64,000 nt of DNA, taken from assembly GCA_963797555.1 (NCBI GenBank), contig CAWCPV010000004.1:704001-768000 (forward strand), given 5' to 3'. Both the position numbers and the translations under genes were made by a program. Below are positions 1-64,000 of the stretch, in pieces. The stretch comes from an uncultured Gammaproteobacteria bacterium. GTDB taxonomy: Bacteria; Pseudomonadota; Gammaproteobacteria; CAWCPV01. Below the pieces are notes generated by a model. That model was not told where the DNA came from. It did no database searches and saw only the letters and a list, made by a program, of their open reading frames with translations. How positions within the stretch are numbered: position 1 is the first letter of the stretch; every line of letters starts with the position of its first letter.

Positions 1-1723
1 GGCCCACCACTGCGGCTTCGCGGCGCGCCGGTGGAAGTCGAGGAGCTGGAACACCAGCTCGCGCAGGTGGTCTTCCTGGCCCCACTCCTCGCGGTCGGGC
101 GGGAGGGCCCCCAGGAGCCTCGCCTCATACTCCGCGAGCCGAGCCTCCGCCTCGTGGACCCGCTCGCTCTTGTCGTCTCCGCCGTCCGCCTGAGGGGTTC
201 CCGAAAACCAGACCGTGCCCTGCGGACGGATCTCCAGCAGCCAGTTCCGGAGCAAGTACGTCGAGCGGCAGTCATCCTCGTTGTAGGCCCTAATCTGCTC
301 CAGCAGGGAGGGGTCTTCGGTCTCCCTCCATCGGTCGTAATAGACGATGCTGGCACCGGCATGGGTGACCTCGCCGGTACGCTTGCCCATGTAGAAAGCC
401 TCCAAGTTCTTGATGGAGTAGCGAGGCTCGGAGACGAGCAGCGCCTCGCGGACCACCTTGTAGAGGTCCACCAGCTTCTCGGCGCGGAGCAGCCGGTCCA
501 CCTCGGCCTCGCAGGTGCCGTGCAGGGACATGAGCCGCTTGAGCGCGCTCGGCTCGTAGCTTGCGTAGTGATAGATGTGCAGTTTCGGGTAACGGTCCAG
601 GCGCTCCGTGACGAAGGCCATGAAGCGCTCGAAGCCTTGTCGCTCCTCCTGCCGCGTGTGTGCCCAGAAGGGCTGGAACCGCGGGCTGCCGTCTTCCAGG
701 TAGACCACGCCGAAGAGATACTCCAGCCCTCCGTCTTCGAAGGGATCGCCTTCCATGTCGAAGAACAGGTCGCCCGGGTCCGGCCTCGGGAGCCGGCGGA
801 ATCCCCGAATCTCAGCCGGATCGGTCTTTCGCAACTCGTACCGGTCCGAGCCGGTTTCGCGTTTGCAGAGCTGGAGGCTGGCCTGACCGCGGAGACGCTC
901 CAGGGTCTCGGCCTGCATGGCAGCCACCCGCTGGCCTGCCGGAAGGCGGGCGAGCGCGGCGAGCGTGCGGACGCCGCCCGCGTTCAGCTTCTCGATCTGG
1001 ACCTTGGTGATGTTCGCGACCTGGTTCAGGTGGTCGTCTTGCTCCCAACGCGCCCGGCACAAGTCCCGCCAGTGGCAGAGGGCGCAGTGGGCACACGCTT
1101 CCGGATAAGTCTCCGGCAGAACCCCGCCCAAGCGCTCCAGGAACCGCGCCTTGACCGCACGGTAGTAGCGAAAGTAGTTGGCGACGCGAAAGCTTTCCTC
1201 CGTCCCGTCGCCGAGCACGACGTGCATCCGCTGCGGCAGAAGACCTTGCGCGTCGGCCAGTAGGTCGGAGTACAGACAAAGCTGGATGATGAACTTCGCC
1301 TTCGCGCTCCTGGCGAGCTTGGTGTCGACCACTTCGTAGCCGTAATCGCCCAGTGCCGAATGTCCATCGGCCCGGCGCAGGAAGTCGGCGTATCCCGTGA
1401 ACTCCCCCGCGTGCAGGCAGGCCTGGTAGATGACCTCGGCGCCTTGGGCCATCGCCTCCCGAGTCGCCTCGACGGCGGCATCGAGGTCCTTCGTTTCCGT
1501 TTTCAACGTCCGCGACCACTGTCCCGGCCGCTCGTAGCGCGTGGAGGTATCTCGCTTCGTGTTCGAAGCCTTTGGCCTGAACGAGCTCGATCTGCTCGTC
1601 CTCGTCCGCCCTCGGCAACGGCGTGTCGAGGGCGACGCGGTCGAGCGTCGTGAGGTGCTCGCACTCGAGAAAGTTGACCAGGTCGCTGGCAGAGAAGAGC
1701 AGCTTGCCGTTACGGATATTCAT
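1..1723 (-). CDS. TM0106-family RecB-like nuclease with RNase H-like domain; frameshift near 1500; 3' end runs off the window
   Basis: N-terminus FSASDLVNFLECEH. After the frameshift the frame reads GYADFL..YEVVDTKLA..QLCLY, CAHCALCHWRDLC, LFFDMEGDPF, HIYHYASYE and YNEDDC, typical of the family. Confidence 0.85.
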
Positions 1724-1900
1724 CTGCCGCGGGTCCAGCAGCCAGAGGGCGGGAAGACAGCCTCAAAACTTGCTCGATCCACTCTGCCCATGGTCGAGGG
1801 GACTCGGCCGTTCCGGGCCGAATGCCGCAATCCAGTCAGCCGCTCTGCGGTATCGGTATAGGGCTTGACGCATGCCACTACACCCTGCTTTGGGTATCAC

Positions 1901-1997
1901 CGTCATTCCGGCATGGATTGCCGGAATCCAGAGCCATGGAGGGCTCTTCCAGGACGTCCCTATGTCCTGGATTCCGCCATTCCCTGGCGGAATGACG
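1901..1997. repeat. REP/REPIN-like palindromic unit
   Basis: CGTCATTCCG...GGAATCCAG at the left and CTGGATTCC...CGGAATGACG at the right form inverted arms with internal hairpins; intergenic. Confidence 0.7.
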
Positions 1998-2111
1998 AGA
2001 TGTGTGTGATGAACCGGATAGGCCGGACGTGGGCAGACTGTCTAGCCCTGCAGCGTTCCACGGGAGCAAGGCGGATACGGTTCGACCCACAGCGATTCGT
2101 CCAAGCACAAG

Positions 2112-2414
2112 TTAGCGAAGCTGTATGCGCGAGCGCCAGTAACCGGGTTGCCGTGCATGGTGTGCCAGAGCGAAGACCACAATACCGTCTTTCTCCGGCC
2201 GGTAGATGATGGAGAACGGAAATCCCCTGACAAACACACGGAGTGTACTTGCCGCCGACGGCGACCCTGTCTCGGGAAACGCGAGCGCCCGTGCAGTTGC
2301 TTCCTCGACCGCTGCGGCAAAACGCTCTCCCAAGCCGCCCTGGGCCTGCCCATAGTACGCCACCTCAGCAAGAAATTCTTGACGCGCTGCTGCAACGAAC
2401 CGTACGCGTTTCAC
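2112..2414 (-). CDS. RelE/ParE-family toxin
   Basis: 100 aa with FPFSIIYR..IVVFALAHHARQPGYW; overlaps the antitoxin stop by 4 bp. Confidence 0.85.
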   Translation of the reverse strand: MKRVRFVAAARQEFLAEVAYYGQAQGGLGERFAAAVEEATARALAFPETGSPSAASTLRVFVRGFPFSIIYRPEKDGIVVFALAHHARQPGYWRSRIQLR

Positions 2415-2647
2415 CGGCTAATGCGCTTGGCCTCCCCAAACACCTCCTCAGCCCCATAGGTCTGAACCTCTCCGCGGTCGTGGGCGGCAACCCTCTCTTC
2501 GATCTCGCGCTCCCAAGCGGCCTCAATCTCCGCCAACGGCGTTTCGCGCAACGATTCGAGCAGGACGTTAACGAGTCTGGCGCGGTCCTCTGGTGACAAC
2601 ATTCGGACCTGCTGTTCAATTTCCGCGAGACTAGTAGACATAATCAT
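2411..2647 (-). CDS. Addiction-module antitoxin (TIGR02574-like)
   Basis: LSPEDRARLVNVLLESL..EAAWEREIEERV motif; immediately upstream of the ParE toxin. Confidence 0.85.
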   Translation of the reverse strand: MIMSTSLAEIEQQVRMLSPEDRARLVNVLLESLRETPLAEIEAAWEREIEERVAAHDRGEVQTYGAEEVFGEAKRISR

Positions 2648-2771
2648 TCCCTCGTTTCGTAATGCCGATGGCGAGATTCTAGCCTGTCAGGGTGCACCTG
2701 GGCACGATTCATCCTTGCAATTCGGGACCGACCCCGGGACCGACCCCTATTTATCCACTCGGCGTGCGCTT

Positions 2772-3143
2772 CTATGCTGCCGCACGGCCAGCACTGCCTG
2801 AGGACCGCTCCTTCTCCAAAAGCGTCAGGCAGAGAGCACGCATCGTCTCCAATTCGTGGTAAAACTCGCGCTGTGCCTCTTCGGGCGACAAACAATCGAC
2901 GAGATCCGGCAACTGCACCCCATGACTCATGATGGCGTTGGCCTCTTTGCTGCGAAGGTGCTTGCGAACATAGAGGCAATTGTCCGCGTGGTAAAAGCGT
3001 TGAACAGCCTCCATGGGGCTCAAGTCCCCGCTGGCCAGGGACTGCACCAGACCCAAATCTAGGAGCGCGAAGAGTTCCAACTGCTGAAGCGGCCCCTCCC
3101 TTGCCTCTGACAGAACGCTATGGAATGAATGACGCTGTTTCAC
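2772..3143 (-). CDS. Hypothetical helical protein, 123 aa
   Basis: Plausible composition; located among TA genes; no family recognised with confidence. Confidence 0.5.
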   Translation of the reverse strand: MKQRHSFHSVLSEAREGPLQQLELFALLDLGLVQSLASGDLSPMEAVQRFYHADNCLYVRKHLRSKEANAIMSHGVQLPDLVDCLSPEEAQREFYHELETMRALCLTLLEKERSSGSAGRAAA

Positions 3144-3360
3144 GGTGATGGCCCCATCCTCGGAAAGAACTTGGCGCCAGCGACGCTCCCTGAGTATACC
3201 CGTACCCGAGCGGGCTATGTTGTGGCCGATAGCTGTTCAATATTCAGATAGGCGACAGACCCCCATCATGCCGGGCACGTGGGTGCCCGGCGTGCGGAGC
3301 TTCGCAGCACGCCGTGCTACCATCGGCAGTACCTCTGGCTTACGAGATGGGAGATTCATC

Positions 3361-3600
3361 ATGGACTATCGTCAGTATCTTGTCCGGGACCCCGGGGTCT
3401 GCGGCGGCGAGACGGTATTCAAGGGCACGCGCGTGGCACTGCGCACCGTCCTGGCCAGCCTAGCGGAAGGCGCCAGTGTCGAAGAGATCCTGGCAGACTT
3501 CCCAACGCTCACGGCTGAGCAAGTTCGCGCAGCAATTGCTTTTGCTGCCGCTTCCGCGGAGGAAGACCTGCCTTTGCCCGGTATCCCGACCGTTGCATGA
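3361..3600 (+). CDS. DUF433-domain antitoxin
   Basis: DPGVCGGETVFKGTRV..GASVEEILADFPTLTAEQVRAAIAFA; GGAG precedes ATG 3361. Confidence 0.9.
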   Translation: MDYRQYLVRDPGVCGGETVFKGTRVALRTVLASLAEGASVEEILADFPTLTAEQVRAAIAFAAASAEEDLPLPGIPTVA

Positions 3601-3695
3601 GACTAAAGCTCGACGAGAACCTGCCGGCCGCGCTGGTCGAAAAGCTATCCGGGCTCGGCCATGACGTGGACACCGTTCCGGCCGAGGACCTTCGG
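3597..3695 (+). pseudogene. Truncated DUF5615 PIN-like toxin
   Basis: MRLKLDENLPAALVEKLSGLGHDVDTV; similarity is lost after about 32 codons. Confidence 0.75.
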
Positions 3696-3762
3696 TGTCT
3701 TTCGCGAGCGATGTGGTTCCTTCGCTCGCCGCACCCTACGCGGGGCCACACCCGCCAAGCTA

Positions 3763-5436
3763 CTATCCCGCCAAGAACGAGGCGATCAGCTCGCCCAGCC
3801 GCCGCCTATGCTCCGGCTCCGGAGTGGCATCGGCCCGCGGGCGGAGCGGTAGAGCGCCCACGCCCTCGCAGTCACGAGTCGCGCCGGGCGCGCGATAAAT
3901 TTGAGCCCCGATGCCAGGATAAAGGGCCAAGGCACCCACGGCACCGGTCAACGCGTCGCGATAAGCATGCATCTTGTTGATGTCTTCGGACCAGCAGTCC
4001 TCGATGCGCCCCTCTTCTTCCTGGCCGTAAAAGCCTCCTCGGCCCTTGTTTTTTGCGTCCAGTACCAGCAGCTCGCCGCCCCGGCAGATGAGGATATCCG
4101 GTATGAATTCGCGGGAGTAACTGTCGCCAGGTGATAGTTCACGTGCAGGCGCCCCGACGGCGACGCCGGAACACGAGCGGTTGTACCACAAGGAGACATT
4201 CTGCTCGTAATCCAGCCGCAGACCCCCGTTACCCCGGTCCACCGTCTGCCTCTCGGGCTTCGTACCAATGATCGGACGGCACGCGACAGGCGGCCCGAGC
4301 CGCTCTTCCAGGGACTCCTTAACCAGGAAGAAGCACCAGTACTCGAACAGCGTCGCCGTATCCTTGGTCTCCAGCAAATGTGCAAAATCCAGCAGCGCGT
4401 AGTCCTGGCGGGTGATGAGCTGCAGCAGGGCATAGAGCTGATACAACTGGCGATAACCCTCCTTGCGCTGCAAGACTTGCGAGCTGACCGGCACTATCTG
4501 CAAGGGACCGATGTCTCGCCAAAAGGGTTCTTCCAAAGCCGCGGAAATCTGGCGCCGCAACTCGTCGAGTGCATCCTGAAGGTCTGGATTCAGGTAGCTT
4601 CCCCGCTTGCCCATACTCTCGGTCAACGCTATCAGCTTGCCCATACTCTCGGTCAACGCTATCAGCCGTCCATCCAGCGACTCCAATACATGCTTGGCGA
4701 ATCTGTTTTCATGCGTATCAACGTCATGGAAACGGTGGCGCACAGGCAGTTTGACCGGGTAGACACTCTGTCCTGCCAGAGAGCTGAGCAGCTTCCCCAA
4801 AGGCGTGTGCGCCAAGGAATGATCCGGACTTATGCGCGCTAGATCCTTCCCTCCGCACAGCGCTGCGACCACCAGGGCGGGCTCCGGCGCGACGATAAAC
4901 TCTACCGGGGAATCGAGCACTTCATCGCGGAGGCGGCGGTGAGGATCGGCCAAGATCGCGTCCACCAGGCTTTCCAGGCTATTTTTCCTGAGGAGGAACC
5001 GCCAAAGAAACAACAGCTCGACGTAGGCCAGATCCTCGCCCGCCTCACCCCCCTTGTCATACGCATGACCGGTCGGCGACCCGAAGTCCGTCACCAGGGA
5101 CGCATACCGATCGGTGATGTAATCGAGCAAGCCGAAGAACTGCTCGTCGCCAATCTTCCGGTTGTGAACCAGAATCTTCAGCCCGCCGAGGCGCGTGAGA
5201 CCCACCGCATTCTCGAACCTAACCTGGCAGATGTCTCCGTAACACCGCTTAGGATCAATGATCACCCACCCTTCAGGTCTGCCGTCATAGAATTTGACGA
5301 AGTACTCCCGCCACTCATCCAATTCCACCGGCTCACAAAAGCGTGGGGTGTCCGGATCTATTTCGCCCGGGAAATCTGGTTTATCGTTAAGGGCCAGCCG
5401 CCCGTCTGGGTCGTACGCTATCATCTCTTTACTCAA
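3763..5436 (-). CDS. McrC-like DUF2357 / PD-(D/E)XK nuclease
   Basis: DTHENRFAKH, SQVLQRKEGYRQLY, LFEYWCF, PDI..LVLDAK and DINKMHAYRDAL motifs; overlaps the McrB-like stop. Confidence 0.9.
   Translation of the reverse strand: MSKEMIAYDPDGRLALNDKPDFPGEIDPDTPRFCEPVELDEWREYFVKFYDGRPEGWVIIDPKRCYGDICQVRFENAVGLTRLGGLKILVHNRKIGDEQFFGLLDYITDRYASLVTDFGSPTGHAYDKGGEAGEDLAYVELLFLWRFLLRKNSLESLVDAILADPHRRLRDEVLDSPVEFIVAPEPALVVAALCGGKDLARISPDHSLAHTPLGKLLSSLAGQSVYPVKLPVRHRFHDVDTHENRFAKHVLESLDGRLIALTESMGKLIALTESMGKRGSYLNPDLQDALDELRRQISAALEEPFWRDIGPLQIVPVSSQVLQRKEGYRQLYQLYALLQLITRQDYALLDFAHLLETKDTATLFEYWCFFLVKESLEERLGPPVACRPIIGTKPERQTVDRGNGGLRLDYEQNVSLWYNRSCSGVAVGAPARELSPGDSYSREFIPDILICRGGELLVLDAKNKGRGGFYGQEEEGRIEDCWSEDINKMHAYRDALTGAVGALALYPGIGAQIYRAPGATRDCEGVGALPLRPRADATPEPEHRRRLGELIASFLAG
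4605..4666. repeat. Perfect 30-bp tandem duplication inside the McrC-like gene
   Basis: GCTTGCCCATACTCTCGGTCAACGCTATCA occurs twice, encoding LIALTESMGK twice. Confidence 0.95.
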
Positions 5437-7291
5437 TGAAGCTTGTGTAGCCTTGCTCCTTCAAGGTCCTAAGCATTCTGCCGCATTTCTGCGCGCAACG
5501 CGGGTATTGAGCGTCTGGCTCGAAGCCTTCCGCCTTTTCTCTGAGGCTGGCGGCTTTAGCAACGGCATCCTTCTCACTTACGTCACGATCTCCATAGCAA
5601 AAGAGGAGCACTCGGCTGAGGGGCCTCTCCATCCGAGCGCGGGTGCCGTGGAACTTCGGAAGAATCTTTTGGAGGATCTGGATATCCAACGCCTCGTCTG
5701 CGGTGAAGGGGTGCACCGTTCTTCTGGCCAGCGAAACGAAGCGACTGATTTCGTTGATGGTCCTATATCCAAAGTGTAGGTGGTATGGCTTCAAAATGTC
5801 GATCAAGCCCTGCAAGGGTTCGCGCACGTCACCTTTGGCCTCCTCGAAGTCAGCGTTCGAGGCGAACGCCCAGTGACTATTCGAGAACAGGTCCCTACAG
5901 TCCGCGTTCTCTAGCACAAAGGAGGCCCCGAAAGACTCGATGCCTTCCCCATCAACGAAGACCTCGTTGAACTCTATCACGTTCGCCCGGTCGAGTACCT
6001 TGGGACTGAACATGTATGTGGACTCATCGACGTTGACCGTCCCGGTGACGAACACATTGGACGGGATGTGGAGGCGCCCAGGAACTCCGTCATCAGTGCT
6101 GGGAACTTGTCCTTGCCGTTCTTCGGCACCGTGGCGCGTGGCATTGTGGGGCAGCTCGTGTAACTCCAGATCCGCCCCTTTCGGATACTCGAAAGTCCTG
6201 CTCTCCATCTTACTGAGGAAATCCGAGAAATAATACTCCACCCTAGCCAAATTCATCTCGTCCAGTATTATGAAATACGGGTGGTTATCATCGTCTCTTG
6301 CACGGATCAGCAAGTCGAGGACGGGGGTGCTGTGGTATGTGTTTTCCAGGGGATTATAAAAACCCAGCAATCCCCGGTTGTCGGTCCAGTCCGGGTGCAC
6401 TGATACAAAGGCCATGCGCTTTATGCGATCTTCCGGTTGCAGGTCCTGATACACGTAGTCGACCAGAACTTGGGCGATTTTCGTCTTTCCTGTACCAGAG
6501 ATCCCGGTTAGGATGACAAATGGTTTGGACATCAGTGCGAGAACATATCGTGTCAAGACCTCTCTGGGGAACAGAAAGCGTGCGTGCTTGACATAATCAT
6601 ATAACCGTCCCAGATCCATTTCTTCGCGCCCTTCAGCCGTTGTTTCGTCGAATTTCCAGACCACCTTATGGCCTCCGGCGCCGGAGTCGGACAAGAGTTG
6701 CTCCTGCCATCCAGCCGCTAGTGACACCCCCTGTTTTGTGAAGCGGGTTGCGATTTCTTCGCAAGCGAGGTCAAAGGCGATGCCTGCAGTCTGGCCAGTG
6801 CGCTGTTTAATCGCCGTGCAAGCGTCCTCCCAATCCTTCGGGGTCGGCTGATATCCTGGAGCCCCGGGCTTCTCAGCTTCAAGGGCCGGACTTGCCTCCT
6901 CTGCATCACGTGACCACTTGTCCAGCATGCGCTGCACGTGGGGTTGCCTCATAGCCCTTGCGCCCCAGTGACCGGGGGCATATTGTTGCGCTAAATCTCT
7001 GCCAGCGAATATCAATTCCCTTTGTTCGTCCGTGAAAGTGTCCTCCCCGCGCAGAGCTGCCTGCCATTGGTTCTTAAAGAGACAATGCCGCCACTGCTTT
7101 TCCTCCTTGTCATACGCGCTTCCATCGCTTGTGAGCGGGCGACACGCGAAGACACCTACGAGGAATGCGCCGATCTCCCCGTCGCGGAGCGGCTCACCTC
7201 GCTGAACTGACGCGACAACCACCGTTGAAGGCCTTTCAGGCTTCTCCCTACTACCTGGAACGACTTGTATGTGTTTCGCTTTCACCAACAT
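5429..7291 (-). CDS. McrB-like AAA+ GTPase with unrecognised N-terminal domain
   Basis: Walker A GISGTGKT, VHPDWTD, Walker B IILDEMNLARVEYYFSDFLS, GTVNVDESTYMFSPKVLDRAN, QKILPK. Confidence 0.9.
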   Translation of the reverse strand: MLVKAKHIQVVPGSREKPERPSTVVVASVQRGEPLRDGEIGAFLVGVFACRPLTSDGSAYDKEEKQWRHCLFKNQWQAALRGEDTFTDEQRELIFAGRDLAQQYAPGHWGARAMRQPHVQRMLDKWSRDAEEASPALEAEKPGAPGYQPTPKDWEDACTAIKQRTGQTAGIAFDLACEEIATRFTKQGVSLAAGWQEQLLSDSGAGGHKVVWKFDETTAEGREEMDLGRLYDYVKHARFLFPREVLTRYVLALMSKPFVILTGISGTGKTKIAQVLVDYVYQDLQPEDRIKRMAFVSVHPDWTDNRGLLGFYNPLENTYHSTPVLDLLIRARDDDNHPYFIILDEMNLARVEYYFSDFLSKMESRTFEYPKGADLELHELPHNATRHGAEERQGQVPSTDDGVPGRLHIPSNVFVTGTVNVDESTYMFSPKVLDRANVIEFNEVFVDGEGIESFGASFVLENADCRDLFSNSHWAFASNADFEEAKGDVREPLQGLIDILKPYHLHFGYRTINEISRFVSLARRTVHPFTADEALDIQILQKILPKFHGTRARMERPLSRVLLFCYGDRDVSEKDAVAKAASLREKAEGFEPDAQYPRCAQKCGRMLRTLKEQGYTSFIE

Positions 7292-7404
7292 GTATAGTCT
7301 CGCCTCCTGGCTGCTTGGTTCTCGCTGAGAGCGGTTTCAGCACCTCACTTCGGCTCCGGGGGACTCCCCGTACAAAGCGTCTTGTGATGCGCCTTGGGCC
7401 CGGA

Positions 7405-7600
7405 AATCCGCCATTCTCAGAGTTGTCCGCTCCGGCCACCATGTCTAATCGGACCATTGCCCGCGTCATGCCGTAGTAGAGCACCGTTCCTGGTCGGCCA
7501 GCCGTTCCAGTCGCCCGCCAAGATGATAGCAGGACACTCCTGGCCCTTGCACCTTCGAACGCTGTCGAAGACGAGGCGGCCATCCGTGAAGACCCGATGC
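7405..7600 (-). pseudogene. Degraded copy of the 3' end of the NERD-helicase gene
   Basis: VFTDGRLVFDSVRRCKGQECPAIIL / LYYGMTRAMVRLDMV matches IFTEGQLMFDSVRRFKGQEAPAIIL / LYCGMTRATVRLDMV at 8820-9020. Confidence 0.8.
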
Positions 7601-7803
7601 GCTGCCATAGGTCCCCGTCCGCCCTGCTTTGCGAAACGCGCTTGCCCCGTTCGGTAGCAAAGGAAAAGTGTCGCTTCATGAGACTTCAGCGGACACAAAA
7701 TCCGTATCGTGGGGCGCAGGACCGCTTCCGACGAAAGGGGTGCTGGGTTTCAATTGTCTCGTCCTTGTATGGTGGTAGAGGTTGCTTCAGATAATTGGGT
7801 GTT

Positions 7804-8418
7804 CTACGGGTGATTAGTAACCACATCAGTCCATATTTGTTCGCGCTGTGGTTCACCATCTACGACTAGAGGCCCATACCTGTTGTAGGAGATAAGGGCG
7901 ATCATTTGATCATCCCAGAGTTCTGAGTGTGTCGGATTGAATCTGATGTTCGGAACCATTTTAAACTCACGGATTGGCTTATGCGATCCTCGACGAACAG
8001 GAAAGTATTGCCACGAATTCGTATTGGTCTGCCTAATATCTGCACCAGCCACGTTAGCCCTATTAATCAGTCGATGAACAATCCCCGCTGGATAAACATC
8101 GGGTCTCTCTTGCTGAGAAATGTGCTCACATTCTCGTATCCTGCCAACGAAATAACGTCCATTCTCGCCCAATGTATAGAAAATTACGTCATGTATCCCA
8201 TAGGGGACGAAGGATCGAAATTGTTTCGGGGGTGTAAAAAAGCCTTCTATCCACCCATACTGCCACCCTTCAAAACACAACTGAAAATCGAAGTTGAATT
8301 CCTCGAAGGCAAAGCCATAATGACCGGAGTGAGTGTTACCCTCGCGCTGGCCAGCGTTCCCTGTCGGACATTCCCAGTGCGCCGTGTTTAAGCAGAGGCG
8401 ACAAAAATAGCGGTTCAT
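7804..8418 (-). CDS. Hypothetical protein, lower GC (204 aa)
   Basis: Clean ATG with GGAG RBS; visibly lower GC than its flanks; aromatic-rich N-terminus (NTAHWECPTG..YGFAFEEFNFD..GWQYGWIEG). Confidence 0.75.
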   Translation of the reverse strand: MNRYFCRLCLNTAHWECPTGNAGQREGNTHSGHYGFAFEEFNFDFQLCFEGWQYGWIEGFFTPPKQFRSFVPYGIHDVIFYTLGENGRYFVGRIRECEHISQQERPDVYPAGIVHRLINRANVAGADIRQTNTNSWQYFPVRRGSHKPIREFKMVPNIRFNPTHSELWDDQMIALISYNRYGPLVVDGEPQREQIWTDVVTNHP

Positions 8419-8805
8419 TGTATTTTCTCCGCCCAGTTGCTCGCGTGTGTCTGCCGCATTACCGTGATAGTACGGGACCAGCGCGTTCGCACGAGTAATA
8501 CGGCGGGGTTATGTCGTACACGGTACCCGTGGGAGGTGCAGGCCTTCCAGGAGTTCTATACGCTGCAAATCCACGCGGCTTGGGGATGCTCCCTCCGAAG
8601 CCTTCGTCACTCCTTTTGCGAGCGATACAGGACGCTCCGCGTACATCACTATAGCATCAGAAGAATGGAAGAGGCATATGTACTCGGGGTGGTGCGTGCA
8701 AGAAAGCAGAAAGGGGTGAGGTTCGGTTACTTTCACAGCCTGACGGGCCACTGGCCTTCGAGCCGTACGGGGAGGGCCTGAAGGTATCATGTCATCACCT
8801 CATGC

Positions 8806-10458
8806 CTACCGGTGCGGCCAAAAGCGCCGGTTCTCCGGGTTATCCGCACGAACCACCATGTCCAACCGGACGGTCGCCCGCGTCATCCCACAGTAGAGCA
8901 CCCGCTCCTCCTCGGCCAGCCGATCCGGCCGGGGATTAACGTTCACCAGGATGATAGCAGGAGCTTCCTGGCCTTTGAACCGTCGAACACTATCGAACAT
9001 AAGCTGACCCTCCGTGAAGATCTGGTTGCCGCTCGCATCATACTTTTCGGTAAACCGCCGAAGCGAGACACCGCCGACCGTATCCAGCTCGCTGAACACC
9101 GAGCCACGCACTCCGCGGCACGTAAGCACTGCCATGTCGTCATAGGTAAAACCCCGGTGCAGCAACTCCTGAAGGACGCGAGCAACGACCTTGGGCTGCT
9201 CGGCCGGGTCGGAGTATTCGTGGACGCCTACCCCCATCCCCGGCAGATCGTTCCCGAGGTCGAACTCGAAGGGGAGCGTGTTCCGGATGAAGCGCGCGAT
9301 GGACTCGGGAGAGCGGTAGTTGAGCGGGCAGCGGTAGCCGACGAAGCCCGCGGTCGAAACGGGCGGGCGCCCTCGCAGGTTCTGGTCCGGGTCTTCGAGC
9401 CACAGGATGTCCGAGCCCTCGCGCAGGAAAAGGCTGAGGACATCGAGCCACTCCTGCTCGAAGTCCTGACCCTCGTCCACCACCAAGGCGTCGAACAGCC
9501 AGTCCTCCGGGATATGCTGGGCAGTGACCAGATCGGGAATCCTCCGCCAAAATTCGGGGTCTGCTCCCGAATGCTCGAAGTCCGGCGGCTGACCGCGGCT
9601 CTTCAGGAACTCCACGCAGAATCCATGGAAGGTATCCACGTGACCCTGCGCCGACAGTCGCGCCCGGAGCCGGGTGGCGAGTGGGCGGTTGAAACAGGTG
9701 AGAAGGACCCGTTTGCCCTCGGCCGCCTCCCGCGCGTAGAACTGCCGGGCCAGCAGGCTCTTCCCGCTCCCCGCGCTGCCGGTGAAGCGCAGGCGAAACG
9801 GCGTCATTTCGAGGTTGGCGAGAATGGAGGCGACGCCGCCGGCCTGGCGCACAAAGGCCCTCTCCTGGGCACTAATGCGCGCGTGAATGTCGGGCACAAC
9901 CTGGAAGCTCTGGCAGAAGAAGTCGTGTACCTGCTGGTACCAAGCCCACCTGACCGAACCCCGGCCCGAGGATGCTCTGGATACGCTCCGCCAGGCGGTC
10001 TCGGTCCCGGGCGTCGACGATGCGGGTCGCGTCCAGGCCCACGGCGTTGACGTTCTGCACCCGGTAGTCGGGGCAGTAGACGAGATAGTCGGCCCCAGTG
10101 CACGCGCCTTGCCTTGCTGCCACTGGAACTTCTGGCGCACCCGGTCGAGCGAGCGGTGGAGCTGCTCGGCGACATTCTTGGCGCCCTCGTCGTAGCGTTT
10201 GAAGAGACCCACCTCGGTTTCCTCGAGAGACCCGTTCTTCTGCTCGATGAACAACACGTCCCCCGAGCGGTTCAGCACCACGAAGTCGATCTCCCCGTAC
10301 ACCGTCCACCCCTGGTACTCCCTTGTCCAGTGGACGCCGTGGAAAACGGTGTAATCGGGCGGTAGCTGGTCCCTGAGCGCGCTCAGCGTCTCCAGCTCCG
10401 GGCTGTGGGCGCCCGAGAGTGCGAGCCGCGTAATGTCCGACGGGATGATGTAGGCCAA
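8806..10458 (-). CDS. NERD nuclease domain fused to SF1 (UvrD-like) helicase; two compensating frameshifts near 10095 and 9950
   Basis: NERD motif GEIDFVVL..IEQKNG; Walker A GSAGSGKS; VVDEGQDF; NYRSP; FKGQE; LYCGMTRA. An alternate frame (DYLVYCPDY..IVDARD) bridges the shifted stretch. Confidence 0.85.
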   Translation of the reverse strand: MAYIIPSDITRLALSGAHSPELETLSALRDQLPPDYTVFHGVHWTREYQGWTVYGEIDFVVLNRSGDVLFIEQKNGSLEETEVGLFKRYDEGAKNVAEQLHRSLDRVRQKFQWQQGKARALGPTISSTAPTTGCRTSTPWAWTRPASSTPGTETAWRSVSRASSGRGSVRWAWYQQVHDFFCQSFQVVPDIHARISAQERAFVRQAGGVASILANLEMTPFRLRFTGSAGSGKSLLARQFYAREAAEGKRVLLTCFNRPLATRLRARLSAQGHVDTFHGFCVEFLKSRGQPPDFEHSGADPEFWRRIPDLVTAQHIPEDWLFDALVVDEGQDFEQEWLDVLSLFLREGSDILWLEDPDQNLRGRPPVSTAGFVGYRCPLNYRSPESIARFIRNTLPFEFDLGNDLPGMGVGVHEYSDPAEQPKVVARVLQELLHRGFTYDDMAVLTCRGVRGSVFSELDTVGGVSLRRFTEKYDASGNQIFTEGQLMFDSVRRFKGQEAPAIILVNVNPRPDRLAEEERVLYCGMTRATVRLDMVVRADNPENRRFWPHR

Positions 10459-10734
10459 ACGGTGCGCCCTCCGACAGGATTCAGCCTCCAGGCCGGCGCT
10501 GACCCATAGAGCAACCGGCCCTTGTCGCATAACAGGATAGCTTGACGACGCTCCCAAGGCTTAGGGGTTACCGGGAGTCTGGGCGTGTTGAGCCGGCGCT
10601 GTGGCCCCACCGGCGACCCCGAATATATTGATACTACAATCAGCGACGCTACCGGGCCGCTGAGCGCACAGCGTGGGCCGGGGGCGATGGCATCCGCAAA
10701 TTGGAGGACGTATCCCGACTATGCACCCCGTCAA

Positions 10735-10826
10735 GAAGGTTCTGAGCGCCGCCGCCGATACGGAACCAGCTCGGGTGCATGCGTCCGCTGGAAATAGCCT
10801 CGACGATCTCTGAGATGGGCTCCCGG
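10735..10826 (-). pseudogene. About 30-codon scrap of NADH-quinone oxidoreductase subunit C/D (nuoCD-like)
   Basis: [25 protein letters not shown] resembles the NuoD motif RMHPAWFRIGGVAQDL. Confidence 0.6.
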
Positions 10827-10878
10827 GCCACGCAGGGGATGATGCGGATGCTCCAGGTTGATTCTCCATGTTGTCGAT

Positions 10879-13407
10879 TTATCGCTGCCAAAGGATGCGA
10901 GGGGCTTCGAGAGGCACCGCCACACCTTGATGGTGCGGTATCACCCGCGGGGTATAGTCCGCTGCGGGACGCGTCGCCGAGACCTGGGCGCTATAGAGGT
11001 AGCCGTTGACGGTCCCGGCCAGCGGTCGGTCGCGCGTCATCTCTTGCCGCACCGCATCGCCGCCGTTCATCCCATCGGCGTAGAGCTCCACACGCACCGC
11101 CTCCGGGCTGAGGTCGTCGAGATAGACCTGAACCTCGACTCGGTGCTGACCTTCTTCGGCAGCAACCGTTATTTCCCCGAAGCGCAGCTTCGCCCACTCG
11201 TGCTCGATAGCATGCTCCCAGCTCGCCATCTGCACGCCGCTCGCACCCTTATCCGCCGCGCGCTCGCGGTAAGCGGCCGCCGCCGGGAGGTAATAGTGCT
11301 CGGTATACTCGCGCACCGTGCGGTTGGCGGAGAAGCGCGGCGTGAGGCGCGCCATGCTGCTGCGCATGCGCGCGACCCAGGCCCTGGGAATGCCGCTCGC
11401 ATCGCGGGCATAGAATTCCGGAATCACCTCCTGTTCGAGCAGCGCATAGAGCGCGTCGGCCTCGACCGCGTCCCAGGCCGGGTCCTCGCCATGCTCCTTG
11501 CCGTCACCGAGCGCCCAGCCTACCTCCGGTGTGTAGGCTTCCGCCCACCAGCCATCCAGCTCCGACAGGTTGAGGCCGCCGTTCACCAGGACCTTCATGC
11601 CGCTGGTGCCGCTCGCTTCCCAGGGACGGCGCGGGGTGTTCAGCCAAACGTCCACCCCCTGCACCAGCCGCTCGGTCAGAAGCATGTCGTAGTCGCTGAG
11701 GAACACGACGCGGCTGCGCGCGCCGCCTTGGCGGATGAAATGCACCCACTCCTGGACCATGGCCTGGCCCGGCCGGTCCGCCGGATGGGCCTTGCCGGCG
11801 ATGATGAGCTGCACGGGACGCTTCCGATCGGTCAGAATGCGCAGCAAGCGCCACGGGTCGTGCAGCAGCAGGTTCGGCCGTTTGTAGGTCGCAAAGCGCC
11901 GGGCGAAGCCTAACGTCAGCGCATCGGGATCGAAGAGGTGCCGCGCTAGATCCACCTCCGCCGGGGATCCCATGGTAGCGGCGAGATCCTGGGACAAGCG
12001 TTCGCGGACGTACGCGATGAGCGCATGGCGGGCGGCGGCGCGAAGCTGCCAGAGCCGAGCGTCGGGGATGCGGCGTATATCCTCGTCAAGAGTCTCCATG
12101 GTGCCCCGCCAGCGGGCCTTGCCACAGTCCCTGGTCCAAAGGTCGTCGGCCTCCGCGGAGTCCCAGCTCGGCACGTGCACGCCGTTGGTCACGTGTCCCA
12201 CCGGCACCTCGTCTTCGGGCCAGCGTGGAAAGAGGGGCTGGAAGAGGCGCCGGCTCACCTGTCCATGCAGCCGGCTCACCCCGTTCACCGCCCCGCTCCC
12301 GTGCAGGGCCAGGTAAGCCATGGTGAAAGGCTCCGATGCATCGCCCGGACTCTGGCGGCCGAGGCCCAGCAGCTCGTGCAGCGGGATGCCGAGCCTGTCG
12401 CTCGCGTATCTCCCGAGGTATTGCTCCACCAGGGAGGGCCAGAACCGGTCGAAACCGGCGGCCACCGGTGTGTGGGTGGTGAACAGGTTGCCCGCGCGCG
12501 TCACGGAGAGCGCGACCTGGAAAGGCTGGCCGGTCTCTTCCATGAAGCTCCTGGCACGCTCCAGCACGGCGAACGCAGCATGGCCCTCGTTCAGGTGGCA
12601 AACCTCGGGCCTCACGCCAAGCGCTCCCAGCAGGCGCCATCCGCCGATCCCGAGCACCAGCTCTTGCTTGAGCCGCAGCTCTGGTCCGCCTCCGTAAAGC
12701 TCACTGGTGATCCCTCGATGGGCCGGATAATTCGCTGCATCGTTGCTGTCCAGGAGGTAGAGCGTCACGCGGCCCACCTGGACCTGCCAGGCGCGCAGCC
12801 ACACCGAGTAGCCGGGCAATGCCAGCTCCAGCCGCAGCCACTCCCCGTTCGGCTCGCGCACGGGCAGGATGGGCAACTGCCCAGGGTCGTTATAGGGAAA
12901 CAGGGCTTGCTGCGCCCCGGCCTTGTCGATCACTTGGCGGAAATAGCCCTGCTGGTAGAGCAGCCCCACGCCCACTACCGGCACGCCCAGGTCGCTCGCG
13001 GCCTTGAGCTGGTCGCCCGCGACGTTGCCGAGCCCGCCCGAATAGATAGGGAGGGCCTCGCTCAGCATGAATTCCATGCTGAAGTACGCGATGGCGGTCA
13101 GAGGGGCCTGTGCGTGCGCTTGTTGAAACCAGGCGGGCGACTCCGCCGCGTCGCGCTTGGCACGCAACAGGCTTTCGACCGTATCCCGGAAGGCTGCATC
13201 GGCCGATACGCGCTCGAGCCGATCCCGGGAGACGGTTTGCAGCACGACCCAGGGGTTGTGGGTGAGGTCCCACAGCACGGGATCGAGCTGCCTCCAAACT
13301 TCGTCGGCCGCATGGTTCCATGACCAGCGCAGGTCCAGGGCCAGATCGGCGAGCCCCTCGAGGCCCTGAGGCAATGGTGGCATGAGGTACCACGGTGAGA
13401 CCGTCAT
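10879..13407 (-). CDS. glgP: Alpha-glucan (glycogen) phosphorylase
   Basis: [42 protein letters not shown] (PLP lysine). Confidence 0.95.
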
Positions 13408-13457
13408 GGGTCGCCCTCCTCGTCGGTGCAGCCGTGTTGCACCCGCCGGCGCTGGGC

Positions 13458-15122
13458 TCAGGGGGTGCGCTCAGGGACTGGCGCCGCGAGGGCGGCGTCG
13501 ACGATCGCCTGCGCCTCATCGAGGATGCGGCGCAGATGATCCTCGCCCCGGAAGCTCTCCGCATAGATCTTGTAGATGTCCTCTGTCCCCGACGGGCGCG
13601 CGGCGAACCATCCGCCCTCGGCGATCACCTTGAGCCCGCCGATGGGGGCGCCGTTGCCCGGTGCCTCGGTGAGGATGGTCTGGATTCTCTCGCCGGCGAG
13701 GTCGCTCAGTCGTACCTGCTCGGGAGAGAGTCTTTCCAGCCGCTCCTTCTGCGCCGGCGTGGCGGGCGCCTCCACCCGGTCGTAGAAGGGCTCCCCGAAT
13801 TCGCGCGTGAGCTCGCGGTAGACCTCTCCGGGATCGCGGCCCAGGCGCGCGGTGATCTCGGCCGAGAGCAGCGCCGGGACGATACCGTCCTTGTCCGTGG
13901 TCCACACCGTGCCGTCGAGCCGCAGGAAGGAAGCGCCTGCACTCTCCTCGCCCGCGAAGCCGAGCGAGCCGTCGAGCAGCCCCGCGACGAACCACTTGAA
14001 GCCGACCGGCACCTCGTACAGCTTGCGGCCAAGCTTCGCCGCCACGCGGTCGAGCATCTGGCTGCTCACCACGGTCTTGCCCACTGCCGTTTCCGAGCGC
14101 CACTGCGGGCGGTGCGAGAACAGATAGCGGACGGCGACCGAAAGGTAATGGTTCGGCGGTAGCAGGCCGGCGCTCCGGGTGACTATGCCGTGCCGGTCAT
14201 GGTCGGTGTCGCAGGCGAACGCGATGTCGAAGCGATCCTTGAGCCCGATCAGGCTCTGCATCGCGTAGGGCGAGGAGGGATCCATGCGGATCTTGCCGTC
14301 CCAGTCCACCGTCATGAAGCGGAAAGTCGGGTCGACGGCCTCGTTCACGACGGTGAGGTCGAGACCATAGCGTTCGGCGATCGACCCCCAGTAGTGCACG
14401 CCAGCACCGCCCAGCGGATCGACGCCGAGGCGGATCGCTGCGCCGCGGATTGCCTCCATGTCGATCACCGCGCCGAGATCGGCCACGTAGGCATCCAGGT
14501 ACCCGTGCCGATGGGTCGTGGGGGCGCGCAGCGCCTGCGGGAAAGAGACCCTTTTGACACCCTGCAGGCCGCCTTCCAGCAGCTCGTTCGCTACCGATTC
14601 GATCCGGCCGCTGACCTCGGGCTCTGCCGGTCCGCCATGGGACGGGTTGTACTTGAAGCCGCCGTCCTCGGGCGGATTGTGCGAGGGCGTGATCACGATG
14701 CCGTCCGCCAGTCCGGTCGCTCGTCCACGGTTGTAGGTCACGATGGCGTGGGAGACGGCAGGGGTCGGCGTGTATTCGTCGCCTGCCGCGATCATCACCT
14801 CGACTCCGTTCGCCGCGAGCACTTCGATCGCGCTCGCGAAGGCCGGAAAGGACAGCGCATGCGTGTCCCTGCCGAGAAAGAGCGGGCCGTCGTTGGCGTG
14901 CTGCGCGCGGTACAGGCAGATCGCCTGAGTGATGGCGAGGATATGCCGCTCGTTGAAGGCGCTTTCCAGCGAAGAGCCGCGGTGCCCCGAGGTGCCGAAT
15001 GCGATGCGCTGCGCAGGCACCGAAGGGTCGGGAGCCTCGGCGTAGTATGCCGTGACGAGCCTGGGCACATCGACCAGCATCGCGGGTCCGGCGGGCTTTC
15101 CTGCGAGAGGACTCACTTTCAT
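13458..15122 (-). CDS. pgm: Phosphoglucomutase
   Basis: FGTSGHRGSS, TPSHNPP, DTDHDRHG, GEESAG, RPSGTEDIYKIYAES. Confidence 0.97.
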   Translation of the reverse strand: MKVSPLAGKPAGPAMLVDVPRLVTAYYAEAPDPSVPAQRIAFGTSGHRGSSLESAFNERHILAITQAICLYRAQHANDGPLFLGRDTHALSFPAFASAIEVLAANGVEVMIAAGDEYTPTPAVSHAIVTYNRGRATGLADGIVITPSHNPPEDGGFKYNPSHGGPAEPEVSGRIESVANELLEGGLQGVKRVSFPQALRAPTTHRHGYLDAYVADLGAVIDMEAIRGAAIRLGVDPLGGAGVHYWGSIAERYGLDLTVVNEAVDPTFRFMTVDWDGKIRMDPSSPYAMQSLIGLKDRFDIAFACDTDHDRHGIVTRSAGLLPPNHYLSVAVRYLFSHRPQWRSETAVGKTVVSSQMLDRVAAKLGRKLYEVPVGFKWFVAGLLDGSLGFAGEESAGASFLRLDGTVWTTDKDGIVPALLSAEITARLGRDPGEVYRELTREFGEPFYDRVEAPATPAQKERLERLSPEQVRLSDLAGERIQTILTEAPGNGAPIGGLKVIAEGGWFAARPSGTEDIYKIYAESFRGEDHLRRILDEAQAIVDAALAAPVPERTP

Positions 15123-16242
15123 CGTCCGATCTCCTGAAGCGGACGGAACGCGCGCGTGCCATCAGTCGTCGGTGCAGAGCGCCGCGCACGGTCGCAATTG
15201 TTTAGTGCCCAGACTTCCGGCGATCATATTTTCTCGCTGGAAATCTGGCTCTCGAATAGACTGCCATGGGCCGAATCTGACAGCGCCCGAACCTGACTTT
15301 GCCTTTTTCGTTCGTGAACTTGAACGTGTTCACGCCAAAATTACGATACCGTCCCGCAAGTTACGGGAGGCTGAACCTGCGTCTCCAGAAATGTCTTGGC
15401 AATGGCCGCCCAAATAGGTGTCGAGCGGCGTTGGCTTGGCGACACCAGGCCCTCTGGTCAGGTTATCCCCGCGAATCGTAAACTACGTCTTGCCGTCCAC
15501 GGCCCGACCGGATACCTTGAGGTTCATGGGCTGCAACTGCGCGACCTAGACGGCGTCCACCGCTGATCGTGAGGGGGAAAGCCGTGAGGGGGAAGGCATA
15601 GCGGCGATCGCCGCGGCAGCGAACAGTGTTCGAAGCACAGGTGCTTGCCGTGGGCCGCGCACGTTTTCAATAGCCGACATGACAGCTAAGAAGAATAGCA
15701 GGTCCGACGGGCCTGGCGCTGCCCACACCCGAAGGGCGAGGAAGCGACTAAGCCCATCAGCCCTGCGTCGTGCTCCCCCGATGATGATTTGGACGAGTCT
15801 GCAGGCCCCGCTGTTTCAGCATGCCTCCCGCGCGCGATGCCTGTACTTCCAATGGGGCGCACCCTGTGCGCCTGTGATCCTGCACTCGGCGGTGTGCCCG
15901 AGTCGGGCCCCGTAAATGGAACCGTCACGACACGGTAACACGGCACCCCCATACCAACCGGTTGTGCGCGCGGTGCGACGGGAGTGACGACCTCTGCGCG
16001 GGTTGCATCGGTTGGCGTAGACTCCTCGGGCCTTAGCCATCTCTCCAACGGATCACCGATACGCCGTCCGGAGAAGGTCACCACGCGGCCCAAGCCCAAC
16101 CCCTACGGTGGCAAACGTGTGCACGGCATGCCTCACGGCGAGCCAGGTCAAAGCGTCGACTCCCCGCACTGTTGCGGGAGCGGGCGCGTGCCTGACCGCA
16201 ACACCGTTCAACGCGGCCGTTCTCCCGCACCGGAGGAAGTGA

Positions 16243-17190
16243 ATGCTGAATGCCTTTGCGGTACGCGACGGGCGCCTCGAGCAGATGCGCGTCGAGCAGA
16301 TGGAGCATCTCACCGAGGAGGCCCTCTGGATCGATCTCGACAGCCCGAGCGACGACGAGCGCGAGTGGGTCGAGCAGGTCTACGGTCAATACCTGCCGAC
16401 TCCAGAGGAGATGGCCGAGATCGAGGCCAGCGCCCGCTTCTACGAAGACGAGCACGGGCTGCATATCCACTCGTATTTCCTGCACGACTTCGACGGCCAA
16501 CCGCGCAACATCACGATTGCCTTCACCTTGCACAACGGGCGGCTGTTCACGATCCACGAGGTCGACTTGGTGACGTTCCGCGTGTTTCGCATGCGCGCGC
16601 GGCGCCAACCCCACCTCGCGCAGGACGCGACTTCCGTGATGCTGGGGCTGTTCGAAGTCAAGGTGGAGCGGCTGGCCGACATCCTGGAGCAGCTCTATGC
16701 AGACCTCGAGAAGCTGAGCCTCGTCGTGTTCGGAGCGGCAGAAAGAGACATGGAGCAGGTGCTCTCTGCGATGGCCAAGAGCGAGGACACCAACGGCAAG
16801 GCGCGTCTCAGTTTGATGGACAAGCAGCGCGTGCTCTCCTTCCTGCTCAAGACCAACACGCTGAACGCCGTTCAGACCGAAGCGTCACGCGAAATCCTGA
16901 ACGACATCAAGTCGCTGATGTCGCACTCGGCGTTTCTGTTCGAGAAGGTCGATTTCCTCATGGAGGCGGCCATGGGCATCATCAATATCGAGCAGAACAA
17001 GATCATCAAGATCTTCTCTATCGCCGCGGTCGTGCTCCTGCCACCTACGCTCATCGCAAGCATTTACGGGATGAACTTCAAGCACATGCCGGAGCTGAGC
17101 GCGGACTGGGGTTACCCGGTGTCGCTGAGCCTGATGGTCCTGTCCGCCATCCTGCCCTACTGGTACTTCAAGAAGAAGCGCTGGCTCTGA
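16243..17190 (+). CDS. corA: Magnesium/cobalt transporter CorA
   Basis: EIEASARFYED, YGMNF signature, MPEL and two C-terminal TM helices; GGAGG RBS. Confidence 0.97.
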   Translation: MLNAFAVRDGRLEQMRVEQMEHLTEEALWIDLDSPSDDEREWVEQVYGQYLPTPEEMAEIEASARFYEDEHGLHIHSYFLHDFDGQPRNITIAFTLHNGRLFTIHEVDLVTFRVFRMRARRQPHLAQDATSVMLGLFEVKVERLADILEQLYADLEKLSLVVFGAAERDMEQVLSAMAKSEDTNGKARLSLMDKQRVLSFLLKTNTLNAVQTEASREILNDIKSLMSHSAFLFEKVDFLMEAAMGIINIEQNKIIKIFSIAAVVLLPPTLIASIYGMNFKHMPELSADWGYPVSLSLMVLSAILPYWYFKKKRWL

Positions 17191-17249
17191 GCGCTGTGAA
17201 CAAAACTGTGGACAGATCTCCCTTCATTGGCAGTCGCGCGTCGTGGCCT

Positions 17250-17337
17250 TCCGCGCGCACCGGAGTGAAAATCACGTAGCGGCACAGCGCCAAGAGGTAG
17301 GCGTTTTGATCCAGGAGAATCGCCTCGTAGCGCCCGG
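17250..17337 (-). pseudogene. Scrap of a REP-associated tyrosine transposase (RAYT)
   Basis: GRYEAILLDQNAYLLALCRYVIFTPVRA resembles the RAYT motif GRYKAILVD..YLL.L.RYI.LNPVRA. Confidence 0.7.
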
Positions 17338-17352
17338 ACTCCTGATGCCGCT

Positions 17353-20300
17353 TCAGGCGCCCCGACCGAGGTAGGCGCGCAGCTTCGGGGACGCGCTGCG
17401 CCGCAGCAGCGCGTTGCGAGCCTCCCACTCCGCCGCGCCGGCGAGGCTTTCGAAGAAGCGCACCTCCTTGGCCACCAGCGCGGCGAGGGGAATACCGTCG
17501 CGGTAGAGCACGCGGTTGGAGGTCAGGGCCGGGATGCGGGCACCGGGGGTGACGATGCCGGTGAGGTTGAGGGGATCGGCCGCGCTGATCGAGATCAGAT
17601 TCCCCTCCCCACCCTTGCGGCGCAGGTCGCGGAGCATTCCGACGGCCTCCACCAGAGCATACTGCTCGCCCGAGAACCCGCCCACGAAGCGCCCACCCCG
17701 GATCTCGCCGCGCGCCTCCAGGCGCCGGTAAGTACCCAGCAGGTCGCGCCAGGGCGGCAGCAGCGTCTCGCGCTCCAGCAGGCGGCGGAACACCACGCCG
17801 TAACGGCGCAGCAGCGCGCGGGCGACGTGTTCCATGTCTTGCGGGTCGAGGCACCTGGCGCCGGGAACGGGCGCTGCGGACGGCCTTGCCTCCGCCGGCC
17901 CGCCTGGCGGGATATCGGGCTCGGGGCGCAGCCTCACCCAGCGCCCGGCGTCCTCGACGCCGAAGGCGACGGTGCGTATCTTGCGCCGCCCGCCGGCGAT
18001 GAGCCGCCGCTGCTCTGAAGGCACCAGCAGCGCGCGCAGTCCGCTGAAGCTGTCGGCGCTCACCAGTCCCCAGGCGACGAGCTCTCCGAGGGCGCTCTCC
18101 GCCTGCGTGCGCAGCAGCCCCGTCCCCTCGACCAGCACCTCGAAGAAGGTGGCACCGTGCGCCGCCAGATAGTCGGCAACGGCCCGCGCGCCGGCGGACA
18201 GGCGCACATCGTCGGTTCCCCCGCCCTGCACCGCGAGTGCCTGCCAGAGCGGCAGGTTGCGGCGGTTCAGCAGCGCGATCGGCGTCGCCCGCACCGGCCC
18301 AGCGCTGCGCTCCTGTGCGGGTCGCGGAGGGGAAAGGCGTGCCCAGGCGATCCTACCGGAGAGACACAGGGTATCGAGCCAGGACGCGTCGTACTCCTTG
18401 AGCCGCGCGGGCAGGATCTCGCTCTCCCAGGCCACCGCCGGAGCCTCGAAGCCCTCGAGCTGCTCCAGCACGCCTCCCAGCCCGGACTGCGCCTCAGCCT
18501 GGTAGCCGGGCGCGACCCGCTGCCAGGCGAGCAGGAAGCGCATGAAATCCGCCGCCGAGACCGGCTCGATCTCCTGGCGCAGCCGGTGCAGCGTGTAGCG
18601 GTGGATGCGCGCGAGCAGTCCCCGCTCGCACCACTCCGTGTCGACGCGGCCCGGGGTGAACCGGCCACGCAGCACGAAACCCTCGGACTCCAGCGCGAGC
18701 AGCGCCGCTTCGATATCGCCCACAGGGAGACCGGCAGACCGGGCCAGGGCGGTGGCGGTGGTCGGTCCGAGCCCCTCCAGCCGACCGCGCAGCAGCTCGA
18801 CCAGCGCCTGCTCGCGAGTCCAGCCCTTGGCGAGGGCGGCGGGGGCGCCGATGGGCGGGTCCAGATCCGCGTCCCCGAACACGGCCGCGAGCTGCGGCAG
18901 CCGCTCCGCGGCCACCCAGAGCGGCGGGGCGTCACCAGCGCGATCGAGCACCGCGGCACGGCGTTCGGCCCCCAGCTCGCGCAGCAGTTCCGGCCAGCCA
19001 CTTTCGCGCTCCCCCTCTTCCGCGGTGACGAATCCCAGCAGCATCAGCGCATCGTGCAGCTCGTCCGCCGTGACCGCCTCGGGCCAGGCCTCGCCGCGCA
19101 CCCGCTCGATGGCCTCGGGATCGAGCGCTCCGAAGGCCGCTGCGGTATCGGGATCCAGCCAGCGGCGGCTCTGCACCGCCAGAGTGCGGCGCTCCTCCAG
19201 CGGGGCGTCGTCCAGAAAGGCGTAGGGCTTGGCGCTGAGGATCTCCTGGGCGAGCGGCGAGGGCTCCGGGAGGTCGCGTGTGACCACCCGGATCTCGCCG
19301 CCTTCCAGCCGCCGCAGGACGCCCTCCAGACCGTCGATGTCCATGGCTTCGGTGAAACAGTCGCGGATGGTCTGCCGCACCAGAGGATGGTCCGGAACCT
19401 CGCGCTGGCCGGCGGTGTTCTCGATGCAGGCGCGCTGATCGGGGAAAACCACGGACACCAGGTCCTCGGCATCCATGCGCTGCAGCCGGGCGGGCACCTT
19501 GCGGCCGTTGCGGAACCGCACCACCGCGAGTGCACAGCTCGCGTTCCACCGCCAGCGCACGGTGAACATGGGGGCATCCAGCAGCGCCTGCACCAGCACC
19601 TCGCGCACGCTGGAGGAGTGCAGGTAGCCCATCACCTCGTCCAGCGGGAAGCTGTGCGTCGCCCCGAGCGAGAGGATGATGGCGTCCTCCGTGGCCGCCG
19701 CCTGCAGCTCGAAGTTGAACTTGCGGCAGAAGCGCTTGCGCAGCGCCAGACCCCACGCGCGGTTGATGCGGTTGCCTAAGGGCGCGTGGATGACGAGCTG
19801 CATGCCGCCGCTCTCGTCGAAGAAGCGCTCCAGCACCAGCGTGTCCTGTGTGGGCATCGCGCCGAGCGCGCCCTGCGCGGCGGCGAGGTAGTCCACGAGC
19901 TGACTGGCGGCGCCAGGAGACAGGCCCGGGTCCTGCTCCAGCCCATGGATGGCAGCCTCTCGGGAAGCCGGGGTCCCGGCCCCCTCGCCCACGGCCTGCG
20001 CGATCCCGGTCCGCAGCCGCGACACCGCATGCGACAGCTCGCGGCTCCGCGCCGGCGCCTCGCCGAACCAGAACGGAATGCTGGGCGGCTGGCCGCGAGC
20101 GTCCTCGACCCTGACCTTGCCGCCTTCGATCTTGAGGATGCGCCAGGAGCTGTTGCCGAGCTGGAAGATATCGCCCGGCAGGCTCTCGATGGCGAAATCC
20201 TCGTTCAGCGTACCGATGAAGGTGCCGGCCGGCTCCAGCACCACGTCGTAGTCGGCGTTGTCGGGGATGGCCCCGCCGTTGGTGATGGCGATTAGGCGCG

Positions 20301-21750
20301 CGCCGCGCCGCCCGCGCAGCCTCCCGTTGACGGCATCGCGGTGGAGATAGGCGCCGCGCCGCCCGCGCCGGGTGGTGAAGCCCTCCGCCAGCATCTGGAC
20401 GACGCCCTCGAACGCCTCGCGCGGAAGCTCCCGATACGGATAGGCGCGGCGCACGCGCTCGTACAGGGCACCCTCCTCCCATTCCTCGCAGGCGACCATC
20501 GCGATCACTTGCTGCGCCAGGACATCCAGCGGCTGCGTGGGGATGGCAAGCCGGTCCAGCTCCCCGCGGCGCACCGCATCGAGCATGGCCGTGCACTCGA
20601 TCAGCTCGTCGCGGCTGAGCGGAAAGATGCGGCCCTTGGGCAGAGCGCCCACGGCATGGCCCGAGCGCCCGACGCGCTGGAGGAACTGTGCGATGGAGCG
20701 GGTGGAGCCGAGCTGGCATACGAGGTCGATGTCGCCGATGTCGATGCCGAGCTCCAGGGAGGCGGTCGCCACCAGCGCCCGCAGCTCGCCGGACTTGAGC
20801 CGCTGCTCGGCGAGCAGCCGCCGCTCCTTGGCCAGGCTGCCGTGGTGCGAGGTGACGTGCTGCTCGCCGATGCGCTCGCTGAGGTGCCGCGTCACGCGCT
20901 CCGCCATGCGCCGGGTATTGACGAACACCAGCGTGGTGCGATGAGCTTGGATCAGCTCGGCGAGGCGGTCGTACACCTCCGCGCGCACCTCGGCCGACAT
21001 CACCGCCTCCAGCGGGGAGCCGGGAACCTCGATGGCCAGATCGCGATCGCGGATATGGCCGGAATCGATGATTGCGCACTCCGACGAGGAGCTTGCGCTC
21101 CCCACCAGAAACCGCGCCACCTCCTCGACGGGATGCTGCGTGGCCGACAGCCCGATGCGTACCAGCCCCGGTCCGGTCAGAGCCTCCAGGCGCTCCAGCG
21201 TGAGCGCCAAGTGCGAGCCGCGCTTGGCTCCGGCGACGGCATGGATCTCGTCGACGATGACCGTGCGCGTCGTCGCCAGCATCCTGCGCCCGCCGTCGCT
21301 GGTAAGCAGGATATAAAGCGATTCGGGCGTGGTCACCACGATGTGCGGCGGGCGGCGCAGCATGGCCTGGCGCACCGCCGGGGGGGTGTCCCCGGTGCGC
21401 ACCAGGGTGCGGATGGCGACATCGGGATAGCCGCCCGCGGCCAGCTCCTGCCGGATGCCTTCCAGCGGAGCCTCGAGGTTGCGCTGGATGTCGTTGCTGA
21501 GCGCCTTGAGCGGAGAGACGTAGACGACCTGGGTGGCGTCGAGCAGCGTTGCGACCTCTCCCTGCCGCACCAGGTCGTCGATGGCGGCGAGAAACGACGC
21601 CAGGGTCTTGCCGGACCCGGTGGGGGCGGCGATGAGCGTGTGCCGCCGCGCCTGGATCGCGGGCCAGGCGGCAGTCTGCGGGGCGGTGGGCTGCGGGAAG
21701 TTCCTGCCGAACCAGGCAGCCACCGCCGGGTGGAAGGCGCGCAGTACCAT
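17353..21750 (-). CDS. lhr: Lhr-like DEAD/DEAH-box helicase
   Basis: [45 protein letters not shown] and C-terminal RGGRFV..GEQY. Confidence 0.92.
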
Positions 21751-21959
21751 ACCGCATCAGTAAATCATTTATCGGGGATCGGGAGAAGAGGACCGGCCGA
21801 GGAATGGCGGGGTGGGGCCATAATCGAGAGCAGGGTCAGCAACCTTGAACCTAAATTCGGCAGTTGACCGAGGCCATGAATCGCTTAAAGCCAGTATTGG
21901 TGCGGCATTCCGAGGCTTTCGAGCAGCTGCGGAGCAGTTACTTTTGGGTGATGCCCGAG

Positions 21960-22004
21960 TCATAAGGACGGGACGGGCGTGCCCTGGTCAAACAGTACGC
22001 GCAC
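21960..22004 (-). pseudogene. Stub of a DUF5615 PIN-like toxin
   Basis: GTG-initiated MRVLFDQGTPVP directly after the DUF433 stop, followed by a premature TGA. Confidence 0.65.
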
Positions 22005-22226
22005 TCAAGCGGAGGCCAGCGCGCTTTGCGCTGCATGTTCTAGAACGGCGCGCACTTGTTCGAGTGAAACGCCGGGAAACCATTGCACGAACTCGGCAAC
22101 CTGCGCACCGTCCTCCAAGTTCTCGAACAGCGCCGCTATGGGCACCCGCGTGCCGCGGAACACCCACGCCCCACTGACGCGCACCGGGTCCCGCTCCACG
22201 GCAGGACAAGTCGACCAATCAATCAT
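22005..22226 (-). CDS. DUF433-domain antitoxin
   Basis: DPVRVSGAWVFRGTRVPIAALFENLEDGA..FPGVSLEQVRAVL. Confidence 0.9.
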   Translation of the reverse strand: MIDWSTCPAVERDPVRVSGAWVFRGTRVPIAALFENLEDGAQVAEFVQWFPGVSLEQVRAVLEHAAQSALASA

Positions 22227-22559
22227 GAGAAGATGGTAGCACTCCGCCTCTCGGATGGCTGTTATGAGAATAACGCCGGCGGACGGACACAGTCGCCACC
22301 AGCGCCCGCTGGTGAGCGCCGCCGGAGACCCAGGCCGCGCCAGTCATATCATCCTAAAAAACGCAGTTGCCCTTCGAAATTGAGCTGAAAGCCTTATGTG
22401 GCGCGGCTTCCGGCGCGAAGACGCTAAATGCGGAGCAGTTGGAACAGTTCTTGATAAATCAGATACATACATTCCAACTGCCGTTTTTAGGATCATTCAC
22501 AAACCTAGCGCCGCGACGACCCCGACGCTCGCGCGGCGAAGCAATCGCCTTGCCGTTGG

Positions 22560-22685
22560 TTATGCGTACATCAACCGGCCTTTGGGCTGCGGGATCGGAC
22601 GACCAAGCTTGCGAGCCGCTGCGATCCGCTCCTCAATGACCTGCCGGGCGTTGGCCACAGCCTGCTCGTAGGTCTTGCCGTCGGC
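22560..22685 (-). pseudogene. HicB-family antitoxin, C-terminal fragment
   Basis: ADGKTYEQAVANARQVIEE..GRPIPQPKGRLMYA; the 5' part is replaced by IS200 sequence. Confidence 0.75.
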
Positions 22686-22928
22686 CAGCGGATGTGGGCG
22701 CGGCGCTACTTTGCGTGTAGCACGGGCAACGTGACGGACGACATGATCCAGGCTTACATCGAGGGTCATACCGAGACCGAAGATCGGTTTCAGGTAGTTG
22801 AGGGGGGCGACTTGGAGTCGCAATGAACCGCCTTGGGGCGGGTGGTTTGCAGCGGGCTTCAGCCGGAACCGGCACTTACAATGCCCAACTCAAGCCACAC
22901 CGGCTTGTAGCCGGTGGTGACGTTGACT
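22683..22928 (+). mobile_element. IS200/IS605 remnant: TnpA C-terminus plus right-end hairpin
   Basis: GQRMWARRYFACSTGNVTDDMIQAYIE stops at 22826; hairpin CACCGGCT-TGT-AGCCGGTG at 22898-22916. Confidence 0.8.
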
Positions 22929-23118
22929 CCCAAGGGAGTGGCGAGCGCAAACGCTTGGGCCTCGCGGTCGAGGTCGCCAAGGGTGGCACCGGGCTCCACG
23001 TATGCGCGCCGCGCCTTGGGATCGACCCTCACCGAGATGCATGGGCAAGAGGTCGACCATGAGACCGCCCTCACACACGGCATTGCCGGCAATGCCGTGA
23101 GCGCCCCCGCGCACGGCG
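22915..23118 (-). pseudogene. Internal fragment of an FAD-binding (VAO/BBE-type) oxidoreductase
   Basis: VRGGAHGIAGNAVCEGGLMVDL, frameshift, then VRVDPKARRAYVEPGATLGDLDREAQAFALATPLGVN. Confidence 0.75.
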
Positions 23119-23128
23119 GGCTGGCGGG

Positions 23129-23245
23129 AGTCTGCGGGGCGGTGGGCCGCGGGAAGTTCCCGCCGAACCAGGCAGCTACCGCCGGGTGGAAGGCGGGCAG
23201 TACCATACCGCATCAGTAAATCGTTTATCGGGGATCGGGAGAAAA
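23129..23245 (-). repeat. Second copy of the lhr upstream region and first ~26 codons (partner copy at 21673-21790)
   Basis: [26 protein letters not shown] versus [26 protein letters not shown]; the upstream DNA is also near-identical. Confidence 0.92.
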
Positions 23246-23551
23246 GGCCGCCCAAAGGAACACTGCGGGAAGCCCTGCTCGCAGACGGCGGGCAACTGTT
23301 CCCTCATTCCAGGACCTTTATCAGTCGACGCCTTCGTTCATCAACGGCCTTCTTCAGGTCAAAGTACGCGGCAAGGTACGCCGACCTTACACTCACCCGC
23401 AAAAAGAGCCGCCGCTGGACGATGAGGTATCATGGAATACATCGATTTGAGCAAAGAGGGTTTGCGGCTGCCTAGCTCGTGCGCGGAATCGGCGATGAAT
23501 TGTGGGTGCCGGCGGTCTGCGGACGCCGATACCTGCGGAAGGAGGTGATGC

Positions 23552-23893
23552 ATGGCGATCACGGTGGACGGCACCAACATCGAAACGGACGAGGAAGGCT
23601 ATCTTTTGGACCCGGCTGCTTGGAACCGGACGGTGGCCGAGAAGCTTGCAGAGGATGAGGGCCTCGCTCTGGACTCCGAGCGGTGGTACGTGGTGAACTT
23701 TGTGCGGCGCTATTATGAGGAGCGAAGCTCGGTTCCCGAGGCACGTACCGTGCTCAAGGCCATGGGAGAAGAGCTTGGTCCGGTGAAGGCGACACGCAAG
23801 TACCTATACCGGCTGTTCCCTTATGGCTATGGTCAGCAGGCATGCAAGATCGCCGGCATGCGCAAGCCCCGGAAATTGATGCTGGACGTTTAG
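23552..23893 (+). CDS. TusE/DsrC/DsvC-family protein lacking the C-terminal Cys
   Basis: TDEEGYL..W..A, LYRLFPYG, QACKIAGMRKP; ends LMLDV; strong AGGAGGT RBS. Confidence 0.9.
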   Translation: MAITVDGTNIETDEEGYLLDPAAWNRTVAEKLAEDEGLALDSERWYVVNFVRRYYEERSSVPEARTVLKAMGEELGPVKATRKYLYRLFPYGYGQQACKIAGMRKPRKLMLDV

Positions 23894-24142
23894 TGCGCCG
23901 TCTCACAATATAGCGTCGCAGGGGCGGAGCCTGTTAAATCACTACAGACCGACTCGGGCACCCACAGGATTCCGCGAAGACCCCATTTTTATGAGACACT
24001 CCACCAGCAGTGGGGCGCGCGGACGCCCAGTCGGTGCGGACAGCTCGTGACCGTGCGGGGCGTGTGTGCGCGTGCCGCCCGCCATGTAGTCCGGGCCCTT
24101 CCTTGCGGATGCTACCGGTTCACGCGGTGCGTTCGGGCCATG

Positions 24143-24487
24143 TCAGCGTTTCGGGAAAAGCCCGACGACAATGGTGATGACGTGCGCCGCGATCGTGATG
24201 ATCACTGCGGGTAGCGCGACGGGGAGGAGGCTCAAGACTAACGCACCGGCCGGGAAGGCAACGAGCCACGGACGTTCGACCACCATGGCTCTCAGCCACG
24301 CGACCGCGATGCTGAGCGCAAAGAACGTGAGATATGGTACGACGAGCAGGTTGAACTCGATGCCCCGGCGGAACAGAGAAGGGAAGGTCTGTGCGGTATC
24401 CAGTCCAAAATGTGGTAGCACCAAGGGCAGTACGGACAAGACTAGGTAGGCCACGAAGAACAGGGCTGGATCTTCGAACGTCTTCAT
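24143..24487 (-). CDS. Small integral membrane protein
   Basis: About 4 hydrophobic segments; AAGGAG RBS before ATG 24487. Confidence 0.6.
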   Translation of the reverse strand: MKTFEDPALFFVAYLVLSVLPLVLPHFGLDTAQTFPSLFRRGIEFNLLVVPYLTFFALSIAVAWLRAMVVERPWLVAFPAGALVLSLLPVALPAVIITIAAHVITIVVGLFPKR

Positions 24488-24867
24488 TTTGTCTCCTTTT
24501 CTGGGGGATGCGACGGTCATAGCCGTGGACTCGTCCGAGCTGTATTTTTCACACCCGGTCCTGAGCGTTTTCGGGAAGCCGAATACCCGCCGAGCCGTGA
24601 GCGGTGCAGGACGGCCCGCATATGGTAGCCGGTGCCGAGTGCCGACGACAGACACCAACGAACCATCGTGGACTGCGTCACCGTCGCGATACTAATTCGT
24701 CTGCCAGACGTGACGCGCGATCGCGCAAGTCAAATACTCGTCCGGCATGGCCCGTTCCATCCCGACTCCAGACAAGCACCGTCCGGCTTCGAGGATAGTC
24801 CGGCCGTGGGGAGACACCCAACCCGGGCGTGGACGGCCCGCACCGTGTCTCGGCACCCAGAGGGCCG

Positions 24868-25308
24868 GTGAGCGCGCAGCCGCAGACGACCGATCCGGGC
24901 ATCCGGCCCGGCCTGCCGCGGCGCCTGGGGGCCATCGGTTACGATGCTTTGTTGCTGTTCTCGGTGCTGTACTTCGCCACCTTTCTCGTGCTCCTGTGGA
25001 GCGGCGGGCACGCCATCGCGCCATCGAAGCCCTGGTTCCAGGCGTACCTGCTGGCCGTGGCGTTCCTGTACTTCGCTTGGCCTTGGACCCGAACCGGCCA
25101 GACTCTGGGGATGCGGGCCTGGCGCATCCGGGTGGTCCTGCCCGATGGAAGCCCCATCGGCTGGAAACAGGCTACGCTGCGGCTGAGCGCCGCCCTGCTT
25201 TCCTGGATGGCTCTGGGCGGGGGATTTCTGTGGATGCTGGTGGACCGGGATCGGCTGACATGGCACGACAGGCTGTCTGGCACGGTGCTCGTGCTGACCA
25301 GCCCGTGA
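24868..25308 (+). CDS. RDD-family membrane protein
   Basis: RRLGAIGYD, GQTLGMRAWRIRV, WHDRLSGT; usual position near lptG. Confidence 0.9.
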   Translation: MSAQPQTTDPGIRPGLPRRLGAIGYDALLLFSVLYFATFLVLLWSGGHAIAPSKPWFQAYLLAVAFLYFAWPWTRTGQTLGMRAWRIRVVLPDGSPIGWKQATLRLSAALLSWMALGGGFLWMLVDRDRLTWHDRLSGTVLVLTSP

Positions 25309-25341
25309 TGCTGTCGTGACCCTCGCCTGGAGCAGGCGTCG

Positions 25342-25556
25342 GAGCTCGTGAAGAAATCGTCGCGAGCGGCTTGAGAGCACGGCGGCCGGAGCGCAGCGAC
25401 GAGACCTATTTGGTCGATAGGGGAGGAGCGACCGAATGGCAGGACAGCCATTCGGCACGTCCCCGAGACGCCCCGACAGGGGTGGCGTACAGGGAGGTAC
25501 GCCATGACCACCGCGCAACGCCGCTATCGGGACGCGCAGCAGATCATTCACAAGCT
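25342..25556. repeat. MITE/REPIN-like element between convergent genes
   Basis: Imperfect ends AGCTCGTGAA / TTCACAAGCT; internal hairpin GGCGTAC..GTACGCC; about 100 bp shared with 58700-58806. Confidence 0.6.
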
Positions 25557-25557
25557 T

Positions 25558-26616
25558 TCAGAAAATGCAGACTCGGGCCTGGGGCCCGGAGGTCCACAGG
25601 GAGTCATCGGCGCGCTGAATGCGCAACGAGAGGTTGACGCACCGCGATTTCATTGCCGCTAGGGCCTGCTGCGCCCGCCAGCCGGTGCGCAGATAGGCGG
25701 GGTCTCCCAGGTACTCCACAACGTCCTGGCGAGGCAGCCCGTAGCTCATCTCGTGCGCGGGCTGGCCGTCGAGCAGCACCTGCACCCCCTTCACTGGTCC
25801 CGGGCGGCGCTGGTCCGCGGCCCAACCGACCACCGTGAGATCCGATGCGGTACTTCGATCGATGCGAAACACGAAGGAGTCCGCGCTGCGCCTGCCCGGG
25901 TGCCAGACCTGATCGTTGATGTCGTTGATGTTGAACCTGACGTTCCCGTCCGAATCCTGGTACACGCTGCGGATCCAGTAGAGGAGGCGCTCCCGGGAGT
26001 GCGTCAGACCTGTCCTCCGCAGCCACGCCTGGTACAGGTCGAAGACCCGCCTCCCCACGCTGGCCTTCGAGTGAACCAGATAGTGCCAGGAAAACTGCTC
26101 TCGGGCTTCGTCGAGGCTCGCGTCTTCGTCGAGGATGATGGCCAGCGCACTGGCGAGACCGGACCGGTCCGCGCCCAGCTCGCAGTGCAGCAGCAAGGGA
26201 CGCGGGGCCGATTGAAGCACCTCGACGAGCTTGAGCAAATCACCGATGCGAGGGAGCTGATAGGCGCGCAGCGCGACGTCATAGTGACGAATCCCGAGCG
26301 CGTGGGTGGCTGCCACCTCGTCGCGGTACCATGCCTCGCTCGGGTTCGCCCCGCGCAGATTCAGCACCGTGCGGATACCATAATCGCGTGCCAGCGCGTC
26401 GAGATCGCCTACACTCGGCTGGGCGCTGCGGTAGATCTCCCCTGCCGTGACCACGTGGAAGTTGCCGCGCAGCAGCCAATATCCCGACGCCAGGCCCGTT
26501 GCCACGAGCAGAACCGCCACCAGCCGCGCGGTGCGGCCCGCGGACCGACGGTCGCTGGCAACGCAGAATTCTCGCGGCAAGGCGGAATACGGCGGAAGAT
26601 CAGGCTGTGCTGACAC
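25558..26616 (-). CDS. Membrane-anchored dual-specificity/tyrosine phosphatase-family protein with extra C-terminal domain
   Basis: N-terminal TM helix; YRSAQP, VLNLRG and the CX5R motif HCELGADRSG. Confidence 0.85.
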   Translation of the reverse strand: MSAQPDLPPYSALPREFCVASDRRSAGRTARLVAVLLVATGLASGYWLLRGNFHVVTAGEIYRSAQPSVGDLDALARDYGIRTVLNLRGANPSEAWYRDEVAATHALGIRHYDVALRAYQLPRIGDLLKLVEVLQSAPRPLLLHCELGADRSGLASALAIILDEDASLDEAREQFSWHYLVHSKASVGRRVFDLYQAWLRRTGLTHSRERLLYWIRSVYQDSDGNVRFNINDINDQVWHPGRRSADSFVFRIDRSTASDLTVVGWAADQRRPGPVKGVQVLLDGQPAHEMSYGLPRQDVVEYLGDPAYLRTGWRAQQALAAMKSRCVNLSLRIQRADDSLWTSGPQARVCIF

Positions 26617-26626
26617 CGATGTACTC

Positions 26627-27691
26627 CTAGTAGACCCGGCGCAGCATCACGAATGCCAAGGACAGAAACAGCACGCTGGGAAGGAAGGCGCTCACGAATG
26701 GGCTCAGATTATACACGAGACCCACGTGCCCCAGAGTCTGGTTCAGGAGATAGAAGCCCATACCGACCAGCGTTCCCGCCATGATGCGTTGACCCACTCC
26801 CACGCTGCGCAACGTCCCGAAAACGAAGGGGATGGCGACGAACACCATTACCCCGGTGGAGAATGGCGCAGCCAGCTTCACCCACAATGCCAGTTGGTAG
26901 CGCCGCGCATCCTGTTTGTTCGCCCGCAGGTACTGGATGTAGGTCCAGAGCCCGGTGAAGGAAAGGTCTTGGGGGTCCACCACCACCACCTTGACCAAGT
27001 CCGGCCGCAGCAGCGTCTCCCAGTCCGCCCGGACCATATGCTGCTCGGAGACGCCGTCTTGCGAGATGTGATAGATATCGATGTCCCTGAGCTGCCAGTT
27101 GCCGTCCAGGAAGCTGGCCTCCTTGGCATGCGCCACTGTCCTGAGTCGTCGATCCTTGTCGAACTCGTACACGGTGATGTCCCCCAAGTGGGCGCCGGCC
27201 AGCACTTGGCGGATGTTGATGAAGCGCAAGCCGTCGCGCACCCAGAACCCGTGTCGGGATTTCAGGGCGATCTGTCCGGACAGGGCGATCGAGCGCATGG
27301 TTTGGGCATACTGCTCGCCGGCGGGCGCGACCCACTCGCCGAGCAGTGTGACCGCCACCATGAGCACCACACCCACCCGCGCCAACGCGCCGACGATCCG
27401 TGCCATGGATACGCCGCCTGCGCGCATGGCGGTCAGCTCGCTGCTCGCCGCAAGGGAGCCCAGACCGATCAGGGTCCCTAGGAGAGCGCAGGCAGGAAAC
27501 AGCTCGTAGATGCGGCGCGGGATGGTGAGAGCGACGTATTCCACCACGAGCAGCAAGCCGTAACGTCCGCGGCCCAGAGCCCCCAACTCGTCCAGGAAGG
27601 CGAGAAACGTGTAGATCGCCACCAGCACCGTGGCCACCACCACGACATTGGCGGCCACCGTCTGGGCGATGTAGCGCTCCAGTACCTTCAT
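26627..27691 (-). CDS. lptG: LPS export ABC permease LptG
   Basis: MKVLERYIA, LASSELTAMRAGGVS, GFWVRDG; coupled to lptF. Confidence 0.93.
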   Translation of the reverse strand: MKVLERYIAQTVAANVVVVATVLVAIYTFLAFLDELGALGRGRYGLLLVVEYVALTIPRRIYELFPACALLGTLIGLGSLAASSELTAMRAGGVSMARIVGALARVGVVLMVAVTLLGEWVAPAGEQYAQTMRSIALSGQIALKSRHGFWVRDGLRFINIRQVLAGAHLGDITVYEFDKDRRLRTVAHAKEASFLDGNWQLRDIDIYHISQDGVSEQHMVRADWETLLRPDLVKVVVVDPQDLSFTGLWTYIQYLRANKQDARRYQLALWVKLAAPFSTGVMVFVAIPFVFGTLRSVGVGQRIMAGTLVGMGFYLLNQTLGHVGLVYNLSPFVSAFLPSVLFLSLAFVMLRRVY

Positions 27692-28785
27692 GCGAGCCGC
27701 CTTGCCCCCAGAGGGGGGGCGGACCGGCGCAGCCACCCGTTTCTGCGGGCCAGCATGATGGCCAGGGCCAACAAACCCCCGTGCACCCACCACATGCCGA
27801 CGAGCGGCGGTATGTCTCCATGCTGCAGCCACGCGCGCGCGAGGCCCAGCGTGTTCGAGTAAACGAGGTAGATGAGGACGGCGGCCGTCACGTGGGTAAA
27901 GCGTCCCTGCCGCGCGGTCATGGACGTGAGGCTCACGGCCATCAGCGTAAGCAGCAGACTGGACAGCGGCATGGAGACGCGCCACTGCAGTTCCGCGACC
28001 TCGTGGGCCTCCTTCGCTCCCAGCAGCGCCGCTGTTGGCATCGCGTCGCGCTTGCCGAACACCGGCTCGGTGTCCAGCGGGTGCAGGCGGAAAGTCTGCT
28101 CACCGTATTGCAGGATCCTGAAATCCTCGCGCCCCGGGGTCCCGAAGTAGCGATAACCGTTGAACATCTTGACCAGGCGATCGCCGGTACCCTCGTCGCG
28201 GCGGAGCACGGCGCGCTCGGCCGCGAAGATGTCCAACCCCTGATCCTGACGCGCTTGGACGAACACATTGAACAACGTCTGGTTCTTCTGGGAATAGCGC
28301 TCGGCGTAAAACACCCAGTCGCCGGTGGAGGACTCCACGAACCGCCCCGAGGCGATGGCGCTGAAGTCCGCGAGCTTTTCCGCTCGGGTCTTGATGTCGT
28401 ACCCTTCGCCCGCCGCCCAGGGGGCGATGTAGAACGCCAACACCGCCACCCCGGTCGCGGTCAGGATCGCCAGGACACCAACGGAGCGAAAGAGATATCC
28501 TGGGCCGACCCCGCAGGAGGCCAGCGCCATCGTCTCGCCGTCCCGGTGCCAGCGGCCGAGGGCGATGAGCGTCCCGAGGTAAAAGGCCACGGGCACGATC
28601 CAGGGGAGGAAGTTCACCAGCTTCAGGGCGACCAAGGTGGTGATCACATCGGGGGGCAACACCCCGGCGGCCACGTCGCCCAGATAACGCACGAACCGGT
28701 GGCTGGCGAAGATCAGCACCAGCACCGTGAGGACGGCGAGGAACGCCTGCCACACCTCCCTGGCCAAATAACGGTGGATGATCAA
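27688..28785 (-). CDS. lptF: LPS export ABC permease LptF
   Basis: MIIHRYLAREV, RWHRDGETMAL, AELQWRVS; divergent from pepA. Confidence 0.93.
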   Translation of the reverse strand: MIIHRYLAREVWQAFLAVLTVLVLIFASHRFVRYLGDVAAGVLPPDVITTLVALKLVNFLPWIVPVAFYLGTLIALGRWHRDGETMALASCGVGPGYLFRSVGVLAILTATGVAVLAFYIAPWAAGEGYDIKTRAEKLADFSAIASGRFVESSTGDWVFYAERYSQKNQTLFNVFVQARQDQGLDIFAAERAVLRRDEGTGDRLVKMFNGYRYFGTPGREDFRILQYGEQTFRLHPLDTEPVFGKRDAMPTAALLGAKEAHEVAELQWRVSMPLSSLLLTLMAVSLTSMTARQGRFTHVTAAVLIYLVYSNTLGLARAWLQHGDIPPLVGMWWVHGGLLALAIMLARRNGWLRRSAPPLGARRLA

Positions 28786-28962
28786 GCTGAGAGCCCGGGC
28801 GGACGCCTATACGGACTGGAAAGCCAGTGCTTTTCCGGTAAACTTACGCGGGTCGCCTCCAAGAAGGCGACCTCAACAAGCCTAGCGGCAAGGCCACATT
28901 GCGCGACAAGCGTACGACCGTAACAGCGTAGCACTAAAGCCGAGGAGTTTCAGGAGCCAGCG

Positions 28963-30486
28963 ATGGAGTTCACGCTCAAGAGTGGTACCCCCGAGAAACA
29001 GCGCAGCGCTTGCATCGTGGCCGGCATCTTCGAGCCGCGGCGCCTGTCGGCCGCAGCCGAACGGCTCGATCGCGCGAGCGACGGGTTTCTGTCCATGCTG
29101 CTGCGCCGCGGGGACCTGGAGGGCAAGCTCGGTCAGACGCTGCTGCTGCCGAGCGTGCACGGGATCGCAGCCGAGCGTGTCCTCCTCGTCGGCTGCGGTC
29201 GTGAGCGCGACTTGGGCGATTCCCAGTACCGCAAGATCACCGCTGCCGTCGCCGGCGTCCTCAACGGCACCGGCGCCATGGAGGCCATCTCCCGCCTCAC
29301 CGATCTGAACGTCAAGGGACGCGACCTGACCTGGAACCTGCGCCAGGCAGTCGAGGGCACGGAATGGGCTCTGTACCAGTTCGACCGCTTCAAAGGCAAG
29401 AAGGAGTCGCCCAGGCGGCCGCTGCGCCGCTTGGTGCTGAGCGTCCCGTCGCGGCGCGAGCTGGAGAGCGGCGAGCAGGCCGTGCGAGAGGGTCTGGCCA
29501 TCGCCGCGGGAGTCCGCTTGGCCAGGGACCTGGGCAACCTTCCTCCGAACGTGTGCACCCCCAGCCACCTCGCCGAGGAGGCCGTTGCACTCGGCAAGCG
29601 ATCCAAAGCCATCAAGAAGGTCGAGGTGCTCGAGACTGCGGACATGCAACGCCTCGGCATGGGCGCGCTGCTCTCCGTCGCCCGCGGCAGCCGGCAGCCG
29701 CCCAAGCTCATCACCATCGAGTACCGGGGCGTGCGCGGGCAGGCGCGGCCCACCGTCCTGGTCGGAAAGGGGGTCACTTTCGATTCCGGCGGGATCTCCA
29801 TCAAGCCGGCGTCCGCCATGGACGAGATGAAGTTCGACATGTGCGGGGCCGCTGCCGTCCTGGGCACCCTGTCTGCTGTGGCGGAGCTGGAGCTTCCGCT
29901 CAATGTCGTCGGAGTGATCCCGGCCACCGAGAACCTCCCCGACGGGAACGCCAGCAAGCCGGGGGACATTGTGACCAGTCTCTCGGGCCAGACCATCGAG
30001 ATCCTGAACACCGACGCGGAGGGCCGACTCATTCTTTGCGACGCCCTCAGCTACGCGGAGCGCTTCGATCCTCAGGCAGTGATCGACATCGCCACGCTCA
30101 CCGGCGCCTGCGTGGTCGCCCTGGGCAAGCATGCCAGTGGTCTGCTCGGCAACCACCCTCCGCTGGTGCGCGACCTCCTGCATGCGGCCCGTCTCAGCAC
30201 CGACCAGGCGTGGGAGCTGCCGCTGTGGGAAGAGTATCAGGAGCAGCTCAAGAGCAATTTCGCCGATATGGCCAATGTCGGAGGGCGCGATGCCGGCGCG
30301 ATTACTGCGGCGGCTTTCCTGGCGCGCTTCACCAAGAAGTACCACTGGGCCCACTTGGACATCGCCGGCACCGCCTGGCTGACTGGCGAGAGCAAGGGCG
30401 CCACGGGTCGGCCCGTTCCCCTGCTGACTCAGTATCTGCTCGATCGCTGCACTGAGTCGGCGGCAAGCGCCCACGCATCGCCGTGA
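28963..30486 (+). CDS. pepA: Leucyl aminopeptidase
   Basis: [31 protein letters not shown]. Confidence 0.97.
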
Positions 30487-30617
30487 CCCTGCGCCGGAAG
30501 AGCGGCGATCCGGTCCGGCACCCCTATCGGTTGCATCGAATACGGGCGGATCTCGAACACGGCCCTCGAATCGGCGTGACTGCGCCACACCCCAATGGCT
30601 GGCAGAGACCCTGACCA

Positions 30618-31100
30618 TTGGAGCCTGAGGACCAGCCCTCACAGCCAGGCGGCGGGGGACCGCGGATCGACTTCTACGCCCTGTCCGACGCGACGCCCGA
30701 GGCGCGCCTGCAGCTCGCCTGCCGCCTGGTCGAGAAGGCCTACCACCTCGGTCACCGCGTATATATCCACGTCGACACCCAGGAACGGGCACGCCGTCTG
30801 GACGATCTGCTGTGGACCTTCCGGGCGGGCAGCTTCCTCCCGCATGCGCTGCTGCGCGAAGCGCCCACGGACGACGAGCCGATATGGCTCGGCTACGACG
30901 CCGAGGCCTGCCCGAGGGGTGAGGTTCTGGTCAACCTGGCTGACGCCGTGCCCCCGTTCTATGGCAGCTTTCAGCGCGTCGTCGAGGTAGTGGGTCACAG
31001 CGAAGCCGAACGGCTGGGCGCCCGGAAGCGCTATCGCCTTTACCGGGAGCGCGGCCACAGCCCGCACACCCACCGGCTTTCCTCCGCCGCCGCGGGATAA
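30618..31100 (+). CDS. holC: DNA polymerase III chi subunit (start uncertain)
   Basis: [34 protein letters not shown]; between pepA and valS. Confidence 0.93.
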
Positions 31101-31103
31101 CGG

Positions 31104-31109
31104 TATAAT
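31104..31109 (+). promoter_or_regulatory. Candidate sigma70 -10 box for valS
   Basis: Perfect TATAAT about 55 bp upstream of the valS start. Confidence 0.45.
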
Positions 31110-31164
31110 CGCAGCACACCCCACGCCCCCGCACCTTCGCCCACCGAGCACCAAGCGGCCCGTG

Positions 31165-34056
31165 ATGGAAAAGAGTTACCGACCTCACGCCATCGAGACG
31201 CACTGGTACGACGTCTGGGAACGCAACGGCTATTTCGCTCCCAACGGCAGTGGCGAGCCTTACTGCATCATGCTGCCCCCCCCGAACGTGACGGGCCACC
31301 TGCACATGGGCCATGCGTTCCAGGACACCCTGATGGACGCCCTGATCCGCTATCACCGCATGCGAGGCTACAACACGCTTTGGCAGGGCGGGACAGACCA
31401 CGCCGGCATCGCTACCCAGATGGTCGTCGAACGTCAGCTCGCCAGTCACGGGCAAACACGTCACGACCTCGATCGCGAGGCGTTCGTGGAGGAAGTGTGG
31501 AAATGGAAGGCACGGTCGGGAGACACCATCACTAGTCAACTGCGGCGCCTGGGGGCCTCCATCGACTGGCCGCGCGAGAGGTTCACCTTGGACCCCGGGC
31601 TGGCTGCGGCAGTTACGGAAGTGTTCGTCCGGCTGCACGAAGAAGGCCTGATCTACCGCGGCAAACGGCTGGTGAACTGGGATCCGGTGCTGCGCACCGC
31701 CGTCTCCGACCTCGAAGTGGTCTCGGAGGAGGAAGAAGGCTCCCTGTGGCACATCCGCTATCCGCTAGCGGACGGCTCGGGATATCTCACCGTCGCGACG
31801 ACCCGGCCCGAGACGCTGCTCGGCGACGCTGCGCTGGCCGTCCATCCCGGCGACGAGCGCTACAAGCACCTGGTGGGCACTCTGGTCGAGCTGCCGGTGG
31901 CCAGACGACCGATTCCCATCATCGCCGACGAATACGTGGACCCGTCTTTCGGGACGGGCTGCGTCAAGATCACCCCCGCCCACGACTTCAACGACTACGC
32001 CGTGTGGCTGCGCCACCGCGACACCACCTGCCTGAGGGCCGTCCCTCACAACGGCCTCATCAACATCTTCACCCCCGACGCACACATCAAGGCGGACCGC
32101 ATGGACGACTTCTCCTGGGGTCACCGTGCACCCGACTGGCGTGGGCTGGAGCAAGCCGACCAGGAGGCGGTAGGCGCTCCCACTGCCAACCTGATCCCGT
32201 CCGAGTACCACGGGCTGGACCGTTTCGAGGCGCGCGCCCGGATCGTCGCCGACCTCCAGAGGGAGGCGCTGCTGGAGCGGGTGGAGTCGCACCGCCTGAT
32301 GATCCCGCGCGGGGATCGCAGCGCTGCGATCATCGAGCCATTCCTCACCGACCAGTGGTACGTCGGGGTGAGGCCGCTGGCCGCCGAGGCAATACGAGTC
32401 GTGGAGGAGGGACGCATCCGCTTCGTCCCGGAGAACTGGACCAAGACCTATTTCGAGTGGATGCGCATCATCCAGGACTGGTGCATCAGCCGCCAGATCT
32501 GGTGGGGCCATCGCATCCCCGCCTGGTACGACGAGCGGGGCAACGAGTACGTGGGCCGCAGCGAAGAGGAGGTGCGCCGCAAGCATGGGCTCGCCCCCGA
32601 GATCCCGCTGAGCCAGGACCCGGACGTGCTGGACACGTGGTTCTCCTCAGCGCTGTGGCCGTTCTCGACCCTTGGCTGGCCGGAGCACACGCCGGAGCTG
32701 GCAACGTTCTACCCCACGAGCGTTCTGGTCACCGGCTTCGACATCATTTTCTTCTGGGTCGCCCGCATGACCATGATGGGGCTCAAGTTCGCCGGCGACG
32801 TTCCGTTTCGCGATGTCTATATCCACGGCTTGGTGCGAGACGCCCACGGCCAGAAGATGTCGAAATCCAAGGGCAACGTCCTCGACCCCATCGACCTCAT
32901 CGACGGCATCGATCTGGAATCGCTGGTCGCCAAACGCGTCACCGGGCTGATGCAGCCGGAGATGGCGTCGCGCATCGAGAAAGCTACGCGGCGGGACTTT
33001 CCCGACGGCATCCCCGCCTTCGGCACGGACGCGCTGCGCTTCACCTTCGCGGCCCTGGCGTCCACCGGACGCGACATCAAGTTCGACCTCGGACGCACCG
33101 AGGGTTACCGCAACTTCTGCAACAAGCTTTGGAATGCCGCGCGCTATGTGCTGATGAACACCGAAGGGCGAGACACCGGCCTGGAGGGCGGCGAGGTGGA
33201 GCTAAGCACGCCGGACCGCTGGATCGTGTCCCGCCTGCAGGAGGCGGCGCGCCTGGTGAACGACGCGATCGCCGGGTATCGGTTCGATCACGCGGCCCAG
33301 GCGATCTACGAGTTCACCTGGAACGAGTACTGCGACTGGTATCTGGAGCTGTCCAAGCCGGTGCTCACCTCGCCACAGTCCGCGCCGGAGGCGTTGCGCG
33401 GCACGCGCCGGACGCTGGTGCAGGTCCTCGAAGCCTTGCTGCGCATCGCCCATCCCGTCATGCCGTTCATCACCGAGGAGATCTGGCAGCGCGTTGCACC
33501 GCTAGCCGGTAAGCAAGGCCCGACCATCATGCTGCAGCCCTTTCCGCAGGCGCAAGACGCGCTCATCGACCAAGACGCCTGCAGGGAGATGGAGTGGGTC
33601 ACGCAGGTGGTCCTCGGCGTGCGCAGCCTGCGCGGGGAGTTCAATCTGCCCCCCGCGCACGCTCTGACACTGCTGTTGCAGCAGGGGACCGTGGCGGACC
33701 GGGAACGGGCGGCACGCTACGAGATGTCCCTCAGACACCTGGCCAGGCTGGCGGAGCTCCGCTGGCTCGCCCCCGAGGAGCCGGCGCCCCCTGCAGCGAC
33801 CGCCTTGGCCGGCCGGCTCAAGCTGCTGATCCCGATCGCCGGATTGATCGACCGGGACGCCGAGCTGGAGCGCCTGGATCGGGAGATCGCGAAGCTGCGA
33901 GCGGATCTCGAGCGCGGACGGGACAAGCTCGCCAATCCAGCCTATGTAGACCGGGCCCCGCGAGAGATCGTGGACAGGGAGCGGAACCGTGTCGCCGAGC
34001 TGCAAGCCGCCCTCACCAAGCTCGGGCATCAACGCGAGCGCATCGGGGCGCTCTGA
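31165..34056 (+). CDS. valS: Valyl-tRNA synthetase
   Basis: [25 protein letters not shown] and C-terminal coiled coil. Confidence 0.98.
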
Positions 34057-34149
34057 GCCGCGGCTCCAGCAGTTGCGCCCTGCGCGGCGTGCTTGTTTCG
34101 CGTCGGAGCTGTTGTTTATAGTGGCTCTGGCTTACGCTGGAGGATGACC

Positions 34150-34350
34150 ATGGCACCGCCGCAATCCCAAGGTCTGTCGGGGACCGCGTTTCGCCTCAGA
34201 AGGCCGGATGACGAATTCGCCGCCTTCAGCGAAGCACACATCCAGCGCATGCTGGCGAGCCGACCGAACTTCGATGAGGCGCTCTACCGGGAAGCGAGCG
34301 ACTTGGTGGCGCGCAAGCTGCGCCGCTATGCCGAGGCGAGCGCCGCATGA
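34150..34350 (+). CDS. Small hypothetical protein coupled to the SMC-like ATPase
   Basis: GGAGG RBS; ATGA overlap with the next gene. Confidence 0.6.
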   Translation: MAPPQSQGLSGTAFRLRRPDDEFAAFSEAHIQRMLASRPNFDEALYREASDLVARKLRRYAEASAA

Positions 34351-36605
34351 TCGTCCTCGCCCTGCGCGCCCGCAACCTGCTGAAGTATGCGCGTCTGGAG
34401 CTGCGGGACCTGCCCGTCCAGGGTCGGATCGCCATCGGCGGCCCCAATGAATCGGGCAAGACCGCCATCGGCGAGATCATCTGTTTCGCGTTGTTCGGCC
34501 GCACCTTCGCCGCATCCGGCTCGGACCTGGCCAAGATCGTCAAATGGCGGGAGTCGCGGGCAAACGTCGAGATCGACTTCGCAGCGAATGACGGCAGCGA
34601 GTATACGGTCACCCGTTACCTGGATAGCGACGGCCGCTGCGACGCGCGGCTCGCGCGCCGGGGCGAAGCGGACCCTGTGGCGCGTGGGGCAGAGGCTGTC
34701 GACGGCAGTGTGGTCCGGCTGATCGGGTTCGGCTATGGGGAGTTCGTCGACACCTTTTACCTCGCCCAGCGCGAGATCACCGTGCCCCACTCCCAGAGCA
34801 GCACCGTGAAATCCATCGTGGGCGTGGCCGCCATGGAACGCGCCGCTCAAGAGATTGGCGAGGAGATCAAGCAGGAGCGCGAGGCCGCGGAGCGGCACAA
34901 GCTGGAGATCACCAACCTCAACTTGCAGATCATGCAGCTCGACTTCCACGAGGAGAGCGCGGCTTCCCTCGAGTCGGAGTTGCGCGTGCAGCACGAGTCC
35001 ATGGAGGAAAAGCGCGCCCGGATAGCGACGCTGAACAGCAACGCCCAGCGCCTGGAACAGGCATTCGCCCAACTGCGCCGCTTGGCGGACCAGGTACCCG
35101 TTACCGACATCCAGACGTTTTACGCACACTGGCTGAGATATGCCGACGGCCTGGCTCGCACGCTGGACGACCTCCACCGCGCCTGTCATGCCACCGAAGC
35201 CGGGCAGGAGCTGCGGACTGCTGCCGATGTCAGAACGCTCGCACGAGAGCTCGAGGAGCACTTGGGGAGGTTCGTGGAGTTGCAAGCCAGGGCGTCCCTG
35301 TACCGACGCAGCCTCAGTGGCGTGCTGGGCGAGTCCGCGCCCGGCGTCGACGCTGAGGCGGCTTTGCCCGAGCGCCAGAAGGCCCTGTGCCAGAAGCTGA
35401 GCGAGACAAGGCACCGGCAGCGGCGTGGACGCTTGGTGATGTGGCTGTTCGCGCTCGTCTCGCTGGCCACCTGGGGCATGTGGATCGTCGTGAGCCTGGC
35501 ACCTCACGGTCCTCTGGGCGGTCTCGTGCTGAGCCTGACCCGAACCTACGTCCCCGCCTGGAAGCCGCTCCAGAACCCTTCCCATCTACTATGGCTGGCC
35601 GCGCTCGCGGCGGCCTGGACGCTGTTGACTCTTCCGATGCTGCTGCGCACGGTGGCGTTGGCGACCCGAACTGACCGCCTGTACCAACGGGTCGAGGAGC
35701 TGGGCGGGCGGATCGAGCGCCTGCGCAAGGAGGCGGAAATACTCGACACGCTGAGCGAGATCCCGCTGCCGGAGGCGCTGGCAGCACTGCGCCAGATCGA
35801 CGATGCAGGGGTCACCGAAGCCATTCGGGGATTCATAGGCAATGCGGACAATCCCCTTTTGGACGTGCAGGCCCTGCACGAATTCTTGCAGCGGCTGCGA
35901 ACGTCGCTGCACGATTGCGAGGCCGAGGTGGTGGCTCGCGGCGATCACTTGCGCGAGAGCATCGTCCAGCTCCAGCGTGAGGCAGGGGATTTGGAGCTTC
36001 GGGTCGATCAGACCCGACACGCCATCGAGGACGAGCGAGAGAAGCGTCGCCGCTCCCAGGAGCTGACCGGGCTCATCCGCGAGCTGCACACCAAGGTCGC
36101 CGAGCATGAACGGCGTATCACGGTGCGGGACGTGGCGGTGAACTTGCTGTCGGGCGCTGCCCGGGAGGTCTCGGCCCGCTTCAACCGAGATCTGCAGGCT
36201 TATCTGCCGGGCATCATGCCTCGCCTCACGGATGGCCGCTACCGGTACCTGCAGATCGGGGACGACTATCGGCTCAGGGTGTTCTCTTCAGAGAAGAGCG
36301 ATTTTGCCGACCTCGATGAGCTTTCCAGCGGGACGCAACGCCAGATCACTTTCGCCTTGCGCCTGGCCCTCGCCGCGGCGCTCGCGCAGGCCGCCGTCCG
36401 CGGCGCCCAGTGCCTCATCCTGGACGAGCCCTTCGCCTTCTTCGACCGCGGTCGGATGCGGGAAACGCTTGCCGGACTGCCGTCCGTCAGCGATCGGCTC
36501 ACTCAGATCTGGGTCATCTCCCAGGAGTTCGAGCCGAACGCCGGTTTCACTCTGGAAATCCATTGCGCGCCGGACCAGGACACGCTCACCGTGAAAGCCG
36601 CCTGA
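34347..36605 (+). CDS. SbcC/Rad50/YhaN-like coiled-coil ABC ATPase with two central TM segments
   Basis: Walker A GPNESGKT, Q-loop YLAQ, signature LSSGTQ, Walker B LILDEP; two hydrophobic stretches in mid coiled coil. Confidence 0.85.
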   Translation: MIVLALRARNLLKYARLELRDLPVQGRIAIGGPNESGKTAIGEIICFALFGRTFAASGSDLAKIVKWRESRANVEIDFAANDGSEYTVTRYLDSDGRCDARLARRGEADPVARGAEAVDGSVVRLIGFGYGEFVDTFYLAQREITVPHSQSSTVKSIVGVAAMERAAQEIGEEIKQEREAAERHKLEITNLNLQIMQLDFHEESAASLESELRVQHESMEEKRARIATLNSNAQRLEQAFAQLRRLADQVPVTDIQTFYAHWLRYADGLARTLDDLHRACHATEAGQELRTAADVRTLARELEEHLGRFVELQARASLYRRSLSGVLGESAPGVDAEAALPERQKALCQKLSETRHRQRRGRLVMWLFALVSLATWGMWIVVSLAPHGPLGGLVLSLTRTYVPAWKPLQNPSHLLWLAALAAAWTLLTLPMLLRTVALATRTDRLYQRVEELGGRIERLRKEAEILDTLSEIPLPEALAALRQIDDAGVTEAIRGFIGNADNPLLDVQALHEFLQRLRTSLHDCEAEVVARGDHLRESIVQLQREAGDLELRVDQTRHAIEDEREKRRRSQELTGLIRELHTKVAEHERRITVRDVAVNLLSGAAREVSARFNRDLQAYLPGIMPRLTDGRYRYLQIGDDYRLRVFSSEKSDFADLDELSSGTQRQITFALRLALAAALAQAAVRGAQCLILDEPFAFFDRGRMRETLAGLPSVSDRLTQIWVISQEFEPNAGFTLEIHCAPDQDTLTVKAA

Positions 36606-36792
36606 GGAGGCCGCGCGAGCCGGTCGGCGCGATAGCCCGCGCATGCCAGGAGAGCGGGGCCAAGTCGATCGTCGCGCCCCCACCCCTCGCCTGCCCTGGC
36701 GAGAGGAGCAGTCATCGAGGAGCGGCTCGACACGTGACTGAGGACATCCGGCCAATCAGTAGCTTGTGGTGATCTTCTCGAGAGCCGCGCAC

Positions 36793-37497
36793 ATGACGAG
36801 TCCGCCGACGTTCTCTCTGGACACCCTGGAGCTGGGGCCCATGGAGAATTTCGTCTACCTGATCCGCGACCATGACACCGGCCGCGCGGCCGTGATTGAC
36901 CCGGCATGGGAGGTGCCCCGCATCGTGGAGCTGGCGAGGCAGCGCAGCGTCCGCATCACGGACGTCCTGCTGACCCACAGCCATCACGACCACGTGAACG
37001 GCGTTGGCGAGTTGCTGGAGAGCTTCGATGCGCGCATCCACCTGCTCCAGCCGGAGGTGGCGTTCTGGGGCCGGGAGCTGGAGCGTCCGCTCCTGCACCA
37101 CGGTGGAGACACCATCGCTCTCGGCCGGACATCGATCCAGGTCCTGCACACCCCGGGCCACACTCCCGGGTCCGCCTGCTACCTGATCGACCGTCACCTC
37201 ATCACTGGCGACACGCTGTTCGTCTTCGGCTGCGGGCGCTGCGACCTGCGCGGCGGGGACCCCGAAGCGATGTACCGGACGCTGAAGGATTTCGCGACCA
37301 ACCTCTCGGGCGAAACCGTGATCCACCCGGGCCACAACTACGCGGAGCAACTGGTCTCCAATATCGAGGAACAGCGCGAAGGGAACCCGTTCATGCACTT
37401 CGAGAGCCTGTCGGAGTTCGTGCGTTACCGGATGGTAGACCACGACCGGCTGCGGCACTCTCCTTACGCTCCGGTCCCGCGCCCGCCCCGGTCCTGA
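36793..37497 (+). CDS. Metallo-beta-lactamase-fold hydrolase (glyoxalase II/ETHE1-like)
   Basis: THSHHDH, HTPGHTPGS, TGDTLF..GCGRCD, HPGHNY. Confidence 0.9.
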   Translation: MTSPPTFSLDTLELGPMENFVYLIRDHDTGRAAVIDPAWEVPRIVELARQRSVRITDVLLTHSHHDHVNGVGELLESFDARIHLLQPEVAFWGRELERPLLHHGGDTIALGRTSIQVLHTPGHTPGSACYLIDRHLITGDTLFVFGCGRCDLRGGDPEAMYRTLKDFATNLSGETVIHPGHNYAEQLVSNIEEQREGNPFMHFESLSEFVRYRMVDHDRLRHSPYAPVPRPPRS

Positions 37498-37564
37498 GCG
37501 GCGTCGGAGCGCTACGCTGCGCGGGCCGGAGACCGGCCGGCCACGACAACAAAGGGGGGGATCC

Positions 37565-38068
37565 ATGAACCGCTGGGCTGCAATTCTGCTGCTTCTCGCC
37601 GGCACGACTGCTGTCGCCGGCAAGGTTTACCGCTGGACCGATGAGCAGGGCCAAGTCCACTTCGGCGACACGCCCCCGGGGCAGGCCGCTGCGACGGCGG
37701 TCGAGACGACCGGCGACTGCTTAGCCTATGAGACGCCGGCCGACTGCGATCAGCGGGTGGCCAAGGCCCGAAGGCTGGACGAGCAACGCATGCAGGAAGC
37801 CGTCCAGGCTGAAGGGAGGGCGGCGAGCAAGGCCACCAGTAAGGCCGAGCGATCGACCTCGCAGAAGCGGGCCTCGACGCGGCAGGAGCGGCAGCGCGCG
37901 GCATCCGGCCCAACCTGTGAAGAGCATCAGCGTGAGATACGCGACCTGGACCAGCGCATGCGTCACCAGACACATACCGGAGCGGACCTCAGCTATCTCC
38001 GGAAGCGGCTGCGAGAGCTGGAGGGAGCCTATCGCAAGGAGTGCCCTGCGCCAGCCCTCCGCTGGTGA
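37565..38068 (+). CDS. DUF4124-domain exported protein
   Basis: Signal peptide followed by VYRWTDEQGQVHFGDTPP. Confidence 0.85.
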   Translation: MNRWAAILLLLAGTTAVAGKVYRWTDEQGQVHFGDTPPGQAAATAVETTGDCLAYETPADCDQRVAKARRLDEQRMQEAVQAEGRAASKATSKAERSTSQKRASTRQERQRAASGPTCEEHQREIRDLDQRMRHQTHTGADLSYLRKRLRELEGAYRKECPAPALRW

Positions 38069-38088
38069 ACAGCATCGCCAGCGCTGTC

Positions 38089-38960
38089 GCAACAGCCATC
38101 ATCGCCCCCAGGGAGCGCACGTATCGCTCGGCGATAGCGACCTGCTGTGCGGCGAAACCACCTCTAGCTCGGCGCGCCACTCAACTCCCTATACCACAAC
38201 AACTCGACCCTGGCCCGACCCTGGCCCCTTTAACTTTCGACCACGTGAACGGCGTTGGCGAGTTGCTGGAGAGCTTCGATGCGCGCATCCACCTGCTCCA
38301 GCCGGAGGCGGCGTTCTGGGGCTGGGAGCTGGAGCGTCCACTCCTGCACCACGGTGGCGATACCATCGCTCTCGGCCGGACATCGATCCAGGTCCTGCAC
38401 ACGCCGGGCCACACTCCAGGGTCCGCCTGCTACCTGATCGACCGTCACCTCATCACCGGCGACACGCTGTTCGTCTTCGCCGGCCGACTGCGATCAGCGG
38501 GTGGCCAAGGCCCGAAGGCTGGACGAGCAACGCATGCAGGAAGCCGTCCAGGCTGAAGGGAGGGCGGCGAGCAAGGCCACCAGTAAGGCCGAGCGATCGA
38601 CCTCGCAGAAGCGGGCCTCGACGCGGCAGGAGCGGCAGCGCGCGGCATCCGGCCCAACCTGTGAAGAGCATCAGCGTGAGATACGCGACCTGGACCAGCG
38701 CATGCGTCACCAGACACATACCGGAGCGGACCTCAGCTATCTCCGGAAGCGGCTGCGAGAGCTGGAGGGAGCCTATCGCAAGGAGTGCCCTGCGCCAGCC
38801 CTCCGCTGGTGAACAGCTCCGAAGAAGTTAAAGGGGCCAGGGTCGAGTTATTGTGGTATAGGGAGTTGAGTGGCGCGCCGAGCTAGAGGTGGTTTCGCCG
38901 CACAGCAGGTCGCTATCGCCGAGCGATACGTGCGCTCCCTGGGGCGATGATGGCTGTTGC
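38089..38960. repeat. About 140-bp inverted repeats (38089-38236 and 38826-38960) enclosing a chimeric duplicate of the two upstream genes
   Basis: 38238-38478 matches 36987-37228 with 8 mismatches by eye; 38478-38817 is identical to 37734-38073. Confidence 0.9.
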
Positions 38961-39175
38961 CACGGCAGCCGTACCGCCTGGGCTGGCCCCAGGGACGCCC
39001 TGCCGCGGGCTGTGCAGGCGCTGCCCGAGGCTCAGAGGGTGGCGCCGTGGGACTGGCGACATCACCGCTCGTTCGACGCGCTGAGAGCCCGCCGGGAGAC
39101 GAGAATCCGACCCGACTCCGCCGCAAGGGCATCATGGCTAGCGGCAGGAGAAATGGCTTATCAGCTTAGCCATTA

Positions 39176-39971
39176 TCGCGCTGGGCAAAGCTCGGCGCTT
39201 CTTGCAGGTGAGAGTCCCTGTCGGGAGAAGAGGTCGTAAGGCATCTTCATAAGGGTTAGCCACCCACCCGTATCGAAGCCTTGGGTCCGTGGCGGAGTAG
39301 CCGAGAGGCTGCGAACAAGACGGGCTAAGCGTAGGCAGAGTATCCTGTAGGCCGTAGGGGAGGCCGCGCTCCCTGAAGTGCTGGTACAGCTTCGAGATAA
39401 GCTTGTTGCGGATGCCGAGGGTTTTAACGTGCCCGAAGGCTACACGAAGCGCCCGTTTTGGCGAGGGCGTGGAGGTCCGCCGGAGTCCTCAGGCCGTGGC
39501 ATGCAGGAAGAGAGGCGTCGGAGAACCCAGGAGGCCCCATCGGCTCCTGGCCGGAGGGAAGCTCGGTCATACGGTATACGGCTATTGAGGCACGGAAGGG
39601 GAAACCCGGACACAGGGTTAAGCCGGAACCTAAGTGGACGAAGGGAACTTCGGAGCAGGCAGGCGGAGAAGTACTGTCAAAGGGAACGCCCGCCGTATGC
39701 TGGTGGGGAGTCTTACCAGGCATAGTACTCGGAGACGGGGAAAGCCCGTTACAAGGGGAAGGACCTGGCGGAAGTACGCAGCCCGTATAGGAAACTTGCG
39801 CCGGACAGAGTCGGGCCGGAGAACGCAAGCGAACCTCACTGCGGGCAATAGCCAACAGACGGCGAGTGGCCGTCTGCGCGGAAGCGAGTACAACCGAGGA
39901 ACCGGATGCGGAAAAACTGCACGTCCGGGTCTGTGCCGGGGGCGGCGGGTGACCGCCGTCCCTACGGCGGA
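39176..39971 (+). ncRNA. Group II intron RNA without a maturase ORF
   Basis: Domain V GAACCGGATGCGGAAAAACTGCACGTCCGGGTC and domain VI GGCGGCGGGTGACCGCCGTCCCTAC at the 3' end; 5' end TCGCGCTGGGCAAAGCTCGGCGC; GGTGAGAGTCC and ATAGTACTC..GGGGAAGG motifs. Confidence 0.85.
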
Positions 39972-39972
39972 G

Positions 39973-41639
39973 CCTGGATCCGTGACTTGAATCTCCGAGC
40001 GCCCGGGGCGCGAGAGAATGGGAGCTATTCTCAGTTGAGTTGGTTAGTTTTTAGCCAACCGGTGACGCCGGCTATGTACAGCGGGCGTAGACCCTCGTCG
40101 GCGCAGGAGTGACGGCGGGGCTTTGAGGCTTGGACGCTGAATTTCGGGCGTAGGTTTACACCGGGGTCTGGTGAGGCCCGGGTCGAGTTTCTATGGAGGT
40201 CGTCCTAGCTACCCGAAGGCGAGCTGGTAATACAGCTGCTCGAAGGCGCGGAAGCCGGGACAGAGCCGGCTGAAGCGCAGCTTCAGTCTGCGGGCGGTGG
40301 CGACCAACCGGGCGGCGAGGTACATCAGCTCCTGGATGACGGTCTTGATCCGCCGGCGCTTGGCCGGATGGCGCAGGGGAGCCGACTCGCCGGTCAGCCC
40401 GATGAGTCCGATGAAGCGCAGGATGTTGTAGGCGAACACGGCAAAGGCGAGCACCAGGTCATTGGTGTCGAATTTCCCGGAGGGCAGCCGTTCGATATCG
40501 AGGTCGGTCTTGAACTCGCTGTGGAACTGCTCGGAGGTGCCGTGGTCACGGTACAGGGCGACGATCTCCGCGTCCGGATAGGCGAGCGAGGTCCACCAGC
40601 CATCGAGCTCCAGCTCCGGTACCAACAGCGCCTGGCCCTTCTTGTCGATGGTGCGCTCGGTCACCCGCATCACCCGGCGAACGTGGTAGGTGTGCTCCCG
40701 ATGGGGGTGCTCCTCGACGACGCTGAACAGCGCCACGCGCTTGCCGGGGCGGGGTGTCTCCCATGCCCCTTGGCGCTCGGCGCGCTCCAGCCAATGGGCA
40801 GGGTCCTCGCCCCGAGGGTTCCACTGGATAATGAAGTCCACCTCCTCTTCGAGGTAGCGCAGCCGGTTCTCCAAGGCGTCGTGGGCGCTGTCCTGGCGCA
40901 CCAGCAGCGGCAGTTTGGTCAGGCGCCTGGCCCGCGGCAGGATGCGCTCCCAGACCTAGCCGAATTCCTTCTGACTGTGCTGCTTGCCTTCTCGCAGCTC
41001 ACAGCCGACGCACCACCCTTCGGTTCCCACGTAGGTCGCGATCGGCGCATAACCGTCATAGCCGTGGTAGGTGCGCGAGACTCCTTCTTGCTTGGTCCCG
41101 GAGTTGTCCATGGGAAAGACATCGATGTCCACCGGCACATGACCGGTCTTGAGCGCACTGACCGGTGCCTTGGCGTTGACCATGAACTCGATATCGGCCT
41201 CGTCAATGACCTTACCCGCAGGACCGCTGCGTGCTCGTCGAGACGCTGCCTCAGCGTTTCTGGCGAGGGTACCCGCTCCAGCCCCAACGCCTGGCGGAAG
41301 AAATCGTCCTCTCGGACGTTGGAGACCGCTTCGAAGTCGCTCTTGCCCAAACACATCAACCCCAGATAGCTCTTGGCTACGTCTTCATGGGAGATGCCGT
41401 GGCGTAGCGGGATCGCCTGCTTCAGCGCCTTGCCCAACCCGCTAAAGCGGTTGACGCAAAGACCGACCAAGGCCAGACCAGAATGGGAGGTGTAAAATTC
41501 CTCATCGGACTGCTCCAAGATGAACCGCTTCATCGTTCACCTGCCGGGTGAGCTGGAGTGCGGCCCGATTTTAGCTGAACTGCAATGATAAATCAGCAGG
41601 TTGCGGCCATCCGCTGAGACGCGAAGTCACGGAATCAGG
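39973..41639 (-). mobile_element. IS1380-family insertion sequence; transposase at 40209-41533 is frameshifted
   Basis: Terminal inverted repeats CCTGGATCCGTGACTT and AAGTCACGGAATCAGG; protein motifs TSHSGL, VDIDVFPMDNS, YRDHGTSEQFHSEFKTDLDIERLPSGKF. Confidence 0.9.
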
Positions 41640-42170
41640 ATTAGGTCAAGCGCGGTAGCGAGGACGGGTTGCAGGCTACGTCTCGATGGTTTCCCACCAT
41701 CCTCCCAGCGGAGCGGGTTTTGTGAACCTTGCGGCTCGGAGCAGTACTTGTAAAACTGAAGCCCCGCCGGGGTGGCTTCGCTGTCCTTGATGCCCTGATA
41801 AATGACGTGGGGCTCAAGAGCATCTGCGATGCCGGATAAGAACGGTCCTGGCCCTTCCCACCGGCCCCACTTGACGTCCTCGGCCTTTAGGCCATACAAG
41901 ACCACAGCGTACGTCTCACCTACAAGGGTAACTGCGGGAAGCTCGGTGATGTACCAAGTCCTAGCCTGCCCGCCTTGACGGGCGTTCTCCACAAGATGCT
42001 CGGCCGCCTTTTGCGTTGCGTGCGGCCGCGGATAGTATCTCTCGTGCCACTCGGGAAGGGGGTGGCTGTAACTCACGCGGTACCCTCCGCAGAAAACATT
42101 GCCGCACCAATTCGTCGGGCAGCCGTGGGTTGCTGGCAGGTCCCTGCTTAGCGGATCGTAGGGGACATCT
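41640..42170 (-). CDS. Hypothetical protein whose 3' end is cut by IS1380 (start uncertain)
   Basis: The open frame runs into the IS terminal repeat; joining it to 39175 gives a natural end LDLMAKLISHFSCR*. Confidence 0.5.
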
Positions 42171-42401
42171 GGATCACCCGGTTGCCGGGAACACGTTCGG
42201 GTTTTTGGACCCCGCCGCGTTCGGGGTTCTCCGGTGACTTTCCTGAGAATCCTGGTGCCGGCGAGTCGACTCGAACCACCGACCACATTACCGGGTCAAG
42301 CGTTGGCACCGCCCCATGATGGCGGGCCCGGACTTCGTAGGACACCCCAGGAGCCGCGATCTCACCCTGATCGTAGGGTATACCACCGACCCCTCCTTCA
42401 C

Positions 42402-42426
42402 CCCCGCCTGTAGCGGGGTTCTTTTT
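42402..42426 (+). terminator. Intrinsic terminator-like hairpin on the + strand
   Basis: CCCCGC-CTGTA-GCGGGG followed by TTCTTTTT. Confidence 0.55.
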
Positions 42427-42489
42427 GTCTGCTGGCGCATCGCAACACCGCTACACTTCGTTACAGGTAACACCCTTGGGCGGCTTGCT

Positions 42490-42831
42490 CTATTCAGACA
42501 CGGGAGGCATTACAAGAGGCCATGTTTCGGCCTGCTGCCCCTCGATCACGCGCAGAAATGGCTCCAGTTCCTGAGCCATCGCTTGTGGAAACTGTCCTCG
42601 GGCAACCCTTTCCCGCAGCCGGTCAACACGTGCCCGGCGGTCGAGGGCCGCATCTTTGAGTACCTCAAACAGCACGATCTGAAGCGTGGCGAGCTTGGCC
42701 ATCATGTTCACATTCTGTTCATGGGCAGTCGTCACGTGGCCCGAGACCTGGGCCAAGCGGTGCGTCAGTTGCGTCAACCGATCCTCGTGTGTCTTGACTA
42801 TTTCGAGTAGCTTGTTCAGCGCTCGCTCCAT
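42490..42831 (-). CDS. Hypothetical coiled-coil protein, 113 aa
   Basis: AAGGGAG RBS before ATG 42831; amphipathic helical pattern. Confidence 0.55.
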   Translation of the reverse strand: MERALNKLLEIVKTHEDRLTQLTHRLAQVSGHVTTAHEQNVNMMAKLATLQIVLFEVLKDAALDRRARVDRLRERVARGQFPQAMAQELEPFLRVIEGQQAETWPLVMPPVSE

Positions 42832-43231
42832 GGTAACTCCCTTGGGGTGACCTCGCTCCGGCAACTTCCTGCCGGCTTGGAATCGAACCACCGACGAGAT
42901 GACCAGATGTCAAGCGTCGGCACCGCTCGCGAACGACAGGCGCAGGCTTCCACCTGACGCCCCAGCGCCGGCGCACCACGCTCGCGCCTATGGCCGGCGC
43001 TGGTGGCGGTACTGCTGGCCCTGTGTTGTGCCACTGAGTAGCCTGAGGAGTATCCAGGATGGGGCCGGGAAGGCCGCTCCCTGGCGCTCAGGGACGCGTT
43101 CGCCCTCGACCCAATAGGGGAGGAGCTATACCCACACCCTGTGCGGGGGGTTTCTTGGCTGGCCGGCCGGGGGGATTCTTCCGAAATTTTACCGAAGCCA
43201 CCCTTCGTTTTTCGTAAGTCATTGTCTTATT

Positions 43232-43307
43232 TGGCGCTCCCTACCGGACTCGAACCGGTGTTACCGCCGTGAGAGGGCGGCGTCCTAGGCCGCTAGACGA
43301 AGGGAGC
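43232..43307 (-). tRNA. tRNA-Glu (CTC)
   Basis: 76-nt cloverleaf; anticodon arm CCGCC-CTCTCAC-GGCGG; GGTTCGAGTCC T-arm; CCA end. Confidence 0.97.
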
Positions 43308-43352
43308 ATGTTGGGGGGCCGCCCGCCTGGGTCCGCCCCGCAACGCGATGCT

Positions 43353-43380
43353 ATTATAGCGCGAGTCCTATTCAGCTCAA
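43353..43380 (-). promoter_or_regulatory. Candidate sigma70 promoter for tRNA-Glu
   Basis: TTGAGC-16 bp-TATAAT on the minus strand, followed by a GC-rich discriminator. Confidence 0.55.
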
Positions 43381-44694
43381 GTGAACAGGGTGGAACCGCT
43401 GCCAAGCAACCACGATCCGATCGTCATTCCTCGCTCCGAACACCTGATATCCCGGTCGAACATCAGCGAAGGTGCGCTCAAGGTCCTATACCGCCTCAAG
43501 GGCGGCGGTTACCACGCCTATCTGGTGGGCGGCTGCGTGCGCGATCTGTTGTTGGGACGAGAGCCCAAGGACTTCGACGTAGCCACGGACGCCACTCCGG
43601 AACAGGTCAAAGCGCTGTTCCGCGGCTGCCTGTTGATCGGAAGGCGCTTCCGGCTGGCCCATGTGCGGCAGGGACGAGAAGTTATCGAGGTCGCGACCTT
43701 CAGGGCGGGTCTCGGCACCGAGGACGGCGAAGGCCAGGTCGCGCCGAACGGGCGCATCCTCAGCGACAACGTCTACGGGACTCTAGAGGAAGATGCCTGG
43801 CGCCGGGACTTCACGGTCAATGCCCTGTACTACAACATCCGTGACTTTTCGGTCGTGGACTATGTGGGTGGCATGCAGGACCTCAAGGCTGGCGCGTTGC
43901 GCCTCATCGGCGACCCGCAACGCCGCTACCGTGAAGATCCGGTGCGGATGCTGCGGGCTGTGCGTTTCGCAGCCCGACTCGGTTTCCGGCTGCACCCGCA
44001 GACGGAAGCGCCGCTCGCGGATCTTGGGCATTTGCTGGCGGACGTGCCGCCCGCCCGGCTGTTCGAGGAGGCCCTGAAGCTCTTCCTGGGAGGCTTCGCG
44101 GTTCAGGCATACGAGCTGCTGCGCCAGTATGCGTTGTTCGGGTACCTGTTCCCCATGACCGAGCAGTCCCTGTCCCATGAAGAAGGCGGTTTTCCTCACA
44201 CACTAGTCACCCGAGCGCTGGCCAACACGGACGCCCGGGTCGGGGTGGGCAATCCGGTTACGCCCGCCTTCCTGTTCGCGGCGATGCTTTGGGAACCGGT
44301 CCGGGAACGCCTGTCCTTCCACCGTGAACGCGACAAGAGTGATGCCGAGGCACTGCGACTCGCGGTGTCCGAGGCTCTGATGCAGCAGCGGCACCGGATC
44401 GCCATCCCGCGGCGCATCGCGTTGGTGGCCCAAGAGATTTGGAGTCTGCAACCGCGCTTCCTGTACCGCGCGGGGCGACGGCCGGGACGGCTGCTTGCCC
44501 ACCCACGGTTCCGGGCGGGTTACGATTTTCTAATGCTGCGCGTCGAGTGTGGGGAGGAAGCCGAGGAGGTTGGGCAGTGGTGGACCCAGTTCCAGGAGGC
44601 CACCGAGGAAAAGCGGAGCGCGATGACTCGGGGGGAGCGGGCCGCGGGGCGCCGCCGACGCCGTCCGCGCCGCACCGCCAACACTGCGGGTTAG
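43381..44694 (+). CDS. pcnB: Poly(A) polymerase I
   Basis: LVGGCVRDLLL..KDFDV, IGRRFRLAHV, RRDFTVNAL, EDPVRMLRA; Arg-rich tail. Confidence 0.95.
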   Translation: MNRVEPLPSNHDPIVIPRSEHLISRSNISEGALKVLYRLKGGGYHAYLVGGCVRDLLLGREPKDFDVATDATPEQVKALFRGCLLIGRRFRLAHVRQGREVIEVATFRAGLGTEDGEGQVAPNGRILSDNVYGTLEEDAWRRDFTVNALYYNIRDFSVVDYVGGMQDLKAGALRLIGDPQRRYREDPVRMLRAVRFAARLGFRLHPQTEAPLADLGHLLADVPPARLFEEALKLFLGGFAVQAYELLRQYALFGYLFPMTEQSLSHEEGGFPHTLVTRALANTDARVGVGNPVTPAFLFAAMLWEPVRERLSFHRERDKSDAEALRLAVSEALMQQRHRIAIPRRIALVAQEIWSLQPRFLYRAGRRPGRLLAHPRFRAGYDFLMLRVECGEEAEEVGQWWTQFQEATEEKRSAMTRGERAAGRRRRRPRRTANTAG

Positions 44695-44705
44695 GACTCC
44701 GATTC

Positions 44706-45218
44706 GTGGCGCACAACGGGAGTCCACAGAACCGGGCCTACATCGGTTTGGGCAGCAATCTTGCCGATCCGCATGCACAGATAATGCGCGCCTTGGGTGC
44801 CCTGGACCGGCTCGCGGGGACCCGTGTGGTGGCGCGCTCTGGATTGTACGTCAGTCGCCCGCTTGCGGACCTGCCGCAGCCGGACTACCTGAACGCAGTC
44901 GCGACGGTTGATACCGCCTTGGCTGCCCACCGCCTGCTTCATGAGATGCAGCGCATCGAGCGCGAGCAGGGGCGCGTCCCGGGCGGCGAACGATGGGCTG
45001 CTCGAACCATCGACCTCGATCTCTTGATCTACGGCCAGTCCGTGATCCGATCGGCTTCACTCAGCGTGCCTCACCCGGGACTGTCGCAGCGGGACTTCGT
45101 GCTGCAACCGTTGGCGGAGCTGGCCCCGGACCTCGAGGTCCCGTCACTGGGCAAGGTGCATTCTCTGCTCGAGTCGTGTCCCCGGCGCGGCCTGAGGCGC
45201 ATCGAGGCGTCACGGTGA
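44706..45218 (+). CDS. folK: HPPK (2-amino-4-hydroxy-6-hydroxymethyldihydropteridine pyrophosphokinase)
   Basis: YIGLGSNL, YLNAV, RWAARTIDLDLL, PHP. Confidence 0.95.
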   Translation: MAHNGSPQNRAYIGLGSNLADPHAQIMRALGALDRLAGTRVVARSGLYVSRPLADLPQPDYLNAVATVDTALAAHRLLHEMQRIEREQGRVPGGERWAARTIDLDLLIYGQSVIRSASLSVPHPGLSQRDFVLQPLAELAPDLEVPSLGKVHSLLESCPRRGLRRIEASR

Positions 45219-45877
45219 GCGGACAAGACCGGCAGTACATCGTGGTCGAAGGGCCTATCGGCGTGGGTAAGACGACACTGGCCCGCCGCCTCGCCCAGAG
45301 CCTGGCTGGGGAGGCCCTGCTCGAGCGGGCGGAGGATAACCCGTTCTTGGAGCGCTTCTACCAAGATCCGCGCGTGGCGGCTCTGCCCACGCAGCTCTAC
45401 TTCTTGTTCCAAAGGTCGCGCCAGTTGGCGGCTCTGCGTCAGGGAGATCTGTTTCGGTCCTCGGTGGTGAGCGACTTCATGATGGAAAAGGACCGCTTGT
45501 TCGCCCGGCTGACCTTGGACGAGGACGAGTTTCGCCTCTATGAACAGATTTATGGCTATGTGGCGGTACAGGTGCCTCCCCCCGATCTGGTGGTCTACCT
45601 GCAAGCTCCCGTGCGCGTTCTGCAGGAACGTATCGCGGGAAGGGGTGCCGCCTGGGAGCGGAACATCCCCGCGGGCTACCTCGAACGATTGACGCAGGCG
45701 TACCTCGAGTTCTTCCAGCACTACGAGTCGGCGCCGTTGCTCATCGTGAACGCCGCCGAGGTCGACCTTGCGCACTCCGACACCGATTATGGTTTCTTGC
45801 TGGACCAAATGGAGACCCTGCGCGGCGGCCGCCACTATCTCAACCCAGAGCCTTCCCTCGCTCCATGGGGCGCATAA
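45215..45877 (+). CDS. Deoxynucleoside kinase
   Basis: VVEGPIGVGKTT, NPFLERFY, PDLVVYL. Confidence 0.9.
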   Translation: MSGQDRQYIVVEGPIGVGKTTLARRLAQSLAGEALLERAEDNPFLERFYQDPRVAALPTQLYFLFQRSRQLAALRQGDLFRSSVVSDFMMEKDRLFARLTLDEDEFRLYEQIYGYVAVQVPPPDLVVYLQAPVRVLQERIAGRGAAWERNIPAGYLERLTQAYLEFFQHYESAPLLIVNAAEVDLAHSDTDYGFLLDQMETLRGGRHYLNPEPSLAPWGA

Positions 45878-46656
45878 CCCTGTCGACCTTGCGAGAGATG
45901 AAAGCGGCGGGGGACAAGATCGCCTGCTTGACGGCCTATGATGCCAGCTTCGCGGGGCTGATGGAGGCTGCAGGGGTAGAAGTCCTGCTGGTCGGCGACT
46001 CCCTCGGGATGGTCATCCAGGGTCACGACAGCACCTTGCCGGTGACGCTCGCTGACATGATCTACCATACCCGCTGCGTGCGCCGCGGGTGTCGCAATGC
46101 TTTCCTCGTGGCGGACCTTCCTTTCATGAGCTACGCGACGGTGGCACAGTCGCTCGGCAACGCAGCCCGGCTGCTGCGCGACGGCGGGGCTCACATGGTC
46201 AAGCTGGAAGGGCCGCGGCCGGAGGTGGTGCGGGCCTTGACCCGTCAGGGTATCCCGGTGTGCGGACATCTGGGGCTGCTCCCACAATCGGTGCACAAGC
46301 TCGGGGGTTACCGTGTCCAGGGGCGCGAAGCGGCCTCGGCCGAAACACTGCTTTCCGACGCCGAGGTCCTGCAGGGCGAGGGTGCCGACCTCATGGTGCT
46401 GGAATGTGTTCCGCGCGACCTGGCCGCGCGGGTCACCAGGCGTCTGCGAATACCGGTCATCGGCATTGGTGCTGGGGCCGACTGCGACGGCCAGGTGCTG
46501 GTCTGCTACGACGCGCTCGGCGTAAGTGCCGGTAGGCTGCCGCGTTTCGCGAGGAACTTCCTGCAGGGCGTCCCGAGTGTCGAGGCTGCGGTGTGCAGCT
46601 ACGTCCAGGCAATCAAAGCCGGGGCCTTCCCGGGCACCGAGAACGGCTACGACTGA
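45865..46656 (+). CDS. panB: 3-methyl-2-oxobutanoate hydroxymethyltransferase
   Basis: LTAYD, LVGDSLG, VKLEG, GHLGLLPQ. Confidence 0.97.
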   Translation: MGRITLSTLREMKAAGDKIACLTAYDASFAGLMEAAGVEVLLVGDSLGMVIQGHDSTLPVTLADMIYHTRCVRRGCRNAFLVADLPFMSYATVAQSLGNAARLLRDGGAHMVKLEGPRPEVVRALTRQGIPVCGHLGLLPQSVHKLGGYRVQGREAASAETLLSDAEVLQGEGADLMVLECVPRDLAARVTRRLRIPVIGIGAGADCDGQVLVCYDALGVSAGRLPRFARNFLQGVPSVEAAVCSYVQAIKAGAFPGTENGYD

Positions 46657-47516
46657 TGCGCACTCTGTCCACGGTGCCCGCTGTGCGCAGCGCGGTTCGC
46701 GAGTGGCGCGCCCGCGGCGAGAGTATCGGGCTCGTCGCGACCATGGGCAATCTCCACCGCGGGCACATGCGGCTGGTAGATGAGGCCCGTCAGCGAGTGC
46801 GGCGGCTCGCGGTCAGCATCTTCGTCAACCCCATGCAGTTCGGTCCCCAGGACGATCTCGCGAGCTATCCGCGTACCTTGGCGCAGGACAGCGCACTGCT
46901 CGCCGAACGGAAGGTCGATATCCTGTTCGCGCCGACGGTCGAGGAAATGTACCCCGACGGTATGGAACAGAGCAGTCGCGTCGAGGTTCCGGGGCTGTCC
47001 GACATCTTGTGTGGCCTGCATCGGCCCGGCCACTTCGTCGGCGTCGCTACGGTGGTGACGAAGCTGTTCAACATAGTGCAGCCGGATCTGGCATGGTTCG
47101 GCGAGAAGGATTACCAACAGTTGCTGGTCATTCGGAAGTTGGCGGGTGACCTGAGCATGCCGGTGGACGTTATCGGCGTGCCCACGGTACGGGAGGCGGA
47201 TGGGCTCGCGCTCAGCTCGCGCAACAGCTACCTCACGCCGGACGAGCGCCGCACGGCCCCGCGGTTGTGGGCGAGCCTGCACCAAGCCGCGTTGCGCCTG
47301 CAGGGAGGCGACAAGACATTCGGCGTCTTGGAGGAGGAGGGGAGACGCACCCTGATCGCGGGCGGTCTGCGTCCGGACTACTTCGTTATCCGCAATGCCG
47401 AGAGTCTGGCCCCTGCCGGTCGGGAGGACGCGTCCCTGGTGGTCATGGCCGCGGCCTGGCTCGGCAAGGCGCGACTCATCGACAGCTCCCGCGTGGAGCT
47501 CGAGGCGCTCCGGTAG
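46656..47516 (+). CDS. panC: Pantoate--beta-alanine ligase
   Basis: [34 protein letters not shown]. Confidence 0.97.
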
Positions 47517-47602
47517 CCCTCCGCGGCTCCTCTGCTACAATACGGGTCCGTGCAGGGAATTCGGGGCAGTCCGCAACTCCTACCGACTCGTCACAGCCAG
47601 CC

Positions 47603-47974
47603 ATGTATCTGACACTGCTCAAAGCCAAGCTCCACCATGCGCGCGTGACCCAGTCCGAGCTGGAATACGAAGGCTCTTGCGCCATAGACGGCGACCTGCT
47701 CGACGCGGCCCGCATCCGCGAGTACGAGCAGATTCATATTTACAACCTGAACAACGGCGAGCGGTTCATTACCTACGCCATCCGTGCGCCGGGGGGCTCC
47801 GGAGTCATCTCGGTCAACGGAGCGGCGGCACGCAAGGCGAGTCCCGGAGACCGCATCATCATCTGCAGCTACACCATGCTGGCTGTGGAGGAGGCCGCTG
47901 GCTTCCAGCCTACTCTGGTGCATCTGGATGAACAAAACCGCGTGATCCGCGATCGGCTGACGCTCTCGGCCTGA
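47603..47974 (+). CDS. panD: Aspartate 1-decarboxylase
   Basis: [13 protein letters not shown] (GS cleavage site), [14 protein letters not shown]. Confidence 0.97.
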
Positions 47975-48029
47975 GCGGTGTGCGCGCGGCAGCGTGCCAG
48001 GCACTGTTCCTGGCTCGGCGCGAGCATGC

Positions 48030-50892
48030 TCAGCCGGTGTTGCGCATGCCTGCGGAGATGGCGTTGATCGAGCGCAGCAGCGGATCCAGCCAGACATCCC
48101 GCTCGCCGTTGCCCAACGTAGGGTCGCGATAGCGCTTCAGGAGGGCGATCTGGATGTGATTGAGGGGCTCCAGATAGGGGTTGCGACGCATCAGGGAGAG
48201 CGCGAGAGGTCGACTTTCCTCCAGCAGGGCGAAGGCGGACACGACGCTTAGCACCTGATGCACGGTGCGGCGGAATTCGTCGCGAATCATTCGGAAGACG
48301 TGCCGCCCCAGCTCCTTGTCGCGGCAGAGCCAGGCGTACTCCTCGGCAATGCCCGCATCGGCCTTGTACAGGGACATTTGGGTGTTGCTGAGCAAGGCCC
48401 TGAAGAACGGCCACTGGTGGTACATCAACTGCAGCTTGGCCAGCCGCAACGCATCATCCCGGCGCCACTGCTCCAGTGCCGTTCCGATGCCGTACCAGGC
48501 CGGCAGCGTGTGGCGCGCCTGCGCCCAGGCGAAGACCCACGGAATGGCCCGGATAGACGTCTTGGAACGATCGGCCTGGGCGCGGTGCGTGGGGCGCGAA
48601 CCGATGTTGAGCAACGCGATCTCGTGGATCGGTGTCGCCTCGTAGAAGTAATCGAGGATGCCCGGTGTGCGTTCGGTGAGATCCCTGTAGGCAGCCTCAC
48701 CCAGCGCAGCGAGTTCGTCCATGATTCCCAACAAGTCGCGGTGCTCGGCGGGTACTGGGCGTATCACGCTCAGGCTTGCCTTGATGAGGCCGGTCATCCC
48801 CATGGTCAGCTCATACACTGCGGTCTCGGGATTGCTGTATTTGTAGGACAGCACTTCCCCCTGCTCGGTGAACTTGATTTGGCCGTGCACGGTTCCTGGC
48901 GGCTGGGCGAGGATGGACTCGTGCGTGGGACCGCCGCCGCGCCCGATGGTGCCGCCGCGTCCGTGAAACAAACGGCAGCCCACCTGGTGTGCGGCGGTGA
49001 GGGCGGTGATCTTCGTCTGAGCCTCGTAGAGGTTCCACGCCGAGGCCAGGATGCCGCCGTCCTTGGCCGAGTCCGAGTAGCCGAGCATGACCTCCTGCAG
49101 GTTCCCGGATGCTTTGAGCAATGCCACATAGGTCGGGTGGTCGAGAAGAGCGCCGAGCACCCGCTCGACGTGCTCGAGGTCCTCGATAGTCTCGAAGAGC
49201 GGCGCCACCCGGATGCGGCAGAACCAGCCTGCGTCGTCTCTGCCCGCCAAGCCAGCGAAAGCGGCGAGCAGCATGACCTCCATGACGTGGCTGGCGGCGT
49301 GAGTCATGGATATCACGTAGCTGCCGAAAGCGTCCTCCCCAAGCTCCTGACGGGCCTGGGCCATGACTTCGAGGACCGCGAGCGTCTCGCGCGTCTCGGC
49401 GCTCAACTCACCCTTGTTCAGGCGTAAGGTCCCGGACTCTGCAATCGCCAGGGAGAGGACTCCGACACGTTCCTGCTCGGCAAGCTGCCGGTAATCGGTG
49501 CCGTGCGTCAGCCGCAGGATCTCGGCGCAGGCCTCGGTGTGGCGCGCGGAGTCCTGCCGGATGTCGAGCTGCATGAGGTGGAATCCGAAGGTCTCCACGA
49601 GACGGATGAGGTCCTTCAGCTCGGCGTCTGCAATGTGGCCGTCGCCATGGCTCTCGAGGGACTCGCGAATGAGATGCAGATCAGCTAGGAAGCTCGTCGG
49701 GCGACCGGTAACCCTGTGCGTCTTCTCCCGGCTCCGTGCCCGCCAGCCGCGCCTGAACCAGCCGCAGATTGCGCTCGAGCCGGTGACGCATGATGTAGAG
49801 CTTGCGGCGGTACGGTTCGTGGCTGAATTGCCGGGGCCTGTGGCAGAACACCTTTTCGCAAAACTTCTCGTCTCGGCTCAGGCCGTCCAGGAACGCCGCC
49901 GACGGCTGGCACAGGAGGCTGGAGTGGGTGAGGATCTGGCTCAGCCGAATCACCTCCCTGAGGTATTCCTTCAGTATCTGCTCCCCGTGCAGACGCACCG
50001 CCTGTAGAGTGACCTCCGGCGCAACGTGGGGGTTGCCGTCGCGGTCCCCGCCGGTCCAGGACCCGAAACACAGAAAGCTCGGCACGTCGATCCGCGGCTG
50101 AGGCTCCCGGCCCTGGCCGTAGATGCGGCGGACGGCCTTCTCCAGGTTCCGGTAGACGATGGGCACCGCCTGGAACAGGGATTCTCGGAAGAAGTACAAG
50201 CCGTTACGGATCTCGTCCACGACTTCGGGCCGGTGCACCCGAACCTCGTCGGTCTTCCACAACATCTGGATGTGATCCTCCAACCGCTGCGTGAGGTTCT
50301 CCCGATACTCCTTCCCAGCCCGCACCTCGTCCAGCTCTTCACTCAAGACGAAGATGCGGCGCAGCGCAGTCATGACGGTGCGACGCCTGGCCTCGGTGGG
50401 ATGTGCCGTGAATACGGGCATGTAGCACAAGCCGTTGAGCAGTCGCTGCAGATCCCCCGCTCCGATGCCCTGTTTGCGGAAGTCCCTGAGGGTCGCGTCG
50501 AACGAGCCTGTCCACAAGGGGCCACCGGCCCGCACGTAGCGTTGCCGTTCCCGGTACTGGAAAGCTTCCTCGGCGATGTTCACCAGGCTGAAGTAGGTAT
50601 TGAAAGCCCGCACCACATGCGTCAGCGTGTCGGCGTCGAGCTTTTGGATCAGCCCGCTCAGGCGCGCGCGCAGCCTGGCGTCGTCCTTGTCACGGAGCCG
50701 GATATAGCCGCGCCGCAGGGTCTCGACCGCGAGCAGCACCTTCCCCCCAGCCTGGGAGCGCAGCACGTTGCCGAGCAGCGTGCCGAGCAGCTTGACCCGC
50801 GAGCGCAGCTTCTTGTCCTTCGGGAGCAGGTACAGCGCCTGGTCCTCGATGGCGTTACGCCTGGCGGACGGTGGCTGCTGCATCGGTTTCAT
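48030..50892 (-). CDS. ppc: Phosphoenolpyruvate carboxylase; frameshift near 49680
   Basis: VFTAHPT, GGDRDGNP, VMLGYSDSAKDGG, FHGRGGTIGRGG, RAIPWVF, GMRNTG. Confidence 0.93.
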
Positions 50893-50950
50893 GGACCTCA
50901 TGGGGCGATCTGGGGGGGCGGCAGGTCCGGGAGCGCCGCGACGGACGGCC

Positions 50951-52433
50951 TTAGCCGACGGCGGCCTGCTCGCCTCGGCGGATCGCCTGCTGGGCACGCC
51001 GATAGAGCATCAGGTAATGCCACGCAGCCACCTCCCAGCTGAAGTCCTGGGCCATGCCGGTTTCGATGAGCTGGCGCCACAGTGCGGGTTGGCGGTAGAG
51101 GCCGACCGAGCGGCGGACCGCGCGCAGCAGCGCGCCTGCGTCCGGCTCCTCGAATACGACGCCGTTGGCGACGCCGGCCGCGAGATGGTCCTCCGTGGCA
51201 TCCACCACCGTGTCATTCAAGCCACCGGTGCGCCGCACCACGGGAACGGTGCCGTAGCGCAGGCTGTACATTTGATTGAGCCCGCATGGCTCGAAACGAG
51301 ACGGCATCAGCAGCATATCCGCGCCGGCCTCGATGAGATGTGCCAGCCCCTCGTCGAACCCGATATGAGCCGCGACGCGGTCCGGATAGCTGCGTACGGC
51401 GTCACGAACGGCATCCTCGTAACGGGCTTCGCCGCTGCCCAGGATTACGCACTGCACCCTCTCGTGCATCAGCTCGGGGAGGACCGCCAATAGCAGGTCG
51501 GGGCCCTTCTGCTCCACGAGACGGCCGATCATTCCCAGCAGGGGTGCGTCCGGCTTGGGCGGGAGACCGACCCGTGCTTGCAGGGCCTGCTTGTTCACGG
51601 CCTTGCCATCGAGATGATGCCGATCGTAGGTGGCGGCGAGCCATGGATCGTGGGCAGGGTTCCAGAGGGAGGAATCGATGCCGTTGAGTATACCCGAGAG
51701 CTGGGCCGATCGATGGCGTAGCAAACCCTCCAACCCGTACCCGAGGGCCGGCGTCAGGATCTCCCGTGCATAGGTCGGGCTGACGGTACTGAGCAGGTCG
51801 GCGAACACCAGCCCACCCTTCATGAACGAGAGTCGCCCGTAGAATTCCATTGCGTCAGGGGACCACAAGCGCGGCGGCAGCCCCAGGCTCCGAAACGTGT
51901 CCTGGGGGAAGAGCCCCTGGTACGCCAAGTTGTGGATGGTGTAGATGGTCGCCGGACGTGCGCGCTCCTCGTCCAGTAACGCCGGGACCAGTCCGGTTTG
52001 CCAGTCGTGGCAGTGCACCACGTCGGGCTGCCAGCTCAGACCCGCCTGGTCCAGAGCCAGCGCCACGACGACCCGGGCAAAGGCGTCGAAACGCTCCGCG
52101 TTGTCCGGCCAATCTCGGCCGTCCGCACCTACGTACGGATGTCCCGGTCGATCGAAGTAGGCCGGGATATCGACCAGCAGGCACGGAACCCTGCTGCCGG
52201 GCACGATCCCTTGCAGAAGCTGCGGCGCATCCTGCAACCCCGGGATCGGAACGGTGCCGAGCGGAGTCAGGCCATGCATCCGATCCTTGGCCGCCGGGTA
52301 GGCGGGGAGCACCAGCCGGACGTTCCTGCCGAAGTCTGGCCAACGCCGCAGGCAGGCTCCCGCAGACGTCGCCCAGCCCACCGGTCTTGACCAAGGGGTG
52401 GGCCTCGCTGGCGGCGAACAGGATCTTTTGCAT
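50951..52433 (-). CDS. glgA: Glycogen synthase; frameshift near 52335
   Basis: KTGGLGDV, HCHDWQTG, TIHNLAYQG, PSRFEPCGL. Confidence 0.93.
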
Positions 52434-52658
52434 CTCGGGAGCTCCAACTGCGTGTGCGCGGAAGCACAAGTTTCGGTTTTCGGCTTGTAGGTTTCAAGCC
52501 GCCCGTGTTCTACCCCCGTCAGAGGAGACCCGCGGGCGGCGAACGCGAGGTCTGGCATTCGACCGCCAATCATCCCATAATGCGCGGCTGTGGCCCGCGG
52601 CGCGCCACGTGGACCACGCCCATCGCAGAGAGGTTCGGGAGAGAGGAGGAAGCCAGGC

Positions 52659-53930
52659 ATGAGAACTGTCCGGCCTGCGCGTTTCGTCAGCCGGCTCACG
52701 CGTGACACCTTGGCGCTCATCCTGGCCGGAGGCCGAGGTTCTCGTCTCAAGCAGCTCACTCTATGGCGCGCCAAGCCCGCGGTGCCGTTCGGTGGAAAGT
52801 TCCGAATTATCGACTTCACCCTGTCCAACTGCACCAACTCGGGGATTCGCCGCGTGGGCGTCCTGACGCAGTACAAGGCCCATTCGCTCATTCGCCACAT
52901 CCAGCAGGGCTGGGGTTTCCTGCGCGGGGAGTTCGGCGAGTTCGTGGAACTGCTCCCGGCACAGCAGCGCATCGGCACCTCCGCCTGGTATGCCGGAACG
53001 GCGGACGCCGTCTACCAGAATCTGGACATCATCAGGAACTACCAGCCCGAGTACGTGCTGATCCTGGCCGGAGACCACATCTACAAGATGGACTATGGCC
53101 CGCTACTGGCCTACCACGTGGAGCAAAATGCCGACCTCACCGTAGGCTGCGTGGAGGTCCCCGTGGATCACGCCACGGCTTTCGGCGTGATGGCGGTGGA
53201 CGACGATGGCCGCATCCTCGGCTTCGACGAGAAGCCGGCGTGTCCGAGTCCGACGCCGGGCCGTCCGGGGCTGGCGCTCGCTTCGATGGGAATCTACGTA
53301 TTCAATGCCGGATTCCTTTACGAGCAGCTCATCAAGGACTCGGACGACATCAACTCCGCGCACGACTTCGGCAAGGACGTGATTCCCGCAGTCATCGATA
53401 AGTACCGCGTATGCGCTTACCCCTTCCGCGACGTTCAGAGCGGGGAACAGGGCTATTGGCGAGACGTGGGGACGGTGGACGCATACTGGTCGGCGAACCT
53501 GGAGCTGACCGAGGTGGTGCCGCCCCTGAACCTGTACGACGCCGAGTGGCCTATCTGGACCTACCAGGAGCAACTTCCGCCCGCCAAGTTCGTATTCGAC
53601 TACGATGGCCGGCGCGGAATGGCGGTGGACTCCATGGTCTCGGGGGGCTGCATCATCTCCGGGGCCGTACTGCGCCGCTCGCTGTTGTTCTCCAATGTGC
53701 ACGTGGAGGTGAACAGCTACCTCACAGAGGCGGTGATCTTGCCCGATGTCCACATCGGCCCGCGTTGCCGCCTGCACAAGGTCGTGCTCGACAAGGGGGC
53801 CGTGATCCCGGACGGCACGGTGATCGGTTTGGACCACCAGGTCGACAGCAAGCGCTTCTATGTCAGCCCCGGGGGGGTCGTGCTGGTGACTCCGGAGATG
53901 CTCGGCCAGGAGATACATCATGTCCGTTAA
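52659..53930 (+). CDS. glgC: Glucose-1-phosphate adenylyltransferase
   Basis: [39 protein letters not shown]. Confidence 0.97.
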
Positions 53931-53957
53931 CGGTTGTGGCGGCTGGAATTGCGGCCC

Positions 53958-55469
53958 ATGAGCCGGGATGCAAACTCCTGTCCACGGCGGGCGGGGATTC
54001 TGCTGCATCCGACTTCTCTCCCTGGACCCGGCGAGTCAGGCGACGTGGGGTCACAGGCGCACCGCTTTGTGGACTTCCTGGTGCAGGCAGGTCTGAGCGT
54101 CTGGCAGACCCTCCCGCTCGCCCCTGCTCACGAGGGCGGCTCACCTTATCAGTGCCTCTCCGTGCATGCGGGGAGCCCGCTGCTGATCAGCCTGGAGCGG
54201 CTAGCGCAGGACGGATGGCTCAACGCAGCACTGCTTTCGCAGCAGGAGCCCAACCCCCTGGCCAACCGCCAGCGCTGCCTTGCCCAGGCATTGGAAGGCT
54301 TCCGGCAGAAGGGGAGGTCCGAGGACCAGGAGGCATTTGCGGCCTTCAAGGTCGACCACTCGCATTGGCTGGACGACTACGCTCTCTATGTGGCCTTGCG
54401 GCAGCTTTACGAACAGAGATCCTGGAGCGAATGGCCCACGCCGCTGCGCGACCGCGACCCCAATGCCCTCGAGGAGGCGCGGCGGCGCCTCGCTCCGGCC
54501 ATCGACCAGCAGTGTTTCGAGCAGTTCGTGTTCTTTCGGCAGTGGGAGGAGCTGAAGCGTTACGCTAACCAGCGGGGCGTGCTGATGTTCGGAGACATGC
54601 CGATCTTCGTCGCTCACGACAGCGCGGATGTGTGGGCGCGACGGGAGTACTTCGAGCTGGACGAGTGCGGACAGCCCAAGGCGGTGGCAGGTGTTCCGCC
54701 CGACTATTTCTCCGAGAGCGGCCAGCGCTGGGGCAACCCGCTCTACCATTGGCCGCGTCTGGCGGCGGATGGGTTTTCCTGGTGGCTGGAGCGCATGGCC
54801 ACCCAGTTGCGCTTCTTCGACCTGATCCGAGTGGACCACTTCCGCGGATTTCAGGCGTACTGGGCGATCCCTGCCGAAGACGACACGGCGGTCAACGGGC
54901 GCTGGGTGGAAGCTCCCGGGGATGCCCTGTTCGCGGCGTTGCGCGACCATTTCGGTACGCTGCCGCTGGTGGCCGAGGACCTCGGGCTGATCACCCCGGA
55001 GGTGGAGGCATTGCGCGACAAGTACGAGCTGCCCGGGATGAAGGTGCTGCAGTTCGCATTCGACGGCGGGCCCGACAACCCGTATCTGCCGCACCAACAT
55101 ATCCGTCGGTGCGTCATGTACACGGGGACGCACGACAACGATACCACCCTCGGCTGGTTCCAGAGCCTGCCCAAGGATGCCCAGCAGCGCGTACAGGATT
55201 ACCTGGGATGGCCGGCGGAGCCGATGCCCTGGCCGCTGATTCGGGCGGCGTTCGCCTCCGTGGCGGAATTGACCGTGATCCCTCTACAGGACCCACTGAT
55301 GCTCGGGTCCGAGGCGCGCATGAACCGTCCCAGTCTGGACCACGGCAACTGGCGGTGGCGGTTCCGTTGGGATTGGGTGCCTGACGATCTCACGGCGCGT
55401 CTGCGCCACCTGACGGAGATTTACGGCCGCTGTCCAGTGCCGCCGAGGACCGAAGACGCCCCCGGATAG
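53958..55469 (+). CDS. malQ: 4-alpha-glucanotransferase
   Basis: GILLHPTSLP, GVPPDYFS, RVDHFRG, AEDLG, TGTHDNDT. Confidence 0.96.
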   Translation: MSRDANSCPRRAGILLHPTSLPGPGESGDVGSQAHRFVDFLVQAGLSVWQTLPLAPAHEGGSPYQCLSVHAGSPLLISLERLAQDGWLNAALLSQQEPNPLANRQRCLAQALEGFRQKGRSEDQEAFAAFKVDHSHWLDDYALYVALRQLYEQRSWSEWPTPLRDRDPNALEEARRRLAPAIDQQCFEQFVFFRQWEELKRYANQRGVLMFGDMPIFVAHDSADVWARREYFELDECGQPKAVAGVPPDYFSESGQRWGNPLYHWPRLAADGFSWWLERMATQLRFFDLIRVDHFRGFQAYWAIPAEDDTAVNGRWVEAPGDALFAALRDHFGTLPLVAEDLGLITPEVEALRDKYELPGMKVLQFAFDGGPDNPYLPHQHIRRCVMYTGTHDNDTTLGWFQSLPKDAQQRVQDYLGWPAEPMPWPLIRAAFASVAELTVIPLQDPLMLGSEARMNRPSLDHGNWRWRFRWDWVPDDLTARLRHLTEIYGRCPVPPRTEDAPG

Positions 55470-55508
55470 GAGCCGCACCCCTTCGGGGGAGCGGCGGCCG
55501 GGCGGCCG

Positions 55509-58086
55509 TCACAGCCAGCGCATGGACCCGCACTCGAAGCGGTGGCTGAGCAGCGGGTGATAAGGGTAGATCCGTATCTTGTACGATTGCAGGCCGGGCA
55601 GAGGAATGCCGCGTTCCGGCGAGCACAGGTCCAGCCGGAACAGCGTCTCGCCTTCCAGCGTTCGTCCGGCTGCCGTGAAGTCCAGGCTGTTGGTCGGGAT
55701 GAATTCCCCCAACTCGTTCTCTTTGCCCAGCACGCATTCCACCACCACGTCGTCGGGACCCAGTTCATTGAGGAAGACGGCGACCTCGATAGGGACCGAG
55801 TGCCCGTGCTTCACCCGCAGCGGAGGGGCGCTCACCATCCGGATGCGGATCCCGGACCAGCATTCGGCCGTGCGCTTCTTCCACGCGGCCAACTTCCGCG
55901 ACGGCGCCCCCTCATCGGCGAGCAACTGGGCGCGCTGGCGGCTGGCCGGGCCGTAGTAGTCCCGGACATAGTCCAGGGCCATGCGCTGAGCATTGAAGCG
56001 CGGCATGATCGACTTCATCGAGGCTTTGGACTTGCGCACCCAGCCTTGGGGCTCCCCGTGGCCGTTGCGTGAAAAGTACAGCGGGATGACTTGGTGCTCC
56101 AAGGTGTCCAGGAGCTCCATGCGCCTCTTCGGCGTTGCGCGTGTCCGGGTCGAGGCCCGCGGCGTGGGGAGTGATGGCCCAGCCGTTTTCGCCGTTATAA
56201 GCCTCGCCCCACCAGCCGTCCAGCACGCTGAAGTTGATGACGCCGTTGATGCCGGCTTTCATCCCCGAGGTGCCGCACGCCTCCAGAGGGTACTCCGGGT
56301 TGTTGAGCCACACGTCGACCCCGGGCAGCAGCTTGCGGGCCATGGACAGGTTGTAGTCCTCCAGCAGGATGATCCGGCCCTCGAACTCCGGCCTCATGCT
56401 GATCTCGGCGACCTCGCGGATGAGCTGCTGGCCCGGCCTGTCGTTCGGATGCGCCTTGCCGGCGAAGATGAACAGCATCGGCCGTTGCCGATCGTTCAGC
56501 AGGCGCGCCAGGCGTCGGAAGGTCGGAGAACAGCAGGGTCGCGCGCTTGTAGGTGGCGAAGCGGCGCGCGAAGCCGATGACCAACGTGTCGAGCTGGTGC
56601 GGCGACAGGTGTCTGGTGATGCGCCGGATGTGCGACTCGCTGCAGCCATTGCGCCTGAGCTGGATGATCGCACGATGGCGGGCATCCTCGAGCATCTCCG
56701 CCTTGAGAACCTGGTGGGTGCTCAGATACACGTGGTCCGGGATGCTGTCGATGTGCTGCTCCCAGAACTGCTCGTCGTCCAGCTTGTTGCGCCACCCGGT
56801 CCCGAAATACATGTCGAACAACGCGACCCAGGCGCGTCCCAGGAAGGTCGGAACGTGGATGCCGTTGGTGACATACCCGAGGGGATTTTCCTCCGGCGGG
56901 ACCTCCGGCCAGATATAGGCTTCCATCTCCGCGGCGATGCGCGCCGTGGATGCGACTCACGCCGTTGTGGAACCGGGATCCACGCAGGGCCAGCGCAGTC
57001 ATGTTGAAGCCATGACGGGTGTTGTTGCTCGCGCCTAAAGCCAGGAACCGCGGCTCCGAGATGCCGAGTTGGCGCAAATAGTCGGAAAAATAGGTGCGCA
57101 TCAGACTGTGGTCGAAGATGTCGTGCCCCGCAGGCACTGGTGTGTGGGTCGTGAACACCGTGCACGCTGCGACCAGCTCCAGAGCGCTGTCGAAATCCAT
57201 CCCATCATCGACCCGCTCGCGGCAGCGTTCCAGGACCTGGAAGGCGGCATGTCCCTCGTTCATATGCCAGACGGTGGGCTCCAACCCAGCGCCCGCAGCG
57301 CTTTCACGCCCCCGATCCCGAGACAATCTCCTGCTGGATGCGTGTCTCGCTGTCCCCGCCGTAGAGCTGCATGGTGATGGAGCGGTCCACGTCACGGTTC
57401 GCGGGCAGGTCGCTGTCCAGGAGGTACAGAGTGATGTGCCCGGCGCGGGCGCGCCAGACCTTCAGCTCCACCCGCCGACCGGGAAGATCCAGGAACACGC
57501 GCACCTCTTCCCCGGCGGCGTCGCGCGCAGGGGTCACCGGCAGATCGGCGGAGTGCACGTAGGCATAGTGGGCGATCTGGTCCCCGTGGCAGTCGATGAC
57601 CTGGGTGAAATATCCCTGGCGGTACAGCAGACCGACCGCCACGAACGGCAAGCCCAGATCGCTGACTGCCTTGCAGTAGTCCCCGGTCAGGATCCCCAAG
57701 CCCCCGGCGTAGATGGGGAAGCTCTCGTGGAAGCCGTACTCCGCCGAGAAATAGGCGACGAGGTCCTGCTCCGGGTTGAGGATGCGCTCGACGTGGGCAT
57801 GCACCCGCTCGTTCTTGTAAGTGTCGTAGCCGGAGAGGACGCGATTGTAGTCCTCGAGAAACACCATGTCGTGCGCCGCCGCCTCCAGCTTGTCCTGGGC
57901 GATGCGGCGCAGGAACACCTTGGGGTTGTGGCCGCAAGCCTCCCAGAGATCCTGGTCTAGGCGGTGGAAGAGGGTGCGGACGCCCCGGTCCCAGCTATAG
58001 AAGAGGTCGTTTGCGAGCTCATCGAGGCGCCGGAAACGCTCCGGCAGAATCGGCTGGACCTCGAGGGTGAAGCGGGTACCCGGCAT
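55509..58086 (-). CDS. glgP: Second alpha-glucan phosphorylase, split by several frameshifts
   Basis: [23 protein letters not shown] and EACGTSGMK are spread across five consecutive overlapping ORFs. Confidence 0.88.
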
Positions 58087-58176
58087 TGCATCATCTCGGT
58101 GGTGGAAGGGTGCAGTCGCGATGCAGTGGCCCGCCGCCCGAAGGCGTCATCTCGTCCCGCAAGGGGTACTGCCGTA

Positions 58177-58263
58177 TGGTGCCGAGGGTCGGAGTCGAAC
58201 CGACACGGTGTCGCCACCACCGGATTTTGAGTCCGGCGCGTCTACCAGTTTCGCCACCTCGGC
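58177..58263 (-). tRNA. tRNA-Leu (CAA)
   Basis: 87 nt with long variable arm; anticodon arm CCGGA-CTCAAAA-TCCGG; CCA end. Confidence 0.97.
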
Positions 58264-58699
58264 TCTTTGAGAGGAAGGGTTCTGAGACAGGAACCTAACG
58301 TGTCAGCTCCCGGGCAACAGCCACAGGCTCGTCACGCGACAGCCCCCAGTTTACGTCAATTTGTGGGAGCCCGTCACGCATCGCCGCAACGCGGCTCGTT
58401 GGCCGCGAGGGTATGGTTCGGTCGCGGTGCCGGAGGCACGGCGGACCCGATGGTATAGGGCTGGCTGTCCCGTTGCCCATGGTTGGCCCGGTCCCGTGGC
58501 TGTGACGTAGAGCCCGCAGGCTGCCATTCCCGACTTGGAACGGCGCGACTGAGCGGGGCTCTGGCGGTGCCGGCGTTCCATGACACGGCAGGGCCATCGT
58601 TTTCCGACCGCGACAGCTTGGCCGGGTGTGCCCGCGGGATGCGCTGGTGCAGCGCGGCGGAGCCCCGCGAATGAGACTCGCCTAAACTATGTCCCTCTG

Positions 58700-58806
58700 G
58701 CCATTCGGCAGTCGGCGGGACGCCCCGAAGGGGTGGCGTACCGGGAGGTACGCCATGAACACCGCGCAACGCCGCTATCGGCACGCGCAGCCGGTTTCAC
58801 AGGCTC
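58700..58806. repeat. Second copy of the dispersed palindromic element at 25447-25556
   Basis: GCCATTCGGCA..GGGGTGGCGTAC.GGGAGGTACGCCATGA.CACCGCGCAACGCCGCTATCGG..TTCACAGGCTC. Confidence 0.75.
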
Positions 58807-58932
58807 CGAGCACAGCGCTTCCCGGAGGCGGCAAGCTGTGGGAGGAGGTGAGCCGAGGCGAACCCCTGGGCGGAATGCGCTTCACGATGGCCCCGCGGCA
58901 CGGGCAGAAGGCGCGGGAAGTCCGCCCGTAAA

Positions 58933-59260
58933 TGAGTGCGCCAACTATCTGCCGACCTACAAAGACCTGCTGAAAAACGACGAATACTTGGCCCAGGGAC
59001 TGCCCATCGCCACTGGGGTCATCGAGGGCGCCTGTCGTCACTTGGTCAAGGACCGCATGGACCTCGCCGGCGCGCGTTGGGGTCTGCAACGCGCCGAGGC
59101 CGTTCTGAAGCTGCGCTCGCTCGCCTCCAGCGGCGACTCCGAGTCGTACCGGGAGTTCTACAAGGCCCAGGCGTTAAGGCGCAACCACGCATCACGCTAT
59201 GCCAGCCCCCTGCTACCGGAGGCTGCCTGACCGTTCCCATCGTCCGAAAGAGCCACACCC
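58933..59260 (+). mobile_element. ISKra4-family transposase C-terminal remnant with right end
   Basis: YLAQGLPIATGVIEGACRHLVKDRMD..GARW; candidate end AGAGCCACACCC. Confidence 0.8.
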
Positions 59261-59276
59261 AAAATTATTAGTAGGC

Positions 59277-60194
59277 TCAGGAGTTCCTCGCTAGAAGTGC
59301 GGCGACCCGTTTGGCGATGCGGCAGTCCGGGGCGTCGAACCAACTGAACGCGGGCGAGGGGTTCACCTCGAAGCAGAACCATTCGCCGGCAGGTGATTGA
59401 CGCAAGTCGATCCCGGCCACGGGCAGCTCCAGCGAAGCGGCGAGGACACGGCACCGATCGGCCACCTCCACCGGTACATCCGCCTGGCGTCGACGCACTG
59501 CGGCCCCCTGACGCTCGCTGTATCGGTAGTCATCCGCCTCCGATACGAGCCCGCAGACGTATACATCATCACCGACTACGTGCACCCGGTAGTCAACCCC
59601 CCTCACGTACTCCTGGAACTGCGTGGGACAGACGGCTACCGCCTCGAGCTGCGCCCGTTTCTTCGGGGTCAGACGCGACACAATGCTACGGACGCCGCTC
59701 ACTGATTTGTATACGACATCGCCGAGCCGATCACAAAACTCCTCCGCCGCCTTCGGATCGGTTGTGACCAGCGTTTCCGGCACGGCAAAACCGGCTGCGC
59801 GTATCAGTTCCAATTGGTACGGTTTGGAGCTGTTGGAAGCCATCGCACTCATACGATTGACAACCAGCGCCGAGGTCATTTCGCTCCAGAGCCGTATAGC
59901 CTCGTACACCGCGACCGCGTAACGTCCTTCGGCACTCTGGTACCCGGCCTTGGCCACAGCCGGTATGCCGAGTGGATCGTACGGACGCACGTACGCCGCA
60001 GCGACCTTTTCGAGATCCAGACGCAGACCATCCCATTCGACCACGCACGCGACATCGGCGTCGACGCTGAGCTCGACGTTCGTCTCGAGCACCGCGCGCT
60101 GATCAATGAGCACAGCCGTGCGCTCCATGCGTGCCAATTCGTTCCGGACGGAGGCGATCGGGCGATCGCCCGCCAGTCCCCAGAGGAGGATCAT
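59277..60194 (-). CDS. RimK/MvdD-like ATP-grasp ligase (graspetide-synthetase type)
   Basis: VVN..SNSSKPYQL, VPETLVT, VYKS, FQEYVRGVDYRVHVVG, DDYRY, GIDL, FEVNPSP. Confidence 0.88.
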   Translation of the reverse strand: MILLWGLAGDRPIASVRNELARMERTAVLIDQRAVLETNVELSVDADVACVVEWDGLRLDLEKVAAAYVRPYDPLGIPAVAKAGYQSAEGRYAVAVYEAIRLWSEMTSALVVNRMSAMASNSSKPYQLELIRAAGFAVPETLVTTDPKAAEEFCDRLGDVVYKSVSGVRSIVSRLTPKKRAQLEAVAVCPTQFQEYVRGVDYRVHVVGDDVYVCGLVSEADDYRYSERQGAAVRRRQADVPVEVADRCRVLAASLELPVAGIDLRQSPAGEWFCFEVNPSPAFSWFDAPDCRIAKRVAALLARNS

Positions 60195-60985
60195 GCAGTC
60201 TCCATTGCGCTGGCAACCATCCGCACCGGGCGCGCTTCGTGAGGTGCACGTACGAAGTCGCGACACCGGTCGATTAAAGCCTCGGCAACGCTTTCCGCGG
60301 CGACATCGATCCAGAGGCCCGCCTCGAGAAATACCGGTGCCTGCTCTGATCCGCGTTCGAAATACACCCGGAGCAGTTCGACCCCGGCGTCTCGGGCTAA
60401 AGCGATGGCCGCTTGCGCTAACGAAGCCTCGGCGGCACCAGGCGAGCGCCCACCCACCAGGAAAGCACGGTCGCCTACCACATCGACAAAGACCGCATTC
60501 GCGTTGACCCGGCACTCAGCGCCAGACGACCCGCCCGGCGTGTATACGATGCGTTGCCTGACCGGCCGGGTTGCTATCCCGAGCCGTCGTGCCCGTTGTA
60601 CCCACTGGGCAACGCTCCACGAAGGACCTCCCAGATTGGACGGCGACGGACGATTGAGAACGGGGCATTCGAGCGACATGAGCCACGCCACGAGGAACGC
60701 TTGCATCTCGGCCGCGGCATACCTGCGGTCTTCCTCGTGCACATGCGTCAGCTCAGCCTCTCCTACTGCCGGGATACGCGAGATGACCGCGCGGATGTCG
60801 TGGGTTGCGATCACCTGCCCATCGATCACCGCCTCTCCAAGTGCCACTCCGGCCACGTAGCGCCAGCCGGGACGCGACAGGTCCGCGCAGGTGAGGAGCG
60901 CCGCTCGCTCACCCGCGGCGCGCCAATGTTGAACGAGGGCGCGCGCTCCCGCGTCATGCCCGTACGCAAGGACAACGAACATCAT
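60191..60985 (-). CDS. Degenerate ATP-grasp paralog (pre-grasp domain kept, catalytic motifs lost)
   Basis: DRRYAAAEMQAFL..VLNRPS and VDVVGDR are present, but FLEAGLW replaces FLEVNP; 4-bp overlaps on both sides. Confidence 0.65.
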   Translation of the reverse strand: MMFVVLAYGHDAGARALVQHWRAAGERAALLTCADLSRPGWRYVAGVALGEAVIDGQVIATHDIRAVISRIPAVGEAELTHVHEEDRRYAAAEMQAFLVAWLMSLECPVLNRPSPSNLGGPSWSVAQWVQRARRLGIATRPVRQRIVYTPGGSSGAECRVNANAVFVDVVGDRAFLVGGRSPGAAEASLAQAAIALARDAGVELLRVYFERGSEQAPVFLEAGLWIDVAAESVAEALIDRCRDFVRAPHEARPVRMVASAMETA

Positions 60986-61686
60986 TCCGTCCGTGGTTCA
61001 TTAAGTGCCCGCTCGCCCAGCATGGGGCGCTCGTCGGGAGCGATGAAGACACGCTGCTCGGAGTACCTCGGCGGTACGACAAACGGCAGGTTCTCCCCGA
61101 GCGGGTAGTCCAGGTGAAAGCCCTCGCTTATGACGCCAGGCCCATGGTGGTCTGCGTCTTTCTTCTCGGCGGCACCCAGACCGTCCTTGGTCGCCTCTTT
61201 CGCATTCTTGTCAGTATCGTCCTTGTCCTCCTTGTGTTCCTTGCTATCTTTGCTGTCCTTCTGATGTTTGGCTTCCTGGTTATCTTTGGTGTCCTTGGTT
61301 TCTTTAGTGTCCTTGGTTTCTTTAGTGTCTTTAGTATCCTTGGTATCCTTGGTGTCCTTCGACGCTTCTTTCTCCTTGCTGTCCTTTTCCTTGGCGTTGA
61401 GAAGGGTGACGATCTCGTTCAAGCAGACACTTAGCTGCGCCCGCAGCGCGTCGATACAGATGAAAGCGCGGCGCACGTTATCGCCGAGCGCATCGAGGTC
61501 CGCTTCGATCTTATGTAATCGCTCGTTGATGCCTCCCTCTTCGGGGGTCTTCCCCGCCTGCACCAGGCTTTCGCCGTCGATCCAGTCGCGGTGCTGGAAC
61601 GTGCGTACGAAGGTGTAAGCGCAATTCGGATCGGTCGCCTGTACACCGTTCACACACGCGATCTCGAGCGGGTTTGCGTCTGCCAT
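60982..61686 (-). CDS. Protein with N-terminal FxHxDWIDG/coiled-coil domain, K-[D/E]-T repeats and C-terminal FIAPDERP motif; candidate ATP-grasp substrate
   Basis: TAGGAGA RBS before ATG 61686; eight K[DE]T units within a ~75-aa K/D/E-rich tract. Confidence 0.8.
   Translation of the reverse strand: MADANPLEIACVNGVQATDPNCAYTFVRTFQHRDWIDGESLVQAGKTPEEGGINERLHKIEADLDALGDNVRRAFICIDALRAQLSVCLNEIVTLLNAKEKDSKEKEASKDTKDTKDTKDTKETKDTKETKDTKDNQEAKHQKDSKDSKEHKEDKDDTDKNAKEATKDGLGAAEKKDADHHGPGVISEGFHLDYPLGENLPFVVPPRYSEQRVFIAPDERPMLGERALNEPRTE
61283..61359 (-). repeat. 9-bp coding tandem repeat (KDT/KET)
   Basis: AA[AG]GA[ACT]AC[CT] units with variable third codon positions. Confidence 0.9.
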
Positions 61687-61705
61687 TTGCAGTTCTCCTA
61701 TAGAC

Positions 61706-63997
61706 CTACGTCTCGCTAACGCCGCTTGCGCCGACGTGGCGAAGTTGGCGATACGGACGAAATGTGCGCGACAGCCTCGGCGAAAGCGCCTCGGCCGAGC
61801 CGTCGCCGTCCGCGTCGATTTGGTCACGGATCGCCCGGGTGTCGACGATCGTGCCCAGCGGGCGGATCCGTTCGAGCAGGTTCATCAGGAACTCGTATTG
61901 CTCCAGGTTGACGAGCGCTCCGTCGGGAGGCGCAACCCGCAGCTCCAATGGGTCGACCCGTCCACGCGGGTCCGCACTTCCGCGTTTACCGGGTACCGCC
62001 ACAACCACTGCGCACAAGCCGGTCCCGGAGATCCACCCGTTGCGGCTGCCAATCTTGCGTTCGAGCTGCCCTGGTTCGCCGCTCAGCGGCATCAGGTACC
62101 AACGGAAGGAATTCTTTGAACGCGCCGTGAGCAACGTCGCGTCGCCAGGCAGCGTCGTCACCGCCAACACGAGGAGCACGCGGCTGTCGCTGGTCAAAAG
62201 CGGGAGTATCGAGAAGAATCCAGCCTTCTGGAACGCGATGATCAGTGTAAGCAGCGTCTGCGCCGCCGTTGCGTCGTGCGCGATGAGCTTTGCGGCGAGC
62301 GCAGCATCGATTTGTAACGTTGCGACCAGTTCGCTCGGCAACGCCTGCAGCGCAGACTTGGCCCTGTCCACGTCCTGGGCGTCCTTCACCATATGGATGC
62401 GTGCATCGGTCATCGATTGTACCAGCGCGTCGGGTGGCGCCACGGCCAGCCCCCAGGCGGCGCGTTCTTCTGCGCCCGTGAGCAGAATCCATGGCGCGAT
62501 GCCGGCCGCGGCTCGTTCCACGTCTGCATCGAGCAGCGCGAGGACGAGCAGCGCATCGGGTCCCGAATCGAGCGGTGCGTTCCAGCGCGCATCGAGTAGC
62601 GTTTTTCCCGCCGTTACGTTCTTACCGATTACCAGCCCGTGGAATACCAGGTGGGAGACGTAGGTCTTGCTGGCATCGAGCGGATGCACGGTCGGCAGGC
62701 CGCATGGGGCAAGGAGCCAGCGGCCGCGCGGATCCTCGGTCGATGACTTGGGCTGCATTAGAGCGAGGAGCGCGCGGATCTCTGGCGCCGTATCAGGAGC
62801 GATGTTGCCGACCACATGGTTGGCTACCAGCGCGTCCAGCTCCGTCGCCGGCACTGCCTCGACGTCGACACCGAGGCCCAGTTCGTAGCGGCTTCCGCCC
62901 GCATGGTCCTGTGCACGCAGGACGGACCAGCGGCGCGTGCCACCGAGCGCCCGGCGGCACTCGCCCAGGCGATCCAATGCCCGCGCCAGCATGGGCGCGA
63001 TGTGCGCATTAGCGGGAAACTCGAAATTCAGGGCCAGGCGGGCGCGTAAGGCGTTCTCCTCGAGACGCACGTCGCTGGGGAGTAGGCGCGTGTCGGGGAC
63101 GTCGACGCCGGGCTGGAGCAGGAAAGCTTGACGCGCGTAATCCAAGAACGCGGTCCGCGGCGTGTCGTCTGGAGACGAGACCAGGCGCACGGCAACGAGG
63201 AACTCGGTGTCCGGCTCGGCGATGGTCAAGCGGTGCGTTACGCCCATCCGCGACAGAAGGCCCGCGTTGCCGCCGGTGCCCGGCCCGTTGATCACGCCCT
63301 CGACTGCGCGGCGCGACGAGCGCAAGAACGGGCGGTAGATGCTGAGGCGCGCGCGGAACGACGCGTCGGCCTCGCCTTGCGGTACGATGGTGGGCGCGCG
63401 CAGCGTCGCATCCCACACCAGGCGTGCGTTGAAACGCGGTACGCCCAACTCCGCACCAAGGCGGTCGAGCGCGGCGCCGCGTGCTTCGGCAAGTCGACGG
63501 GCGGCATAGATCTCGTTCGCCTCGCGTCTGAGGCGCATCTTCTCCGAGCCGATCACATAGAGCAGGCGCGCCAGGTTTCCCTCGACGACGCGCAGATCGA
63601 AGAGATCGCCCATTGCCGCAGACTCGCCTCCGACGCCCGGATCGAGGAACACGTCGAATGGCGTGGCGAAGTCGAGATCCATCGAGGCATCACCAGGGCG
63701 GTAGGCTAGAACTGACGCCCCCGCCTCCGTGTACGGCGCGAAACGCACGACCGCCGGCTCCACGGCCTCGCCGCTCGATTGGGTGATGTGGACGGTGCAG
63801 GCGAGTGCTTCAGCGCCGACCGCTCCCTTTGTCGAGACGAGGAGCAGCGGCAGCCTTGCCTTCCAGTCGACCCGGGCGGCGCCTGCCGCGTCGACGACCA
63901 GCTTGGTCTCGACCGCGCCTCCAGTGAACGGTCCGCTCAGGTGAGCGAACATGCTCTCGTGAGCCGCCGATCGATTGGGGTCCGGATGCAGGCTCAT
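61706..63997 (-). CDS. Large protein with a phage baseplate-wedge/tail-like motif (may start beyond the window)
   Basis: LAEARGAALDRLGAELGVPR..GEADASFRARL and C-terminal LLERIRPLGTIV resemble baseplate wedge motifs. Confidence 0.6.
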   Translation of the reverse strand: MSLHPDPNRSAAHESMFAHLSGPFTGGAVETKLVVDAAGAARVDWKARLPLLLVSTKGAVGAEALACTVHITQSSGEAVEPAVVRFAPYTEAGASVLAYRPGDASMDLDFATPFDVFLDPGVGGESAAMGDLFDLRVVEGNLARLLYVIGSEKMRLRREANEIYAARRLAEARGAALDRLGAELGVPRFNARLVWDATLRAPTIVPQGEADASFRARLSIYRPFLRSSRRAVEGVINGPGTGGNAGLLSRMGVTHRLTIAEPDTEFLVAVRLVSSPDDTPRTAFLDYARQAFLLQPGVDVPDTRLLPSDVRLEENALRARLALNFEFPANAHIAPMLARALDRLGECRRALGGTRRWSVLRAQDHAGGSRYELGLGVDVEAVPATELDALVANHVVGNIAPDTAPEIRALLALMQPKSSTEDPRGRWLLAPCGLPTVHPLDASKTYVSHLVFHGLVIGKNVTAGKTLLDARWNAPLDSGPDALLVLALLDADVERAAAGIAPWILLTGAEERAAWGLAVAPPDALVQSMTDARIHMVKDAQDVDRAKSALQALPSELVATLQIDAALAAKLIAHDATAAQTLLTLIIAFQKAGFFSILPLLTSDSRVLLVLAVTTLPGDATLLTARSKNSFRWYLMPLSGEPGQLERKIGSRNGWISGTGLCAVVVAVPGKRGSADPRGRVDPLELRVAPPDGALVNLEQYEFLMNLLERIRPLGTIVDTRAIRDQIDADGDGSAEALSPRLSRTFRPYRQLRHVGASGVSET

Positions 63998-64000
63998 CGC

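Follow-up and report, generated by a model that had tools for sequence, protein, structure and literature searches.

We propose, at a probability of roughly 60%, that three adjacent minus-strand genes in the analysed window (the whole 64,000-nucleotide stretch from an uncultured gammaproteobacterium) constitute one module, in which a heterodimeric graspetide-type ligase would dock on a C-terminal follower tag and introduce Lys-Asp/Glu cross-links in a fibre-like tail component. If this is true, chemical cross-linking of tail fibres may occur. The block comprises four minus-strand ORFs of 763, 234, 264 and 305 aa (Table 1). All of them were found, together with both ATGA overlaps (60191-60194 and 60982-60985) that join the last three genes, exactly as the original prediction had described. 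A 19-nt gap, with no overlap, separates the 763-aa gene from the 234-aa gene, and the start ATG of the latter is preceded by an AGGAGA box. The tRNA-Leu(CAA) gene that marks the cluster's outer end and the absence of its J-like gene (see below) from 40/40 same-class genomes searched are compatible with an acquired island.

Table 1. Features of the ligase locus and the bordering genes, in window coordinates.
Feature	Coordinates	Strand	Basis or detail
Baseplate-wedge-like protein, 763 aa	61706..63997	-	weak profile matches and gene order
Tagged fibre-like substrate protein (putative), 234 aa	60982..61686	-	tail-fibre gene slot and relatives
Truncated ATP-grasp pseudoenzyme partner (predicted), 264 aa	60191..60985	-	AF2 fold, Foldseek and synteny
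Intact ATP-grasp ligase, graspetide-synthetase-like, 305 aa	59277..60194	-	NCBIfam, Pfam and PDB sequence matches
N-terminal module of the 234-aa protein: ~50 aa conserved plus long helix (residues 53-113)	61348..61686	-	
Lys/Asp/Glu-rich tract of the 234-aa protein, residues 98-178	61153..61395	-	contains the eight K[DE]T triplets (61288-61359)
C-terminal tag of the 234-aa protein, residues 213-228	61003..61050	-	core F214 I215 x3 E219 R220 P221
tRNA-Leu(CAA), outer cluster end	58177..58263	-	ARAGORN

The 305-aa protein is, on sequence comparison, an intact ATP-grasp with the graspetide synthetases as its nearest kin. Every motif earlier read from its translation was located, namely SKPYQL (123-128), DYR (201-203 and 222-224) and EVNP (276-279), and its alignment (24 homologues) has 51 invariant columns. 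It matches the NCBIfam models TIGR04187 (E 1.1e-35), MvdD (3.6e-22), MvdC (1.5e-18) and the RimK family (1.3e-15), with scores under all curated cut-offs (e.g. 123 bits for TIGR04187, cut-off 350). The PDB sequence matches are headed by PsnB (6e-23) and PruB (2e-17), followed by CdnC, AMdnB, MdnB and MdnC, six graspetide synthetases that outrank RimK (1e-6). RimK is the sole Pfam match over its cut-off (29.1 bits, cut-off 21), and the PHROG family 'S6 glutaminyl transferase' matches at 1.9e-13.

Its 264-aa partner is a truncated version of the ATP-grasp fold and a predicted catalytically dead paralogue. None of the Pfam and NCBIfam ATP-grasp families matches it; its AF2 model (pLDDT 90.9) retrieves the graspetide macrocyclases MdnC, MdnB, PsnB, AMdnB, PruB and CdnC as top matches in a Foldseek search of the PDB (E 4e-10 to 1e-8). 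A profile alignment with the active ligase is collinear, with the central ATP-binding stretch missing (probability 35%, E 4e-4). Both the fold and this missing stretch bear out the degenerate ATP-grasp suggested beforehand, and the graspetide-type character of the pair is endorsed by the NCBIfam and PDB sequence rankings of the ligase and the Foldseek ranking of the partner. Relatives of the partner fall into 1538 clusters at E<=1e-3, and its top conserved patch is D-R-x-Y-x-A-A-E-M (residues 86-94).

In 77/80 related loci, drawn from many phyla, the ligase and partner genes lie side by side, and a tagged ORF is likewise found no more than 6 kb from the pair in 77/80; two of the remaining three are cut beside the ligase, and the third has a lone ligase without a partner. 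The tag has the consensus F-I-x3-E-R-P-x-[VL]-G, with F, E, R and P invariant and I almost so in 40 aligned C-termini, and its near-invariant Glu is substituted in two proteins (L062 and L082). This Glu could be the reaction site itself. A jackhmmer search started from the 234-aa protein recovered, among the loci, 55 tag-bearing proteins that belong to other families, and the domains found on other carriers of the tag include Kelch, Ig-like, patatin and subtilase. Tag-bearing proteins range in size from 58 to ~2500 aa, and the tag lies 4 to 98 residues from the C-terminus, a variation in length which implies that the enzyme does not act on the C-terminal carboxylate. A six-frame scan of the own genome for the tag pattern gave six matches, only two of them near an ORF end with the pair beside it, directly upstream of the ATP-grasp pairs on contigs C4 and C3. 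The conserved determinant of the neighbour protein is the C-terminal tag and not the K-D/E-T repeat. The idea that the adjoining 234-aa protein is the ligase substrate remains likely by synteny (77/80) and the complex model discussed below.

The 234-aa protein has 47 close relatives of the same architecture, and in this subfamily 23 columns are invariant, almost all of them within residues 28-89. The monomer model predicts the helix 53-113 with a pLDDT of 73-86 and the remainder with low values, leaving the first 50 aa unfolded; instead of the folded N-terminal domain that had been expected, there is a conserved segment of ~50 aa followed by one long helix, with no confident fold. Two relatives (P0315 and P0317) have the N-terminal module with other C-termini, lacking both tract and tag. 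The eight K[DE]T triplets first noted are present as an unbroken series in the translation (residues 110-133), and at DNA level they correspond to tandem repeats with a 9-bp unit (61286-61359, 8.2 copies, 78% matches).

Across the subfamily, Lys and the neighbouring acid of the tract are almost invariant (10 Lys and 2 Asp positions being near-invariant) and the Thr positions vary. Tracts of the Lys/Asp/Glu type also stand upstream of the tag in most other tagged families; a single Okeania protein (n=1) has the tag and no tract. In 79 tracts Lys amounts to 12.3%, as against 2.5% elsewhere in the same proteins (4.9x), with Glu at 2.7x, Arg at 0.48x and Thr at 0.91x; K followed by D/E is observed 616 times versus 215 expected (z 35), and a K-K spacing of 3 is likewise favoured (z 23). 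The K[DE] dipeptide is absent in 7/79 tracts and occurs five or more times in only 39/79. Charged Lys/Glu tracts may be mere linkers or single helices. Since Thr is neither conserved nor enriched, and Lys and Asp/Glu are, an amide link through Lys is better supported than a Thr ester.

The same composition bears on an alternative that we consider quite unlikely, namely that the enzyme acts in the manner of RimK or the tubulin glutamylases, extending the tag Glu or the acids of the tract by at least one amino acid and making no cross-links. The single near-invariant acid in the tag, the lone Pfam match over cut-off, the PHROG match and the appearance of RimK among the PDB matches all speak for it; however, the graspetide synthetases are far ahead (6e-23 vs 1e-6 in the PDB; TIGR04187 at 1e-35 vs the RimK family at 1e-15), the 4.9x rise of Lys with a fall of Arg suggests that an amine nucleophile is needed, and the tail of 4-98 residues after the tag does not fit.

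A complex of the ligase, the partner, the last 100 aa of the 234-aa protein and ATP was modelled with a score of 0.89, the best of three controls reaching 0.00; the score mark, a rough guide only given that it uses our own alignments and includes ATP, is reached by 58/80 solved complexes and 2/110 mismatched pairs. The runs share at least 48% of contacts, with a partner pLDDT of at least 40. The model places the tag at the ligase/pseudoenzyme interface, touching both enzyme chains: the contacts with the lowest expected error are those of F214 and I215 with residues 162-164 and 182-191 of the ligase and 82-93 of the partner. The contact stretches of both enzymes contain invariant alignment columns, and the conserved D-R-x-Y-x-A-A-E-M patch is the predicted tag contact. 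From the model and the sequences we infer that ligase and partner form a heterodimer. Leader peptides bind the central domain of graspetide synthetases, and the modelled tag would lie on this same domain of the ligase. In the model, pLDDT is low for the substrate chain (41-48), and the position of the tract is not confident. The model's pass may reflect memory of the solved ligase-leader complexes 5ig9, 7drn and 7mgv.

Under the proposed cross-linking mechanism, model and conservation suggest that the tag would serve as a C-terminal 'follower', docking where the active subunit's central domain faces the D-R-x-Y-x-A-A-E-M helix of its dead partner. The composition points to the Lys/Asp/Glu-rich tract 20-60 residues upstream of the tag as the modification site, where Asp/Glu side chains would be activated with ATP and then joined to Lys side chains, yielding serial isopeptide (lactam) links within a chain or between the chains of a trimer. 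Gene order and architecture suggest that the substrate here is a short fibre- or whisker-like part of a divergent contractile-tail-like particle, in which an N-terminal anchor segment would lead via a coiled-coil helix to the modified tip; the ligase/partner pair would be placed in the slot of phage tail-fibre assembly genes.

The search for tail genes past base 64000 uncovered what is, by sequence matches, a very divergent contractile-tail-like cluster. Its J-like gene (475 aa; phrog_6, 2.5e-35), which matches Phi92 gp145, precedes the 763-aa gene; it also has a gp25-like gene (2.8e-6) and weak sheath matches. For a 388-aa protein, 26 of the 30 nearest ESM Atlas clusters are in sheath-Pfam sets (scores 0.96-0.97), and a 146-aa candidate tube had no match of any kind. 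The 763-aa protein itself shows weak matches to phrog_6 baseplate wedge (E 6e-4), phrog_1160 (3e-3), pyocin R2 Tri1a (0.0066) and Phi92 gp146 (0.018), and its supposed baseplate-like nature is more strongly supported by the neighbouring genes; counterparts in L003 and L004, in the same order, are 72% and 58% identical. With gp25-like, J-like and wedge-like genes ahead of it, the 234-aa gene occupies the place of a tail-fibre gene, and searches of tail-fibre families (Pfam, NCBIfam and PHROG among them) with its product gave no match.

The anticipated linkage of ligase homologues to tail genes recurs in at least 19/80 loci, which lie behind baseplate or tail-fibre genes and are scattered over the ligase tree; 61/80 have no clear baseplate gene in the roughly 10 kb of neighbourhood examined. 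The trio is not bound to tails, however: 26/80 loci come from cyanobacteria and have no tail gene close enough to be seen, and 7/80 are Kelch-protein loci. About 15 loci have DUF6519-kind tagged proteins (by Pfam for L009, 5e-69; the rest by BLAST cluster), with no sequence link found between them and the baseplate genes of this cluster. The tail-less loci would suit a self-contained mobile cassette of three genes that lies beside the tail cluster by chance, with the 234-aa protein as its private substrate outside the particle, as would the lack of a tail-fibre family match and a second trio in the own genome, which has a putative 686-aa substrate of Kelch type and transposase genes and BrxA on its flanks. 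We regard this as unlikely: the order of wedge genes, short tagged protein, partner and ligase is kept in one Vicinamibacterales and one Kofleriaceae genome at 48-82% identity, the tag in ~15 other loci sits on long proteins directly after Baseplate_J and P2-I-like genes, the pair in L005, L007 and L017 lies between fibre-side genes and an AAA-ATPase-family gene, and here the overlaps and the mere 19-nt gap with its ribosome-binding box tie the trio to the wedge gene.

We give very little credence to a conventional RiPP pathway in which the precursor is unusually large, its tract is cut off and released as a free graspetide (e.g. a protease inhibitor) and its N-terminal domains are only carriers or processing enzymes. 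Proteases do occur among the carriers (a subtilase in L077), multi-core precursors are on record (PMC5934393), and peptidases surround a ligase branch with a truncated ATP-grasp neighbour and no precursor found (passages of PMC8939145). Against this, the 80 maps contain no conserved protease or exporter gene family beside the trio, an ABC-type family being present in 16/80, in both orientations and typically ~3 kb away (median); the carrier alignment has no common cleavage motif upstream of the tract; and the fibre, Kelch and Ig-type carriers resemble functional proteins.

Several known systems share parts of the proposed module. That branch, 'Branch 8' of Makarova et al. 2022, is characterised in the relevant passages by a ligase whose usual neighbour is an ATP-grasp both truncated and inactive, by the lack of an identified short precursor, and by links to unrelated peptidases and an uncharacterised cyanobacterial protein family; this description fits the present loci (PMC8939145). 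That study took only neighbours of <=150 aa as precursors; 'baseplate' and 'contractile' have 0 occurrences each in it, and its passages on the branch mention neither a C-terminal tag nor tail genes (PMC8939145). In the myxomiditide pathway, as outlined in parts of its report, MyxF forms one Lys-Glu lactam after another along tandem (KxxE)n motifs and the ATP-grasp MyxD2, inactive alone, works only with partner ligases; unlike the trio, it has a small precursor with an N-terminal leader, a free protease inhibitor as product, no tail context, and a full-length rather than truncated inactive partner (PMC12848669). In rosaritide biosynthesis (MirC), the graspetide synthetase similarly requires a co-purifying partner protein, its precursor being a peptide with no tail link in the sections concerned (PMC13097080), and ThfB is described as still guided by a leader relocated to the C-terminus (PMC13003496). 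On the tail side, DUF6519 is presented as the domain by which tail fibres of extracellular contractile injection systems (eCIS) are anchored to the baseplate (eBAP5), with the fibre gene after the Tail_P2_I and Baseplate_J genes, as for the tagged proteins in ~15 loci; the main text of that paper has 0 occurrences of 'ATP-grasp' (PMC12923769). The 234-aa protein differs in lacking a Pfam DUF6519 match. RimK, the glutamate ligase for ribosomal protein S6, also belongs to the ATP-grasps and has a whole protein as substrate, modified close to the C-terminus, but it is a distant relative, much less similar to the 305-aa ligase than the graspetide enzymes, and extends the C-terminal carboxylate, whereas 4-98 residues follow the tag here. 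By sequence as well as by fold, both proteins come closest to the graspetide synthetases (MdnC/MdnB of microviridin, PsnB of plesiocin, CdnC and PruB), ATP-dependent side-chain ligases steered by a short recognition motif, as proposed here. In contrast to these, the present ligase scores under the curated family cut-offs, its presumed substrates are proteins of 58 to ~2500 aa rather than short peptides, the recognition motif comes after the presumed core, towards the C-terminus, and a dead paralogue is a near-obligate neighbour (77/80 loci).

The stretch from 59277 to 63997 is filled by four minus-strand genes (see the table of features), in which ATGA overlaps join the 305-aa gene to the 264-aa gene and the latter to the 234-aa gene, while the stop of the 763-aa gene is followed after 19 nt by the start of the 234-aa gene, with an AGGAGA box ahead of that start. 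The original prediction had described these four genes, the 4-bp overlaps among the last three and a (K[DE]T)x8 repeat in the 234-aa protein, and these observations hold. On the outer side, a tRNA-Leu gene and a 216-aa ORF fall between the 305-aa gene and a block of ORFs that, judged from their translations alone, resemble genes of glycogen metabolism (synthase, ADP-glucose pyrophosphorylase, 4-alpha-glucanotransferase and phosphorylase); this may be an island edge.

The 305-aa protein (henceforth the ligase) is predicted to be an ATP-grasp enzyme with an intact nucleotide-binding core: it is recovered by the Pfam RimK model (29.1 bits; cut-off 21), and its alignment with PsnB runs through Y-K-x-V-x-G, F-Q-E, D-x-R-V and E-x-N stretches, whose columns are invariant in 24 ligase homologues and which are assigned to that core. 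Ranked against solved structures, PsnB, PruB, CdnC, AMdnB, MdnB and MdnC come first, with RimK far behind, and the closest NCBIfam models are graspetide maturases. All of these score under their cut-offs (TIGR04187, 123.4 against 350; MvdD, 78.9 against 475; MvdC, 67 against 425), and the ligase forms a clade separate from the named graspetide ligase families. Of the 8000 candidates scored, 4135 are relatives at E<=0.001; identity across phyla runs at 50-60%, and 51 columns are invariant. The 264-aa partner, whose relatives form 1538 clusters, gave no match in Pfam, NCBIfam, PHROGs or PADLOC. Its predicted structure (pLDDT 90.9) is ATP-grasp-like, with the graspetide macrocyclases as best structural matches, and the profiles of partner and ligase align collinearly save for the central ATP-binding part, which the partner lacks. 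The pairing of an intact graspetide-type ATP-grasp with a degenerate one, as originally read from the DNA, is thus borne out.

Searching one genome per species yielded 571 confirmed loci. The 80 that scored best were retained, so that the context shares reported below are not unbiased. The partner adjoins the ligase in 77 of these best 80 of 571, and the window's own substrate and tail proteins recur, by tblastn, in just two, L003 and L004. The genes beside the pair code for proteins ranging from 58 to ~2500 aa, with unrelated N-termini and the same short terminal motif, F-I-x3-E-R-P-x-[VL]-G, which we term the tag. In 77 of the 80 loci an ORF matching F-[IV]-x3-4-[EDL]-R-P lies no more than 6 kb from the ligase; this count takes in one doubtful plus-strand match at locus L082, where the real tagged protein is on the opposite strand and has Lys replacing the tag Glu. 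An alignment of 40 C-termini shows no variation at F, E, R or P and almost none at I; the Glu is replaced in two proteins. It is this tag, rather than the repeat, that constitutes the conserved signal; a Lys/Asp/Glu-rich tract usually precedes it. The partner ORFs of two loci (L065, ~9267-10200, and L071) also match the regular expression near their own C-termini, as F-[IV]-x3-L-R-P; the match corresponds to a conserved F-x2-A-x2-W-P-D stretch of the partner family and could be a pseudo-substrate or chance. Two tandem ligase genes follow the partner in eight Okeania loci and one further cyanobacterial locus, L042 (in all L031, L038, L040, L042, L043, L046, L048, L054 and L060), and the tagged protein of L031 has retained the tag and lost the Lys/acid tract.

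Scanning the window's genome with the tag plus a following x-[VLI]-[GDE] gave six matches, just two of which join a position at the end of an ORF with a neighbouring pair. Both lie directly upstream of an ATP-grasp pair, one in the window (contig C4, 704001-768000) and the other on another contig (C3). In this second trio the tagged protein is of the Kelch type (686 aa), the partner has 216 aa, and the ligase shares 47% identity with that of the window; transposase genes of the ISL3 and DDE types flank the trio, and a BrxA gene lies ~3 kb away.

The composition of the tract was computed over the 100 residues ahead of the tag in 79 proteins, relative to the remainder of the same proteins, leaving out eight short or duplicate ORFs and the two partner proteins matching the tag expression. 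Lys is enriched 4.9-fold and Glu 2.7-fold, Arg is halved, and Thr (0.91x) and Ser are unchanged. K-[DE] dipeptides number 616 against 215 expected, and Lys repeats at a spacing of 3 and almost never at a spacing of 1; seven of the 79 tracts contain no K-[DE] dipeptide, and the tract is thus not universal. In the 234-aa protein the eight K[DE]T triplets occupy residues 110-133, encoded by a 9-bp tandem array. Across the 28 sequences of its subfamily the tract keeps ten Lys and two Asp positions almost unchanged, and the third triplet position is variable. Thr was considered as an ester donor in the repeat; given its lack of enrichment and its variability within the subfamily, we drop the Thr ester as a general rule, though it may yet apply to the window's own 234-aa protein. 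By these compositional criteria Lys, not Thr, is the likely donor.

A model of the complex of ligase, partner, ATP and the C-terminal 100 residues of the substrate scored 0.89, and the best of three controls scored 0.00. The mark for a pass is reached by 58 of 80 solved complexes as against 2 of 110 mismatched pairs, figures that hold here only roughly. Because similar ligase-leader complexes have already been solved, this pass may reflect likeness to known structures. The runs have at least 48% of contacts in common, with a substrate pLDDT of 41-48 and the tract placed without confidence. The contacts of lowest error are those of F214 and I215 of the tag with residues 162-164 and 182-191 of the ligase and 82-93 of the partner, stretches that hold invariant columns of both families. 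The model thereby fits the tag being a docking element between ligase and partner. Docking on both subunits would account for the keeping of the dead paralog, and would give an ATP-grasp pseudoenzyme a concrete role as the second wall of a substrate-docking site.

What the window's substrate might be is suggested by its layout, which is shared by 47 close relatives. An AF2 monomer model (mean pLDDT 56.6) is confident for one long helix alone (residues 53-113), and most of the invariant columns of the subfamily fall in the first 50 residues. Two relatives of 374-378 aa (P0315 and P0317) carry the same N-terminal module with a different C-terminus, neither tract nor tag being present, which argues that the module is a separate reusable unit. 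Pfam, NCBIfam, PHROGs and PADLOC gave low-complexity matches alone, and no fiber family; plant families, the sole matches for residues 1-97 in the ESM Atlas (scores <0.8), were discarded. We infer that the protein could be a small modular fiber, with an anchor, a coiled coil and a variable tip. Its gene would then occupy the slot of a fiber gene, and the pair would stand in place of fiber-assembly genes.

In the 40 kb beyond base 64000, ORFs of 475, 160, 448, (101), 238, 191, 120, 134, 1298, 88, 146, 388 and 315 aa follow in this order on the same strand, and the cluster stops at the gene for the exonuclease VII large subunit (xseA). Pfam is nearly blank over these ORFs; the cluster is nonetheless tail-like by its sequence matches, and baseplate wedge genes (gp25-like and J/gp6-like) are present. 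The Phi92 protein matched by the 763-aa protein, gp146, is the neighbor of gp145, matched by the 475-aa protein.

Features of the window and of the adjoining cluster (L001 positions lie beyond the window in the same genome; L083 is the locus of the second trio on contig C3)
Feature	Position	Strand	Matches and remarks
Glycogen-type ORFs	50951-58086		
tRNA-Leu(CAA)	58177-58263		Outer end of cluster
216-aa ORF	58580-59230	plus	No Pfam match
Ligase, 305 aa	59277-60194	minus	
Partner, 264 aa	60191-60985	minus	
Presumed substrate, 234 aa	60982-61686	minus	
763-aa wedge-like protein	61706-63997	minus	Weak matches: phrog_6 (wedge), pyocin R2 Tri1a, Phi92 gp146
475-aa J-like protein	beyond 64000		phrog_6 baseplate wedge, 2.5e-35; solved structures: Phi92 gp145, 7.8e-5, and "Wedge 2 protein", 2e-4
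160-aa gp25-like protein	beyond 64000		phrog_975, 2.8e-6; phrog_43, 1.9e-3
448-aa "spike"	beyond 64000		Named by position only; single weak match, gp5/Vgr OB-fold protein, E 0.088
1298-aa protein	L001:10793-14689		Tape-measure position; long hydrophobic middle stretch (from translation)
146-aa "tube"	beyond 64000		Adjoins sheath candidate; named by position only; no match in family, PHROG or further searches
388-aa sheath candidate	beyond 64000		Pfam Phage_sheath_1, E 0.0094 (below cut-off); phrog_23 and phrog_165, 1e-3 to 2e-3 (weak)
227-aa ORF	L001:17476-18159		Inner end of cluster; adjoins xseA
Second trio	C3 ~532493-536073 (L083:8358-12073)		

The 388-aa protein has no sequence match among PDB entries; of the 30 clusters nearest to it in the ESM Atlas, 26 belong to sets that include a sheath Pfam (scores 0.96-0.97). 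An 88-aa ORF separates the 1298-aa gene from the tube-sized gene. The 1298-, 315-, 238-, 191-, 134- and 120-aa proteins gave nothing in Pfam, NCBIfam, PHROGs or PADLOC, apart from two matches below cut-off, a Dit-like one for the 191-aa protein and an HBM one for the 1298-aa protein. The tail genes anticipated beyond the window's edge are represented by the wedge genes; a sheath and a tube are candidates, the one from weak matches and the other from its position. In its gene order (sheath, tube, 1298-aa gene, hub, wedge, fiber) the cluster is phage-like and corresponds to a myophage tail module lacking head genes. Across 17 scanned ORFs that lie between the ligase and xseA, Pfam finds no AAA, DUF4157, CIS_tube or Baseplate_J domain, and hence neither the Afp15-like AAA ATPase nor the usual Pfam markers of an eCIS of the Afp/PVC type; an AAA gene is present in related loci such as L005 and L007.

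Jackhmmer searches from the 763-, 475-, 448- and 160-aa proteins yielded no connection to the Baseplate_J or Tail_P2_I families of other loci, and a scan of viral contigs, which reaches close relatives only, yielded no relative of the J-like protein. The J-like gene is found in none of 40 same-class genomes searched, and among the related loci compared the nearest copies are in Acidobacteriota and Myxococcota genomes; these findings, with the tRNA-Leu gene at the outer end, are consistent with acquisition as an island. The 227-aa ORF at the inner end has partial copies at eight further sites on five contigs of the genome (44-64% identity over ~60 residues) and looks like a repeated element.

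Pfam searches with ten tag carriers recovered DUF6519, Kelch, Big_2/Ig/TIG, patatin and subtilase domains. DUF6519 (5.1e-69 in the L009 tagged protein) corresponds to eBAP5, a domain reported to anchor tail fibers to the eCIS baseplate, and fiber genes are placed downstream of Tail_P2_I and Baseplate_J genes (PMC12923769). The tagged protein of the DUF6519-type loci is encoded directly after the P2-I-like gene. The 234-aa protein has no N-terminal DUF6519 (eBAP5) match in Pfam.

The loci were sorted using gene maps, single-linkage BLAST clusters (one of which, f5, mixes P2-I-like and DUF6519-type proteins) and Pfam on one representative per family. Baseplate_J, Tail_P2_I or window-type wedge genes lie upstream in 19 of the 80, and nine more show partial signs of a baseplate context (cut loci, an AAA gene downstream, the same carrier family). 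A further 26 are cyanobacterial, with an unknown carrier family and a tail gene not found within reach; seven are of the Kelch type, four are actinobacterial and 15 have other contexts. In the actinobacterial loci (L011, L024, L067 and L081), a group classed by a Tc-toxin-A-like neighbor, the tagged protein is downstream of the ligase; a protein of 2100-2200 aa comes after it in L011, L067 and L081 but not in L024. The L067 protein, which was the one scanned, matches the ABC_toxin_N, Neuraminidase-like and VRP1 families and is Tc-toxin-A-like, so that the trio may go with a further type of delivery machine as well. In a quick maximum-likelihood phylogeny of 82 ligases with an arbitrary root, the tail-linked loci do not group together: branches with good support require seven or more changes of the tail-linked label, and the cyanobacterial ligases form a single clade inside tail-linked ones. 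The module also occurs away from tails. The expected tie of the ligase to tail genes stands in part: the 19 baseplate loci support it, and the 26 cyanobacterial and seven Kelch loci lie outside it.

The main line of the original prediction thus survives, minus the repeat as signal, Thr as donor and the restriction to tails. The sequence evidence points to a putative graspetide-type modification acting on whole proteins, and the module is recurrently linked to tail-fiber genes. This link is unreported in the literature searched, which took in few subscription papers and yielded no paper linking ATP-grasp enzymes with eCIS or tail fibers. We tentatively propose, at roughly one chance in three, a widespread protein-tagging system in which proteins with a Lys/acid tract and an F-I-x3-E-R-P tag would be stapled or cross-linked by a ligase-pseudoligase heterodimer, repeatedly recruited by contractile injection systems and tail-like particles to harden or functionalize the distal tips of fibers. 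If true, isopeptide bonds could zip the chains of the fiber tip together, or the tip could present a knot of the protease-inhibitor kind on the particle, and a phage-tail-type fiber would for the first time be seen to be cross-linked by an ATP-driven enzyme. The assembly of contractile-injection and tail-like particles, whose fibers set target range and are a subject of re-engineering, would gain a post-translational step, and the tag with two small enzymes could be a portable tool to staple protein ends.

Graspetide synthetases act on a short precursor with an N-terminal leader and a C-terminal core, whereas here the neighbor ranges from 58 to ~2500 aa and the motif is C-terminal to the Lys/acid tract, so that these loci depart from the short leader-precursor organization. 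RimK-like extension of the C-terminal carboxylate was considered and dropped since the distance from tag to C-terminus varies. Precedents exist for several elements of the proposal: the myxomiditide pathway forms Lys-Glu lactams in tandem (KxxE)n motifs, with one ligase needing partner ligases (PMC12848669), a partner-dependent graspetide synthetase has been reported (PMC13097080), and ThfB is still guided by a leader moved to the C-terminus (PMC13003496). A further counterpart is ATP-grasp branch 8 of Makarova et al. 2022, described as comprising loci typically with a truncated inactive ATP-grasp and no predicted precursor, in a survey that considered only neighbors of <=150 aa and suggested nearby peptidases as the peptide source (PMC8939145). 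The loci analyzed here, matched to branch 8 by description, likewise have a truncated inactive ATP-grasp beside the ligase. If our reading is true, the missing substrates of this orphan branch would be identified: the tag on large proteins would be its missing substrate signal, and a large orphan group (571 loci, 1538 partner clusters) would gain as substrates whole proteins with a short C-terminal tag, not small peptides.
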